NCBI GenBank assembly: GCA_977017645.1
Contig: OZ360226.1
Location: 62,310,001 to 62,374,000 of the forward strand
Source of the DNA: Torpedo marmorata
Lineage: Eukaryota
Reading direction: 5' to 3'
Length of the DNA: 64,000 nt
The notes under the pieces are model-generated. The model searched no databases and was not told the origin of the DNA. It saw only the letters and a program-made list of their open reading frames with translations. The translations under genes were made by a program, and so were the position numbers. Below are positions 1-64,000 of this stretch, one piece after another (position 1 is the stretch's first letter; every line of letters begins with the position of its first letter).

Positions 1-250
1 TCATGTATATATAATAATTTATTGGAAATCAGAGTAGTTTCTATGACGGGGATCAAGAATGAATGGGAACGTGATTTGAATGTTACATTCTCAGGTCAAG
101 ATCGGTATAATGCTCTTGATCTAATTAACGCCTCATCTTTTTGTACTAGACACTGTTTATTACAATTTAAAGTGATACATAGAATTCATATGTCTAAACT
201 TAAACTACCTCATTTTTACACTGACATAGATCCATTGTGTGAGAGATGTA
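1..250 (+). mobile_element. Older L1-clade LINE, ORF2 C-terminal fragment (part 1 of a host element split by nested insertions)
   Basis: ORF 22..303 reads WERDL...LLQFKVIHRIH...PLCERC, the region before and including the start of the L1 ORF2 CCHC knuckle. The frame resumes at 3767. Confidence 0.85.
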
Positions 251-727
251 CATTTTTTTTAAAAAATATTTTATTTAACATTTTTAAATCACAAAATACA
301 TAAAATAGAGTATAAAATTATCAAATTATTTGTGATACATTTTCACCCCCCTCCCTCCCTCCCCTCCCTAACCCTCCCAACCCCACTAATCTAATAAAAA
401 ATAAAAATATAAAATAAAAATAGAAAAAGAAGAAGAAAAAGAAAGAAAAGATAGAGTAAGGGGAATGCCAATCTATAAACTAATTCTATTATGGAGGTCG
501 AGTATGCCAGTAGATCCGATATCCAGAGATCTTCAAATCCTTAAACCAACAGCTTTCATAAATGGGCTCCAAATTTTTAAGAAGAATTAATATTTATTAC
601 GTAGATTATAAGTAATTTTTTCAAGTGGTATACACGAACGAAGTTCTGCATGCCATCTATCTAATCCTAAATCTAAATCAGATTTCCAAGTAATAGCAAT
701 GCACTTCTTTGAAACAGCTAAAGCAAT

Positions 728-2845
728 TCACAAAAATTCTATTTGATACATATTTAATTTCATCTTAATACTAAATTTTCTAATATCTCCAAACAAAAAT
801 ATCTTAGGATCCATTGGAAATATAATCTTAAATACTTTATCTAAAAAAATTTTAACTTTCAACCAAAAATCATAAACTTTTGGACAAAACCATGTAGAAT
901 GTACAAAAGACCCTTCCTCTTTATTACATCTAAAACATAAACCTGATAGTGCTGGATTAAATTTCTTTAATTTTTTAGGTGTTACAAATAATTGATGAAA
1001 AAAATTGTATTGTACTAATCTATATCTAACATTAATAATCTTCGTCATACTTAATTTACATAATTCTTTCCAATGAATTTCATCTATTCTTACACTCAAA
1101 TCTAACTCCCATTTTAATCTTGATTTATGCAATCCTGCTTTAGGCATTTTCCTTTGAAACAATTTATACATTTGAGAAATAAATTTATTAACATCTCCAC
1201 TAGTAACTAATAATTCTAATTCATTTTGTCTTGGTAAAATCAAAGCATAACCTAATTTCTCAATCAAAAAAGCTCTAATTTGATAATAAGCAAAAAGTGT
1301 ATTATCCAATATATTAAATTTATCTTTCATTCTTTGAAAAGTAATAAATTTACCAGCTTCAAAACAATCATTAATCTTCTTAATTCCTTTTTGAAACCAA
1401 ATTTTAAATAATTGATTATTAATAGTAAATGGAATAAGTCCATTTTGATATAAAGGCATCTTTGAAGAAATCAATCCTTTTCCTCCTATTTCCTTATCCG
1501 TCTTATTCCATATTTCTAACAAATGTTTAAAAATAGGCAAATTTTTCTTTTTTGTTGATATTAATTTAGAATCCCATTTATAAATAATTTCTTCTTTGGA
1601 ATCTTCTCCTATATTATTTAACTCTATTTTAATCCAAGCAGAAGATTTAGTTGAATCAAAAAATTCATTAACAAATTTTAGTTGAGCTGCTTTATAATAA
1701 TTTTGGAAATTAGGAAGTTGTAAACCACCCATTTCATAATCCCAAGTTAATTTTTCCATACCTACTCTTGCTAACTTTCCTTTCCATAAAAATTTTCTAA
1801 TAATTGAATTTAAATCTTTTAAAAAATGTTGAGGAATTCCATAAGGAATTGATTGAAAAAGATATTGAATTCTTGGAAAAACATTCATTTTAATACAGTT
1901 TACTCTTCCCATTAAAGTTATAGGTAAGTCTTTCCAATTTTCTAAATCTTTCTTTATTTTCACAAATAATGGTAGATAATTTAATTTATATAAATTAGTC
2001 AATTTTGTATCAACCCTTATTCCCAAATATTTAATTCCTTCCTTTGCCCATTTAAATTGTGTAATTTCTTTACATCTACTATAATCCCCTTGTGATAATG
2101 CCATAATTTCACTTTTATCAGAATTAATTTTATATCCAGATATTTCCTCATATTCTCTCAATAACACAGACAATTGTACTAAGGATGTAATAGATTTTGT
2201 CATATGTATCAATACATCATCTGCAAACAAACTAATTTTATGTTCTTCCATTCCAACTTTAATACCAACTATTTTAGGATCTTTTCTAACTAATTCTGCC
2301 AAAAGTTCTATCGCCAAAATAAATAATGCTGGTGACAAAGGACATCCTTGTCTAGTAGATCGAGTCAAAGGAAATTTTGAAGAAATTTGTCCATTTGTAA
2401 CTACTTTAGCAGATGGTTCTTTATATATAGTTTTAATCCAATTAATAAATGTATTTCCAAAACCAAATTTCTCCAATACCTTAAATAAAAAATTCCACTC
2501 TAATCTATCAAAAGCCTTTTCAGCATCTAAAGTTAAAACTAATGGTAAATCTTCCTTCTTTTTATATAAATTAATTAAGCTAATCAATCTAGCTATATGA
2601 TCTTTTGAATATCTATTTTTAATAAAACCAGCTTGATCTACATGAATTAAATCTGGTAAATAATTAGCCATTCTATTTGCTAAAATTTTTGCCATTATCT
2701 TATAATCTACATTTAATAATGAAATAGGTCTATAAGATTCAGTTTTCAATACATCTCTATCTTTCTTTGGTATAACTGTAATTATTGCATTTAAAAAAGT
2801 ATCTGGTAATGAATGAGTTTCCGTAATTTGATTCAATACTTCCAT
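728..2845 (-). pseudogene. L1 ORF2 reverse transcriptase and C-terminal domain (frameshifted at both ends)
   Basis: Motifs YRPISLLNVDYKI, LDAEKAFD, RQGCPLSP, LFADD, KYLG and CFRC...HSTWFC. Confidence 0.95.
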
Positions 2846-2856
2846 ATATGGAGGTA

Positions 2857-3531
2857 TTAATAAATCTTTAAATCTTTATAAAATTCTGATGGAAATCCAT
2901 CTTCACCTGGAGATTTACCACTCTTTAATGAAGTAAGAACTTCATTAACTTCCCTCATTGAGAAAGGTAAATCTAAAGATTCTCTACTTTGAGTATTCAA
3001 TTTAGGTAATATAATTTTAGATAGAAATCTAGTAATTTTAGAATCGTCTTGATCAATCTGAGATTTATATAAATTCAAATAATAATCTTTAAAAGAATGA
3101 TTTATTTCTCGAGGTTTATAAGTTATTTCTCTAGAGTTCTTTTTCCTTATAGCATTTATAGTTCTAGAAGTTTGATCTTTTTTTAATTGCCATGCCAAAA
3201 CTTTATGAGCTCTTTCCCCTAATTCATAATATCTTTGTTTAGTTCTTTCAATTAATTTTTCCATTTTATATGTTTGTAATAAATTATAATGTAGTTTCTT
3301 CCCGATTAAATGGTTCCTTTTTTGAATTGATCTGTTTTTTTGTAAATCTTTTTCCAAACATTCAATCTCCTTCTCAAGTTTTTCTACTTCCCTAAGATAA
3401 TCTTTCTTAATTTTTGCTGAATAGCTTATTATTTGACCTCTTAAATAAGCTTTTAAAGCTTCCCAAATAATAAATTTATTATCAGTAGAATTAGAATTTA
3501 TTTGTAAAAATTCCTGAATCTCCCTTCTCAT
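2857..3531 (-). pseudogene. L1 ORF2 EN-RT linker region
   Basis: Motifs WEALKAYLRG and KSPGEDGF; frameshifted relative to 728..2845. Confidence 0.9.
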
Positions 3532-3766
3532 ATAGTCACAAAAATCTTTCCTTTTTAATAAAGAAGAATTGAATCTCCAGCTATATACAGTTTTTTATTT
3601 TTCTGGAATTATACAAGATATTAATAAAGGTGAATGATCAGAAATTATTCTCGCTTTATACGATGCTTGCGTTATTCTATCTTGAACCTGAGAAGACAAT
3701 AAAAATAAATCTATCCTAGAATATGAATCATGTCTGAAAGAATAAAAAGAATAATCTTTAGATGTA

Positions 3767-3858
3767 AAATTTTTGAAGCTTCACTGATACATATGTTTTG
3801 GGAATGCCACAATTTGGAGAGATTTTGGAAGGATATTTTTAAATCTTTATCATTGATA
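3767..3858 (+). mobile_element. Older L1 host, part 2
   Basis: Continues the part 1 frame: (CERC)KIFEASLIHMFWECHNLERFWKDIFKSLSLI. Confidence 0.85.
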
Positions 3859-6215
3859 AAATCTTTACCTCGAGGTAGGGGTACCATTAGGGAATAGTGA
3901 CCATGGTATGGTTACTTTTGATATTCAACTGGAAAGGGAAAAAGAAAGGAAGTCGGAGGCATATATACTGCAGTTAAATAAAGGAGATTATGCAGCTATG
4001 AGGGAAGAGCTAGCCAAAATAAAATGGAATAATACACTAGCTGGGAGGACAACTGGGGAAAAATGGCAGGTATTTTTGAACATTTTTCGCAGGATTCAGG
4101 ATAAATTCATTCCAAAGTGGAGGAAAGGCTCAAGGAGATGCAAAAGGCAGCCGTGGCTAACTAAAGAAATCAAGTGTATTATCAAGTCCAAAGGGAGTAC
4201 GTATAAGATAGCGAAGCGGAGTGGGAAGCTTGAGGATTGGGAAACCTTCAAAGAACATCAGAGGGTAACTAAGAAAGTCATAAGGGAGGGGAAAATGAAG
4301 TATGAGAAGAAATTAGCAAGTAATATAATAGAGGATAGCAAAAGCTTTTTTAAATATGTGAAGAGGAAGAAAATGGTTCGGTCTAAAATTGGTTCATTAA
4401 GAATGGAAAAGGGTGAAATTATTACTGAAAACAAGGAAATGGCTGAGGAATTTAACAAATACTTTGCATCTGTCTTCACCAAGGAAGATATAGGTGATGG
4501 TCAGTTAGGGGGTAGTGGTCATGCGGTATCAGGAGACTGGGGGAACTTTCCTGGGGAAGTAGGGAATCTGATAGATATTAGGATCCAGAAGCAGGAGGTT
4601 GAGAGTAAATTGTTGGGACTGAGGGCTGATAAATCCCCAGGGCCTGATGGGCTGCATCCCAGGGTGCTTAAAGAGGTTGCTCTGGAAATTGTGGAGGCAC
4701 TGGTCGACATTTTCCAAAGCTCCATAGATTCGGGGGAGGTACCTGTGGATTGGAGAGTGGCTGATGTGGTGCCGCTTTTTAAGAAGGGAGGGAGGGAAAA
4801 AACGGGTAATTATAGACCAGTCAGCCTGACGTCAGTGGTGGGGAAGATATTGGAATCCATCATAAAAGGAGTAATAGCAGAACACTTAGGAAGAAATAAT
4901 AGTATAAGGGCTAGTCAGCATGGATTCCTTAAGGGTAAGTCATGCTTGACTAACCTTCTGGAATTTTTTGAAGATGTGACAAAGAGGGTGGACTTGGGAG
5001 AGCCAGTGGATGTGGTGTATTTGGACTTCCAGAAGGCCTTTGATAAGGTACCGCACGGGAGACTAGTGGGCAAGATCAGGGAGCATGGTATTGATGGTAA
5101 GGTGCTGACGTGGATAGGAAATTGGTTAAGAAATAGGAAACAAAGGGTTGGGGTAAGCGGGTCTTTTTCAGGATGGCAGGATGTGACGAGTGGAGTGCCG
5201 CAGGGATCGGTGTTGGGTCCTCAGTTGTTTGTCATTTATGTAAATGATTTGGATGATGGGATTATTAATAACTTGAGTAAATTTGCAGATGACACTAAAC
5301 TGGGTGGCGGTGTAAAGTGTGAAGAGGATGTCAGGAAAATGCAGAGGGACTTGGACAGGTTGGGGGAGTGGGCTGAAGAATGGAAAATGAAGTTCAATGT
5401 GAGCAAATGTGAGGTTATCCATTTTGGGGGCAGTAATAGGAAAGCAGAGTATTATCTAAATGGTGACAAGCTAGGGAGTGGGGAAGTGCAAATGGATCTG
5501 GGTGTACTTGTTCACCAGTCACTGAAGGCTAACATGCAGGTACAGAAAGCTGTGAAGAAGGCAAATGGCATGTTGGCTTTCATAAAGAGGGGATTGGACT
5601 ATAGGAGCAGAGACACCCTTCTGCAGTTGTACAGGGCCCTGGTGAGACCCCACCTGGAGTATTGCGTCCAGTTCTGGTCTCCAAATTTGAGGAAGGACAT
5701 ACTAGCTATAGAGGGTGTGCAGCGCAGATTTACAAGGTTAGTTCCAGGAATGGCAGGGTTGACATATGCTGAAAGGTTAGAAAAACTGGACTTATATTCG
5801 ATGGAGTTTAGGAGGATGAGGGGGGATATGATTGAGGTTTACAAAATTATCAAGGGGATAGACAGGGTGAAGTCAGATTACTTGTTCCCAATGATGGGAG
5901 AGACGAGGACTAGAGGGCATAGTTTAAGAATTCAGGGAAGGCCCTTTAGGACGGAGATGAGAAAAAATTTCTTTAGCCAGAGAAGTGTGAATCTGTGGAA
6001 TGCTCTGCCACAGAGGGTGGTAGAGGCAGATTCGCTGATTATGTTCAAAAGAGAGTTAGATAAGACTCTAATGGGCAGAGGATTTAAGGGTTATGGGGAT
6101 AAGGCTGGTAAGGGGTACTGATAGTAGTGATCAGCCATGATCTGTAAAATGGCGGTGCTGGCTCGACGGGCCGAAGGGCCTACTCCAGCTCCTATTGTCT
6201 ATTGTCTATTGTCTA
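3859..6215 (+). mobile_element. Young 5'-truncated CR1-clade LINE
   Basis: Starts at the EN end (PLGNSDH) and has an uninterrupted ORF2. The short 3'UTR carries a GGCC-GAAG-GGCC hairpin and an (ATTGTCT)n tail at 6194-6215. Confidence 0.95.
3908..6121 (+). CDS. CR1 ORF2 reverse transcriptase (open frame, lacks most of the endonuclease)
   Basis: Motifs KSPGPDG, NYRPVSLTS, QHGF, YLDFQKAFD, SGVPQGSVLGP, KFADD and LVRPHLEY; no stops over 737 aa. Confidence 0.93.
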   Translation: MVTFDIQLEREKERKSEAYILQLNKGDYAAMREELAKIKWNNTLAGRTTGEKWQVFLNIFRRIQDKFIPKWRKGSRRCKRQPWLTKEIKCIIKSKGSTYKIAKRSGKLEDWETFKEHQRVTKKVIREGKMKYEKKLASNIIEDSKSFFKYVKRKKMVRSKIGSLRMEKGEIITENKEMAEEFNKYFASVFTKEDIGDGQLGGSGHAVSGDWGNFPGEVGNLIDIRIQKQEVESKLLGLRADKSPGPDGLHPRVLKEVALEIVEALVDIFQSSIDSGEVPVDWRVADVVPLFKKGGREKTGNYRPVSLTSVVGKILESIIKGVIAEHLGRNNSIRASQHGFLKGKSCLTNLLEFFEDVTKRVDLGEPVDVVYLDFQKAFDKVPHGRLVGKIREHGIDGKVLTWIGNWLRNRKQRVGVSGSFSGWQDVTSGVPQGSVLGPQLFVIYVNDLDDGIINNLSKFADDTKLGGGVKCEEDVRKMQRDLDRLGEWAEEWKMKFNVSKCEVIHFGGSNRKAEYYLNGDKLGSGEVQMDLGVLVHQSLKANMQVQKAVKKANGMLAFIKRGLDYRSRDTLLQLYRALVRPHLEYCVQFWSPNLRKDILAIEGVQRRFTRLVPGMAGLTYAERLEKLDLYSMEFRRMRGDMIEVYKIIKGIDRVKSDYLFPMMGETRTRGHSLRIQGRPFRTEMRKNFFSQRSVNLWNALPQRVVEADSLIMFKRELDKTLMGRGFKGYGDKAGKGY

Positions 6216-6242
6216 TTTTTAAGATTAATATTGAACCATGTC

Positions 6243-7527
6243 ACAGGGAAAAACTCTCCTATTTTTAAACATTTGTTAGAAATATGGAATAGAGTGGATA
6301 GGGAGATAGGAGGGAAAGGGTTAATTTCTCAAAAAATGCCTCTGTGTCAAAATAAACTCATTCCATTTACTGTTGATAATCAATTATTTAAAATTTGGTT
6401 CCAAAAGGGAATAAAGAAAATAAATGATTGTTTTGAAGCTAGTAAATTTATTACTTTTCAAAGAATGAAATATAAGTTTAATGTATCAAATAATACACTT
6501 TTTGCTTATTATCAAATTAGAGCATTTTTAGTTGAAAGGTTGGGCTATAGTTTGACTTTACCAAGACAAAATGAACTGGAATTATTAGTTACTAATGGAG
6601 GTGTAAATAAATTTATTTCTCAAATGTATAGATTGTTACAGAGAAAAATGCCTAAACTAGGAATTCATAAATCAAGATTAAATTGGGAATCAGATCTGAA
6701 TGTAACAATAGATGAAGAACATTGGAAAGAATTATGTAAACAAAGTATGACGAAGATTATTAACGTTAGATATAGATTAGTGCAATATAATTTTTTTCAT
6801 CAATTATATTTAACACCTAAAAAATTAAAGAAATTTAATCCGACATTATCTGGTTTATGTTTTAGATGTAATAGAGAGGAAGGTTCTTTTGTACATTCTA
6901 CATGGCTTTGTCCAAAGATATATGATTTTTGGTTGAAAGTTAAAAAGTTTTTGGACAATGTATTAAGAATTACACTCCCAATGGATCCTATGATATTTTT
7001 GTTTGGGGATATTAAAAGAATTAGTATTAAGATGAAATTAAATATGTATCAAATAGAAATGCATTGCTATTACATGGAAATCTGATGTAGATTTAGGGTT
7101 AGAAAGATGGCATGCAGAACTTCGTTCATACATACCACTTGAAAAAATTACTTATAATTTTACGTAATAAATATCATTTCTTTTTGAAAATATGGACCCC
7201 ATATATAAAAACTGTCGGTTTAAGGATTTGAAGATCTGGATATCAGATCTGACTGGCGAACCTGTGTTCCACAATAAAATTAGTTTATAGTTGTTCTTTT
7301 TTAGATTNNNNNNNNNNNNNNNNNNNNNNNNNNNNNNNNNNNNNNNNNNNNNNNNNNNNNNNNNNNNNNNNNNNNNNNNNNNNNNNNNNNNNNNNNNNNN
7401 NNNNNNNNNNNNNNNNNNNNNNNNNNNNNNNNNNNNNNNNNNNNNATGTAATTTGATAATTTTGCATTTTAAATTACGTACTGTGTGATTTAAAAATTTT
7501 AAATAAAATATTTTTTAAAATATATAT
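6243..7527 (+). mobile_element. AT-rich L1-clade LINE, 3' fragment
   Basis: ORF 6195..7085 is homologous to the C-terminus of 728..2845. 15-bp TSD ATATTGAACCATGTC at 6228-6242 and 7528-7542. Confidence 0.93.
7308..7445. other. Assembly gap (N run) inside the L1 3'UTR
   Basis: Run of n characters. Confidence 1.
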
Positions 7528-8191
7528 ATATTGAACCATGTCCTATAATTGCTCTGTTTGGTTTTTCACGTGAACTTAACATACCTTTGTCTGCATCACA
7601 GGAAAAAGTTTTAGCTTTTTCCACGTTGATTGCCAGACGGGCAATTTTATTAAAATGGAAAGATGAGTTATCACCGACACATAGACAGTGGTTAGTAGAT
7701 GTAATGTCCTATCTGAGTTTGGAGAAAATTAGATATAATATTAAAGATAGAAAGTTTAATTTTTTAAAGATCTGGGGGCCATTCATTGAATACTATCATG
7801 ATTGGAAGAATTAACATAACTGACTATCCCGAGGACTCTCTGTCCGATGCTTGGAGGTCGCTACAGGATCCATACCCTTTTTTACAATATCAAGGTAACC
7901 TTACTTAGAGGGAGGGGTTAGAATAGATTAATTATTAGTGTTTTTTTTTGTCTTTTTTTTTCTTCTTTCTTTTTATTTTATTTTCAAGTGTTTTTTTTTT
8001 TAAAGATAATTGTAAGGAACTAGAGTTTTAACCTATATTAAGAATTTAGTTACGACAATTTACTTCGTTTTTTTATATATATATTTACATGTATAAATAC
8101 CAGCTGATTTTTTGAATGTTTTTCTTAATTTTGTTACTCTGTATACATGTTTATTGTTGAAACTCAATAAAAATATTTTAAAAAGAAAAGA
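7528..8191 (+). mobile_element. Older L1 host, 3' end (ORF2 terminus, 3'UTR, A-rich tail)
   Basis: Reads IEPCPIIALFG...IARRAILLKWK...LSLEKIRY...FLKIWGPF*. AATAAA at about 8166 is followed by an A-rich tail. Confidence 0.88.
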
Positions 8192-10161
8192 AACTGTAGA
8201 TAATTAATGGAGACAATTTTGTTGTTGCTTGTTAAGGTAATTTCTCCAAACTTCCCCTTTTCAACTGCCTCTTGAGTTTCTAGAGTTTTTGTACAAGGTT
8301 GCTCTTTCAGTCCATGCAGTTCGATCACTTTGTCTGCATAAACAATCGTAGTTGTGCATTTCTGTAAACACTCTGACAGTAAACCAAGTTCATGCAACGT
8401 GTCATACATTAGAGCTAAGTCCAATAGAAACTGTTCTGAAGAGAGTCTTTTCAAGACCTTCATAGGTTTTTCTGTCACTCGCAGATATTGTTTCATCCTT
8501 CATTGCTTTTTCAAAATGAAAACACAGTGCTTCATAATTTTGCCACACTGCTGAAACTGTTTGAAACGAGCTAGCTACCCACCTGGTGCCCAGAACACGG
8601 CCTATTTTGCAAATTTGTTGTTCTAGTTGAGAGGCACATTCAGACAGTTCCTTTTGATTTAGAGGTGATCTACTGTAAACAGAGTACAATTTGTCCATAA
8701 ATGATTGAAAATGATTAATTCCATGAACTTCTCTCACCGAATCACCTACTGCAAGTTCTAATCTGTGATTAAGACAGTGCCAAATTATCACATCAGGGTA
8801 ATGTTCCTTGAGAATTGTAGCAACACCAGATTTGACACCAAGCATTACGCTCGCCCCATCACTAGCAAATGCTACAAGGTTCTGTTTCAAGTAAGAGTCA
8901 TCAAACCCATGGTTTTTGAGATAGTTCAATAGATGCTTAGCAATAGTTGCAGCTTTCTGATCAGGCAGTTCAATTAGATCTAAAAACATAAAATGGGGAT
9001 CACCTTCCTTATCACTTTCACATTTCAAATAAACTATTAGGCGGTCTTAATGCTCAGGCTTGATGATTCATCAATGAGAACAGAAATTTTGCCATTTATC
9101 TGCTTGATATGCTGGCAAATTTAATTTTTCATTTTAATGGCTATGTGATTAATTATCTCTGTAGCACTAGTGCGGGAATGCAGTCCAATTCCAATGTTAA
9201 AACTATTTTTGTTTTGAAGTTCCAGTAAGCCAAAGTGATCAGAGTGTGGTCTGTCATTCTGAGCTAATAATATGCAGAACAAAAAATTGAACAAATTGCC
9301 TTTAGATGTGAAGCATTCGTGGTGTCACATAATTTTCCAAGAGCATCTTCACCAGCTATATTTTCAACACATAGAGCAGCAGTGTAAGCTTTTGATAGTT
9401 TGTGATCAACAATTTTTTTTCTGAGAGACTTCAAGCGTATACTTCGATCGGCTCCATAATAGGATACTTGGTACATCTGCCATTCATTTCACAGCCTCAA
9501 ACGCTTAGAAGTGAAAAGTGTCAGATTGCTTATGTTTGCACATACTTTACACCCAAGTTTATCATCCTTGAAGTCTAACCAGGGATAAGTTTCCTTCTTT
9601 TTCTTCCACATTTCTTCAGTCCAAACACCTGAACAGGGATACAAGCCTGACGTCGAAGCCCCATTACTTTCAGAACTACATTTGGACCCGGTTAGAAAAT
9701 TTGAACTAGAGGCAAGTGAAACTATGGAAGGGGAACACCGAATTTCATGACTTGTTCATGACAATAAATTCTGATTCTGACTCTGGATATTGAAGCTCCA
9801 AGATCGAGGAAGGCACCAAATCGGATCAGGAAGATCGATTGCAGCAGCCTGGGGTGGCAACAGTTCGATGTTCACGTGGACATCAGGAAGCGGTGCTGCA
9901 CTATACGCTGAACAACACAGCAGATGTGCTCCGGGTAGAAGGCCCGCATCGACCTATTCTCATCTTTATTTAGCCAGAGGACAATCCAGCAGGCTTTCAG
10001 TTGTTGCGAAGATCGGCAGAGTCCAACCATCCGAAGCTAGGCAAGATACATCGAGCCGATTTGCCTCTCTATCATTCAGCTCCCCCTCCTAGGGGGCAAT
10101 GCAGTCTCCACAGAGGTGCCGGAGTGACGATCCGGTGAGCTCCGGAAGCACTGCACCCCTG
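8192..10161 (-). mobile_element. hAT DNA transposon fossil (KIAA1586/ZNF862-like transposase), truncated by the L1 insertion
   Basis: Broken ORFs with SVLIDES, FASDGASVMLG, HCLNHRLELAV and LGTRW motifs. A hAT-like terminus CAGGGGTG starts at 10161 on the minus strand. Confidence 0.85.
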
Positions 10162-10663
10162 GTTATTCCTTCAGACATAAAGGCCAGGATTAATAAATTA
10201 TTTTAATTATTTTCAGTATATGCTACTGAAATTCAAATGATTCTTGCAAATCGATCCCTTCTCTCTTTCCCCATGTATTCTTGGAGTGCCACTGCTTCTA
10301 GATTTTCAATATCTACAGCGCCCTCCAATATGTTTGGGACAAAGACACGTTTTTCCTCTATTTGTTCCTGTGCCCCACAGTTTTCAATTTGTAATCAAAC
10401 AATTCACATGTGATTAAAGTGCACATTCCAGATTTTATTCAAGGTTATTTGTTTACACTTTGGTTTGACCATGTAGAAATTACAGCACTTTTTATACATG
10501 CTTCCCCCATTTCAGGGCACCGTAATGTTTGGGACATTTGGCTTCACAGGTGTTTATGAGTACTCAGGTATGTTTAATTGCTTCATTGGCTCAGGTATAA
10601 GAGAGCTAGGCTTGCTTCTAAGCTTTTGATCACCTTTGGAGTCTGTAGTTGCTATTTTTCAAC

Positions 10664-11700
10664 ATGAGGACCAGAGTTGTGCCAATGAAAGTCAAATAAG
10701 CCATTATGAGGCTGAAAAATAAGAATAAAACAGTAAGAGACATCATTCACACCTGAGGATTACCAAAATCAACAGTTTTGAACATCATTAAGAAGTACGA
10801 GTATACTGGTGAGCTCAGTAATCGCAAGGGGACTGGTAGGCCAAGGATGACCACCATTGCTGATAACAGACAAATTCTCATCATAATGAAGAAAAATCCC
10901 CAAACGCCTATCCAACCAATCAGAAACGCTCTTCAGGAGGCAGGTGTGGATGTGTCAATGACTACTGTCCGCAGAAGACTTCATGAACAGGAATAGAGAG
11001 GCTGCACTGCAAGATGCAAACCACTAGTTGGCCACAGAAACAGGATGGCCAGATTACAGTTTGCCAAGAAGTATTTAAAAGAGCCTGCAGAATTCTGGAA
11101 AAAGGTCTTGTGGACAGATGAGACCTAGATTAACCTGTATCAGAGTGATGGCAAGAGCAAAATGTGGAGGTGTAAAGGAACTGCCCAAGATCTGAAGCAT
11201 ACCACCTCATCTATGAAACATGGTGGTGGGGGTGTTATGGCCTGGGCATGTATGGCTGCCACAGGTACTGGCGCACTTATCTTATTGATGATGTAACTGC
11301 TGATGGCAGTAGCAAAATGAATTCTGAGGTGGAGAGAAATATTTTATCCGCTCAAGTTCGAGCAAATGCCTCCAAACTCATTGGATGGCGCTTCATCCTA
11401 CAGCAAGACAATGATCCCAAACATACAACTGAAGCAACAAAGGAGATTTTCAAAGCTAAAAACAGGAAAATTCTTGAATGGCCAAGTCAGTCACCCGATC
11501 TAAATCCAATTGAGCATGCCTTCCATATGCTGAAGAGAAAACTTCAGGGGACAAACCCCCGAAACAAGCAGGAACTGAAGATGGCTGCAGTAGAGGCCTG
11601 GCACAGCATCACCAGAGAAGATACTCAGCACCTGGAGATGTCTATCAATCACAGACTTCAAGCAGTCATTGCATGCAAGGGATATACAACAAACTACTAA
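10664..11700 (+). pseudogene. Tc1 DD34E transposase, with stops and frameshifts
   Basis: Motifs GRPR, VLWTDET, QQDNDPKH and SPDLNPIE, with 34 residues between the second D and the E. Confidence 0.93.
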
Positions 11701-11702
11701 AC

Positions 11703-11850
11703 TACTTTGATGAAGGGCTCAAGCCCAAAACGTCGGTTATGTATTTCTACCTTTGCTACATAAAATACACTGTTTGACCTGCTGAGTTTCTCCAGCATTT
11801 TTGTTTTTTACTTCAACCACGGTGTCTACAGATTTTCATGTTTTACTTTT
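11703..11850 (+). mobile_element. Penelope-like element 3' tail inserted at the Tc1 stop codon
   Basis: Near-identical to 51775-51920. 13-bp TSD CAAACTACTAAAC at 11690-11702 and 11851-11863. Confidence 0.92.
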
Positions 11851-12214
11851 CAAACTACTAAACATGTCTACTTTAATATACATACCATTGCTATGTCCCA
11901 AATATTATGGTGCCCTGAAATGAGGGAACTATGTATAAAAAGTGCTGTAATTTCTACATGGTCAAACCAAAATGTATACAAATAACCTTGAATAAAATCT
12001 GGAATGTGCACTTTAATCACATGAATTGTTTGATTACAAATTTAAAACTGTGGAGCACAGTGGCAAATAAAAGAAAAAAATGTGTCTTTGTCCCAAACCT
12101 TATGGAGGGCACTGTAATTTCAAAGTGAATCCAATTGACAAAGACTCATTGTTGAGATTGGAAGTTCTCACAAGGGAGCTTCATCCATCAGCAATAAGCA
12201 TTCAGAATTCGAGT

Positions 12215-12628
12215 GGAATACACAAAAGTGCTGGAGAAACTCAACAGGTCACGTAGCATCCATAAAGGATAACGAACATTTCAGGACTGAGGCCTACATC
12301 AAGGTATGAGCAAAATGCAGGAAGGCACCTGAATAAAAAAGTCAGGGGAAGGGGAGAAGAGGAATGGAGAGAGGAAGGGGCAATGGGGAGGAGCACAGGC
12401 TAACTGGTAAGAGGCTGTAGGTGGATATAGGTGGGAGAGCAGAAGAGAGAAAAAGCTGAGAAGTGGTAGAAGGAGGGGGTGGTTCTCTGAGAGAAGGGAA
12501 TGAGGTGGGGAGCTGGAAGAAAGGAGACAGAGGGAAGAGAGAGACTCAGGCAAGGGGTTTAATGGAAACTGAAGAAGTTGATCTTAATACCTTCTGGTTG
12601 GAGAGTGTCCAGATGGAATATTAGGTTC
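12215..12628 (-). mobile_element. Degenerate PLE 3' end
   Basis: Similar to the GIY-YIG ORF end and pyrimidine-rich 3'UTR of 54660-55068. Confidence 0.75.
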
Positions 12629-13389
12629 AACATTCAATCTATTCAGGGAGTTACTGAATGAATTTATGAAGCTTCACACCCACCAATGGAGCTTTACTTC
12701 CAACCTTTGGAGTTCTGCACCAGGAGTACCGATCTCTGAGATGTTCCCTTGTGTTGTCCTCATTATGCAGGAAGTGACTTATTATTCCCAATCAATAAAA
12801 TAGTACTTATTATATTCACACTAACTGTATAATTTTACAGATTTTTGCTTGGAAAATTATTAGAAATTTCAATCAGGCAACTGAAGATGTTACGGTGCTG
12901 ATAATGTTTTCATTCCTCAGTTATTTGTTAACTTACATTTTTCAACACATGTCTCTAAATGAGCAGAATTGTAAATATACTGATTACAGTGTAAGCATTG
13001 TGCTTGCTTATCAATTTAAATTTCTGGCTTTGATTACGGAGTGTTTGATTTGTAAAGTAAACCATGCTATTAAGGTTTTCTTTAAATGACTTCCTTTACT
13101 ATGTGGAAGTCATGTTTACAACATTTTTATCTGACTCCACAAGAGAGAAGGCCAAGAATGGCATGTGGCATAACAGAGCAAATTCCCACCTCTTCAAGTT
13201 GGCACCTTAGTGTTCATGTAATTTTCCACAGATACATATTTAACATTAAGTAACCAGAGTAGTTAAACAATTTGGAAGTCACACTTAGCAACGAATCCCT
13301 TGGCTGTTAGCAGATGCACACAGAATCTCATTACTAAGGTGTTAATATTTCAGGGAGGTGTTAACAGTTGATTGAAGTTGATTGGGGAT

Positions 13390-13570
13390 CAGTCATTGTT
13401 GCTGTCTCACAGATCCAGTGACCAGGGTTCAATCCTTTCTTCACGTGCTGTCTGTATGTGTTTTCTCATTTTCTTCATGATGGTATGAATTTCCCCTAGG
13501 TTCTTCACTTTTCTGCTGCATCCCAAAGATGAGATGGTAGGTTAAATGAATGCTGAAAATTATCCCTTTG
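13390..13570 (+). mobile_element. Degenerate tRNA/V-domain SINE
   Basis: B-box-like GGTTCAATCC followed by a V-domain-like core resembling 27211-27465. Confidence 0.55.
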
Positions 13571-15000
13571 TGTATGATCATGGTGATAAAAAAATCAAAG
13601 GGGCGTTTATGGGCATTTGGAAAGGAATAAATTACAGATGAACAGGGAAATAAGGTGAGTGAAAATAAGAATGGCTAGGGAATGGCCGATACAACCATCT
13701 TTCATATCATTATCAAATAGTTTATTGTTTAAACTGTGAATCAGGCTTATACTTTAGCGCTATGGGGTTAAAAGCACTGCAGTACACTTGCTCTGTCATT
13801 ATAAAGAGGCAAGACAGATGTAACACACTGTAAAGTTGAAATCAATCCACTGTCGAAGTCCAGTGAATAGAAACCGGCCTGCTCTGTTAAAAGCAGTCTT
13901 TTAAAAGTGGAAATTGTCCAATAACTTCAGCGTATTCACAGTAATTTGATTCTAATAGCTATGGTGAAATATATCAGTTTGGCCTTGAATTTAACTCTAT
14001 CTCCGGCTTGGAGGAAAGAATCAGGAGGGATTAGAATATCAATATTGACCACTGCTGCAAACCTTCCACATTTCTGTTCCCTGCTATTTCAAAAATACAG
14101 AATACAAGGTTCAATGGGACTGCAGCTGGACGGAGGCAGCAGGTTCACGGATACACATGAATCATAATGCAATTGGGAAACCAGCAACTGCAGCAAAGGT
14201 TTCACACAGGTCACCAAGGTCATCTGCTGTTGACTCACTTGTGTGCTGACGAGAAAGAGACTGCAATGTAAATCAAGGTGCACCACTCACAGGGGATTGT
14301 TCCCTTCACTCTGGGCTGTGATTCTATTTGTTATTCACATTTGTTTTTGGTTCCATTCAAAAGAGTCTTTAAAAATAAGAAAGCTGATAATAGAAGAGGC
14401 TCCATTCAGGTTCCATATTAATTAGCAGGGATCGAGGCTGCAACAGCAAAGACAGTTTCAAGAAGGACCTGCAGGAAAGCCATTAACAGAAGGGACATCA
14501 TCACAGAAATTGTTACCCCTCAGATGATGGGAGCGGCTCAGCTTCTGTAAAAATGCCAGTTTCAGGAGGCTTCCGTTGTCGAGGTAGATGGTTGTGAAGC
14601 ACTTGTGGCCACATGAGCAAATGATGCATTGAGCAGTCACAGCATGACAATGGTAGAGAAAGTCACTGTCACCTTCACCCTCAACCTTTTCAGTTTGGGA
14701 TCCTATCAGCCTGTCACCTGAGCACATCTGGGTTGTTCTGGAGTCTGGTGGAGGAGGTAGTCCCACAAGCACATCAGGCAAGTGACCACAAGTTAGTTAA
14801 CATTGATTTTCAATAAATCTCCTTTTCCAACTGATGATAGGTAATCAGACAGAAAAAGCACTGGGGTTTGCAGCTCTGAATTAGTTTGCACCAGTATAGA
14901 ATGTCAGAGAATACCAAAACATTTGCATCAGAGACACCTCAACCAACCATGAGCTTTTATTATTTGCAACGGCTTTCCAATCCATTAATTTAAAATTTAA

Positions 15001-16916
15001 AGTGGGGAGGGGGCTAGTGCGCAGGCGTGTGGTGACATCGGCAGGGAGGGAGTTTTAAAAACAGGAAGGAAGCCTTACCTCAGTCGAGGTCCAGTTGGCA
15101 AGGAGCGAAGAGGCAGGAACGTGCTGAACGTACGTGAGTAGAGTGGTCATTTTAGTTGTTAATTAAGAGTTAATGATTTAAGTGGGGATTGCTGTTCAGT
15201 GCAGAGACAGTAATTGAATAGGGAGTGCAGGTGTGAGTAATAAAGGAAACTGGTTAGGATTGGACAGTGGTAGTGGATACATTGAGTAGTGTATTAAAGT
15301 AAAGGTAAGGTTTTTGGGAGCAGCAGCGAGTGAGCGGGACAGCGAAGGAGTGGAACACTCTTCAGGTTTGACTCAACAGGCTTCGACGAGCACAGGCTGA
15401 GGACGAGTCACTGCACATTAAGGTAAGATAGTCTTTTATTACGACTTCATTGGGGTAAAGGATGAGTGTTAGGGCTGTGTGTTGTTGGGAGTGCCAGATG
15501 TGGGAGGTCCTGGAGTCTTCCAGACTCCCTGATGTCCATATCTGCACTAGGTGTGTAGAGCTGCAGATTCTTAGGGACCGTGTTAGGGAACTGGAGCTGC
15601 AGCTCGATGACCTCAGACTGGTTAGGGAAACTGAGGAAGTCATAGACAGGAGTTACAGCCAGGTGGTCACGCCAGGGCCACGGGAGGAGGAAAGGTGGGT
15701 AACAGTTAGGAGAGGGACAGAAAAGCGTAAGGTGCCAGAGAGGAGCCCTGTGACTGTAACCCTCAACAATAAGTACGCCTCTTTGAGTACTGTTGGGGAG
15801 GACAGCATAGTTGGGGGGAGCAGCAGTGGCTATGCCTCTGGCACGGGATCAGACCCTGTGGCTCAGAAGGGTAGGGAAAGGAAGAGGAGGGCAATAGTCG
15901 TAGGGGACTCCATAGTTAAGAGGACAGATAGGGGATTCTGTGGACGCAGCAAGGAGAACCGGATGGTGGTTTGCCTCCCTGGTGCCAGGGTCCAGGATGT
16001 TGCTGCTCGTGTCCTGGATATCCTAAAGGGGGAGGGACAGGAGCCAGAGGTCATGGTACATGTAGGTACCAATGACATAGGGAGGAATAGAGAAGAGGTC
16101 CTAAAAATGAAGTTAATGCTGATAAGTGTGAGATGCTTCATTTTGGTAAGAAGAATCAGAACAGGACATACGTAGTAAATGGGAGAGCATTGATGAATAC
16201 AGAAGAGCAGAAAGATTTAGGAGTAACGGTGCATCGTTCCCTGAAGGTAGAAACTCATGTGAATAGGGTGGTGAAGAAGGCTTTTAGTATGCTGGCCTTT
16301 ATCAATCATTGCATAGAATATAGGATTTGGGAAGTGATGTTGAGATTATATAAGGCGTTGGTGCGGCCTAATTTAGAGTTCTGTGTGCAGTTCTGGTCGC
16401 CAAATTATAGGAAGGATATCAACAGAGTGGAGAGAATGCAGAGAAGATTTACCAGAATATTACCTGGGTTTAAGCATCTAGAGTACAAGGAGAGATTGAG
16501 CAGATTAGGTCTTTATTCTTTGGAGCGTAGAAGGTTGAGAGGGGATTTGATAGAGGTATTTAAGATTATGAAAGGGATAGACAGAGTGGATGTGGATAGA
16601 CTATTTCCATTAAGAGTAGGAGAGATTGAAACAAGAGGACATGAGCTAAGTTAAGGGGCAGAGGTTTAGAGGTAACATGAGGGGGAACTTCTTTACTCAG
16701 AGAGTGGTAGCTGTGTGGAATGAGCTTCCGGGAGAAGTAGTGGTGGCAGAGTCAATTTTAGTATTTAAGAAAAAGTTGGACAGGTATATGGATGAGAAGG
16801 AAGTGGAGGGTTATGGACAGGGTGCAGGTAGGTGGGACTAGAGAGGAGTGTTTGGTTTGGTGCGGACTAGAAGGGCCCAATGGCCTGTTTCCATGCTGTA
16901 ATTGTTATGTGGTTAT
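15001..16916 (+). mobile_element. CR1 LINE with 5'UTR and ORF1 joined directly to the ORF2 3' end (internal deletion or chimera)
   Basis: ORF1 switches at about 16105 to ORF2 C-terminal sequence (DKCEMLHFG...LVRPNLE...RRRLRGDLI). CR1 3'UTR and tail follow. Confidence 0.9.
15462..16105 (+). pseudogene. CR1 ORF1: zinc finger, coiled coil and SGNH esterase (truncated)
   Basis: CxxC...CxxC, heptad ILRDRVRELELQLDDL, and GDS, PGA and HVGTND esterase blocks. Confidence 0.88.
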
Positions 16917-16929
16917 AACATAAATATGT

Positions 16930-17760
16930 GCAATCACAAAATTCACACAAGTATGTACTAAATGGTCAGGAAACTCCCATGATGCCTTCATATTACATCA
17001 GTCCAACAGCACTGCTTACAACCCCAATCCAATCCATGTTTCAAATAGCCCCAGGCTTACAAAATAGATGCTTGGAGACAAGGAAGAACCACTTTTACCA
17101 TGGCTGACAACCCCATTTGAAACTTCACTGCTTCACTGTTAAACAGGTAAAACAGTGAACAAAATAGGAAGTCATAAAGCAAATAACCAGATTCCTTTGG
17201 CAGGTCGGAAAACTCCCTGCAGTACTATCCTGAATAACTGCACTGCCCTGACATGGAGGGGAAGTGCAGGAGGAAGTAAAACTAGAACATTTATACTGTG
17301 ATTTGAAAGTGGACAGTGAGTAGACATGGCAACCTGCGATCCAACGGACAGATGTTGGGAAGAAGGAATGAACGCAGTACAACAATTTGCTGATAACCAT
17401 AGTATGTGTAGTTTCTTCTGAAATGTTGAGACCATCTGTAACCTCATCACTTAAAAGCCCAACCCTCTAAAATCCAAGAACTGAGGTTAACATAAAAGTT
17501 TAGAGAAGTAGTCTGCAAAATCCTCCAAACCCACTCTTAGCAAATCAACATCAGCGCCCTCTCCCAACCAATATTAAAAGCACTGAGGGCCCAATTACAC
17601 TGAGTTGGCACTGTTGGACAGACTACCTTATTTATAGCCTGACACTATTCCTAGCTCTGTCACTGCGACAAATTACTAGGTGAACACTTCAGGATATTCT
17701 CAAACTCTTCTTGAAAAGGTGCATCCACCCCACTGACTCACTGGCACTCAAAATGGATTT
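16930..17760 (-). mobile_element. Ancient, highly decayed CR1/L2-like RT fossil (probably continues at about 14430-14950)
   Basis: Weak minus-strand remnants of the SGVxQGSVLGP and ISKL regions. Confidence 0.4.
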
Positions 17761-17789
17761 AAAGCATTTTGGCTGACAGAGCTTGAATC

Positions 17790-18293
17790 CATTCATTGGG
17801 AGTTCCATTCATTGGAAAGCCCTGCAAAAGGTAGTGGACACAGCGCAGGACATCACAGTCAAAACCCTCCCCACCATCGAGAACATCTACGAGGAACGCT
17901 GCCGGCGGAGAACAGCAGCAATCATTAAGGATTCACACCATCCAGCACATGCTCTTTTCTCGCTGCTACCATCAAGAAAGAGGTATAGGTGCCACAAGAC
18001 TCGCACCACCAGGTTCAGGAACAGCTGCTACCCCTCCACCATCAGACTCCTCAACAATAAACTCAATCAGGGACTCATTTAAGGACTCTTACTTTTGCAC
18101 TTTATTGTTTTTGTTTTTTCCTCTCTGAATTGCACAGTCAGTTGTTTACATTTCTTTATTTGCTTACATGTGTACAGTTTTTTTTTTTGCACTACCAATA
18201 AGTGGTAATTCTGCCTGGCCCGCAGAAAAAAGAATCTCAGGGTTGTTTGTGATGTCATCCATGAACTCTGACAATAAATCTGAAATCTGAAAT
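17790..18293 (+). mobile_element. Rex1/Babar LINE 3' end
   Basis: Reads LQKVV...IIKDSHHPAHALFSLLPSRKRYR...TTRFRNS...IRLLN; tail TGACAATAAA(TCTGAAA)n. Confidence 0.85.
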
Positions 18294-21200
18294 AGTTTCC
18301 TTGGTGTTGGGAGATGGTAGGCTCAGGAGTTATTTCCTGTAAAGTCTAACATCCAACAGCAGCAAAATGAAAACAAAGAAGGTGTCTCAGATCTAGCAGT
18401 TTTGCAGAACTGCCTTTGCAAATCAGAATATTTACACAAGAAAATCTCCAGGGGATTTATTTGAGTAAGAAAAGTATGATGCAGAACTTCCTCCAATATA
18501 AATGCTGAGTTTAAATACATGAAATAAAATTGAATTTTCCTAAAATACAATGACTTCACAATTGTTTATGCTTTAGCCAACAAAGATTCAAAATATATCA
18601 TTAAAGAATGATACAGCATTGGAGCCATTTGACCTATTTTAGCAACAATGACATGGGAAAAGGTAATTCAGTTCATCAGGTCTTTACCAACTCCCAAAAG
18701 AGCAATCTAATGTGTCCTATTTCCCCTCTCTCCTTATTTCCGTCTATCCTTGCACCTTATTCTCTTTCTCACATGCCCATCTACTCCACTTCAATTCTTT
18801 TGCCACTTTACCTACATTAAAAAAATGTTTCCCATTAGAGGTAGGAACAGAATTAGGCCTATTTAGCCCATTGAGTCTCATCTGCCAATCAAATCATGGC
18901 TATTGTATTATCCCTTGCAACCTAATTCTCTTGCTTTTTCATAGCTTTTGACCCCCTCACTTGACCTGGATATTCTTTCTGAAGTATATTATTATCATCT
19001 TCACCATTTATAAAATTTCTGAATTTCGTGACATTTGCACGATTTGTATACAGAGAAATCTGTATGCCCAAGTTCAGGTCAACATATATATAAATAATAA
19101 TGAAAATGATAGTGAGTTTATTACATACACATAAGTACAATGTACATGCACCAAATTTCTTGCTTTCTGCAGCCAAACGGATACTTTGTATTAAAAAAAG
19201 CTCTAAAACACACACATTCAATTACCTTTCAGAAATAGATAATAAATATAAACGATAGATAGATAATAGTGACCATAATGCATACCCCTAGCAATCACCA
19301 TTGTACACTTCTCTTCAGTGTGATAGATAATTATTCACCACTACCCTCTGCTTCCATCTCTTAGTTAATTTCTTATTGATGCTACCAGCGATTTAATCCC
19401 TTGGACTTCAGGTTAGCCAAATTTTATGTCGTGCCTAATCAAAGTCCAATGACACAACATAATTCATCCCACCTTCATCAGCATTCAGTGCGACCTCCTC
19501 AAAATATATCCAATATCCTTAAAAGATAAATGGGTTTGGGTTTTATTTATCCATCTGATTTGCCATCCTGGAGAACTGTGTGATTGGAGAAGATTATGGG
19601 GCTGAAATCACATCATTCCTTATTTATTGTTCATTATAATGAATTTCCAAAATGCATGTTACAGTTGTACAAAGTTAAATGTCTGGACCAAATAAACACG
19701 CATGCATACTTTTAGTTAGTATTCAGGTGTTAATTTAGAATATCTTCCTCATGTACAATCAGTTACAGATAATGCCACTATTAGAATTCCTTTGCAAAAT
19801 TAGCATTACAAGCATTTCACTTATAATACTAAAGAGCACAGTTCCTAATTTAGCTTGTCTTTGGAAAGACATTTTCCCTGGAAATGATGCACCTTCACCT
19901 CATTGGAATTTGATCTGACCTGTAAATTCACTGTTTTCACAAAACAGAATCACATTGTTAAACTTCGTTGCACAGGAATCGACATCTAATTAACAGGCCA
20001 CATCTAATATGAGCTGTTTCAATAATGAAGCTTCATATTGATTTACATTGTTTATTCTTTGAATTTTATCTTGATCAAAATGGGGAACTTAAGCCTTACT
20101 TTTAGATGAGACAATTTATATGAAAGACTGTATGTATTTCACAGTAGCAGTATTGTGTAAGCAAAATCTATCAGAAATTCCCTGAGCAAGATTGCTTTTT
20201 CAAGGTAGGTGGTGGATCAGACCAGGCATAACTCATTTCAGGAAAGATTCGTGTATGCATTGGGAGATTGTAATAAATAACTTTCAGCTAAGGTGATGCA
20301 ATTGAAAAATAACACAGGATTTATGTTGACTAATGTTCCAGTGCTCAGACAACAACAACTAAGTTTACTTAAAAAAATATGCTTTTGGTTACTTATTATT
20401 TATGACAATAAATTGAAACGTGCTTTGCAGCTAATAACATATATTGGAAGTATAGCCACTGATGACTTCGTGTTTGCAAAAAAGAGCATACCCATGAGAT
20501 GCAATAAAATCTCAAGGTTATTTTGTAATTAGTAGTGACAGTGTAACAGACAAGTGACACTCATGGGAAAACTATGCTTGGTATAATGTAATAAATATTG
20601 CTCCAGCGAAGTTTTATCATTATATGAATAAAATAGTAATTAAATGTCATATTTTAAAGAGTTTTGCATTTTAATGCCAATTATAAATTCTTTTGTTTGT
20701 TTTTTCCTTTCAATTTCACTACAAATCAGAGTATTCCAATGAAGCATTTTATACAATGGAGTAATAAATGGATAATGAAAGGATATTTGCAAAAATACTT
20801 GAGGATTAATTTACATCAAGCATTTTTCTAGTTTTGCTATATAGATACAAGTGCTGTGTTCAAACCAAAGCAACAAGCTGGTGCAGGTAAAAGTCAATAG
20901 TTTTCTAACAATAAAAACACAAAATTGAAGCAATTGAAAATAAAATTCCTGTACAAAATTATCAGATGGAAAAGAGTAGTGATTATTTGTTACTGCTAAC
21001 TTGATAGACGTTGGTATATTGTTACCACTCAAGATAGAGGAAGATCCAGATAGTGGGGGTACTTTGGTACATAATCAGGATGCAACCTTGATCTAATAAT
21101 CAATGCAACTAATCTGAGAGAAATAACTAAATATCTTTATCAAAGGTAGTGATAATGAAATGATGGAAAGACATGCACAATTTCACAGAGATAGTCAAAA

Positions 21201-21779
21201 CTAATAAAGATAACTCATCTAAGTTTGATAACGTTTGTGATTTTTGAAAAAGATGAAAGTCTAGGAAATGTTTCATTGTATCAAAGTAGCTCTTCTTGTA
21301 ATAGATATGACTGCATATTTGTTATCGCTTTGATGGCCAAATACTATTTTAGGATATTTCTTGTCACATCCAATGAATTTTCTAAATTAGAAAAGTAGAA
21401 GATCCCAATGAAAAGGACTGATTACCTTCACAGAAGCACCTCTCTCAGTGACAGATTTGAGTTTTGGACAAGGCAACAGAATGTAAGGATCAAAGCAGAG
21501 CAAATTTTAATTGAATTCCAACTTGTTTTATTCCGACAGTTTCAAAATGTGAGGAGGCTGTATCACAATCAGTTTCCCACTGATTCCTGAGCCCATTGTC
21601 AATTTATAAAACATTCATCATTGCATGAATACCACCACAAATCAAATCAAAGTTGTACAGTTTTGTGTATTTACAGCACAGAGATCACAACATGAGTGGG
21701 TATAAAGTGATTAGATGCTACAGAAGAGAATTTCACTTCTGTATCCCTTGCACCTTAAGAAAGTAGGTTTACAAAGTGA

Positions 21780-21972
21780 AGACACAAGAGAATGCAGATG
21801 CTGGAATCTGGAGTAAAAATAATAAACTGCTGGAGGAAATCTGTGGGTTAAGCAGAATCTATGGAAGCAATAAGATAAAGGAGTCCTAATGCAGGGTCAC
21901 GTCCCGGAATGTTGACAAACCCTTTGCCTCCACAGATGCTGCTTTACCCATTGTGTTCCTCCAGCATTTTTT
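21780..21972. mobile_element. Old fold-back element made of inverted PLE tails
   Basis: TGCTGGAGGAA... is mirrored by ...TTCCTCCAGCA; degenerate hammerhead-like core at about 21884-21916. Confidence 0.65.
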
Positions 21973-22544
21973 CTGGTACAGTAGCAAAAGACAAGTTAAT
22001 GGACTTAAATCCAGGAGCCTGAACTAATGATATGGAGCTGTGAAGAGCTTAGGAATTTAAAATCCGTTCATTAAATAAAACTAGAATAAAAAGACTGGTA
22101 TTAAAAATGGTAACCATAGAATTATTGTAAAAACATAGAATGCTTTGGTAATACCTTTAAGGGAAGGAAGCAGAAACATAGAGTCATAGAGGGTACAGCA
22201 CAAAAGCAGGCTCACCAAGTCTGCCCCTAACATTGTATCCATTTGTTTGGCATCCTGGATACTAATTTGGCTAGCATTCTCTATGAAATGTGCATGTACA
22301 AAGTTTATGCACCTTTTAGTATGACTGCCATATTCGCTGTAATGACAGCAATGATCATGTATGGTGGGTGTGTACAAAGAAGACAGATAGGATGGTCAAT
22401 TAATGTGCTATGATGACAAAGCCAGCGCTGTTCAATCAGCAATGCAACTAACACCATGTTTTCGATATGCTCAGAGAACCCTGGGTCTACAGTGAGAGAG
22501 TCCGTATATCTGCACTATTTAAAAAGATCAGCAATCGCTTGTGG

Positions 22545-22675
22545 TCACACAGGAGACTGAAGATGCTGGTATGTGGAACAAAAAACAATCTGCTGGAGGA
22601 AGTCAACGGGTGGAGCAGCGTCAGTGGGAGGAGAAGAATTGTCAAATGTTTCGGGCTGGAACCCTTCATCAAGAT
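22545..22675 (-). mobile_element. PLE 3' tail fragment
   Basis: Minus strand reads TTGATGAAGGGTTCCAGCCCGAAACA...TTCCTCCAGCA. Confidence 0.7.
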
Positions 22676-22699
22676 CATTAATTCCTTTGAAGTTTGTTG

Positions 22700-24100
22700 G
22701 TGACAGATACGTCTTGTTTGGCAATTGAAGAGCAGCTTAAGTAGTCATCAGTAAATGGTGTGACTGAAGTTGTGATGGCATCATCATCTCTGAATAAGCC
22801 TTGAGCACAATGCACAAAATGACAAGAGGGTCTACATCAGGAACTGATCTTCCTGTTAGAAGAGCGGGAAGCATGGAAGGTCTTTCACTAGATAGCCTTA
22901 TCCAACAGGAGCGTGGAGGAAGCAGTTTGCTTCAGTGCATGCCAGTGAGGGGTAAGGTGCCAGAAAATACCACTTCTGAAAGAAGCTGCCCAACAATTTG
23001 TGCTCCATTTTACAGACAAAGCTCCAGCTATATAGTAGGCTGACCAGCATGCTGAGAGGGGTCATTGATTTCTCTGTTCCTGGACATATCCAGGTTGGTG
23101 CTGGCGTCATTAGCAATAGCTCCCAATTTACAACACCTCGCTGCTCTAGGGAGAGGAATTGACCTAAAAGGCCTGGATTCAGACTCCACTACTTCACCTT
23201 GAGCAGCATCATTCTGAGTGATAAGGCTCTGCTAGATTGCCAAGGGAGAAGACAACTGAATTATGCTCCAAGGTGCTAGTGCCACAGCTGTGGAGTTGTC
23301 AGTGGAAAAACAGGAGGAGACTGTCAGCTGGAGAGTCCGATACATCAACGATCCGGACAAATACTCCAATTGGAAAGTCCAATACATCAGCAATCCTGGC
23401 AAATACTTCAACTGGAGAGTGCTGTTACATTTTCCAAACTCCATTGAACGTAGGTAACAGGGCCATCATGACAGAAGTTAGAGGTTCCGCTGCAGACTCA
23501 GATATTTGGTAGTTTCTGATAATGTTGCAAAGGAAGATGAGACAGGAAAGGTTGTATCATGATAGAGTCAGCAAGAGTTTTTTTGGAGATAGCCATCATT
23601 TCCACCATAGCAAGTTTGGCCACTGGCCCAATGTAATGTTTGGCACTGCACTCCCTATGCTCCTTCATGTTCCACGCATGCTTTTAGGAAGACCTGCACA
23701 CCAATTTAATCGTGAATTTCCATCTATCCATGACCCATCATTTATCCAATCAATGAGATCATTGATTTCAATACTCTTTGCACCATAGACTCTGCAATGT
23801 TGTTGCATTCTGTCACACCCCTGCTCTGCTATCTCTTTCAGAAAGCTCACCAATCAACACCTTTTCAACCACAAGGTGTCTTCTTTTTAGAATGTGTGGG
23901 CTGCCTTCAATCAGCTCTAGCTAGCTTAAATTAATGCTTTCCACCCATGAGATTGGGCTCTGTGGGTGATGTGTTTGGGTAACAAACAGCAACGTTGACA
24001 CATTAATGAGATTGCTGCATAGATTTTGTGTGCTGTCTGCACGGGGTTGAATATGGTTAAGCCAATCACTCAGCACATTTTTCCCAGCACCATCCAGTTT
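22700..24100 (-). mobile_element. Ancient CR1/L2-like LINE RT fossil
   Basis: Decayed equivalents of YRPISL..CK (FRSIPLP..CCKL) and FADD (FTDD) in the expected order; contains a tandem duplication of about 39 bp at ~23328-23420. Confidence 0.45.
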
Positions 24101-24404
24101 AATTTCCAAAAGATCTGGTGAGTTTTTGTTGAAAGAAAATGAGAAACTGAAGATCTAGTTTGCCCTCTGAATAATAAACTCCAAATCTATACACACGGAA
24201 AACATAACATGCCTGTTTGCAAAGATCCCATCCTCCTGAGATTTCCGAGGTAATAAATCAAAATTTTAAGAAGTACAAACTATCAATTGAAAGCCTGAAT
24301 AACCTTTGTCATGCCTTTCCTTGCAATACCAGTCAGCTCAATGTGTAACCTTGAAAATTTTGATCACAGTAATTGTATCATCGCTACCCTGCACACTTAA
24401 ATAT

Positions 24405-24952
24405 CAGAAGTAAAACACGAAAATCTGTGGACACCGTGGTTGAAGTAAAAAAACACAAATGCTGGAGAAACTCAGCAGGTCAAACAGTGTCTTTTATGTA
24501 GCAAAGGTAGAAATACATAACCGACGTTTCGGGCTTGAGCCCTTCATCAAAGTATGAGAAAATGCCGGTAGGCGTCCGAACAAAAGAGTGAGGGGGGAAG
24601 GGGGGTGGCAAAGGCAGGAAATGATAGGTGGAGAAAGGAGGGAGGGGACAGCAGCAAAGAGGGGGAGGAGGGATGGCTAGGTAGCTGGAGAAAAACAGGA
24701 AGGACAGGTGAGGGGGGAGGGGAAGGGAACGACAAGCAGGTTTAGTGGAAAGCAGAAAAGTCAATGTTAATGCCATCTGGCTGGAGAGTGCCGAGACGGA
24801 AAATGAGATGTTGTTCCTCCAATTTGCGGGTAGTCTGGGTGGGATAGTACATAAGGCCATGGACAGACATGTGAGTGTGGGAGTGTGACCTGGAATTGAA
24901 ATGGTTGGCTACTGGGAGGTCGCTGTTGTTGCGGACGGAGAGGAGGTGCTCA
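24405..24952 (-). mobile_element. Young PLE 3' end (GIY-YIG C-terminus, 3'UTR, tail)
   Basis: Near-identical to 51368-51923. Confidence 0.93.
24516..24556 (-). ncRNA. Hammerhead-like motif in a PLE tail
   Basis: Reverse complement identical to 51773-51813. Confidence 0.72.
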
Positions 24953-25869
24953 CTCCTTTCAGTACATTTTCTCCTAAATATTCTCAGAATATCAACTATT
25001 CCTAAAATTGAACAGTTCAAATGTGGCTTTCAAGAAGTAGTAAATCACATACCACACATCCTTGGAACATGTAATAAACCTGGGTGAGGCATAAATGTAA
25101 GCATGTAAAATACTCTTGGAAAGGTTATTCAAAGGTGGAACCCATACAATATAGGAAAATACCACATTTTCAACTTTAGGAGGAAGAAGAGAAAATCAAT
25201 TTTTTATATAACGTGAGAGATTAATGTTGATATTGAGAGGGATTTAGGGGGCTGTTGTCCATTTCTCACAGAAACCTAACATGCAACCTATTAAAAGGAA
25301 AATTGTCTGTAAGTCATTTCTGCGGGGGTTTACAATATAACAGAAGTAAATTATACAATGAAATATTCTGATGAAAATTCATTAATGAAAATATTACATC
25401 CATTTCTCTTTCCACAGATGCTTCCAAATATTTACACATTTTTAACATTTTGGAATTGCCTTCTAACTCTTTGGAATTATGGAGAGTCTTGGTAAGACCA
25501 CACTTGCCGTTCAGTGTACAGTTCAACTTTCTTACCGAAGAAAGAATAAACAATCCATAGATTAATTCTAAGAATTAGGTTATCCAATAAGAACTAATGT
25601 AGTAGAATGCAGCTATATTTTGCAGAGTTTAGGAATAGTGATCTTATTGAAATAAGGCATATGTCTTTAAAAATCATGGAGAATGTAGGTGCAATAAACA
25701 GTTAAGATGGAAATGACCTGTTGGCTTTCTTAGAGGAGGTGCAACAAAGGTTCATATGAAACACTAACTTTTCAGCAAGTGATCCCTCCAAGCTGATTGA
25801 TTGAAAGGAATTGAGTAGGCAAAAGGCTGACAAGGAAAATCAGTCTTAATTTTAGTAAAATACAATCTT

Positions 25870-26285
25870 GGGTATAGAAAAGATTCACAAGGATGTTACT
25901 GGGATTGGAGGGTTTGAGTTACAATGAGAAGGCAGATAGTCAGGGATGTTTTTCCCTGGAGGGATATCCTTATAGAGTTATATAAAATCATGCAGGCCAT
26001 GGGAAAGCCTTTATCCCAAAACTTGGGGGTAGAGGTTTAAAGTGAGAGGGAAAGATTCAAAAGGGGCCTAAATGTCAACTTTTTCACACAGAGGGTGGCA
26101 GGTAGATGGAATGAGTGCCAAAGGAAGCTGTAGAGGTGGTACAATTGTGTCATTTAATAGATAGACAGATATTTGGATAGGAAATATTTAGAGGGAAATT
26201 CAGGCAAATGGACCAGACTGGATGGACAACCTGGTCAACAGGAACAAATTGGGCCAAAGAGCCTGGTTCCCTACTGTGTAGCTCT
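25870..26285 (+). mobile_element. Degenerate CR1 3' end
   Basis: Remnants of RFTRMLLGL and NFFTQRV, plus a CR1 3'UTR (GGGCCAAAGAGCCTG). Confidence 0.7.
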
Positions 26286-26419
26286 GACTTTAACCTCCAG
26301 GTGTTTATATTTAGATCTGGTACGTGCACAGCTTATTGCTCCACAAGTCAGGTACAGGTTTTTGTAGGTTTGCAGGTTTTTTGTAGTATTGGCTGCCTTT
26401 TATTTGCTTATCTTTTTTA

Positions 26420-26512
26420 ATTTAGACATATAACACGGTAACAGGGCCTTCCGGTCCACGAGCCCAGCCGCCCATTACACCCAATTGACCTACAATCCCC
26501 GTACCTTTTGAG
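26420..26512 (-). mobile_element. Truncated HE1-like SINE 3' end
   Basis: Matches 27230-27320. Confidence 0.75.
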
Positions 26513-26661
26513 TCGTTTACTTCTTGGACACCTGAAGGATGCATTTTGCTTGGCAAACCTCTCTTGTACTTTCTGCTATTCTGTGACTCGGCTGGTGACT
26601 CCATATTGATCTTAAGCAGTTATGTGACAATATGGCAAGATGTGGGCCTTCGGTTGTCTCT

Positions 26662-26930
26662 GAGTGAAACACGAAAGTCTGCAGATGCTGTGATTGTAGT
26701 AAAAACACACCGAAATGCTGGAGGAACTCAGCCGGTCTTTTCAGCGTCTATTTTTCTCAGCCAGTCGCTTATTCCTTGTGAGACTTTCTGAGATTTCCTG
26801 CTTCTGGCTTATTCTGCTTATTCCTTGAAGAAGGGCTCAGGCCCGAAACGTCAGCATATATCTTTGTCTCCTATGGATGCTGAAAAGACCGGCTGAGTTC
26901 CTCCAGCATTTCGGTGTGTTTTTACTTTGA
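26662..26930. mobile_element. Fold-back element of inverted PLE tails (subfamily B)
   Basis: Arms at ~26698-26750 and ~26873-26926 are reverse complements; one hammerhead core at ~26819-26858; TSD TTGTCTCT at 26654-26661 and 26931-26938. Confidence 0.85.
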
Positions 26931-27210
26931 TTGTCTCTCCCCATTTCGTTTGGACCAATCCCTCTATAAATCTATACCATTCAGGGTGGTAAGCGAAGTG
27001 GTCACAAAAGAGAATCGATATCAGTCTGCTAACATTCTTTAAAGCAATTTTGATTCTGTTAATGATAATGAGTTTATTGTCATACATTGTACAAATGATA
27101 AAAATGGTGGTGTGCCAGAGATGCTCTAATGTTAACACTGCCACTGGTGTGGACCCGGAAGAGAAGGGAGCGGAGACAATGTGATTCTCCACTGGGTCCT
27201 CTTGCCTGGT

Positions 27211-27465
27211 TATTATTTTTTTTATTTTTTTTAGACATACAGCACAGTAACAGGCCATTTCGGCCCACGAGTCCATGCCGCCCAATTTATACCCAATTAA
27301 CCTACACCCCGGTACGTTTCGAATGGTGGGAGGAAACTGGAGCCCCCGGGGAAAACCCACGCAGACACGGGGAGAACGTCTAAACTCCTTACAGACAGCG
27401 TGGGTTTCGAACCCGGTCCTGATCGCTGCCGCTGTATTGCGCTAACCGCTATGCCAACCATGCTG
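27211..27465 (-). mobile_element. tRNA-derived V-domain SINE (HE1-like), full length
   Basis: Minus strand has an A-box (TGGCATAGCGG), a B-box (GGTTCGAAACC), a V core (GTCTGCGTGGGTTTTCCCCGGG...TTTCCTCCCAC), a CR1-type 3' hairpin and an A-rich tail. Confidence 0.88.
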
Positions 27466-27499
27466 TTATGTCAATGGTCCCGTACAGTCTTTGAATGGC

Positions 27500-28072
27500 C
27501 TGTTAAAGGAGATAATGGTGTTTTATATAACATCTTTGAAACCATAGCGGTCCATGCCCAAAATGGCAGCGCCCATGGTTGGCAGTTCAGACCACGAGGG
27601 GTCTGGGGGATCAGCGCAAGGCTTCAGGGTGGGAGAAGGAGAAGCCCTGGAGATTACCTAAAATGAAGGTGACCAAGGCAGCAGACCAGCAAGTGGCTCA
27701 ACAACTGAATGTCTGATGGAGATCAGCTCATGGGGAACCAGGTATCAGGACTGAGCTTCATGAGGGAGCCAAGGGCAAAGATGGGCTATATAAAATCATG
27801 GTGCAGAAAGCTTCCTGATCATGTCGGAGATTCAGATCTGGAAGCTTGGGTTCGCCGATGGAACAGACAGGAGCCTGCACGGCTGCAGAGGTTGCAGGAG
27901 TGCAGGAGGTAAATCCACAGACATTTGGTGTCTCTGAAGGGACTCTTTTGCTTCTCTTCTTTTTGTTGTTGGAGGTGACAGCCAATGCTAGCGGTGCCTC
28001 TTTGTGTGTCTTTACAGCAGGCAAAGGTTGATGAATTTTGTGTATTATTGCACGACAAAAAAAGGAATCTTA
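27500..28072 (+). mobile_element. Unclassified non-autonomous retroposon with a Rex1/L2-type tail
   Basis: The 3' part resembles the tail of the 5S-SINE (49660-49760); the 5' AAAATGGCAGCGCC motif recurs inverted at about 39340. Confidence 0.45.
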
Positions 28073-28074
28073 AT

Positions 28075-28460
28075 GTTCAATGTACATAGCACCGTAATTC
28101 TTACTTGCTGCAGCCGAACAGGTAACTTATGAAAACAGTCCACAATAATAAATAAAAAATAGATAGGAAATTCAAAATATAAGTAGTAAATAAATTTAAC
28201 ATTTACCAAAGTGCAAGAAAGAAGTGGGGCTGCAATAGTGTAGATAGCCTTTTGTGATGTCAGAGCAGTCCGTGGTTAGTGTAACAAGGGGAGGTTCAAG
28301 AACCCGATAGCTGTTGGAAAGAAACTGATCTTAATCCCAGAGGTGCTGGTCTTCAGGTTTTTGTACCTTCTACTGAGGTAGCAGTGAGAAGAGGTTGTGG
28401 CCAAGGTGATGGGGTCCTTTGTGGTGTTGGCTGCCTTGCTGAGAAATCACCTCATATACA
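28075..28460 (-). mobile_element. Rex1/Babar 3' end, degenerate
   Basis: Minus-strand KDPITLA...RYKNLKTSTS...FFPTAI-like remnant. Confidence 0.7.
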
Positions 28461-29609
28461 TTACACCAGCTTTTCAGGGATTTTGTTTTGTCCTATAATT
28501 AGGACTCAAATTGCAGTGGTGATTATTGGACTGTTTTCATCCTTCTGAGTTCAATGTACAACCATGACAAACCATTCCAGGTTGCATGTGAACAAATTAG
28601 TCCCATGGAATGGCACAGCTATGGCATTTCAATTGCCAGCATTTCCTCCTCTATCATGTGCTTCTCTACTTCTGGCCGACACTATATTGTGACATCATTT
28701 TCATTCTATGATTGTGGGTATCAGTCCAGTACACATCTGATTTAGACCCAGCTTGCCCTCTGCAAATGTGGTCTTCATGAATCATCTGGAGTAATTCTCA
28801 CTGCATTTTTGGGGTGTGATTGTTCTGGACCCTGCCTGTTAAATACCATTTTCAGTGAAGTTTCTCTGACATGCTACAGACCTCAAATTGCCGCTTTGCT
28901 CATATCAGTTTTTCAGGCTCTCCCAGAATCGCTTGTGGAGTAAGCTTCTAAATTTTTTCATTTATGTCAATCTCTTATTCAGATTTGCTTGTGTCACATT
29001 CACACCCAGTAGAGTATTCTCACGTCTAAACTTCACCTCTCCTGCTTTTTCCTGTGGCAACAATCAAGATAGTGATGGTGCTTTGCACCATTTCGTTTCC
29101 TGGTATCTGTTTCTAAGTTTTCAGGAAAGATCTTTGGCTCTTGTTCCAGTTTTAGTTTTAGGTTAATGGTTGTGAGTTTGCATCTTATACAGTTTCAGGT
29201 CTGGATTTTCATGTGAATTTCATTTCTTTGAAATATGCTGTGTCCAGTAGTGACCACTTGTTGATGTATCTGTTCCCCTGACGACTGATCTGTGGTATTT
29301 AATGTTTATCTATCCTGTGCTCTGGCGGGATCTACAGTTTGTGCGTGATTAACCTGCTCTCAATTAAGCTTTTTGCATGCCAGATATGTTGAGGCCTGGG
29401 TGAGTTAATCTACTAATCTTCATTTCTTTACTCTGCATTTACTTGATGTACTTCGAAGCCATGTGCAAAATCATCAACAGATTCATCTGTCTCTCGCTTC
29501 AGGCTTTGGAATTCAGATCTGTGCATCTGGGTCAACAGAAAATGCCGGAAACAATCAGCAGGTCAGACAACCTCTGACAAAGGGTCTTCGACCTGAAAGG
29601 ACATCTACA

Positions 29610-29946
29610 AGAATGGAGGACATCTACAAGAGGCGGTCTCTTAAGAAAGCAGCCTCTATCGTCAAGGATCCCCACCACCCAGGCCATGTCCTCTTCACAC
29701 TGCTACCATCAGGAAAAAGGTACAGGAGCCTGAAGACGAGCACTCAGCAGCACAAGGACAGCTTCTTCCTCTCTGCCATCAGATACCTGAATGGACAATG
29801 AACCACAGACACTACCTCACTTCATTCTATTTTCTTGCACTATTTATTTATTTTTGAATTGTAATTTAAGCAATATTTGTACTGTATGCTGCCGCAAAAC
29901 AACGAATTTTGTGACATGTTAATGACAATGAATTCTGATTCTGATA
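29610..29946 (+). mobile_element. Rex1/Babar 3' end
   Basis: Reads IVKDPHHPGHVLFTLLPSGKRYRSLKTST...SFFLSAIRYLN; (TTCTGA)n tail. Confidence 0.85.
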
Positions 29947-30226
29947 CCTGTTTCTACTTCCAGATGCTGCCTAATCTTTTGAGTATTCCTAGCATTTTAC
30001 CTAAGATTTCCAACACATGCAATAATAGTCACTTTGTTCTTGGCTTGAGGTCAGTGTTGAATATTTCAAAGACCTCATCAGGAAATTTACTTTCAGCCTC
30101 ATTTATTTCCCAACTTGAAAAGATCTGAACCTTTCTCTTTTGAGCATAGAAGCAAATGAAAAGTAAATAACTACTGATTGCTAGAAATCCAAAGCAAATA
30201 CAGGGAATGCTGGAAATATTAGTCAG

Positions 30227-30482
30227 TGTGGTGGAACACGGTACTGCGGGCATGTCAGGGCATGTCCTCACTGGCTCACTGGGCTGGGCAGGCTGGCCCG
30301 CCTTCTGTACCTGTAGCCCATCCCCATAAGATCCCCTAATAAAGGCTGAAAGCCCTAGTCTCCTCCCTCATACCTGCCTTGGACGTGAGCCAGCAGCATG
30401 CAGAGGCATGCCTGGGTTTTTTGATTAATAAAGCCTTTGATCACTTGCTTCGTGTCTGCGAATGGTCATTGATCGCGCTACA
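30227..30482 (+). repeat. 5' LTR (256 bp)
   Basis: Direct repeat of 34587-34842 with 12 substitutions counted by eye (about 4.7%). Confidence 0.97.
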
Positions 30483-30510
30483 ATTTCTTAATCAGAATTT
30501 TTAAAGTGCC

Positions 30511-33500
30511 ATGGATAAGGCAATCTGACTGGAGAAGCTGGAGATCGATCCAAAGGAACCAGAGGCCTCTGTAAAGTTTGATATGTAGCTACACTGTTTG
30601 AAGGCCTACCTGAGGCGCCATGAAATCGCAGCCAATAGTGATCGGTACAACCTGCTCTTCACAGCTGTTGGCCACCGAGCGTACCAAATAATTTGACACT
30701 GCACTGGATATGAAGAGGCAATGGCCCTACTCCGACAGCAATACGGAGCCCAGATGAACTCGATGTACGCGCGCTTCCAGCTGGGCTCCCGATGCCATGG
30801 CCTAGGGGAGTTGGTCAACGATTTCATGAGGGCCCATGCGGGAGCTGGGACGAGCCTGCGGGTGCCGAGACGTGAATGCGGTGACCTACCAGGAGGAGCT
30901 CATCCGTGACAGGCTAGTCGCTGGATTCCGCTCCCATCACATAAGGGAACGGCTCCTGGAGAAAGGAGATCGGTCCCTACAGGAGGTGGTGCAGATGGCC
31001 CGAGCGATGGAGACTGCCCAAAAGAACGCGGAGGCCTACTCAGCGGGCCACACGGCCGCCAGGTGGGGAGAACTGGAAATGCCATCTTGGGACTTGGGAC
31101 CCCTGACTGCAGCTGCCACCACCGAGCACGCGAGGTGAAACTACTGCGGCCAAAGCATACACCCGCGAAAGTACTGTCCGGCACGTAGCGCGACTTGCTC
31201 GAACTGCCGGAGGAAAGGACACTATGCCAGGATATGTCGCTCTAAGCCCCACTCTAGCAGTGCCACGTGCGGACCGCGACCCTCGTCGCCATCTTGGGCC
31301 GACCCACTGCCACCGTCATTGCCAGTTGCTGAGAACAGGGCCGACCCACTTTCGCCGTCATTTCTGGTTGCCGAGAACCAAACTTCCAGACCAGGGGCGC
31401 GACGGCAAGGAGTGACATCACTTCCGCCTTCACCTCCGGACTCCACCGCGTGCGATCCATGGGGGCGGCCATCTCTTCGCGATCTCCTGGGCGACCATCT
31501 TGGCGGCAGCCGTCCCAACGACATAGCGGCAGCGACTCGGACAGTGAGCAACGTTGGCTTCCATCGTGCTGGAGCAGAGTAGACCACACCAGCTGGGGCG
31601 ATCGATGATGGACATTGAGGTAAACGGTCACACCACTGGCTGCCTGTTCGACACGGGAAGCACTGAGAGCTTCATACACCCGGGCACGGCCAAACGTTAT
31701 TCCCTGACCGTGTCCCCAGCCAAGGGAAAGGTAGCACTAGCCTCTAAATCCCTCTCTGTGGAAATCTGGGGGAGCTGCACCGTGACCCTAACCGTGGAGG
31801 GCACGAAATATAAGAACTTCAAACTGCTGGTGATGCCCCACCTCTGCGCGCCAGTCATATTGGGGCTAGATTTCCAGTGCCAACTTAAAGGTGTGCTGAT
31901 GCAGTTTGACGGGCCCCACCCCCCCCCCTCACCGTCAGTAATAACCAGTTCCAGGAGGACCCACCCATTCTCCTGCGGAGGCCCAATCACACGCTCGAAT
32001 GCCGGGTCGCGCACCCGACCTGCGGCCTGGCCACCCTCCGGGTCCCTCCGCCTCCGCTTCCGCTGTTCCAAAACCTCACCCCGGACTGCAAACCTGTTGC
32101 CACTAAGAACAGGAGATACAGCCCTGGGGACAGGGAATTCATTAAGACGGAGGTGGAGCGGCTGCTGGAGGAGGGCATAATAGAACCGAGTAACAGTCCC
32201 TGGAGGGCGCAAGTTGAGGTGGTGAAGAGTGGGGAGAAGTATCGGATGGTGATAGACTACAGTCAGACCATCAACCGGTTCACCTTATTATTCACCTTTG
32301 CCCCGCATAGCTGATATGGTGAATGAGGTCACCAAGTATAGGGTCTTCTCTACCATAAACCTCAAAGCGGCGTATCACCAAATCCCGATTCACCCAAAAG
32401 ACCAGCCGTACACGGCATTTGAGGCCAACGGCTGACTCTACCATTTCCTGCGGGTCCCATTCGGCCTCACGAACGGGGTGTCAGTGTTCCAAAGGGAAAT
32501 GGACCGCATGGTGGATGACAATAAACTAAAGGCTACGTATCCATACCTGGACAATGTCACCATCTGCGGCCATGACCAGAAGGAACATGACGAGAACCTG
32601 CAGAGGTTCCTGGCCACCGCAAAGGCCCTCAATCTCACATACAATGAGAAAAAGTGTGTGTTTAGCTTCAAGCGGTTGGCAATCCTGGGGTATGTGGTGG
32701 AGCATGGTGCTATCGCCCCCGACCCCGATCGCATGTGGCCCCTTCTGGAATTACCTCTGCCACAGAACCCCAAGGCTTTAAAAAGGTGCCTGGGGCTCTT
32801 CTCGTATTATGCCCAATGGATCCCCAACTATGCAGACAAGGCTCAACCCCTGGTGAAAACCACTACCTTTCCCCCATCGGCGGAGGCCCGTAAGGCCTTC
32901 AAGGGCATCAAGGGCAAGATTGCCAAGGCGGGGATGCACGCCATTGATGAATCCGTCCCGTTCCAAGTGGAAAGTGATGCCTCCGACTTCGCTCTGGCCG
33001 CCACACTGAACCAAGCAGGCAGGCCAATGGCATTTTTTCCCGCACCCTCCAAGGCCCCGAACGCAGGCACTCCGCCATCGAGAAGGAGGCACAAGCTATA
33101 GTGGAGGCTGTGCGTCACTGGAGGCACTACTTGGCCGGCAGACCATTCACCCTGCTGACGGACCAGAGAGCCATCGCTTTTATGTTTAACAATAAACAGC
33201 GGGGTAAAATCAAAATTGACAAGATCATGAGGTGGAGAATTGAGCTGTCCACCTACAATTATGAGATCTGGTACCGGCCGGGCAAGCTCAATGAGCCGCC
33301 CGATGCCCTGTCCAGGGGAACCTGCGCCAGGGTGCAAGTTGATCACCTCCAGGCCCTCCACGATAGCTCTGCCACCCTGGGGTCACAAGGCTATACCATT
33401 TTGTGAGGGCCCATAACCTCCTCTACTCAGTAGAGGAAGTCAGGGAGCTGACTCGCAATTGCCCGGTCTGTGCGGAATGCAAGCCGCAATTTTACAGACC

Positions 33501-34502
33501 GGAGAGAGCCCAACTCATCAAGGCCACTCGCCCCTTCGAACTTCTCAGCATGGACTTCAAGGGGCCTCTCCCATCCACGAATCGGAACATCTACTTCCTG
33601 AGCATCGTGGACGAGTACTCACGTTTTCCATTCGCCATCCCCTGCTCCGACATGACCACATCCACGGTCATTAAAGCACGCCACACAGTATTCACTCTGT
33701 TCAGATACCCCAGTTACGTTAATAGCGACCAGGGATCTGCCTTCATGAGTGAGGAGTTGCGGCAATACTTCCTTTCCAGGGGCATAGCTACGAGCAGAAC
33801 CACCAGCTACAACCCCTGCGGGAACGGGCAGGTGGAAAGGGAGAATGGTACGATCTGGAAGGCAGTCCTTTTGGCCCTCAAGTCGAAAGGGATGCCCATA
33901 TCCCAGTGGCAAGAGGTCCTTCCAGAAGCGCTGCATGCCACCAGGTCCCTACTCTGCACTGCCACTAACGCAACACCCCATGAAAAATTATTCTCCTTCC
34001 CTTGGAGGTCGGAGTCGGGAATCACGCTGCCGGTCTGGCTGACGACCCCAGGGCCGGTGCTTCTCCGGAAGCATGCTAGAACACACAAGGCGGACCAACT
34101 GGTCGAGGAAGTGCACCTCCTGCATGTGAACCCCCAGTATGCGCTGGTAAGGTACCCAGACGGACAGGACAATACAGTGTCCATCCGGGACCTGGCGCGA
34201 GCAGGGGCCCCGGCACGGGAGGTGCACCCGATATCCCCGGGCAGCGACCAGTCGGCCCCAGGGATCACCCTGACAAACGATGTAGGGATCCCACCTCCAA
34301 CACAGCCCCCCGAGTGTCATCCCCCCCACTCTTACAAACAAATTCCCCACCCCCTACGGACCTGGTACACACAGACACAGTTCAGCCCTCCAACAGCCAG
34401 CAGATCAAACAAGCCACCGCTCTGCTGGAACCAACGATACAGCCAGCAGTACTTCGGAGATCTCAGCGCCGAATAAATCCGCCGGAGCGGCTGAACCTAT
34501 GA
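30511..34502 (+). pseudogene. gag-pol polyprotein, fragmented
   Basis: Gag IRDRLVAG and a double Cys/His knuckle (YCG..HPRKYCPARSATCSNCRRKGHYARIC); protease LFDTGS; RT PFGL and YLDN; RNase H SDAS and TDQ; integrase DFKGP, VDEYSRF and NGQVER. Confidence 0.93.
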
Positions 34503-34586
34503 ACTGTATGGACTACAAGACCCGTGCCGATGGACATTGCCCTGCATCATCCCGTCGGACTTCATTCAAAAAAAAGGAGGGGTGAA

Positions 34587-34842
34587 TGTGGTGGAACACG
34601 GTCCTGCGGGCATGTCCGGGCATGTCCTCACTGGCTCACTGAGCTGGGCGGGCTGGCCCGCCTTCTGTACCTGTAGCCCCTCCCCAGAAGATACCCTAAT
34701 AAAGGCTGAGAGCCCTAGTCTCCTCCCTCATACCTGCCTTGGACGTGAGCCAGCAGCATGTAGAAGCATGCCTGGGTTTTCTGATTAATAAAGCCTTTGA
34801 TCACTTGCTTCGTGTCTGCGAGTGGTCATTGATCGCGCTACA
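34587..34842 (+). repeat. 3' LTR (256 bp)
   Basis: Preceded by the polypurine tract AAAAAAAAGGAGGGGTGAA; AATAAA at 34787-34792. Confidence 0.97.
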
Positions 34843-35483
34843 GTCAGGTTAAGCAGTATCCATAGACGGAGAAACAAAGTCAGTGTTTGAAAGGTAGCCA
34901 TCTTGAATCACTTTCTTTCTCTACAGGAGCTGCTTGACCTGCCAGGGATATGGCTAACCTTCTGTTCATCGCTCATATCTTTTGGAAAACTACTGAAAGC
35001 CACTTTACATTTTGGTTTTGATTTTCTGAATGCCTTCACGTCATTTGCATATTAGTTCATCATGATCCAGAAATAATCAGTTCTCATGCACAGACACTGA
35101 AAGTCACCACTAGCAATAGGACCATCAGTGCAATATGTTTCTTTTTCCTTCAAAAACGTAACCACTGCCACCATGTTATGTCAAGTTGTTTTCCAGAACT
35201 CCATTTCTTAAGTAGATCTCCAGATGCAGATCTGTGGCACACAGTGTTAACTCTTTCAGACTCCATGTCATGTGTTAGCTGAGTGATGCAATGCATGTTC
35301 AGTTTAGAGAACCAGTGAGTGAAGCAAGATTCTTACTCAATCTTAAAATAATATAACATTTATGATAAAAAAAAGAACCCGGGTTCCACCATCATAATCA
35401 TTGGTGTGACCTTTACTATTGCAAATTCATTTAATTAAACTTTAAATGTTCAAATTAAATTTGAATTTGCACCTCTGGATTAT

Positions 35484-35696
35484 GAAAAAAACACAGAAAT
35501 GCTGGAGGAACTCGCAGCATCCATATAAGGTAAAGATACATAACCGATGTTTCGGGCCTCAGCCCTTCTTCAAGCTTTAACTTGAAGAAATGTCAGTTAT
35601 ATATCTTCACCTCCTATGAACGCTGCAAGACTGCTGAGTTCCTCCAGAATTTCTGTGTTTTTACTCAATCAAGCATCTGCAGACTTTCGTGTTTCA
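35484..35696. mobile_element. Fold-back element of inverted PLE tails
   Basis: Inverted arms around a CTTCAAG...CTTGAAG centre; hammerhead core on the minus strand at ~35540-35575; flanking CTCTGGATTAT / CTCTGAATTAT repeat. Confidence 0.8.
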
Positions 35697-38600
35697 CTCT
35701 GAATTATTAGACCAGTTGTGCTATTTGCCCATCACAAAACCAGTTAGCAAATGACCCAGGAGGAGATTGGAGCCTGCCATTGTAGTCTAACAATTGAAAG
35801 CAGGGATGTTGGAAGAGGATGGAAGCTGAAAATAAAGTGGAGGACACAGGCAAAGATATAGAACATATCTTCCTGACAACTTCAACCTTTAACAATATTT
35901 TTATTATATAGAAGATATGTGGGGTAAACATGAAAGCATCACCAATCAGCCATGGCGGAATACTTGAAGTACCATGTGTCCTCCAAAGGGAACTGACTTC
36001 CCTTGGAAACCTCCTTTTAAGATTTTACTACTGGCAGAAAAGGGTCTGCTAATTACAATTGATTAAACCCTCTGAGTATTGAAAAATAACCAGAGTCAGT
36101 AAAGACGCACGGGTAATGATTTTCCTGGATTTCACATTAAGAATTAATTTTAAAGCTATCAGTGAAAGGAGTCAAAAACAGACAAGTTAGTTCTTGGCAT
36201 CTTTCAGCTCATCCAACAAGCAGCAAATTAACAGTTCATATTCTGATGGATCAAAGAGACAGGAAAGAATGGTGGAGGATGAGATGGACCTAGGCCCATG
36301 TGCTCCTCAATAAACCTTTGCTCACTTTTATGGGGTGAGAGGAACTACTTCGTCTAGGTCTTTTTTGCTCTCCCAGTCAGTCACATGCCTGCAGGGACAG
36401 GATCTGTTGAGACACTATACTACAAATATGATGAGTAGGGGGCAGGCTTACAGATTTTGTCTGACAGTCATTTCTGAATGCTCATATGTATTCCAAGTTA
36501 ATAAATAGTATAATTTGAAGATAACAATAGGTGTTATTTATTGAGCAGATTACACAAATAAATTTATACATGGATTTTATTTTTTTTTAAACCTGTATGA
36601 TTGTAACACTGGCAAAAATAAATTAATTGAAGCATTTGGTCTTATATTACATGGAACTAATTACTCCAATGGTCTAACTGCCTCTTCTCTTGAGAATTTT
36701 TATTTTCTCTTGTTCACTTATCTCAAGGTTTATAAATACTGTATACAAAGTTGCATGACTTGAAGGGATAACCAACAATTTCGAAGAAAGTTGTAAAAGG
36801 TTTCAAAAAATAAAACTGCAAAGAAAAGAATGTTATACCTACAGACCTCAGGGGAAAGATTTTGTCTTCCATCAAAGTTCTACATGAATCCTGTTTATTT
36901 AATAAGAGCAGATGTTAAAGGAAAGAAAAACATACATCACGGTCAAGGCAAACTTCTGGTTATAGGATTTCCCAAGAGGATGTGGAGAGACTATTCTATC
37001 TTTGAACTACATTGTCTAGATCTTTGTTTTGGCAGAAAATTGAAAATAAAGATGTCTGTGGAACGACCAGCAAATGTGCTGCTTTCGTTGATGATTTTGT
37101 TGAGTTCACTTCACACTGTTTGTGTGCCTTTGGGGAAGGAGGCAAATATTGAGAAAGGAGTCTGTAAGGAAAATATATCACCTCTATTTTTCATTGGTAC
37201 TGTTACATTCCTTCATGATGTGTTTATGTTGCAAATTATATGTACTTATTTTATAATCTGTTTATGTACTTACTGCACCAAATATATTGCCTGTTTCAAA
37301 AAGATAAACAATCTGACCTATCTGAAATAGGCAATTACAGATCGATTAACACATGACCAATATAGGAAAATGGAAGGTATGTTATTAATCAAGATACAAG
37401 AGTGACAGCATAAAATATTATCAGTCTAAATCCAGAAGTACCTTCTTTGAAGGCAATACGAACATTCAAGTCCTGTGCGTGAATTTAAATTACAAGAGGC
37501 CTCAAATAAACTTCAGTACCCATGTAAATTTAATGGGGATCAGCCAAGTTTAGTAGATGATGTTATCAAGTTGCTTGAACAGCCCTTCACAGAGTAATCT
37601 CTCAGACACATCCCCAGAGCAAAAAGCAAAATATCAGATTTAGGTTTTAAACATTATAGAGAATTCCAAACAGAGATTATAGCATGTGCATACAATTAAA
37701 GCAAAAGCTGAAATATTATCACTGAGTAGCTTAACTCTTCTTTGCATTACAAAATTTCTTATCTTTTGAAATATTCATCATAGGGAATGACAATCTTAAA
37801 AATTTCTCGGCGATAGGCTGTTTATAAAGAAGTCATTATGGTTTAGTATATCATTAAAGATTCACCTAGATTTCCTGTAACAAAGCAAAAGGTTTTCCAT
37901 GAATTTTATAGCAGAACTATTTGGTAGGTAGTTAAATTCACATCAATTTTTTTCTTCGTTGTGATTAAGACAATTACAAACAGCACAGCCTGTGGAAATG
38001 TTCTCCATCACTGACTGTAAATGTTGAATTTCCATGTTAAACTGCACATGTGAAAAACCTGAAGCAGTTATCAGTATCAAAGTATAATGTCAGTTATGCT
38101 GGTAAGTTTGTCGAGGTTAACACCACAAAAATCAGGCCACAATTTCTTTGTAGTTTCAGGATGTTTGACAGTATATGATGTGAAACATTGTTAATTGACT
38201 AAAAGAGAACAGAATCCAAGGTAGAACATGGGACAGGATAATAAAATGAATTTAAAAAGTAGGACACAGAGAGTACTTGTGCGTGTAATGTCATCCTAGG
38301 TGAAAGGGTTTAATAAAGCCCCAAAGGATTCAATGCTTCGAGCTATGTTCTTTCAAATGTGTACAGATAACCGATACTGAAGCCAAATGTAAGCTGACCA
38401 AATTTACTACTGACACCAGAAGTACACAGCAAAAAATTCAAGAAGATTAGACATAAATGGACATTCGATTGGCTCATAAAAGTAGTCAAAAATTATGCAT
38501 TATTAATAAACAGGGGGTGAAATTAAGCACACAGAGAAAAATCTTGAAAGGGTTATGTGACATTAAACTTGTTTTTTTTCAATTATCTGTTTATTTAATA

Positions 38601-38894
38601 TTCACTGAACATAACATAAAAATGGAATGTCTAAGATACTGTAGCTTTGATGCCATTTAAATGTTTGTGATACCTAATTACCTAGAGGCTGGTTCAATTA
38701 TTTTTTTAATAAATCTCCATGATCTATTCATTTTAGACCAACATCCTACTTGGATTTATCAAAAAATAAAAAAACAGTTTATATTCTTGATTAATCTGAG
38801 GATAGTTCCCTATTTTTGTTTGTGGAAGTGCTTTGTATCTCAGTGCAAAAGGAGAAATACCGAGGTGACAATTTTGTAAGATTTACACTCTGCT

Positions 38895-39772
38895 GCACAC
38901 AAAGGTGCTGGGGAATCTCATCAGGTTACGCAGCATCTGTTGAAAGTAGAGGGTAACCAACGTTTTGCTGAGGTACACGCAAAAGGGAGGCAGGTGTCTG
39001 AATAAAAAGGTGGGGGGAGAGGAGAAGAGGGAGGAAGGGGCATGGGGAGAAGTGCAGGCTAACAGGAAAGAGGTCATAGGTGGATATACAGTAGGTGTAA
39101 GGGTAAAAGAGGAAAAAGTTGAGAAGTAATGGGGGAGGGGGTAGCTGTCTGAATTGAGAGGGAGGGGAAGGAGGTGGGGAGCTGGAGACAGAGGGAGAGA
39201 GAAAGAGAGAGACTCGGGTGAGGGGTTTAACGGAAACTGAAGAAGTCAATGTCTCTCAAGTCTCTGGTTGGAGAGCACCCAGACGGAATAGTAGGTGTTG
39301 TCTCCTTTCCTCCAGCTCCCCACCTCCTTCCTGAGCACAGGCACTGCCATCTTGGGCACAGGCCCATGGTTACAGACCCGCGTTGCAGGATCTTAGTTTA
39401 AAAATAACGCCTGTATGGAACCGCCAGCATTAGGACCGGGTGGTTGAACCCTTCAGAACAGGCTGTATTTCCGCTCTCCACTCTCTCGGCTCCATACCAG
39501 TGGCAGCGCTGTCATTACAGCAGCTCCGGCAGTGCCATCATTTTTTTTTTTAGCCTGCACTTCTCCCCCTGTCCCTTCCTCCCTCCTCTCTTCTCCTCCC
39601 GTCACCTTTTCAGGTGCCCGCCTGCCTTTCGCTCATACCTTGACGAAGGGCTCAGGCCCAAAATGTCGGTTACTCTTTACTTCCTATAGATGCTATGTGA
39701 CCTGCTGAGTTTCTCCAGCACTTTTGTGTATTGCACTACCATCACAGCGTCTGCAGATTTTCCTGTGTTACT
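38895..39772. mobile_element. Larger inverted pair of PLE 3' ends with an unrelated insert in the middle
   Basis: Minus-strand PLE end at 38895-39300 and plus-strand PLE end at 39552-39772; flanking CTCTGCT at 38888-38894 and 39773-39779. Confidence 0.75.
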
Positions 39773-39894
39773 CTCTGCTAATCTGATTGCCACTATTCAC
39801 TGAGTAAATCTGCAACAACAGAACATACCTGAAGTGCAACACAAACATCAGGGTTGCTATCAAAAAAGGCTCAACTCAGGGATGACATCGACAG

Positions 39895-40661
39895 TGTTAT
39901 GGACCATGACTGACAGTTTGGACTACGGACGGTCAGCAGGAAGGATGAAGTCTTTTGGAGTACACACTGGGACCTGGTACTGAAAGAGTTAACTTGCCCA
40001 GGACTTCTTGTATTTACCAGAGAGAGACACCAGGGGGAGACAAACTGTGGAAAGATATACTTGGGGGTGGAACTTTTGAAGAAGGGAGCGAGAGAAAAGA
40101 CTCTCTACAGTAAGGCACTGAAGTTCAGTCGTGGAAAACTAAATCAGTGGCAGTTTTGGAGTTGCAAAGGTGGGATAACTCAGCAGGATCCAGGCTTGTG
40201 CATCCCAGAGAAGACGTTGGGAGAAGAACACAGAGTCTCTTGAATCAGAAAAGTCCAGGCTTGTGAATCCCAGGGGAAATGGCTGGGAGAAAAACAAGGC
40301 CTGATGAAACGGCAGAATCCTGAGTTGAGATCGGCTTTTGTGAAGAACCGGCTGTGAGATCCAAGTACACGCCTTAATCCAAAACGGATCTGAATTCGCA
40401 ATCCTTGTGAAAACACCAGAAGGGAAAGTCATCAGAGAAGAAAAGCAAGCCAAGTATTCGTAAGCATAAACAGTCATTGTCTCTCTCCAAAGTCCTGCTT
40501 GCCAGCACACAGAGCTGAATTTGGACCCTGAACATAGAGAGTGAAATTTTGTGGACTGTATTTTTGGGACTGACTTGTTTTTTTATGACTGACCTGGGGT
40601 TTTTGGGGAAAGTTTTTCCATTTTTACATGAGGGTTGGGCACAGACTGTAATGGTCTGGGC

Positions 40662-40700
<39 letters not shown>

Positions 40701-40842
40701 TTTAGATAAGAATAGTGTTTATAGACGTTTATAGTGGGGTTAATTGTTGTGAAATTATGTGTTTAATTGTCTTTAATAAATAATGTCAATTTTACCCCTT
40801 TTGCATTGCGTCTTCTGTCGTTGCTGGTTTGAATTGGTAACA
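39895..40842 (+). mobile_element. Solo LTR (948 bp)
   Basis: TGTTA...TAACA termini; 4-bp TSD ACAG at 39891-39894 and 40843-40846; AATAAA about 65 bp from the 3' end. Confidence 0.85.
40665..40698. repeat. (CA)n microsatellite inside the solo LTR
   Basis: Perfect AC repeat. Confidence 0.98.
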
Positions 40843-41297
40843 ACAGTTATCTTTGCCAACATGAGGGTCTTTTCTCTATGATGCAACAACAACATAAAAA
40901 GTTGTGTTCTTAAAATAAATTCTTTATCTACAAGAGACAACAGACCATGAATAGCTTGAATAATTCAAGGACAGCGTGCAATGCTGCCCTTGTAAAGTTA
41001 GGACTGCCCATTTGGCAACATCAGTGACGAGAACAATCACATTACAATGCTAAATGTAAAAACCTATCACAAATCCACTGACTCTTACAACTACCTTGTG
41101 TATAACCTCTTCTCATCCTGCTTCTTGTAAGGATTTTCTATTCCTTTCTCACAATTCCTCTGCCACATTTGTTCCTGAGATGAGACCTTCCACTCTAGGG
41201 CATACAAAATGTCTTCTTTCTTCGAGAAATGTGGCTTCCCCCTCACTGTCATTGAGAAAGCCCTTATCTGCATCTCCCTTATTCACACTTCCACTCT

Positions 41298-41688
41298 CAA
41301 GTCAAGTCAAGTCAAGTCACCTTTATTTGTCGTTCATTACCATATACACAGTAAGACGAGAAAGTGTTTCTCCAGGACCATGGGCAGATGTACATAAATA
41401 TCATAATACAATAGAAAAACTATAACATGCTAATACACATATATATCTAGGAATTGAGGAGCCTGATGGCTTGGGGGAAAAAACTGTTGCACAGTCTGGA
41501 CGTGCGAGCCCGAGTGCTTCGGTACCTCCTTCCAGATGGCAAAGAGGAAAACAGTTTACCAAAGGGGTGTGATAAGTTCTTCACAATGTTTTTAGCCTTC
41601 CTCATGAATCGTGTGTTGTAGATGTCCGTCATGGTGGGGAGAGAGACTCCAATAATTTTCTCCGCTGCCCTCACTATCCTCTGCAGGG
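41298..41688 (-). mobile_element. Rex1/Babar 3' end
   Basis: Reads LQRIVRAAEKIIG...LPSGRRYRSTRARTSRLCNSFFPQAIRLLNS; (TTGAC)n tail. Confidence 0.88.
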
Positions 41689-42409
41689 TCCACCTCTCCC
41701 CAGACAGAAAAAGGACAGAGTCCTCACTTTCCACCCCACATCCGATACATCACCCTTCAATACTTTTTTCCAAATTCAGCACAATCCCGCCACTTACCAC
41801 ATCCTCCCTTTCTCTCACCTGTCTGCTTTTCGCAAGGATCAGTCTCTCCATAACTCCTTAGTCCCCTCCTCACCCACCCTAGCATCCCCTTAGGCACTTC
41901 CCGCTGTGACCGTAGAAGGAGCTATACTTGTCCCTACATTTCCCTCACCTCCATACAGAACCACATATAGACCTCCCAGGTGAGGAAGAGCTTTACTTGC
42001 ACCTTATTCAATCAAATCTACTGCATTCTGTGCACTTAGTGTGGCCTCCTCTCCATCGGTGAAACCAAACATTAGTGGGGCATATGTCCCATATGGGCTG
42101 TGGAGGATGTCATTGGGGAGATTTAAAGTAGATACATTCTTGATCAGGAAGGTCATCGTACACCTATTCTCCATCTGGAGACCAAAACTCGAAATCCCGG
42201 TTGACAACCATTTTAATTCCCTTCAACATTCCACACAGACACGTCTGTCCTTGATCTCATCCATTGCCCGGGTGAGTCTAAACGTAAAGATGAAGAACAG
42301 CAAATCATAATTTCTCTTTGATAGCCTTGAAACCAATGGCATAACATTGAATTTTCAGATTTTAGATACCCCCTACCTTTATCTAATTCCACTATTTCCA
42401 TCTCTTCTT

Positions 42410-42722
42410 TACCCACTGGAGAAGTGTGGCACCAGAGGGCACAGCCTCAGAATATAAAAACGTCCCTTTAGAACAGAGATGAGGAGGAATTTCTTTACCC
42501 AGAGCGTGGCAAATTGTGGAATTCTTTGCCCCATATGGCTGTGGAGGACATTATTGGGGAGATTTAAGGTAGATACATTCTTGATCAGGAAGGGAATCAA
42601 GGGTTACGGGGAGAAGGCAGGAGAATGGGGTTGAAAAGGAGAGTAAATCAGCCGTGATGGAATGGCGGGGTGGAGTCGATGGATCAAATGGCGGAATTCT
42701 GCTCCTATGTCTTATGGTCTAC
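42410..42722 (+). mobile_element. CR1 3' end
   Basis: Reads TRGHSLRI...FRTEMRRNFFTQ, followed by the 3'UTR and CTCCTATGTCTTATGGTCT tail. Confidence 0.85.
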
Positions 42723-42954
42723 TCCCATCCTCACTATTTTCTCTAATCCAACCCCCCAGCCCCATGGTCTCTTCCTCTACTTGTCAATCCTCCTCTCCCA
42801 CCTTCTTCTGACAAAAAATAAATTATTACTCCGTGGCCCCCCCGCCAGCCCTCAGCACACCTTTTCACCATCTTTATATGATATCTTTCCTTCCTTCTGT
42901 AGTCTCAATTAAGGGTCCCAACCTAAAACATTGACTGACCATTTCTCTCCATGG

Positions 42955-43727
42955 ATAATGGAGACAGAGGAATTGAGAGAAAGGAATAGAATCCTTGCAG
43001 GGGACTGGGTGTGAAGAAGTGTAGTCGAGGTAGTTGTGGGAGTTGGTGGGCTTGTAAATAATGTCTGTACAAAGCTTGTTTCCTGAGATGGAGACAGAGA
43101 GATCAAGAAAGGGGAGAGTGTCCCCAGAGATGGACTAAGTGAATTTGAGGTCGGGGTGAAAGTTAGCAGCAAAGTGAATAAAGTTGACGAGCTCATCACG
43201 GGTGCACGAGGCAGCACCAATGTAGTCGTCAATGTCGCGAAGGAAGAGTTGAGGAGCCTTGCCTGTGTAGGCTTGCAGCATGGATTGCTCACCCGTAAAT
43301 TGGAGGAGCAACACTTAATTTTCCCTCTAGACACTCTCCAACCAGATGTCATTAACATCAATTTCTCCGGTTTCTGCTAGCCGACTCCCCGTTCTCCCTT
43401 TCTTCCCCATCCCTCTGTCTTCTTTCCTCCAGCTCTTCATTCACAGAGCCATCACCCCTCCCCTTCTTTGCTGGTGTGCCCTCCCTCCCTTATCCACCTA
43501 TTACCTCCTGCCTGCGGGACTGCGCTCCTCCCCCTGCCCCTCACCCCCACCATTTTGTTCAGGCACCTGACTACATTTTGCTCATACACTGTTGAAAGGC
43601 TCAAGCCCAAAACATTGGTTATGTATATTTATCTTTGCTATATAAAGTACACTGTTTGACCTGCTGAGGTTCTCCAGCATTGTGTTTTTACTTCAATCGC
43701 GGTGTCTGCAGACTTTCGTGTTTTACA
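42955..43727. mobile_element. PLE 3' end with an inverted 5' segment
   Basis: 42955-~43282 is minus-strand RT sequence (DIDDYIG); ~43285-43727 is the plus-strand ORF end and tail. Confidence 0.82.
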
Positions 43728-43829
43728 CACATCCAAGTACATTCAGATTGTTATTAATGACTTTAACTAGGGATAATAATAACTAGAGATATATGACAAT
43801 ATGAAGAATTGGTAGAAATCTAGGCAGAG

Positions 43830-45310
43830 GCCAACCAGCCAAACCTGTTTGTGAGCTCGATACTAATGTTGGGGACTGGGAAAGAGTTTGTGATTCTGTC
43901 CACACTTTTATCAACAACAATCAAGCTGCAAGATTGAACATGGAAATATCACAGTTGGTGGGGATGGAAATACAGCAGCCTCTCAAAGAAGTGGATACTC
44001 TTCCTTGCTGATTAACATCCAAACAAATGTACTTTCATCTTCGCTGACGATCTGGCAATAATAGCTCAAGCAGGGGACCTTGCCTAATTTGAATACACCA
44101 GCAGATACCCTGGTCAGACTGATTGTCTATGAGGTTGTTCATCACCTTCAACAAAAACAAACAAAACACAGGTCGGCTTTTCATACCTGCTCAGTTGAGA
44201 AGCAAATAAAAAGGTATGGTAAATATTAACCAAAATGGCACATATCTCCCTCACTCACTGCACAAATCCAGATTTCCTTTGAAAAATCCAGATTTCCATG
44301 GATTGTGTACACTCTTACAAGAGGGATTTTGAGGAGATGGAAAGATGGAAAGGATCTGAAGCATTCTCATCTGGATGTTTGCACAGATCCAATGACCTGG
44401 AACCTTTGCAATCCATCCATCCTTTTCTAGAGCTAAGTGTGCTATCCAGTATAGTAATACACTGCCCATGCAAAATAAAATCAATCCAATACTGAACACT
44501 GGCTGCGGAATCAACTTTGGCTGAATTACTCTGACAAACATCAACAGCGCGGTGTTTCTGGAATAGTACTACCAAACATCAATGAGCTGTGGTGGCCAAA
44601 CAGAAAGGAGATTGTGGATTCTACATGGTGACACTACTGCACGAAACTTCTTGGAGTTGCACAGGAACTTTCTAATGCCAACACAGGGAACCAACACTGC
44701 TGCTGCAACAATCCACAAGGTGTTGTGGCAGACACAGGTTACAAACGTTGACTGGGGGATTACTATGGGCATTAGATTAACTGACCACCTGGAAGGGTTT
44801 GATCTACCTCCGTGGGTGAAACACAAAAGTCTGCAGATGCTGTGATTGTAGTAAAAACACACCGAAATGCTGGAGGAAATCAGCCGATCTTTTCAGCGTC
44901 CATAGGAGACAAAGATATATTGCTGACGTTTCGGGCCTGAGCCCTTCTTCAAGGAATAAGCAGAAAATGTTTATCTGCTTATTCCTTGAAGGGCTCAGGC
45001 CCGAAACGTCGGCAATATATCTTTGTCTCCTGTGGACGCTGAAAAGACTGGCTGAGTTCCTGCAGCATTTCGGTTCGATCTACCTCCATACCCAAGTCGG
45101 CCAGCAATCAGCCAGCATGATGGAAGAAGACCACACTACAATAGATGAGATTTGTGACTGAGGTGTGAATCAGGCATGCAACAACTTTTGGTCTGCCTTC
45201 ACCTTAACGGCAGCCCATGCAAGCTTAGGATCTTGACAGGATAAATTGTGAGCTTTGCAAGGTACACATCAATGGAAAGATCTATAACTTTGTTGGGTGG
45301 ATACAAGAGA
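43830..45310 (+). mobile_element. Ancient LINE RT remnant (Vingi/Ingi-like)
   Basis: FIFADDLAIIAQ at about 44033 and LSVLSSI-like downstream remnants; heavily decayed. Confidence 0.45.
44812..45071. mobile_element. Near-perfect fold-back element of two inverted PLE tails (subfamily B)
   Basis: Arms of about 100 bp meet at AATAAGCAGA-loop-TCTGCTTATT; TSD GGTT(T/C)GATCTACCTCC at 44796-44811 and 45072-45087. Confidence 0.9.
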
Positions 45311-45734
45311 CAGAATACAGCAGTGCAGCAGAATCAATACAAATCAACCTCATCAATAAAGAAGTTTACCAAGGTCAAAGTGACAATTTAATTGTAATGT
45401 TAGTCATTTTAATTTAGATAACTTTTAATGTCTGAGTTCTTGTCTGCAGATCTTGCCAGATGGCATCTTCCTCAAGTACGCAGATACCATCCACCATGCA
45501 TCATCTTTCCTCACCCAATGTGATGATACAGAAACTATATTCAACAAGATGCCAATGCTGCTCTGACCCAAAGTAAATGGCACAAGATGCTTGAGCTTCT
45601 CCTTTATTTTCCAACTCTCCCAGTTTTATTGGAAAATAGATATCCCTAACAATGCAGCCAGCACCATAAATTAACTTATCAGCACTCCGGAGTGAGAACT
45701 TACAATTTTTGTATTCTCAAGTATCAGTGTGGAA

Positions 45735-47582
45735 AGGGGATTATAGTAGATGTAAAGAAATTACATAATTTAAATGGGCAAAGGAAGGAATTAAATATTT
45801 GGGAATAAGGGTTGACACAAAATTGGCTAATTTATACAAATTAAATTATTTACCATTATTTGTGAAAATAAAGAAAGATTTAGAAAATTGGAAAGATTTA
45901 CCTATAACTTTAATGGGAAGAGTAAATTGTATTAAAATGAATGTTTTTCCAAGAATTCAATATCTTTTTCAATCAATTCCTTATGAAATTCCTCAAAATT
46001 TTTTTAAAGATTTAAATTCAATTATTAGAAAATTTTTATGGAAAGGAAAGTTAGCAAGAGTAGGTATGGAAAAATTAACTTGGAATTATGAAATAGGTGG
46101 TTTACAACTTCCTAATTTCCAAAATTATTATAAAGCAGCTCAATTAAAATGTGTTAATGAATTTTTTGATTCAACTAAATCTTCTGCTTGGATTAAAATA
46201 GAATTAAATAATATAGGAGAAGATTCCAAAGAAGAAGTTATTTATAAATGGGATTCTAAATTAATATCAACAAGAAAGAAAAATTTGTCTATTTTTAAAC
46301 ATTTGTTAGAAATATGGAATAAGACGGATAAGGAAATAGGAGGAAAAGGATTGATTTCTTCAAGGATGCCTTTATATCAAAATGGACTTATTCCATTTAC
46401 TATTAATAATCAATTATTTAAAATTTGGTTTCAAAAAGGAATTAAGAAGATTAATGATTGTTTTGAAGCTGGGATATTTATTACTTTTCAAAGAATGAAA
46501 GATAAATTTAATATATTGGATAATACACTTTTTGCTTATTATCAAATTAGAGCTTTTTTGATTGAGAAATTAGGTTATGCTTTGATTTTACCAAGACAGA
46601 ATGAATTAGAATTATTAGTTACTAAAGGAGATGTCAATAAATTTATTTCTCAAATGTATAAATTGTTTCAGAGGAAAATGCCTAAATAGGAATTCATAAA
46701 TCAAGATTAAAATGGGAATAAGATTTGAATGTAAGAATAGATGAAAATCATTGGAAAGAATTATGTAAATTAAGTATGACGAAGATTATTAATGTTAGAT
46801 ATAGATTAGTACAATACAATTTTTTTCATCAATTATATTTAACACCTAAAAAATTAAAGAAATTTAATCCGACATTATCAGGTTTATGTTTTAGATGCAA
46901 TAAAGAGGAGGGTTCTTTTGTACATTCTATATGGTTTTGTCCAAAAGTTTATGATTTTTGGTTGAAAGTTAAAAAAAATTTAGATAAAGTATTTAAGATT
47001 ACATTTCCAATGGATCCTATGATATTTTTGTTTGGAGATATTAGAAAATTTAGTATTAAGATGAAATTAAATATGTATCAAATAGAATTTTTGCGAATTG
47101 CTTTAGCTGTTTCAAAGAAATGTATTGCTATTACTTGGAAATCTGATTTAGATTTAGGTTTAGAAAGATGGCATGCAGAACTTCGTTCGTGTATACCACT
47201 TGAAAAAATTACTTATAATTTACGTAACAAATATCATTTTTTCTTAAAAATTTGGAGCCCATATATGAAAGTTGTTGGTTTAAGGATTTGAAGGTCTCTG
47301 GATATCGGATCTACTGGCATACTTGACCTCCATAATAGAATTATTTTATAGATTGGCATTCTCCTTACTCTATCTTTTTCTTTCTTTTTCTTCTTCTTTT
47401 TCTATTTTTATTTTATATTTTTATTTTTATTAGATTAGTGGGGTTGGGAGGGTTGGGGAGGGGAGGGAGGGAGGGGGGGTGAAAATGTATCACAAATAAC
47501 TTGATAATTTTATATTTTATTTTATGTGTTTTGTGATTTAAAAATTTTAAATAAAATATTTTTAAAAATTAAAAAAATAAAA
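45735..47582 (+). mobile_element. AT-rich L1-clade LINE, 5'-truncated
   Basis: ORFs 45799..46689 and 46725..47291 match the 251-3759 copy; 16-bp TSD AAGTATCAGTGTGGAA at 45719-45734 and 47583-47598. Confidence 0.95.
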
Positions 47583-47725
47583 AAGTATCAGTGTGGAAGT
47601 TAGAATCTGCTTTCTCGGATGCGAGCATACATGGTATATGTCCTCGCCTCATTAACACTCCAAAAAAGTACGGGTCTGTCTAGTTCAGACTGATGCTGAT
47701 TAATACAACTTCATTAATCATTGCA

Positions 47726-48160
47726 TGTGGCAGATGCCTTGTGGAGGAGTGCAGAGCTGGTGAAGAAGCCCAAGGACAGTGGGGGCCCTATGATGTGTTC
47801 CGCCTGGAAACAACAGCCTAGCTGATAAATTTCCACTGTCCCCAAAATCATGTGACTTACAAGAGCTAGGGGATCCAACACTGTAAACAATACCTGAGGG
47901 GAGGGGGCACATCTCTGTGATTGGTCCACAATATGGTGCAACATGTGTAGCTTAATGCTGATGGGATAATGTTTGCCACATAGGAGGAGACTGTCTTGTG
48001 ATTGGTTAACAGTAGACAGCGTCGGAGAATGTAAACCCATGCATTTGTATGTTCGGGAAGCTCCTCAATCCTCTACGGAGGTGGTGCAAATTTCCACAAG
48101 CCTGTGTATCGAATAAAGGGAATTGGCTGAAGAAAACGAGCCCAAGTTCTTCATTCCTCA
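47726..48160 (+). mobile_element. Possible old solo LTR
   Basis: TGTGG...CCTCA ends and AATAAA at about 48112, but no TSD. Confidence 0.3.
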
Positions 48161-48844
48161 AGGAAGTAAACTGCTGATTGAAATCTCACCCCAGAACCTG
48201 GACGAGGTATCAATACCGATCCTCCTCATCTGTTATTTTCATGGGAATATATTGTGTTGCGTTTTGATCAATGGATATATTTACTAAGTCCTTGAAGTTA
48301 TCCCAGCCATTGTATATACAACCTTCTAACAAATCACTTTGGTATTACAGTTAAAAATCAGATTCTTCTGTGGCATCACACTATTAGACTCATTCTGTGA
48401 CCAGATGGATTTTCTTCGACCATGAGATCTTTGGGCAAGTAAGAAAGAACTGTATGTGAGTTTGCTCTTTTCACAGTTTCAATACAAATCACCTAAGCCA
48501 GTCAAAAGCTATTGTCACACAGAGATGGAAAGCTTTAAGTCCTACCCAAGAATTTATAGCCATCACCAGAATGGCAAGAAGGTCTGGAGTGAAGGTTGAG
48601 CCTAGATTAATTGTCCAGCAGGAATCTCTCTAAAATCAATGCTAGTTATAGCATTATAGATAATGTTGAAATTATGCGACAAGTTAACCTTCATGTTAAA
48701 TCATATTTCATGTATCATTCCAACTGAAAAGTACAGCATTTGTTATCTTGTATCTTTTTAACTTACAGAAACTGAATTGATTAAATATTATATTGTTTTT
48801 AGTTTTTTCTGCCCTCATATCCTCATGGGATGCATTTCAACTTG

Positions 48845-49402
48845 ATGATATGATATGAAAGTTTATTGTCCAACACATAAATACAATGTATAGAAACACT
48901 GAAAGTCTAACTTGCTGCAACCCCCCAGGTACGGGAGGTGCACCAACCACAATCAATAGTACAAACTGAATTACGACAATGCACCATGAGACAAAAAGTA
49001 AATATAAAACTATAGAGAAATAAATATTCACAGTTGCAGTTAGTGCAAAAATATAATGTTTTGCAGGCAGATCTTTTGGTGGTCCTGGAGTCGTTTATGG
49101 TTAGAGTTAGGATAGTACGGAGAGGTTCACATAGCCATTGGAAAAGGAAGTGTTCTTGAACCTAGAGGTGCCGGACTTCAGGCTTTGTACCTTCTGCTTG
49201 AAGGTAGCAGTAAAAAAAAGGTCATGACCGAGGTGATGGTGGTCTTTTTATCATGATGCCTGCATTCTTAAGCAGCACCTCAGATAGATGTCATCAACAG
49301 ACTGGAGGATAGTGCCTGTGATGGACTTGACTAGGTTTGCCACTTTCTGCAGCCTTCTGGTTTCCTGGGCACTCGGGTTTCCAAACAAGGCTGTGATGCA
49401 AC
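48845..49402 (-). mobile_element. Rex1/Babar 3' end, degenerate
   Basis: Similar to 28075-28460; minus-strand GGACAATAAA followed by a (TCATA)n tail. Confidence 0.72.
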
Positions 49403-49533
49403 TTCTGTGGATATCATGGTGGAAATCCTAGTCCAGAGGTGCTGCCAAGTTCCTCCACTGCAATTAGGATCAGTGAACTCATCAGACATCAATAACTGGA
49501 TTTGAAATCTGGAATCTGTGGCTCAGGATCAAT

Positions 49534-49783
49534 AACCTGAATACGACTGGGATTGTCTGATCTCAGAAGCTAAGCAGGCACAGGAATGGCCAGTACTTGG
49601 AGGGGAGACCACCTAGGAACACCAGGTGCTGTAGGTTTCTGTGAGGGGCACTGGAAATAGTAGCGACTCTCTGTCTGCCTTACGGTAGATAAAAATTAAA
49701 GAATTTCATGCATGTTACATTCTAAATGTAGTATTACGTGACAATAATGGAACCTTTACCTCTCTCAACCATCTTTATTGTTT
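49534..49783 (+). mobile_element. 5S rRNA-derived SINE (SINE3 type)
   Basis: 49536-49638 aligns to vertebrate 5S rRNA (GTCTGATCTCAGAAGCTAAGCAGG...AGTACTTGGA.GGGAGACC...GGTGCTGTAGG), followed by a non-5S body and a LINE-like tail; candidate TSD AGGATCAAT at 49525-49533 and 49784-49792. Confidence 0.8.
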
Positions 49784-49794
49784 AGGATCAATGT

Positions 49795-50824
49795 CAAAGA
49801 GCCATACAGAACAGAAATAGGCATTCTGCCCAAAGCATCCCTGCTGACGACTGGGCACGCATCCATATTAATCCCATCTTTCAGCACTTGTCCATTGCCT
49901 GAGTGATTGAAGTTCTCATTTGAATGTTTCATAACTGCTGTCAATGATTCTGCTTCTGCCACACACTCAGACAGTGTATTCCAGGTACTCACCATTCTCT
50001 GAGTGAAAAAGGTCCCCCTCAAATCGCTTCTAATTCTCTTACCCTTTACTCTAAATCTATGTCCTTTAGTTTTATCTATCTCTGTTATGGGACAGTGTTT
50101 CCTGAAGTCTACCCGATCGATACCCCTCATAATTTTATCTATGTCAAACATGTCCCCTCGTAACCCTCTCCGCTTTGGGAAAAACTGATGCAGCCAGTCT
50201 CTCCTCATAACTGAAGTACTCCATCCTGGTGATTCTCCACTGCATCCTCTCCAATGATATCATAAGGTTCCTATAGTTTAGTGATCGGTATAACACACCA
50301 TACTCCAGCTGAAGTCTGACCAATGTTTTAAGTAGTTGGAGCATAACCTCCCTGCTCTTTATTCCATGCCCCGACTAATGAAGGCCATTACCCCATATAC
50401 CCTCTTAACCATATTATCTACCTGCGCTGCCATTTTGAAGGAATTATGGATTTGTACACCAAGGTGTCTCTATCCCTCAATGCTCTCTAAGATGCGAGCA
50501 TACATGGTATATGTCCTCGCATCATTAACACTCCCAAAATGCATCACGTCATATTTATCTGGATTAAACTCCATCTGCATTTCCTCCACCCATTTCACCA
50601 GCATAAAATACTGCATCCTAAGTTCTCTCGCCTCACTGTCAACCTTCCACAAAAATTTGTGACATCTGTGAACTTAGTGATTATGCGTCGTACATCCATA
50701 TCCAAATAAAACAGCAAGAGTCTCTGCACTGTGAAACCCCATTTGTCACAGGCATCCAATAATGAGAACACCTTCTACAACCACCTTCTGACTCGTATTG
50801 CCAAGCCAATTTTGCATCCAAGTT
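49795..50824 (-). mobile_element. Old CR1 ORF2 3' half (continues at 55069-55225 beyond the PLE insertion)
   Basis: Remnants MEFNPDK...MHFG, LVRLQLEY, RRGLRGDM and FFTQR; a DVVHMDFGK remnant after 55075. Confidence 0.85.
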
Positions 50825-51772
50825 GCAACATCTCATTTTCTGTCTAGGCACTCTCCAGCCAGATGGCATTAACATTGACTTTTCTGCTTTCCACTAAACC
50901 TGCTTGTCTTTTCCTTCCCCTCCCCCCTTACCTGTCCTTCAAGTTTTTTTCCACCCACCCAGCCATCCCTCCTCCCCCTCATCCTCACCTACCACCCCAC
51001 CAGCCTCCGCATCCAACACATTACCCACCGGAATTTCCGGCACTTACTACAGGATCCCACCACCAGACACATTTTTCCTTCTCCTCCCCTCTCGGCCTTC
51101 CACATGGACCGCTCCCTCCGCGATTCAATCGTGCACTCATCCCTCCCCACCCATCGCACCCCCAGCACCTTCCCCTGTGCCCGCAGGACGTGCAACACCT
51201 GCGTCCACACCTCCCCCCTCACCACGGTCCGGGGCCCCAAACAGGCCTTTCAAGTGAAACTACACTTCACTTGTACATCCAGAGAACTTATTTACTGCAT
51301 CCGGTGCTCCCTTTGTGGCTTTCTCTACATTGGAGAGACCGGTCGTAGATTGGGAGATCGCTTTTCTGAGCACCTCCTCTCCGTCCGCAACAACAGCAAC
51401 CTCCCAGTAGCCAGCCATTTCAATTCCGAGTCACACTCCCACACTCACATGTCTGTCCATGGCCTTATGTACTATCCCACCCAGACTACCCGCAAATTGG
51501 AGGAACAACATCTCATTTTCCGTCTTGGCACTCTCTAGCCAGATGGCATTAACATTGACTTTTCTGCTTTCCACTAAACCTGCTTGTCATTTCCTTCCCC
51601 TCCCCCCTCACCTGTCCTTCCTGTTTTTTCCACCCACCCAGCCATCCCTCCTCCCCCTCTTTGCTGCTGTCCCCTCCCTCCTTTCTCCACCTATCATCTC
51701 CTGCCTTTGCCATCACCCTCCCCCCCCCTTACCCCCCTCACTCTTTTGTTCAGACACCTGCCGGCATTTTCT

Positions 51773-51813
51773 CATACTTTGATGAAGGGCTCAAGCCCGA
51801 AACGTCGGTTATG
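51773..51813 (+). ncRNA. Minimal type I hammerhead-ribozyme-like motif in the 5' pseudo-LTR
   Basis: CAUACU-UUGAUGA-A-GGGC(UCAA)GCCC-GAAA-CG-UC/GG-U-UAUG. Confidence 0.75.
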
Positions 51814-52489
51814 TATTTCTACCTTTGCTACATAAAAGACACTGTTTGACCTGCTGAGTTTCTCCAGCATTTTGTGTTTTTACTTCAACCACGGTGTCTA
51901 CAGATTTTTGTGATTTACTTCTGACTACTACAACAACTCTGTGAAAGCTCTTCGAGGGATGCCTACCCTGAAGAAGTTCGCCTTTGCTCTCCGAAGGGAG
52001 TTCTGTGGGATTCTCTCTCACTGCTCCCCATCTGCAACCCCTGCTGCTTTCAAGCTCTACGACCATGTACTCACCCAGACTCGATTCCACAGCCACGTTG
52101 CCTTTCTCGCTACTTGCCTCCGTCGCCATCTTGTGCCTCATGGTTTCCAGCTTCGATTCCAGGCCTCGCAGTTTGGCCCCCGCAAGGACCTCAGGTACCT
52201 ACACAGCTTCGACTACTGCTCTCTCTGCTTCTCCCAACGACTCCTCCGCTTCACCCTCGCCTCGATGCGGAGATATCAGCGGCAACTCTTCCTCACCTGC
52301 CACAGCTCCGGACCTCGCTGGCCACGGCCTGCAGCGGACCCCACCTATACTACATCCGCCGCCGGATCCACGCGTTCAACCGCCGGCTCTACACCTACCT
52401 GGCGTCCATCAAGAACCGTAAGCTTGCCTCCCTCGAGACTGCAGCCTCTGCGACCCTCTACGTGGATCCCCATCTCGGCCCCGGCCACC

Positions 52490-52760
52490 TGCCCTCCGGA
52501 GCTCCCAATGCCGCGTCCGACGACCCGAGCCTGGACCCTGGCTGCCGACTCACCAGAGCTCCCAACGCCACGGACGCCAACCCGACCCTGGACCCTGGCC
52601 GCCGACTCCCCGGAGCTCCCAACGCCATGGCCGCCCACTCCTACACGCGCCCCTGGCGCCGACACGACGGTACTCCCGACGCCACGGCCGCCCACTCCAG
52701 CCCGGGCCCCGAGCCCCGAGCCCCTACTCACCAGAGCTCCTGATGCCTCCACTGCCGACT
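52490..52760 (+). repeat. Imperfect GC-rich tandem repeat (about 57-bp unit) inside the PLE ORF
   Basis: Recurring GAGCTCCCAA(C/T)GCC...CCTGGACCCTGGC.GCCGACTC. Confidence 0.8.
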
Positions 52761-52854
52761 CCCGACACAGACTGTTACCTGCTGGAGCCTCCCACGCTGA
52801 CTGCCACTGGAGTCCTCATCGCGTTACTGAATTCCACTTACTTATCCCCCTCAC

Positions 52855-53165
52855 TACTCCTTCCCTATCCTCCCACACCTCTCCCTACTCCACCCCATCT
52901 CCCCCTCTCTGCCCCCCTCTCCTCCCCAACCCTCAGCCTCATCCCCCCCTCTCTCTGGCTACCCCCCAACCCCCCTCTCCCACCCTCCTACCTCCCCCAC
53001 CCCCCACCTCCCCCCTCTGACCCCCCCTCCACCCGCCAACACCCCCGACCCCACTCCTCCTCCCTCCAATCTCCCCCACCTTCCATCTCTACCCTCGGAC
53101 CTCCCCAACTCTCCCCCTCCCCCCAACACCCTCCACAACACCGACCCCCACTCTAACCCCCTGCT
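52855..53165. repeat. C-rich low-complexity tract inside the PLE
   Basis: Almost G-free runs of C separated by T or A. Confidence 0.85.
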
Positions 53166-54918
53166 TGGTTTTTACTATCCCCTCCAACCTTCCCCTCTCT
53201 GAGATGGAGCGCTCGGTCCTCAGTAGAGGCCTCACATTCGTCCCCCTCCGCCAACACCTCATCAAGTTCCGCGCACTCTGCGATGCCGAACTCTTCTTCC
53301 GTCGCCTCTGCCTCCGGGCTCACTTCCATGACCGTGACTCTACACCCCCCACCCAAGACCCTTTCTCCCGCTTCAAGCCATCTTCCTCTTCCTGGACACC
53401 TCGTCCTGGCCAGCTGCCCGCTCTGGACCTTTTTATTTCCAACTGCCACCGAGACATCAACTGTCTCAACTTCACCACCCCCATCTCGTATTCCAACCTC
53501 ACCTCCTCAGAATGCTCACTCTCAATAACTTCTCCTTCAACTCATCCCACTTCCTCCAAATCAAAGGAGTAGCCATGGGTACCCGCATGGGTCCCAGCTA
53601 TGCCTGCCTGTTTGTGGGCTTTGTGGAGCAATCCATGCTGCAAGCCTACACAGGCAAGACCCCTCATTTCTTCCTCTGGTATATCGACGACTGCATCGGG
53701 GCTGCCTCATGCACCCGCGATGAGCTTGTCAACTTCATCCACTTCGCGTCCAACTTCCACCCGATCTCAAACTCACCTGGTCCATCTCCGATAACGCTCT
53801 CCCCTTCCTGGATCTCTCTGTCTCCATCTCAGGAGACAAGCTTTCCACTGACATTTACTACAAACCCTCCAACTCCCACAACTATCTGGACTACACTTCC
53901 TCACACCCTGTCCCCTGCAAGGATTCCATCCCCTTCTCTCAATTTCTCCATCTCCGCCGCATCTGTTCCCAAGATGAGGTCTTCCAGTCCAGATCTTCTG
54001 AAATATCTGCCTTCTTCCACAAACGTGGCTTCCCCTCCACCACCATCAACTCAACCCTCACCCGCATCTCCTTCAATTCCCGCTCATCTGCCCTGGCCCC
54101 CTCTGCCCCCAGATGCAACAAACATAGAATCCCCCTCATCCTCACCTACCACCCCACCAGCCTCCGCATCCAACACATTATCCTTCGGAATTTCCGGCAC
54201 TTCCTACAGGATCCCACCACCAGACACATTTTTCCTTCTCCTCCCCTCTCGGCCTTCCGCAGGGACCGCTCCCTCCGCAATTCCCTCGTGCACTCATCCC
54301 TCCGCAACCATCGCACCCCCGGCACCTTCCCCTGCGCCCGCAGGAGGTGCAACACTTGTTCCCACACCTCCCCCCTCACCACGGTCCAGGGCCCCAAACA
54401 TGCCTTTCAAGGAAGCTTCACTTCACTTGTACATCCAGAGAACTTATTTACAGCATCCGGTGCTCCTTTTGTGGCTTTCTCTACATCGGAGAGACTGGTC
54501 GTAGATTGGGAGATCACTTCGCTGAGCACCTTCTCTCCATCCGCAACAACAGCGACCTCCCAGTAGCCAACCATTTCAATTCCGGGTCACACTCCCACAC
54601 TCACATGTCTGTCCATGGCCTTATGTACTATCCCACCCAGACTACCCGCAAATTGGAGGAACATCTCATTTTCCGTCTGGGCACTCTCCAGCCAGATGGC
54701 ATTGACATTGACTTTTCTGCTTTCCACTAAACCTGCTTGTCGTTTCCTTCCCCTCCCCCTCACCTGTCCTTCCTGTTTTGTTCCACCCACCCAGCCATCC
54801 CTCCTCCCACTCTTTGCTGCTGTCCCCTCCCTCCTTTCTCCACCTATCATCTCCTGCCTTTGCCACCCCCCCTCCTTCCCCCCTCACTCTTTTGTTCGGA
54901 CGCCTGCCGGCATTTTCT

Positions 54919-54959
54919 CATACTTTGATGAAGGGCTCAAGCCCGAAACGTCGGTTATG
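54919..54959 (+). ncRNA. Minimal type I hammerhead-ribozyme-like motif in the 3' pseudo-LTR
   Basis: Identical to 51773-51813. Confidence 0.75.
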
Positions 54960-56964
54960 TATTTCTACCTTTGCTACATAAAAGACACTGTTTGACCTGC
55001 TGAGTTTCTCCACCATTTGTGTTTTTTACTCCAACCACGGTGTCTACAGAATTTCATGATTTACTTTTCAAGTTATTAACTTGCCTTGGATCTCTTGGGC
55101 CTTTTCCTTTTGGACCAGTGCCCCATGTGGGGCATTGCCAAAGGTTTTACCAAAATCCATGTGAACCATATCTACTGCACTACCCTCATCGATATCTCTT
55201 CAAAAATGTCTTGTCATATACTAATTGTAGTTGTGATAATCCAGGCAGAAGACACTAACACCAGGAGCTAGGCATATTCAAAAGTAACTCAAAATGATTT
55301 GCCCACTATTTTTCTTCCTCTCCTTAAGGAATATACAGCCCATATTTGTTTGTGTTCTTGCCAATCAACTGAAACAGCAGAACCATAATTTCACCTTGTG
55401 CTGTTATATGAAGTTGTAGTATGGATACCGATACACAGGCACTGAGCACCTTCTCAAATAACAGAAATGGGCAGCAGTAGTAATTTGACAGAAATTTCAA
55501 GCACTAGTCGGAAACAATGATCTCATTATAAGGCACAATTTAAGTATTTCCCACAAGATTAATTGCTAATGTAGTCCATTGTTCAAACCTGATTAAAATA
55601 GATTTTTAAAAATATATTACATGACATCATGCAACAGATGTATAGTTTTGCTAAAGAAGGCATTGTTCATTAGCTCTTTATTTCAAAGGTGAAGAGCAAT
55701 TCTCACCACTGATTATTGTCAGTTCAGGAGCATTGTAAGTTAGTTGACGGGGAGGAGTGATGTAAATGAGAACATCTGTTATTTAAAATAACAGCTGGCA
55801 TGAACAGTGCACAAATTGCTGCTTAAACCAGAATGCACTTTGAATTTTACTCACAGGGCAAACGAAATTGCATTTCAATAAAAAATACCCGTAGAAAAAG
55901 AAGAGAGTCAGAAAAGTATTAATGCTAATATTCTTAGAAATTGAATTGGCTACTCAGCATACAACTGTGGTGAGGAGGACAGCAGATTGTGCCTGTTTCT
56001 TCAAAAATAATAAAACCAAACTTGGTAGTTCAGTTTTAAAGACTAGACTCAAGGCAGAAAGAGATGTGTTCTTACCCAAAATACCCATCAGTAAATAAGA
56101 ACTCGATAAAACACACATATATTATACTGTAACTGACACACGAAAGTAAACAAATACTCTCTATTCTTGACAAATTTATTCTACATTCTACAAAAAAACA
56201 ATTCTCAAATCACATCAGAAGTGGCACAATTTGTTCATAAATCATTGTTAATACAAGCAAAATATAGCAGCATTGGAATACAGATCTTGGTGCTCACTCA
56301 TAGGTGGATTGGTGAAGCAGCGTTGAGCTATACATGACCTTATTTGTACTGAATATTTTTACTTGTAGTCAATTCCTCATTTGTACTGAAACGTCTGATC
56401 TTGGATAACATATTGCAGTTGGCCTTACAGTTTACTGGGGAATGAGAGTCAGGTAGAGTTTCCAATCTTGATCATCATTTATTGACTCCTTCCTGAAAAA
56501 TCTGACATTAAGTGAGCAAAATTAGATTTGGCTGCAACATCCCTATTCTTTGCCAACATTCATTTCCTAGGGTCTTAAACATGAAAAATGGGCTCACAAC
56601 CACATTTCTAGAGTATCAATTCCATAAATCACATAGATCATTCCTCCTTCAATTAAGAACTACTGATCTTAAAATTATTCCAGCTGGCTAGTATAACAAA
56701 AGCAGAAGTGAAGCAGTAACCAGTCTACCAGCCTCCAGAGTACACATGTCTATGGATATGGCAGGCACAGCGAGCAACTAGCACAGCTTGTGTCCGAGCA
56801 CACAGTTAGCACAAGAAAACATTTGTTTATTCCCGCAAATACCAAATAAAAGTATGTGATCCTTTTGAGATCATTCACCTTCATTGACAATAGGTGCTTT
56901 AAAAATAGTTCACTTTACAGTCAGTCCTACTGCCACTGCCCATTGCACCCTGTTTGAAATCTGA

Positions 56965-57635
56965 GAAAGGAAGGGACAGAAGAAAGGCAGGTACAAAGAG
57001 GCAGAGAGAAAGGGAAGAGAAGAGCAAGGGGAAAGAGATAAGGGAGGCAGAGAAAAAAGGGGAAGAGACAGAAAGGGTTCAAGATTCAGGAAGAGTTGGG
57101 TAGGTGAGAATTGCAGAAGTGAGCCAGTGAAGATGTGAAGGAGCAGTGGACTGAAAGAAAGTGAGAGGAGAGAGAGAGAGAGAGAGAGAGATGCACAGAG
57201 GGAAGGTTCTAAACGCTCACAATCAGTCTGATTGAAAGTGCAGCTTTGATTTTACATGCTGCCCATTCTCATGAGCACCTCAGGGCTATACTATCATCAT
57301 GCTTTTTACCCTTCTCTCACTTTCCCTCTCCGTTTTCTCCTTCTTGTCCTTTTATTTATCCTTGACTGCCCACTCGCTTTCCTCATCTTCCCGCCTACCC
57401 CTCTAATTTGCCATCACCTCTCTTCCATTATCTCCTGCTTTCTCTATCCCACCCTTTCCACTTCCTCCCCTCTACCCCCAACACACGTCCCCCTCCCCAC
57501 TCTCTATTACTTTATTTTCTCTCCCTTTCACATCTCCACTGTCTCTTTATCCACCATTCTCCTGACTCCCCTACCTTCTGCTTTTCCCTCTCTCTCCCCT
57601 TCCCAAATCCACCCACCCCTCCCTTTCCCTGACCT
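56965..57635. repeat. Polypurine block with (GA)n, a short unique spacer, then a polypyrimidine block
   Basis: 56965-57205 is A/G-rich and 57300-57635 is C/T-rich. Confidence 0.75.
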
Positions 57636-60189
57636 TTGAAAAATCATACTATTCTATTATCGTTTAACAATGCAAACATATAATTTGTAATTGATCAATG
57701 CAGTTTTTAATCACTCGACAGCAATAATGATAACGTTAAATAACATTATATTGTCAATAATAAACATGGCAAATTATTAAACTTATTTTTTTTTAATTGT
57801 TAGTCAACAGGTCTGGGTTGTTTTTTTCTTAATTTTTCTGATTTTCCACTGTTACATTTTAAAATATTTTCAAGTCCCAACTTAATTTCTTCAGGATTAG
57901 AGCAGTTTTACGATTAAGAGTTGAAAGTTGTTGTATACTAGCTGGGCACAAAAGGGATTGGTAAGTATTACCTAAGCCAGTATTTCTTAACTGTGGACTA
58001 TGGACGACTGGAGATCATTGGTTGGTTATCGCTGGTGCATGGTGACAGGGCAAAGGCAAATATTAATGATGTACTAAGTAGTGCGTAAATTTGAAGATAA
58101 AAGAAAAGTCTTGAGCTCCCCCCTCCCTGCTCCCCCCCCTCCCCCTCAATAAGTAAAAGAATTACTTAAGATGCGTTGAAAAAAAAGGTTGAGAAAATTT
58201 GTTCTAAACCATTGCCAAATAAAAAGCTGATCACTCCTGCATGGATTGCTGCAGGATGCCTCAAGGCACATGCTATCAATTCAAATACATCTTAAAAATT
58301 AATTCCACAGCATTCTTTTCTTCCCACAACTCAGTACCTAAAGAAAATTCAAGTCTGGGCTATCCATTATCCAGTATGAATCTACTTCCACAGTCTCTTC
58401 TGCCTGTTCTGTATCAATAAAATACAAATTCCATTGTCTCATGTTTTATCCATCACCTTAAACTGATCTGAAATCGACTGCTCCCAAAGTGCCCAAAATT
58501 GTTCAATATTTCAAGTAATCCTGTCCTTTATTTAAAAAAGGAAATGCAATGCCTCAACTATTCAAAATATTCCATGTTCCACAAATACTCTGCGGAAAGC
58601 TGCAAAATATAAATTTCTCAATTTACATAACTCAGCTACAGGGAAGAGCAGGATATTACTTTTGTCATAATTTAATGCATATTTACAATAGTTAATTCTT
58701 TTTATTCTGCCCAGGCTCCCAAATAAACTTGATTTTATCACATCAATTAAATGTTTTCAGTATATCATGAAAATCTGTTGCAAAGCCAGTAAAAAGCCTT
58801 CCAATTTGCCTGTGACCTTGTCAGGGTGCAGTTAAAGTATGCTGTAATCAAAATGTAGACTCCTAATTTAATGTGCAGGATTATACATGTATGCCGCTAA
58901 TTGAATTTTGAAATGGCAGGTGCGTGTTCATTCCCAAAATAAATCTGCACAACATAAAAAGGAAAATATTCTACTGAATTGCCCAAATCACTAATAGCTA
59001 GAAACTGGGGCACATTTTGCATTCATCCCATGGGCAATGTCATGCATTCACCAGTGACTTGCCCTTGGGACATATGTAATTCTTCAAGAAATTTCTTGCT
59101 ATAAATATCAAGATAGTGACAAATGTAGCTTACTGATGCCTCTCAATCTTTCCTCTGCCAAAGTTTAGATTCAAGCAGGAGACTCGTGGAGTTGCAGCTC
59201 TGAGCATAACTTCTAATGTTAACACGTGCATAACCATTCTCCTTGAGAAGTGTATGGTGGATCGAAGGCAGAATTCCGGTCTTTGCTGAAACAGAACTTC
59301 TCATGAGGTAGAAGTCCATTTAAATGGTATCCTTGGTATCCTTCTAACTAGTAGGTCCAAAGCAAATAAAGCAGAGTGTAAATAAGAGTGAGAAACACCT
59401 ATTGATGCAGGAAGTGCTCACTTTGAAATCAAACAATAGTGAAACAATTCAGAGGGATGCACTTTCTCTTTAAGAACAATGATGCATAAAGTGATTTCAA
59501 AAGAGCAGGATGGTTGGTTGAGAAATTAATGCTTGGATCTCAAAGGGCAGAGAGTAGATCTTCATTAAATATATTTTTAATTCTGCCAGTTTTTTAAGTT
59601 TTAAAACACAGTGAAGAGGTGAAGTGGTGTTGGAATTAGGTTATGGAAGCAGAGAACAACTGTTCCAATTTTCCTCATATTTGTGACATTCCTGCACAAC
59701 AGAAAAGAAAGATATCCTACAGCATTAAATGGCCTAAATATTAAAAGGAGACCTTTGCTCATTTTTCAGTAGAAGTTAATGCACCTGCTGTGTTACGGAT
59801 CAAGGACAAATAGAAGGAAAAAGAAAGTCAGGTGCTGGTATTCTGAAAGCGCTGAGTTTGTCAGAAATGTTCAGCAGACCAATTGCCTCCTGAGGAGTGA
59901 AGAAGGACATTAATTCTTCAGGTGGAGCCTGTAGCAAAGACCTGCATTTGTTGCTGGTTGAGCTGCAGAATATTTTCAAAAAATTGTTCTGCAATCTTTG
60001 CTGTCAACTGTTCCATAGCGTGCAAAAGCAGCCATGTCTACACATTCTCCATTTGCCACTTCACCCTCCTCCTCAGTCTGACCGTGCACATTGGCTTTAC
60101 TCACATTTAGCACTACTCTAAAGGGAGACTGGGTGGTTCTGTAAACCTCTTCATAACAATGACAAAAATATTAGTATTCACATCTGTGT

Positions 60190-60505
60190 CAGAAAGAAGT
60201 CATTGGAACCCATCTCCACCCATCAGAAGTACAAACTTTTGAACTACACTTTTGACTGTCTTCAGCATGTAAAAGAATCCATGGCCTAATTGAAGAAATG
60301 TAGAGTTCTCCCTGTGCCCTGACTAACATTTACCACTCAATCTCTATCACTAAATTAGATGACATGGACATTATCTCTGCACTCTTTGGGAACTTGCTCT
60401 GTACAAATAAACTGCTGCATTTTCCAACATCCAAACAGTAGCTACAACATTAAGATGTGTTTTGCTACATCCTGAGCCTGTTAACGACACTGTAGAAAGG
60501 CAAAC
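60190..60505 (+). mobile_element. Ancient Deu-domain SINE (SacSINE1/AmnSINE1-like)
   Basis: AATCCATGGC...GAGTTCTCCCTGTGCCCTGACTAACATTTA...TTTGGGAACTTGCTCTGTACAAA follows the Deu-domain consensus as I recall it. Confidence 0.7.
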
Positions 60506-60529
60506 TAATTCTAACTTGAAGTTGATAAG

Positions 60530-60800
60530 AGTCATGATTGGACAGCATGGAAGCACGTCCTGCAGCCCAACTCATCCATGCTGGCTAAGTTGTCCATCTT
60601 AGCTCATTCAATTTGCCTGATTTGGAACACATCCATCTAAACTTTTACTGTCCATGTACCCACCTTTACAGCTTCTTCTGGCTTGTTCCATATAGCAACC
60701 ACCCACTGGGTGAAAAATAATGTCACTTAGGTCCCCTTAAATCCTTCCACTCATATCTTAAATCTAAGCCCTCTAGTTTTATTCTCCCCTAGCCTGAAGA
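60530..60800 (-). mobile_element. Degenerate CR1 3' end
   Basis: Minus-strand KTRGLRFKI and FFTQWV remnants plus the 3'UTR. Confidence 0.7.
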
Positions 60801-61189
60801 ACCATCTTAGTTAAAAAATAATAAGCCTGTCCTATAAGTTTGAATGTCGAATTTCAGAAGCAGTGTTACCAAACTCTCATCATCTGCTGGAAAAGCTTTC
60901 CCCTTTAAAACTCAAGAAATTAAGCTCTACTTTTGGGCAGAACACATCTGGAACATTCATGTTCATATGGCAGGCTTGAGAGCGGAACCGATTGCAAGGG
61001 TTTGAGACTCTGAAATGAAGCTCCAAGTTACATTCGGAATATTATTCTTTAACACGAGGCACGGTTATATTAATAGTGTCACTTCATTGTGAAAAGAACA
61101 TGGTGAATTTATCAGAAACTCCAGGCCCTGCAGGCAGGTAATAAATATGCCACATAAAGCATCTATTTAACAAACACATTGGCAAACAT

Positions 61190-61965
61190 CAACGGGGATT
61201 GCAGACGACTAGTTTGATCAAAGCTTCGTCCAATCCCCTTGATTTCCTGCAGGAACACAGTTTTATGTAAAGTCTACGCACGCAACAGCTACAGAGAGAG
61301 AGAAAAATACTTCAATGACACGTGAAGGTCTCCTGTATGGAGAATCGCTTATGTAAATACATGATATACGGGCGCAGCCGCTCTCGCGTTAGGGAAATTG
61401 GCTGCGGAGAGTGTGAGCGATCGTGGACGGAATGTGTAGCTGGAAGCGACAACAATCTCCAGATCGGCTGCAATATCAGACGGGTTTAATGAAATCGCCG
61501 TGGGCAGGAAATTAACTGAAAGCATCAAAGTGTGCTTGGGCTCGTTCTGGGGCACGGCAGAGTGTTAAAGTACCACAGCAAGAGAAAGCAGAGTCCTTGC
61601 ACGGTGGCAGGCATTTCAATCCGGACTGGTGAATCTTGATTAAAAAGCCGCTTTCTTGCAATTTAGAAGACGGTAAAATTGATGCATTAAAACCGGTCGA
61701 CATCAACTCGCTTGTGAACCTCTTATAGTTCAGCACGCTCGGGCTAGTAGTTTAGTAAATCGTTGTAACCTCTCCTGTACTGATTAAACAGAGGGTCCTT
61801 GCGCTTTTCTGCCCCTTCGCCCGATGAGTATCCGCTTCGTGCAAGGAACGCGGTTACCAAACAACGAATACCCGCCTGGCCTTTAAAGAATACATCGTTG
61901 TACTTCCTTAATCAACGTAGCTTGAATTCTAGGGACAAGGATTCTCACAGTTCCCCGACGGAATG
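61190..61965. promoter_or_regulatory. CpG-rich, repeat-free block; candidate enhancer, promoter or conserved non-coding element
   Basis: CpG is visibly dense compared with the CpG-depleted flanks; no transposon similarity recognised; several TAAT/ATTA homeodomain-type cores. Confidence 0.5.
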
Positions 61966-62004
61966 GGGGTAATCAATCACAAACGGAGAATGTTTTTTTT
62001 TTTG

Positions 62005-62535
62005 TTTCATTGCACGTTTCACTAGACAACCCAAAGCAACTTACAGCCAATTAAGTGCTTTGGGGTAATCACTGCTCCAAGGTCTCAAAAGCAACTGCCA
62101 ATTTGCACACAGCAAGCTCCCATAAATGTGTCAGTGAGCAGTTTTAGTGATGTTGCTTGAGGTACAAATGACTGCTACACCAGGACACCATATGGCGATT
62201 ATTCCTGGTGTCCCGCTCATTCCTGATCAAGGGTTTTCTGCCCATAACGTAGACTTGCTTTCATGGATGTTGCCTGAGCTGCAGGTTTCTCTAGCACTTT
62301 CTTGATGTGTGCTCCAATTCTCCAGCATCTGCATACGTCCTGTTCACTATTCATCATATCCCTCCTTCATACAGTCAATACAATAAAATGCATTAGTCCC
62401 CTCTACCCCACCACCACCAGAGGACAGGCAAGGCCTTAAATGATTATCTCATCTAAAAGAATGACATCATTAAGAGTGGTGTAATACTGAAATGCCTTGA
62501 GGTTAGTGGAGTGTGACTTCAAACCTCAAACCTCC
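62005..62535 (-). mobile_element. Ancient Deu-domain SINE, interrupted by a PLE tail (about 62215-62350)
   Basis: CCCAAAGCAACTTACAGCCAAT...GCCAATTTGCACACAGCAAGCTCCCA...TAGTGATGTTGCTTGAGG...CCAGGACACC, with a tRNA-head remnant near 62505-62535. Confidence 0.72.
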
Positions 62536-64000
62536 CATCAGCTAAAGTAATTACAAATGGACAAATATCGCCAAAATTTTCTCTAACACGCTCTACGAGA
62601 CAGGGATGTCCCCTGTCACCAGCCTTATTTGTTTTGGCGATAGAACCTTTGGCTGAATTAGTTAGAAAAGATTCTAAGATAGTGGGTATTAAAGTTGGTA
62701 CGGAAAAACATAAGATTAGTTTGTTTGCAGATGATGTATTGATATATATGACAAAATCTATTATATCACTTCAACAACTATCTATCATATTAAGAGAGTA
62801 TGGTGAAATATCTGGATATAAAATTAATTCTGATAAAAGTGAAATAATGGCTTTATCTCAAGGTGATTATACTAGTAAAGAAATTACACAATTTAAATGG
62901 GCTAAAGAAGGAATTAAATATTTGGGAGTTAAGGTTGATACAAAATTGGAAAATTTATATAAATTAAATTATCTACCATTATTTATGAAAATAAAGAAAG
63001 ATTTAGAGAATTGGAAAGATTTACCCATAACTTTAATGGGAAGAGTAAATTGTATTAAAATGAATATTTTTCCAAGAATTCAGTATTTTTTTCAATCAAT
63101 TCCTTTTGGAATTCCTCAAATTTTTTTTAAAGATTTAAATTTTATTATTAGGAAATTTTTATGGAAAGGAAAGTTAGCAAGAGTAAGTATGGAAAAATTA
63201 TCTTGAAATTATGAGATGGGTGGATTGCAACTTCCTAATTTTCAAAATTATAATAAAGCAGCCCAATTAAAATTTGTTAATGAATTTTTTGATTCAACTA
63301 AATCTTCTGCTTGGATTAAAATAGAATTAAATAATATAGGAGAAGATTTTAAAGAAGAAATTAATTATAAATGGGATTCTAAATTAATATCAATAAAAAA
63401 GAAAAATTCACCAATTATTAAACATTTGCTAGAAATATGGGGTAAGACGGATAAAGAAATAGGTGGAAAAGGATTGATTTCTTCAAATACGCCATTATAT
63501 CAAAATGGACTTATACCATTTACTGTTAATAATCAGTTACTTAATTTGGTTTCAAAAAGGTATTAAGAAGATTAGTGATTGTTTTGAAGCTGGAAAAATT
63601 ATTATGTTTCAAAGAATGAAAGATAAATTTAATATATTAGATAATACATGTTTAGCTTATTATCAAGTTAAAGCTTTTTTGACTGAGAAATTAGGTTATG
63701 CTTTGATGTTACCTAGACAAAATAAGTTAGAATTATTAGTTACTAATGGAGATGTCAATAAATTCATTTCTCGAATGTATAAATTGTTTCAGAGGAAAAT
63801 GCCTAAAATAGGATTGCATAAATCAAGATTAAAATGGGAATTAGATTTAAATGTAAATATAGATGAAAATCATTGGAAAGATTTATGTAAGTTAAGTATG
63901 ACGAAGATTATTAATGTTAGATATAGACTAGTACAATATAATTTTTTTCATCAATTATACTTAACACCTAAAAAACTAAAGAAATTTAATCCGACATTAT
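62536..64000 (+). mobile_element. AT-rich L1-clade LINE, 5'-truncated in the RT, running off the window end
   Basis: Motifs RQGCPLSP, LFADD and KYLG; homologous to 728..2845, with stops and frameshifts. Confidence 0.95.

Follow-up and report, generated by a model that had tools for sequence, protein, structure and literature searches.

Two identical minimal hammerhead motifs with a U3·G8 core in a dead Penelope-like element of Torpedo marmorata

The window, a stretch of 64,000 nucleotides from contig OZ360226.1 of Torpedo marmorata, contains a composite repeat on its forward (+) strand. Two direct repeats at 50973..51920 and 54130..55066 are 93.3% identical according to self-BLAST and correspond to the pseudo-LTRs (pLTRs) of a Penelope-like element (PLE). 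The 5' pLTR is a partial tandem copy of the linker, the GIY-YIG end, the 3' UTR and the tail, and its GIY-YIG portion gives a Pfam match below the cutoff (E 9e-4). The 3' pLTR carries the full tail, and the 3' ends of other family copies cluster at 55025-34 and 55060-69. An extra pLTR piece of 155 bp at 50826..50980 equals 51506-51659 (94.8%, self-BLAST) and ends before reaching the hammerhead. The composite is bounded by a 6-bp target-site duplication, with the same hexamer at 50819..50824 and 55069..55074. Its flanks translate as consecutive reverse transcriptase (RT) peptides of another element on the minus strand, which we take to be CR1-like. Since the flanks are consecutive RT pieces joined by a 6-bp duplication, the composite represents a single insertion site. 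No uninterrupted CR1 copy spanning both flanks was found among the sampled loci (0 pairs), and contiguity of the flanks rests on their translation.

Frameshifted remains of an RT-linker-GIY-YIG open reading frame (ORF) occupy 51921..54730, as delineated by Pfam and by tblastn against the natural ORF of another family member (locus L281). This relative contains an open frame of 1,028 amino acids, with a DKG motif at 374 and CX4CXXC linker cysteines from 831; its RVT_1 (E 3e-6) and GIY-YIG (E 0.056) matches are both under the Pfam cutoff. In the window copy the ORF is broken and the linker is retained, but a deletion of about 607 bp with a junction at 53515..53517 has removed the equivalent of residues 356-558 of the L281 ORF, including the DKG, GRPIV and DVQSLY motifs. 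An exact pattern for this junction matches once in 6.2 Gb, at the window itself, although a mutated daughter could escape such a pattern. The window copy is a dead partial tandem. Partial tandem pLTRs and an optional tail of 30-40 bp are both seen in the element family. A DKG motif and a CX2-5CXXC linker are described as marks of Neptune and Nematis elements (PMC8557442). By these features the element would be a Neptune-like Penelope, where the choice of Neptune over Nematis rests on the vertebrate distribution given in the literature. A comparison of the RT sequence with PDB returned five unrelated matches (E 0.4-0.7).

The surroundings are rich in related material. More truncated copies, belonging to this subfamily and to older ones, lie in the window at 11703-11864, 24404-24952, 26817-26927, 35487-35694, 39609-39777, 43291-43726, 44816-45074 and 62216-62337, and at two of these places a pair of copies is inverted head-to-head, with the junction at the motif. 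A 57-bp tandem repeat at 52474-52765 falls in the N-terminal coding region and varies in copy number among full-length elements. Long stop-free frames are present at 728-2875 (-, 715 aa), 3860-6121 (+, 753 aa) and 33367-34476 (+, 369 aa).

Each pLTR contains an identical 41-nucleotide motif, at 51773..51813 and 54919..54959 (both +), that reads as a minimal type I hammerhead. Letter-by-letter reading of the first copy assigns the 5' strand of stem I to 51773-51778, the core from U3 to A9 to 51779-51785, an extra A to 51786, stem II with its four-nucleotide loop to 51787-51798, G12 to A15.1 to 51799-51802, a palindrome in place of stem III to 51802-51805, C17 to 51806 and the 3' strand of stem I to 51807-51813. 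Stem I comprises 6 bp with one bulge and a closing U·G pair, and its pair 2.2/1.2 covaries. The unpaired A51786 sits between positions 9 and 10.1, and G51787-C51798 forms the G10.1-C11.1 pair. Cleavage is predicted after C51806 and, in the second copy, after C54952; the span between the two predicted cuts (51807-54952) is 3,146 nucleotides. All parts named in the original prediction (stem I, core, extra A, stem II, GAAA and the ACGU palindrome) are found letter for letter at both places. The assignment to the minimal type I hammerheads of PLEs is likewise borne out by the location in pLTRs, the extra nucleotide, the G10.1-C11.1 pair and the palindrome. The palindromic stem III that would permit a dimer is present at 51802-51805 and is invariant in the 11 subfamily consensuses described below. 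The original prediction had also regarded the extra A as non-canonical. This point must be withdrawn: a nucleotide after A9 and the G10.1-C11.1 pair are conserved features of the published PLE minimal hammerhead consensus (PMC4209133).

Could such a short motif be a chance match to the hammerhead descriptor? A monomer of this type has no stem III, and Rfam has no matching family: over the whole window there was no match at the gathering threshold, and at E<=10 there were two chance matches that lie elsewhere. The identity of the two 41-nucleotide motifs is also weak evidence by itself, with p about 0.06-0.29 at the observed divergence of the pLTRs. Against a chance origin, the motif sits in a pLTR and its layout is nearly identical to that of the printed Acropora Neptune motif. 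A looser descriptor finds 84 distinct matches in random loci plus the window versus 5 in their shuffles, and reversed control patterns find none in the genome. With these controls, the conservation of the core and the covariation in stem I, we consider a chance match to be ruled out for practical purposes and give it hardly any weight.

Compared with the core CUGANGA + GAAA + UH, the motif deviates solely at C3, which is U; G8 is retained. The original prediction rightly called U3 a departure from the consensus, but the deviation is not damage private to the window copy. Genome-wide, U3 patterns match 92,955 times and C3 patterns 2,011 times, so that U3 makes up about 98% of pattern matches; the window's subfamily alone accounts for 64,473 intact matches. 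By these counts U3·G8 is the family state, and it has one printed precedent: the PLE motif of Saccoglossus kowalevskii (1) is drawn with U3 and G8 (PMC4209133, Fig. S3). The consensus given in that paper has C3, and the core variant discussed in its text is U3-A8. Our literature search for C3U or U3-G8 hammerheads found nothing on the variant, although supplements outside the search may list U3·G8 families, and a search for Penelope hammerhead ribozymes in sharks returned nothing relevant. Since the families that are most decayed have C3, U3 is likely derived from it. Exchanging C3 for U lowers hammerhead activity. Selection for a restored 3-8 pair was not seen within the main burst: next to the 64,473 intact copies, single-position variants of the window subfamily number 561 at G8, 801 at G5 and 241 at U3, counts that look like neutral decay. 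A C3 subfamily that is still young (0.6% divergence in 5 targeted copies at L125-L127, near 8.48-8.50 Mb of G000:C2) occurs as local repeats about 2.4 kb apart and provides a natural comparator for the U3 family. At two other loci (L121 5375 and L122 257), a C3 motif carries G at position 17, in inverted copies about 5 kb apart.

Conservation was examined in a sample of 120 random 10-kb stretches plus targeted loci, in which copies were gathered by a profile of the downstream tail alone. This profile yielded 318 tail copies, of which 234 with a recognizable motif and enough flank were clustered and 84 were dropped. We kept 11 consensuses built from 5-78 copies each and excluded two clusters of inversion junctions. 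U3 marks five of the 11 consensuses; in a tree, their split from the six C3 consensuses is weakly supported (0.58), and one C3 cluster is mixed. Among four well-defined U3 consensuses, none of the 15 core and palindrome columns varies, whereas 51 of 108 columns in the flanks do (Fisher p 2e-4). Changes are seen at N7, at N17 and in the loop, and 82 of 84 random copies have C or U at N17. Pair 2.2/1.2 of stem I switches from C-G (53/84) to U-A (7/84); these switches likely reflect few independent events, since relatives share changes. Over all 11 consensuses the outcome depends on a short hairpin in the tail (51848..51869, +), downstream of the hammerhead, in which 20 of 22 columns are invariant. 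Without this hairpin, 9/12 core columns versus 15/51 tail columns are conserved (p 0.007); with it, the tail count becomes 35/73 and the difference is not significant (p 0.12). Conservation of the core above the tail background thus holds for the four U3 subfamilies and loses significance over the 11 consensuses once the hairpin is counted. The original prediction had named, as one half of its refutation, a core no better conserved than the tail; since the core is conserved above its flanks, this is not what we found. Because the core is kept through subfamily turnover while its flanks vary, the motif is under constraint, which by itself is no proof of catalysis.

The 3' ends of random copies fall at two tail sites 75-115 nucleotides beyond the cut site (10/33 and 18/33), and none was found at 54950-54954 among 33 random or 160 total copies. 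Likewise, none of 130 random copies has its 5' end in the cut-site bin (2.3 expected, p 0.10). Genome-wide patterns for 5' ends gave 139 matches at the cut site, 1,201 at stem I's 5' edge and 365 at a control position 17 nucleotides upstream of the motif edge, where nearly half of the matches are, by eye, fold-back palindromes counted twice. After filter correction these numbers become about 550, 4,250 and 1,160, respectively. Hence neither the three-window pattern test nor the 130 random copies reveal an excess of 5' ends at the cut site. By hand count, 76 of the first 100 cut-site matches keep G51807 and about 8 of 12 inspected ones begin there; the control shows the same junction-microhomology bias. 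Assembled contigs from four runs, which reveal neither ends nor strand nor level, are deeper over the motif and tail in two of them (X2 and X3), and this depth is set aside as evidence.

The 5' ends of short genomic copies do accumulate within the 5' strand of stem I (51774..51778, +). Sixteen of 130 random copies, representing 15 events, start at these positions (p 2e-8), in U3 and C3 subfamilies alike. For old subfamilies, part of this peak may stem from upstream sequence that differs from the consensus, an artefact of which the genome-wide pattern test on the young subfamily is free. Among 20 stem-I-edge loci inspected by eye, at least 4 have a target-site duplication and about 8 represent inversion junctions. 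A start of full-length elements at this edge finds no support: none of 49 loci has a 5' pLTR starting at 54920-54925, although many of these loci are mutual segmental duplicates. Separately, the 5' pLTR of the ORF-bearing copies at L238-L262, on C79 and unplaced contigs, begins within the motif or past it. Identical breakpoints recur across many contigs, which is likely the result of segmental amplification. A short palindrome at 51759-51766, just 5' of the motif, is a frequent center of perfect fold-back insertions genome-wide. The word at 51772-51778 is initiator-like when set against the initiator consensus. The Penelope element of D. virilis is described as having an internal promoter in its pLTR (PMC2377424).

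Folding was predicted with a nearest-neighbor model that ignores tertiary contacts and proteins. For the isolated 41-mer, the best predicted fold is rod-shaped, with the core buried inside (-11.8 kcal/mol, z -2.2). Stem II is predicted to form in context with a pair probability of 0.94-1.0, and of 0.99-1.0 for the motif at 51773..51813, whereas stem I has a probability of about 0 because a competing downstream hairpin, placed by centroid folds at 51809..51835 (+), would capture its 3' strand. The dimer geometry nests without a pseudoknot. Nevertheless, the isolated dimer is predicted at -13.7 kcal/mol versus -23.6 for two monomers, a cost of about 10 kcal/mol, and a double-hammerhead fold in the full 3.4-kb RNA is unfavorable at +24.7 kcal/mol.

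These results bear directly on the suggestion, made in the original prediction, that the two hammerheads pair and release a unit-length RNA of about 3.1 kb that might circularize. That such an RNA of the window copy acts as an intermediate is not supported: the genome holds a single instance of the deletion junction, copy ends are absent from the cut site, and folding as a dimer is predicted to be unfavorable. Since the unit was shortened by the private deletion, 3.1 kb is no family unit length; the two motifs of full copies lie about 3.7-4.1 kb apart, and the 3,146-nucleotide unit is a private form. A related scheme could still operate at the level of the family. Hammerheads in a tandem transcript would pair through the palindrome with the help of the element's protein, and the unit RNA would be cut, ligated into a circle and reverse-transcribed more than once around to give pLTR-ORF-pLTR. 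Such a cycle was proposed in PMC4209133, where dimer activity in vitro was low, and it fits the nested geometry and the conservation of core and palindrome. A ligated circle, too, would yield copies whose tails run past the cut site and that lack ends there. The pLTR pairs of two elements (L266 and L275) share rare variants, and non-CpG sites are identical in 2 of 9 pairs, which fits one RNA segment copied twice. The pLTR distance over these 9 elements, 0.026 within and 0.030 between elements, is not decisive for or against the cycle. On the other hand, the cut site bears no footprint, the unit of the window copy left no daughter, and both pLTRs of the young full-length copy L266 (positions 2948 and 7072) carry a G at 2.1, so that stem I loses its closing pair. 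In many ORF-bearing copies the 5' pLTR begins within the motif or beyond it, and none of 39 motifs in the 120 random 10-kb loci has a same-strand partner 2.5-4.5 kb away, a count limited by the locus edges. On balance, we regard a circular intermediate as unlikely.

The anatomy, the copy number, the U3·G8 family state, the conservation, the lack of copies ending at the cut site and the uniqueness of the deletion are observed. In our preferred reading, which we judge to be probable by a modest measure, the motifs are the standard minimal hammerhead carried by a Neptune-like Penelope of very high abundance, acting as a weak, normally misfolded, protein-assisted RNA element and not as a pair that cuts out a unit length. 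Two motifs are present because the dead copy is a partial tandem. Reverse transcription would start at two internal tail sites, as in the anole element, on RNA still intact at its 3' hammerhead. The wobble core and the competing hairpin may keep cutting slow, and selection may preserve the fold or the protein bound to it. The motif could then be a slow protein-assisted element or a merely structural one, and it likely does not cut out the RNA of the window copy. A harsher version holds that U3·G8 killed catalysis and that the motif persists as a protein-binding or promoter element, or as a hitch-hiker on a successful lineage. The lack of selection for a restored pair in the main burst and the lower activity that goes with C3U agree with a dead catalyst, as does the abundance of Naiads, which lack hammerheads (PMC8557442). 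Pure drift, however, would hardly have left all catalytic residues, a permitted N17 and stem I pairing in place over several U3 subfamilies, which makes this version improbable, slightly more so than the circular intermediate. The pile-up at the stem I edge suggests a further scheme that we put forward only tentatively, as a long shot on a par with the circle. This edge may be a discrete 5' end, either a start site or a nuclease stop, of a protein-protected RNA with a wobble core and an auto-inhibited fold that is no longer a cutter, and units of hammerhead plus tail of about 105-146 bp would have been copied by the thousands in a SINE-like manner. If true, such a 5' boundary would account for the conservation of a motif at which templates stay uncut.

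The role of Penelope hammerheads has been called unclear (PMC8557442). The window pair, lying in a dead copy, contributes little to this question alone. About 90,000 U3·G8 copies beside young C3 relatives in one genome form a natural pair for asking whether cutting is needed, and with the 5'-end pile-up at the stem I edge the motif has an in vivo footprint that can be measured.

By its sequence, the motif is of a known and well-conserved kind, the extra base included. Minimal hammerheads in the pLTRs of metazoan PLEs were described by Cervera and De la Pena in 2014 (PMC4209133). As in their examples, the motif is of type I with an extra nucleotide between A9 and 10.1, a G10.1-C11.1 pair and a palindrome at 15.2-16.2, it occurs once per pLTR about 3 kb apart, and most genomic copies are solitary. 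It shares the layout of the 4-bp stem II with the Acropora digitifera Neptune motif in that paper. In contrast to the published consensus, it has U3·G8 instead of C3 and a stem I closed by U·G. The non-LTR retrozymes also use type I hammerheads related to those of PLE pLTRs, but they consist of short tandem repeats that are non-coding, carry canonical hammerheads and have demonstrated circles (PMC7229834; bioRxiv 10.64898/2026.07.22.740005). The window unit, a 3.1-kb remnant of an ORF that carries a minimal motif, is not a retrozyme of this type.

A further element for comparison is PAc, a Poseidon element from the green anole (Frangieh et al. 2024, PMC11167929). As reported there, its hammerhead cleaves only with protein, insertion in vitro persists when the hammerhead is mutated, and none of the RNA reads had an end at its site. 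Protein-assisted cleavage was thus measured for PAc, whereas cleavage of the Torpedo marmorata motif is predicted. PAc belongs to the Poseidon clade, has a C3-G8 core and starts its ORF inside stem II, unlike the element described here. Both place the hammerhead at the junction of pLTR and ORF, and the two internal RT start sites that bound the optional tail of PAc match our two clusters of 3' ends (PMC11167929). In its overall architecture the element resembles the Neptune and Nematis EN+ PLEs described by Craig et al. in 2021, with an RT, a CX4CXXC linker and GIY-YIG at the C terminus, and with partial tandems, inverted 5' copies and a tail of 30-40 bp (PMC8557442).
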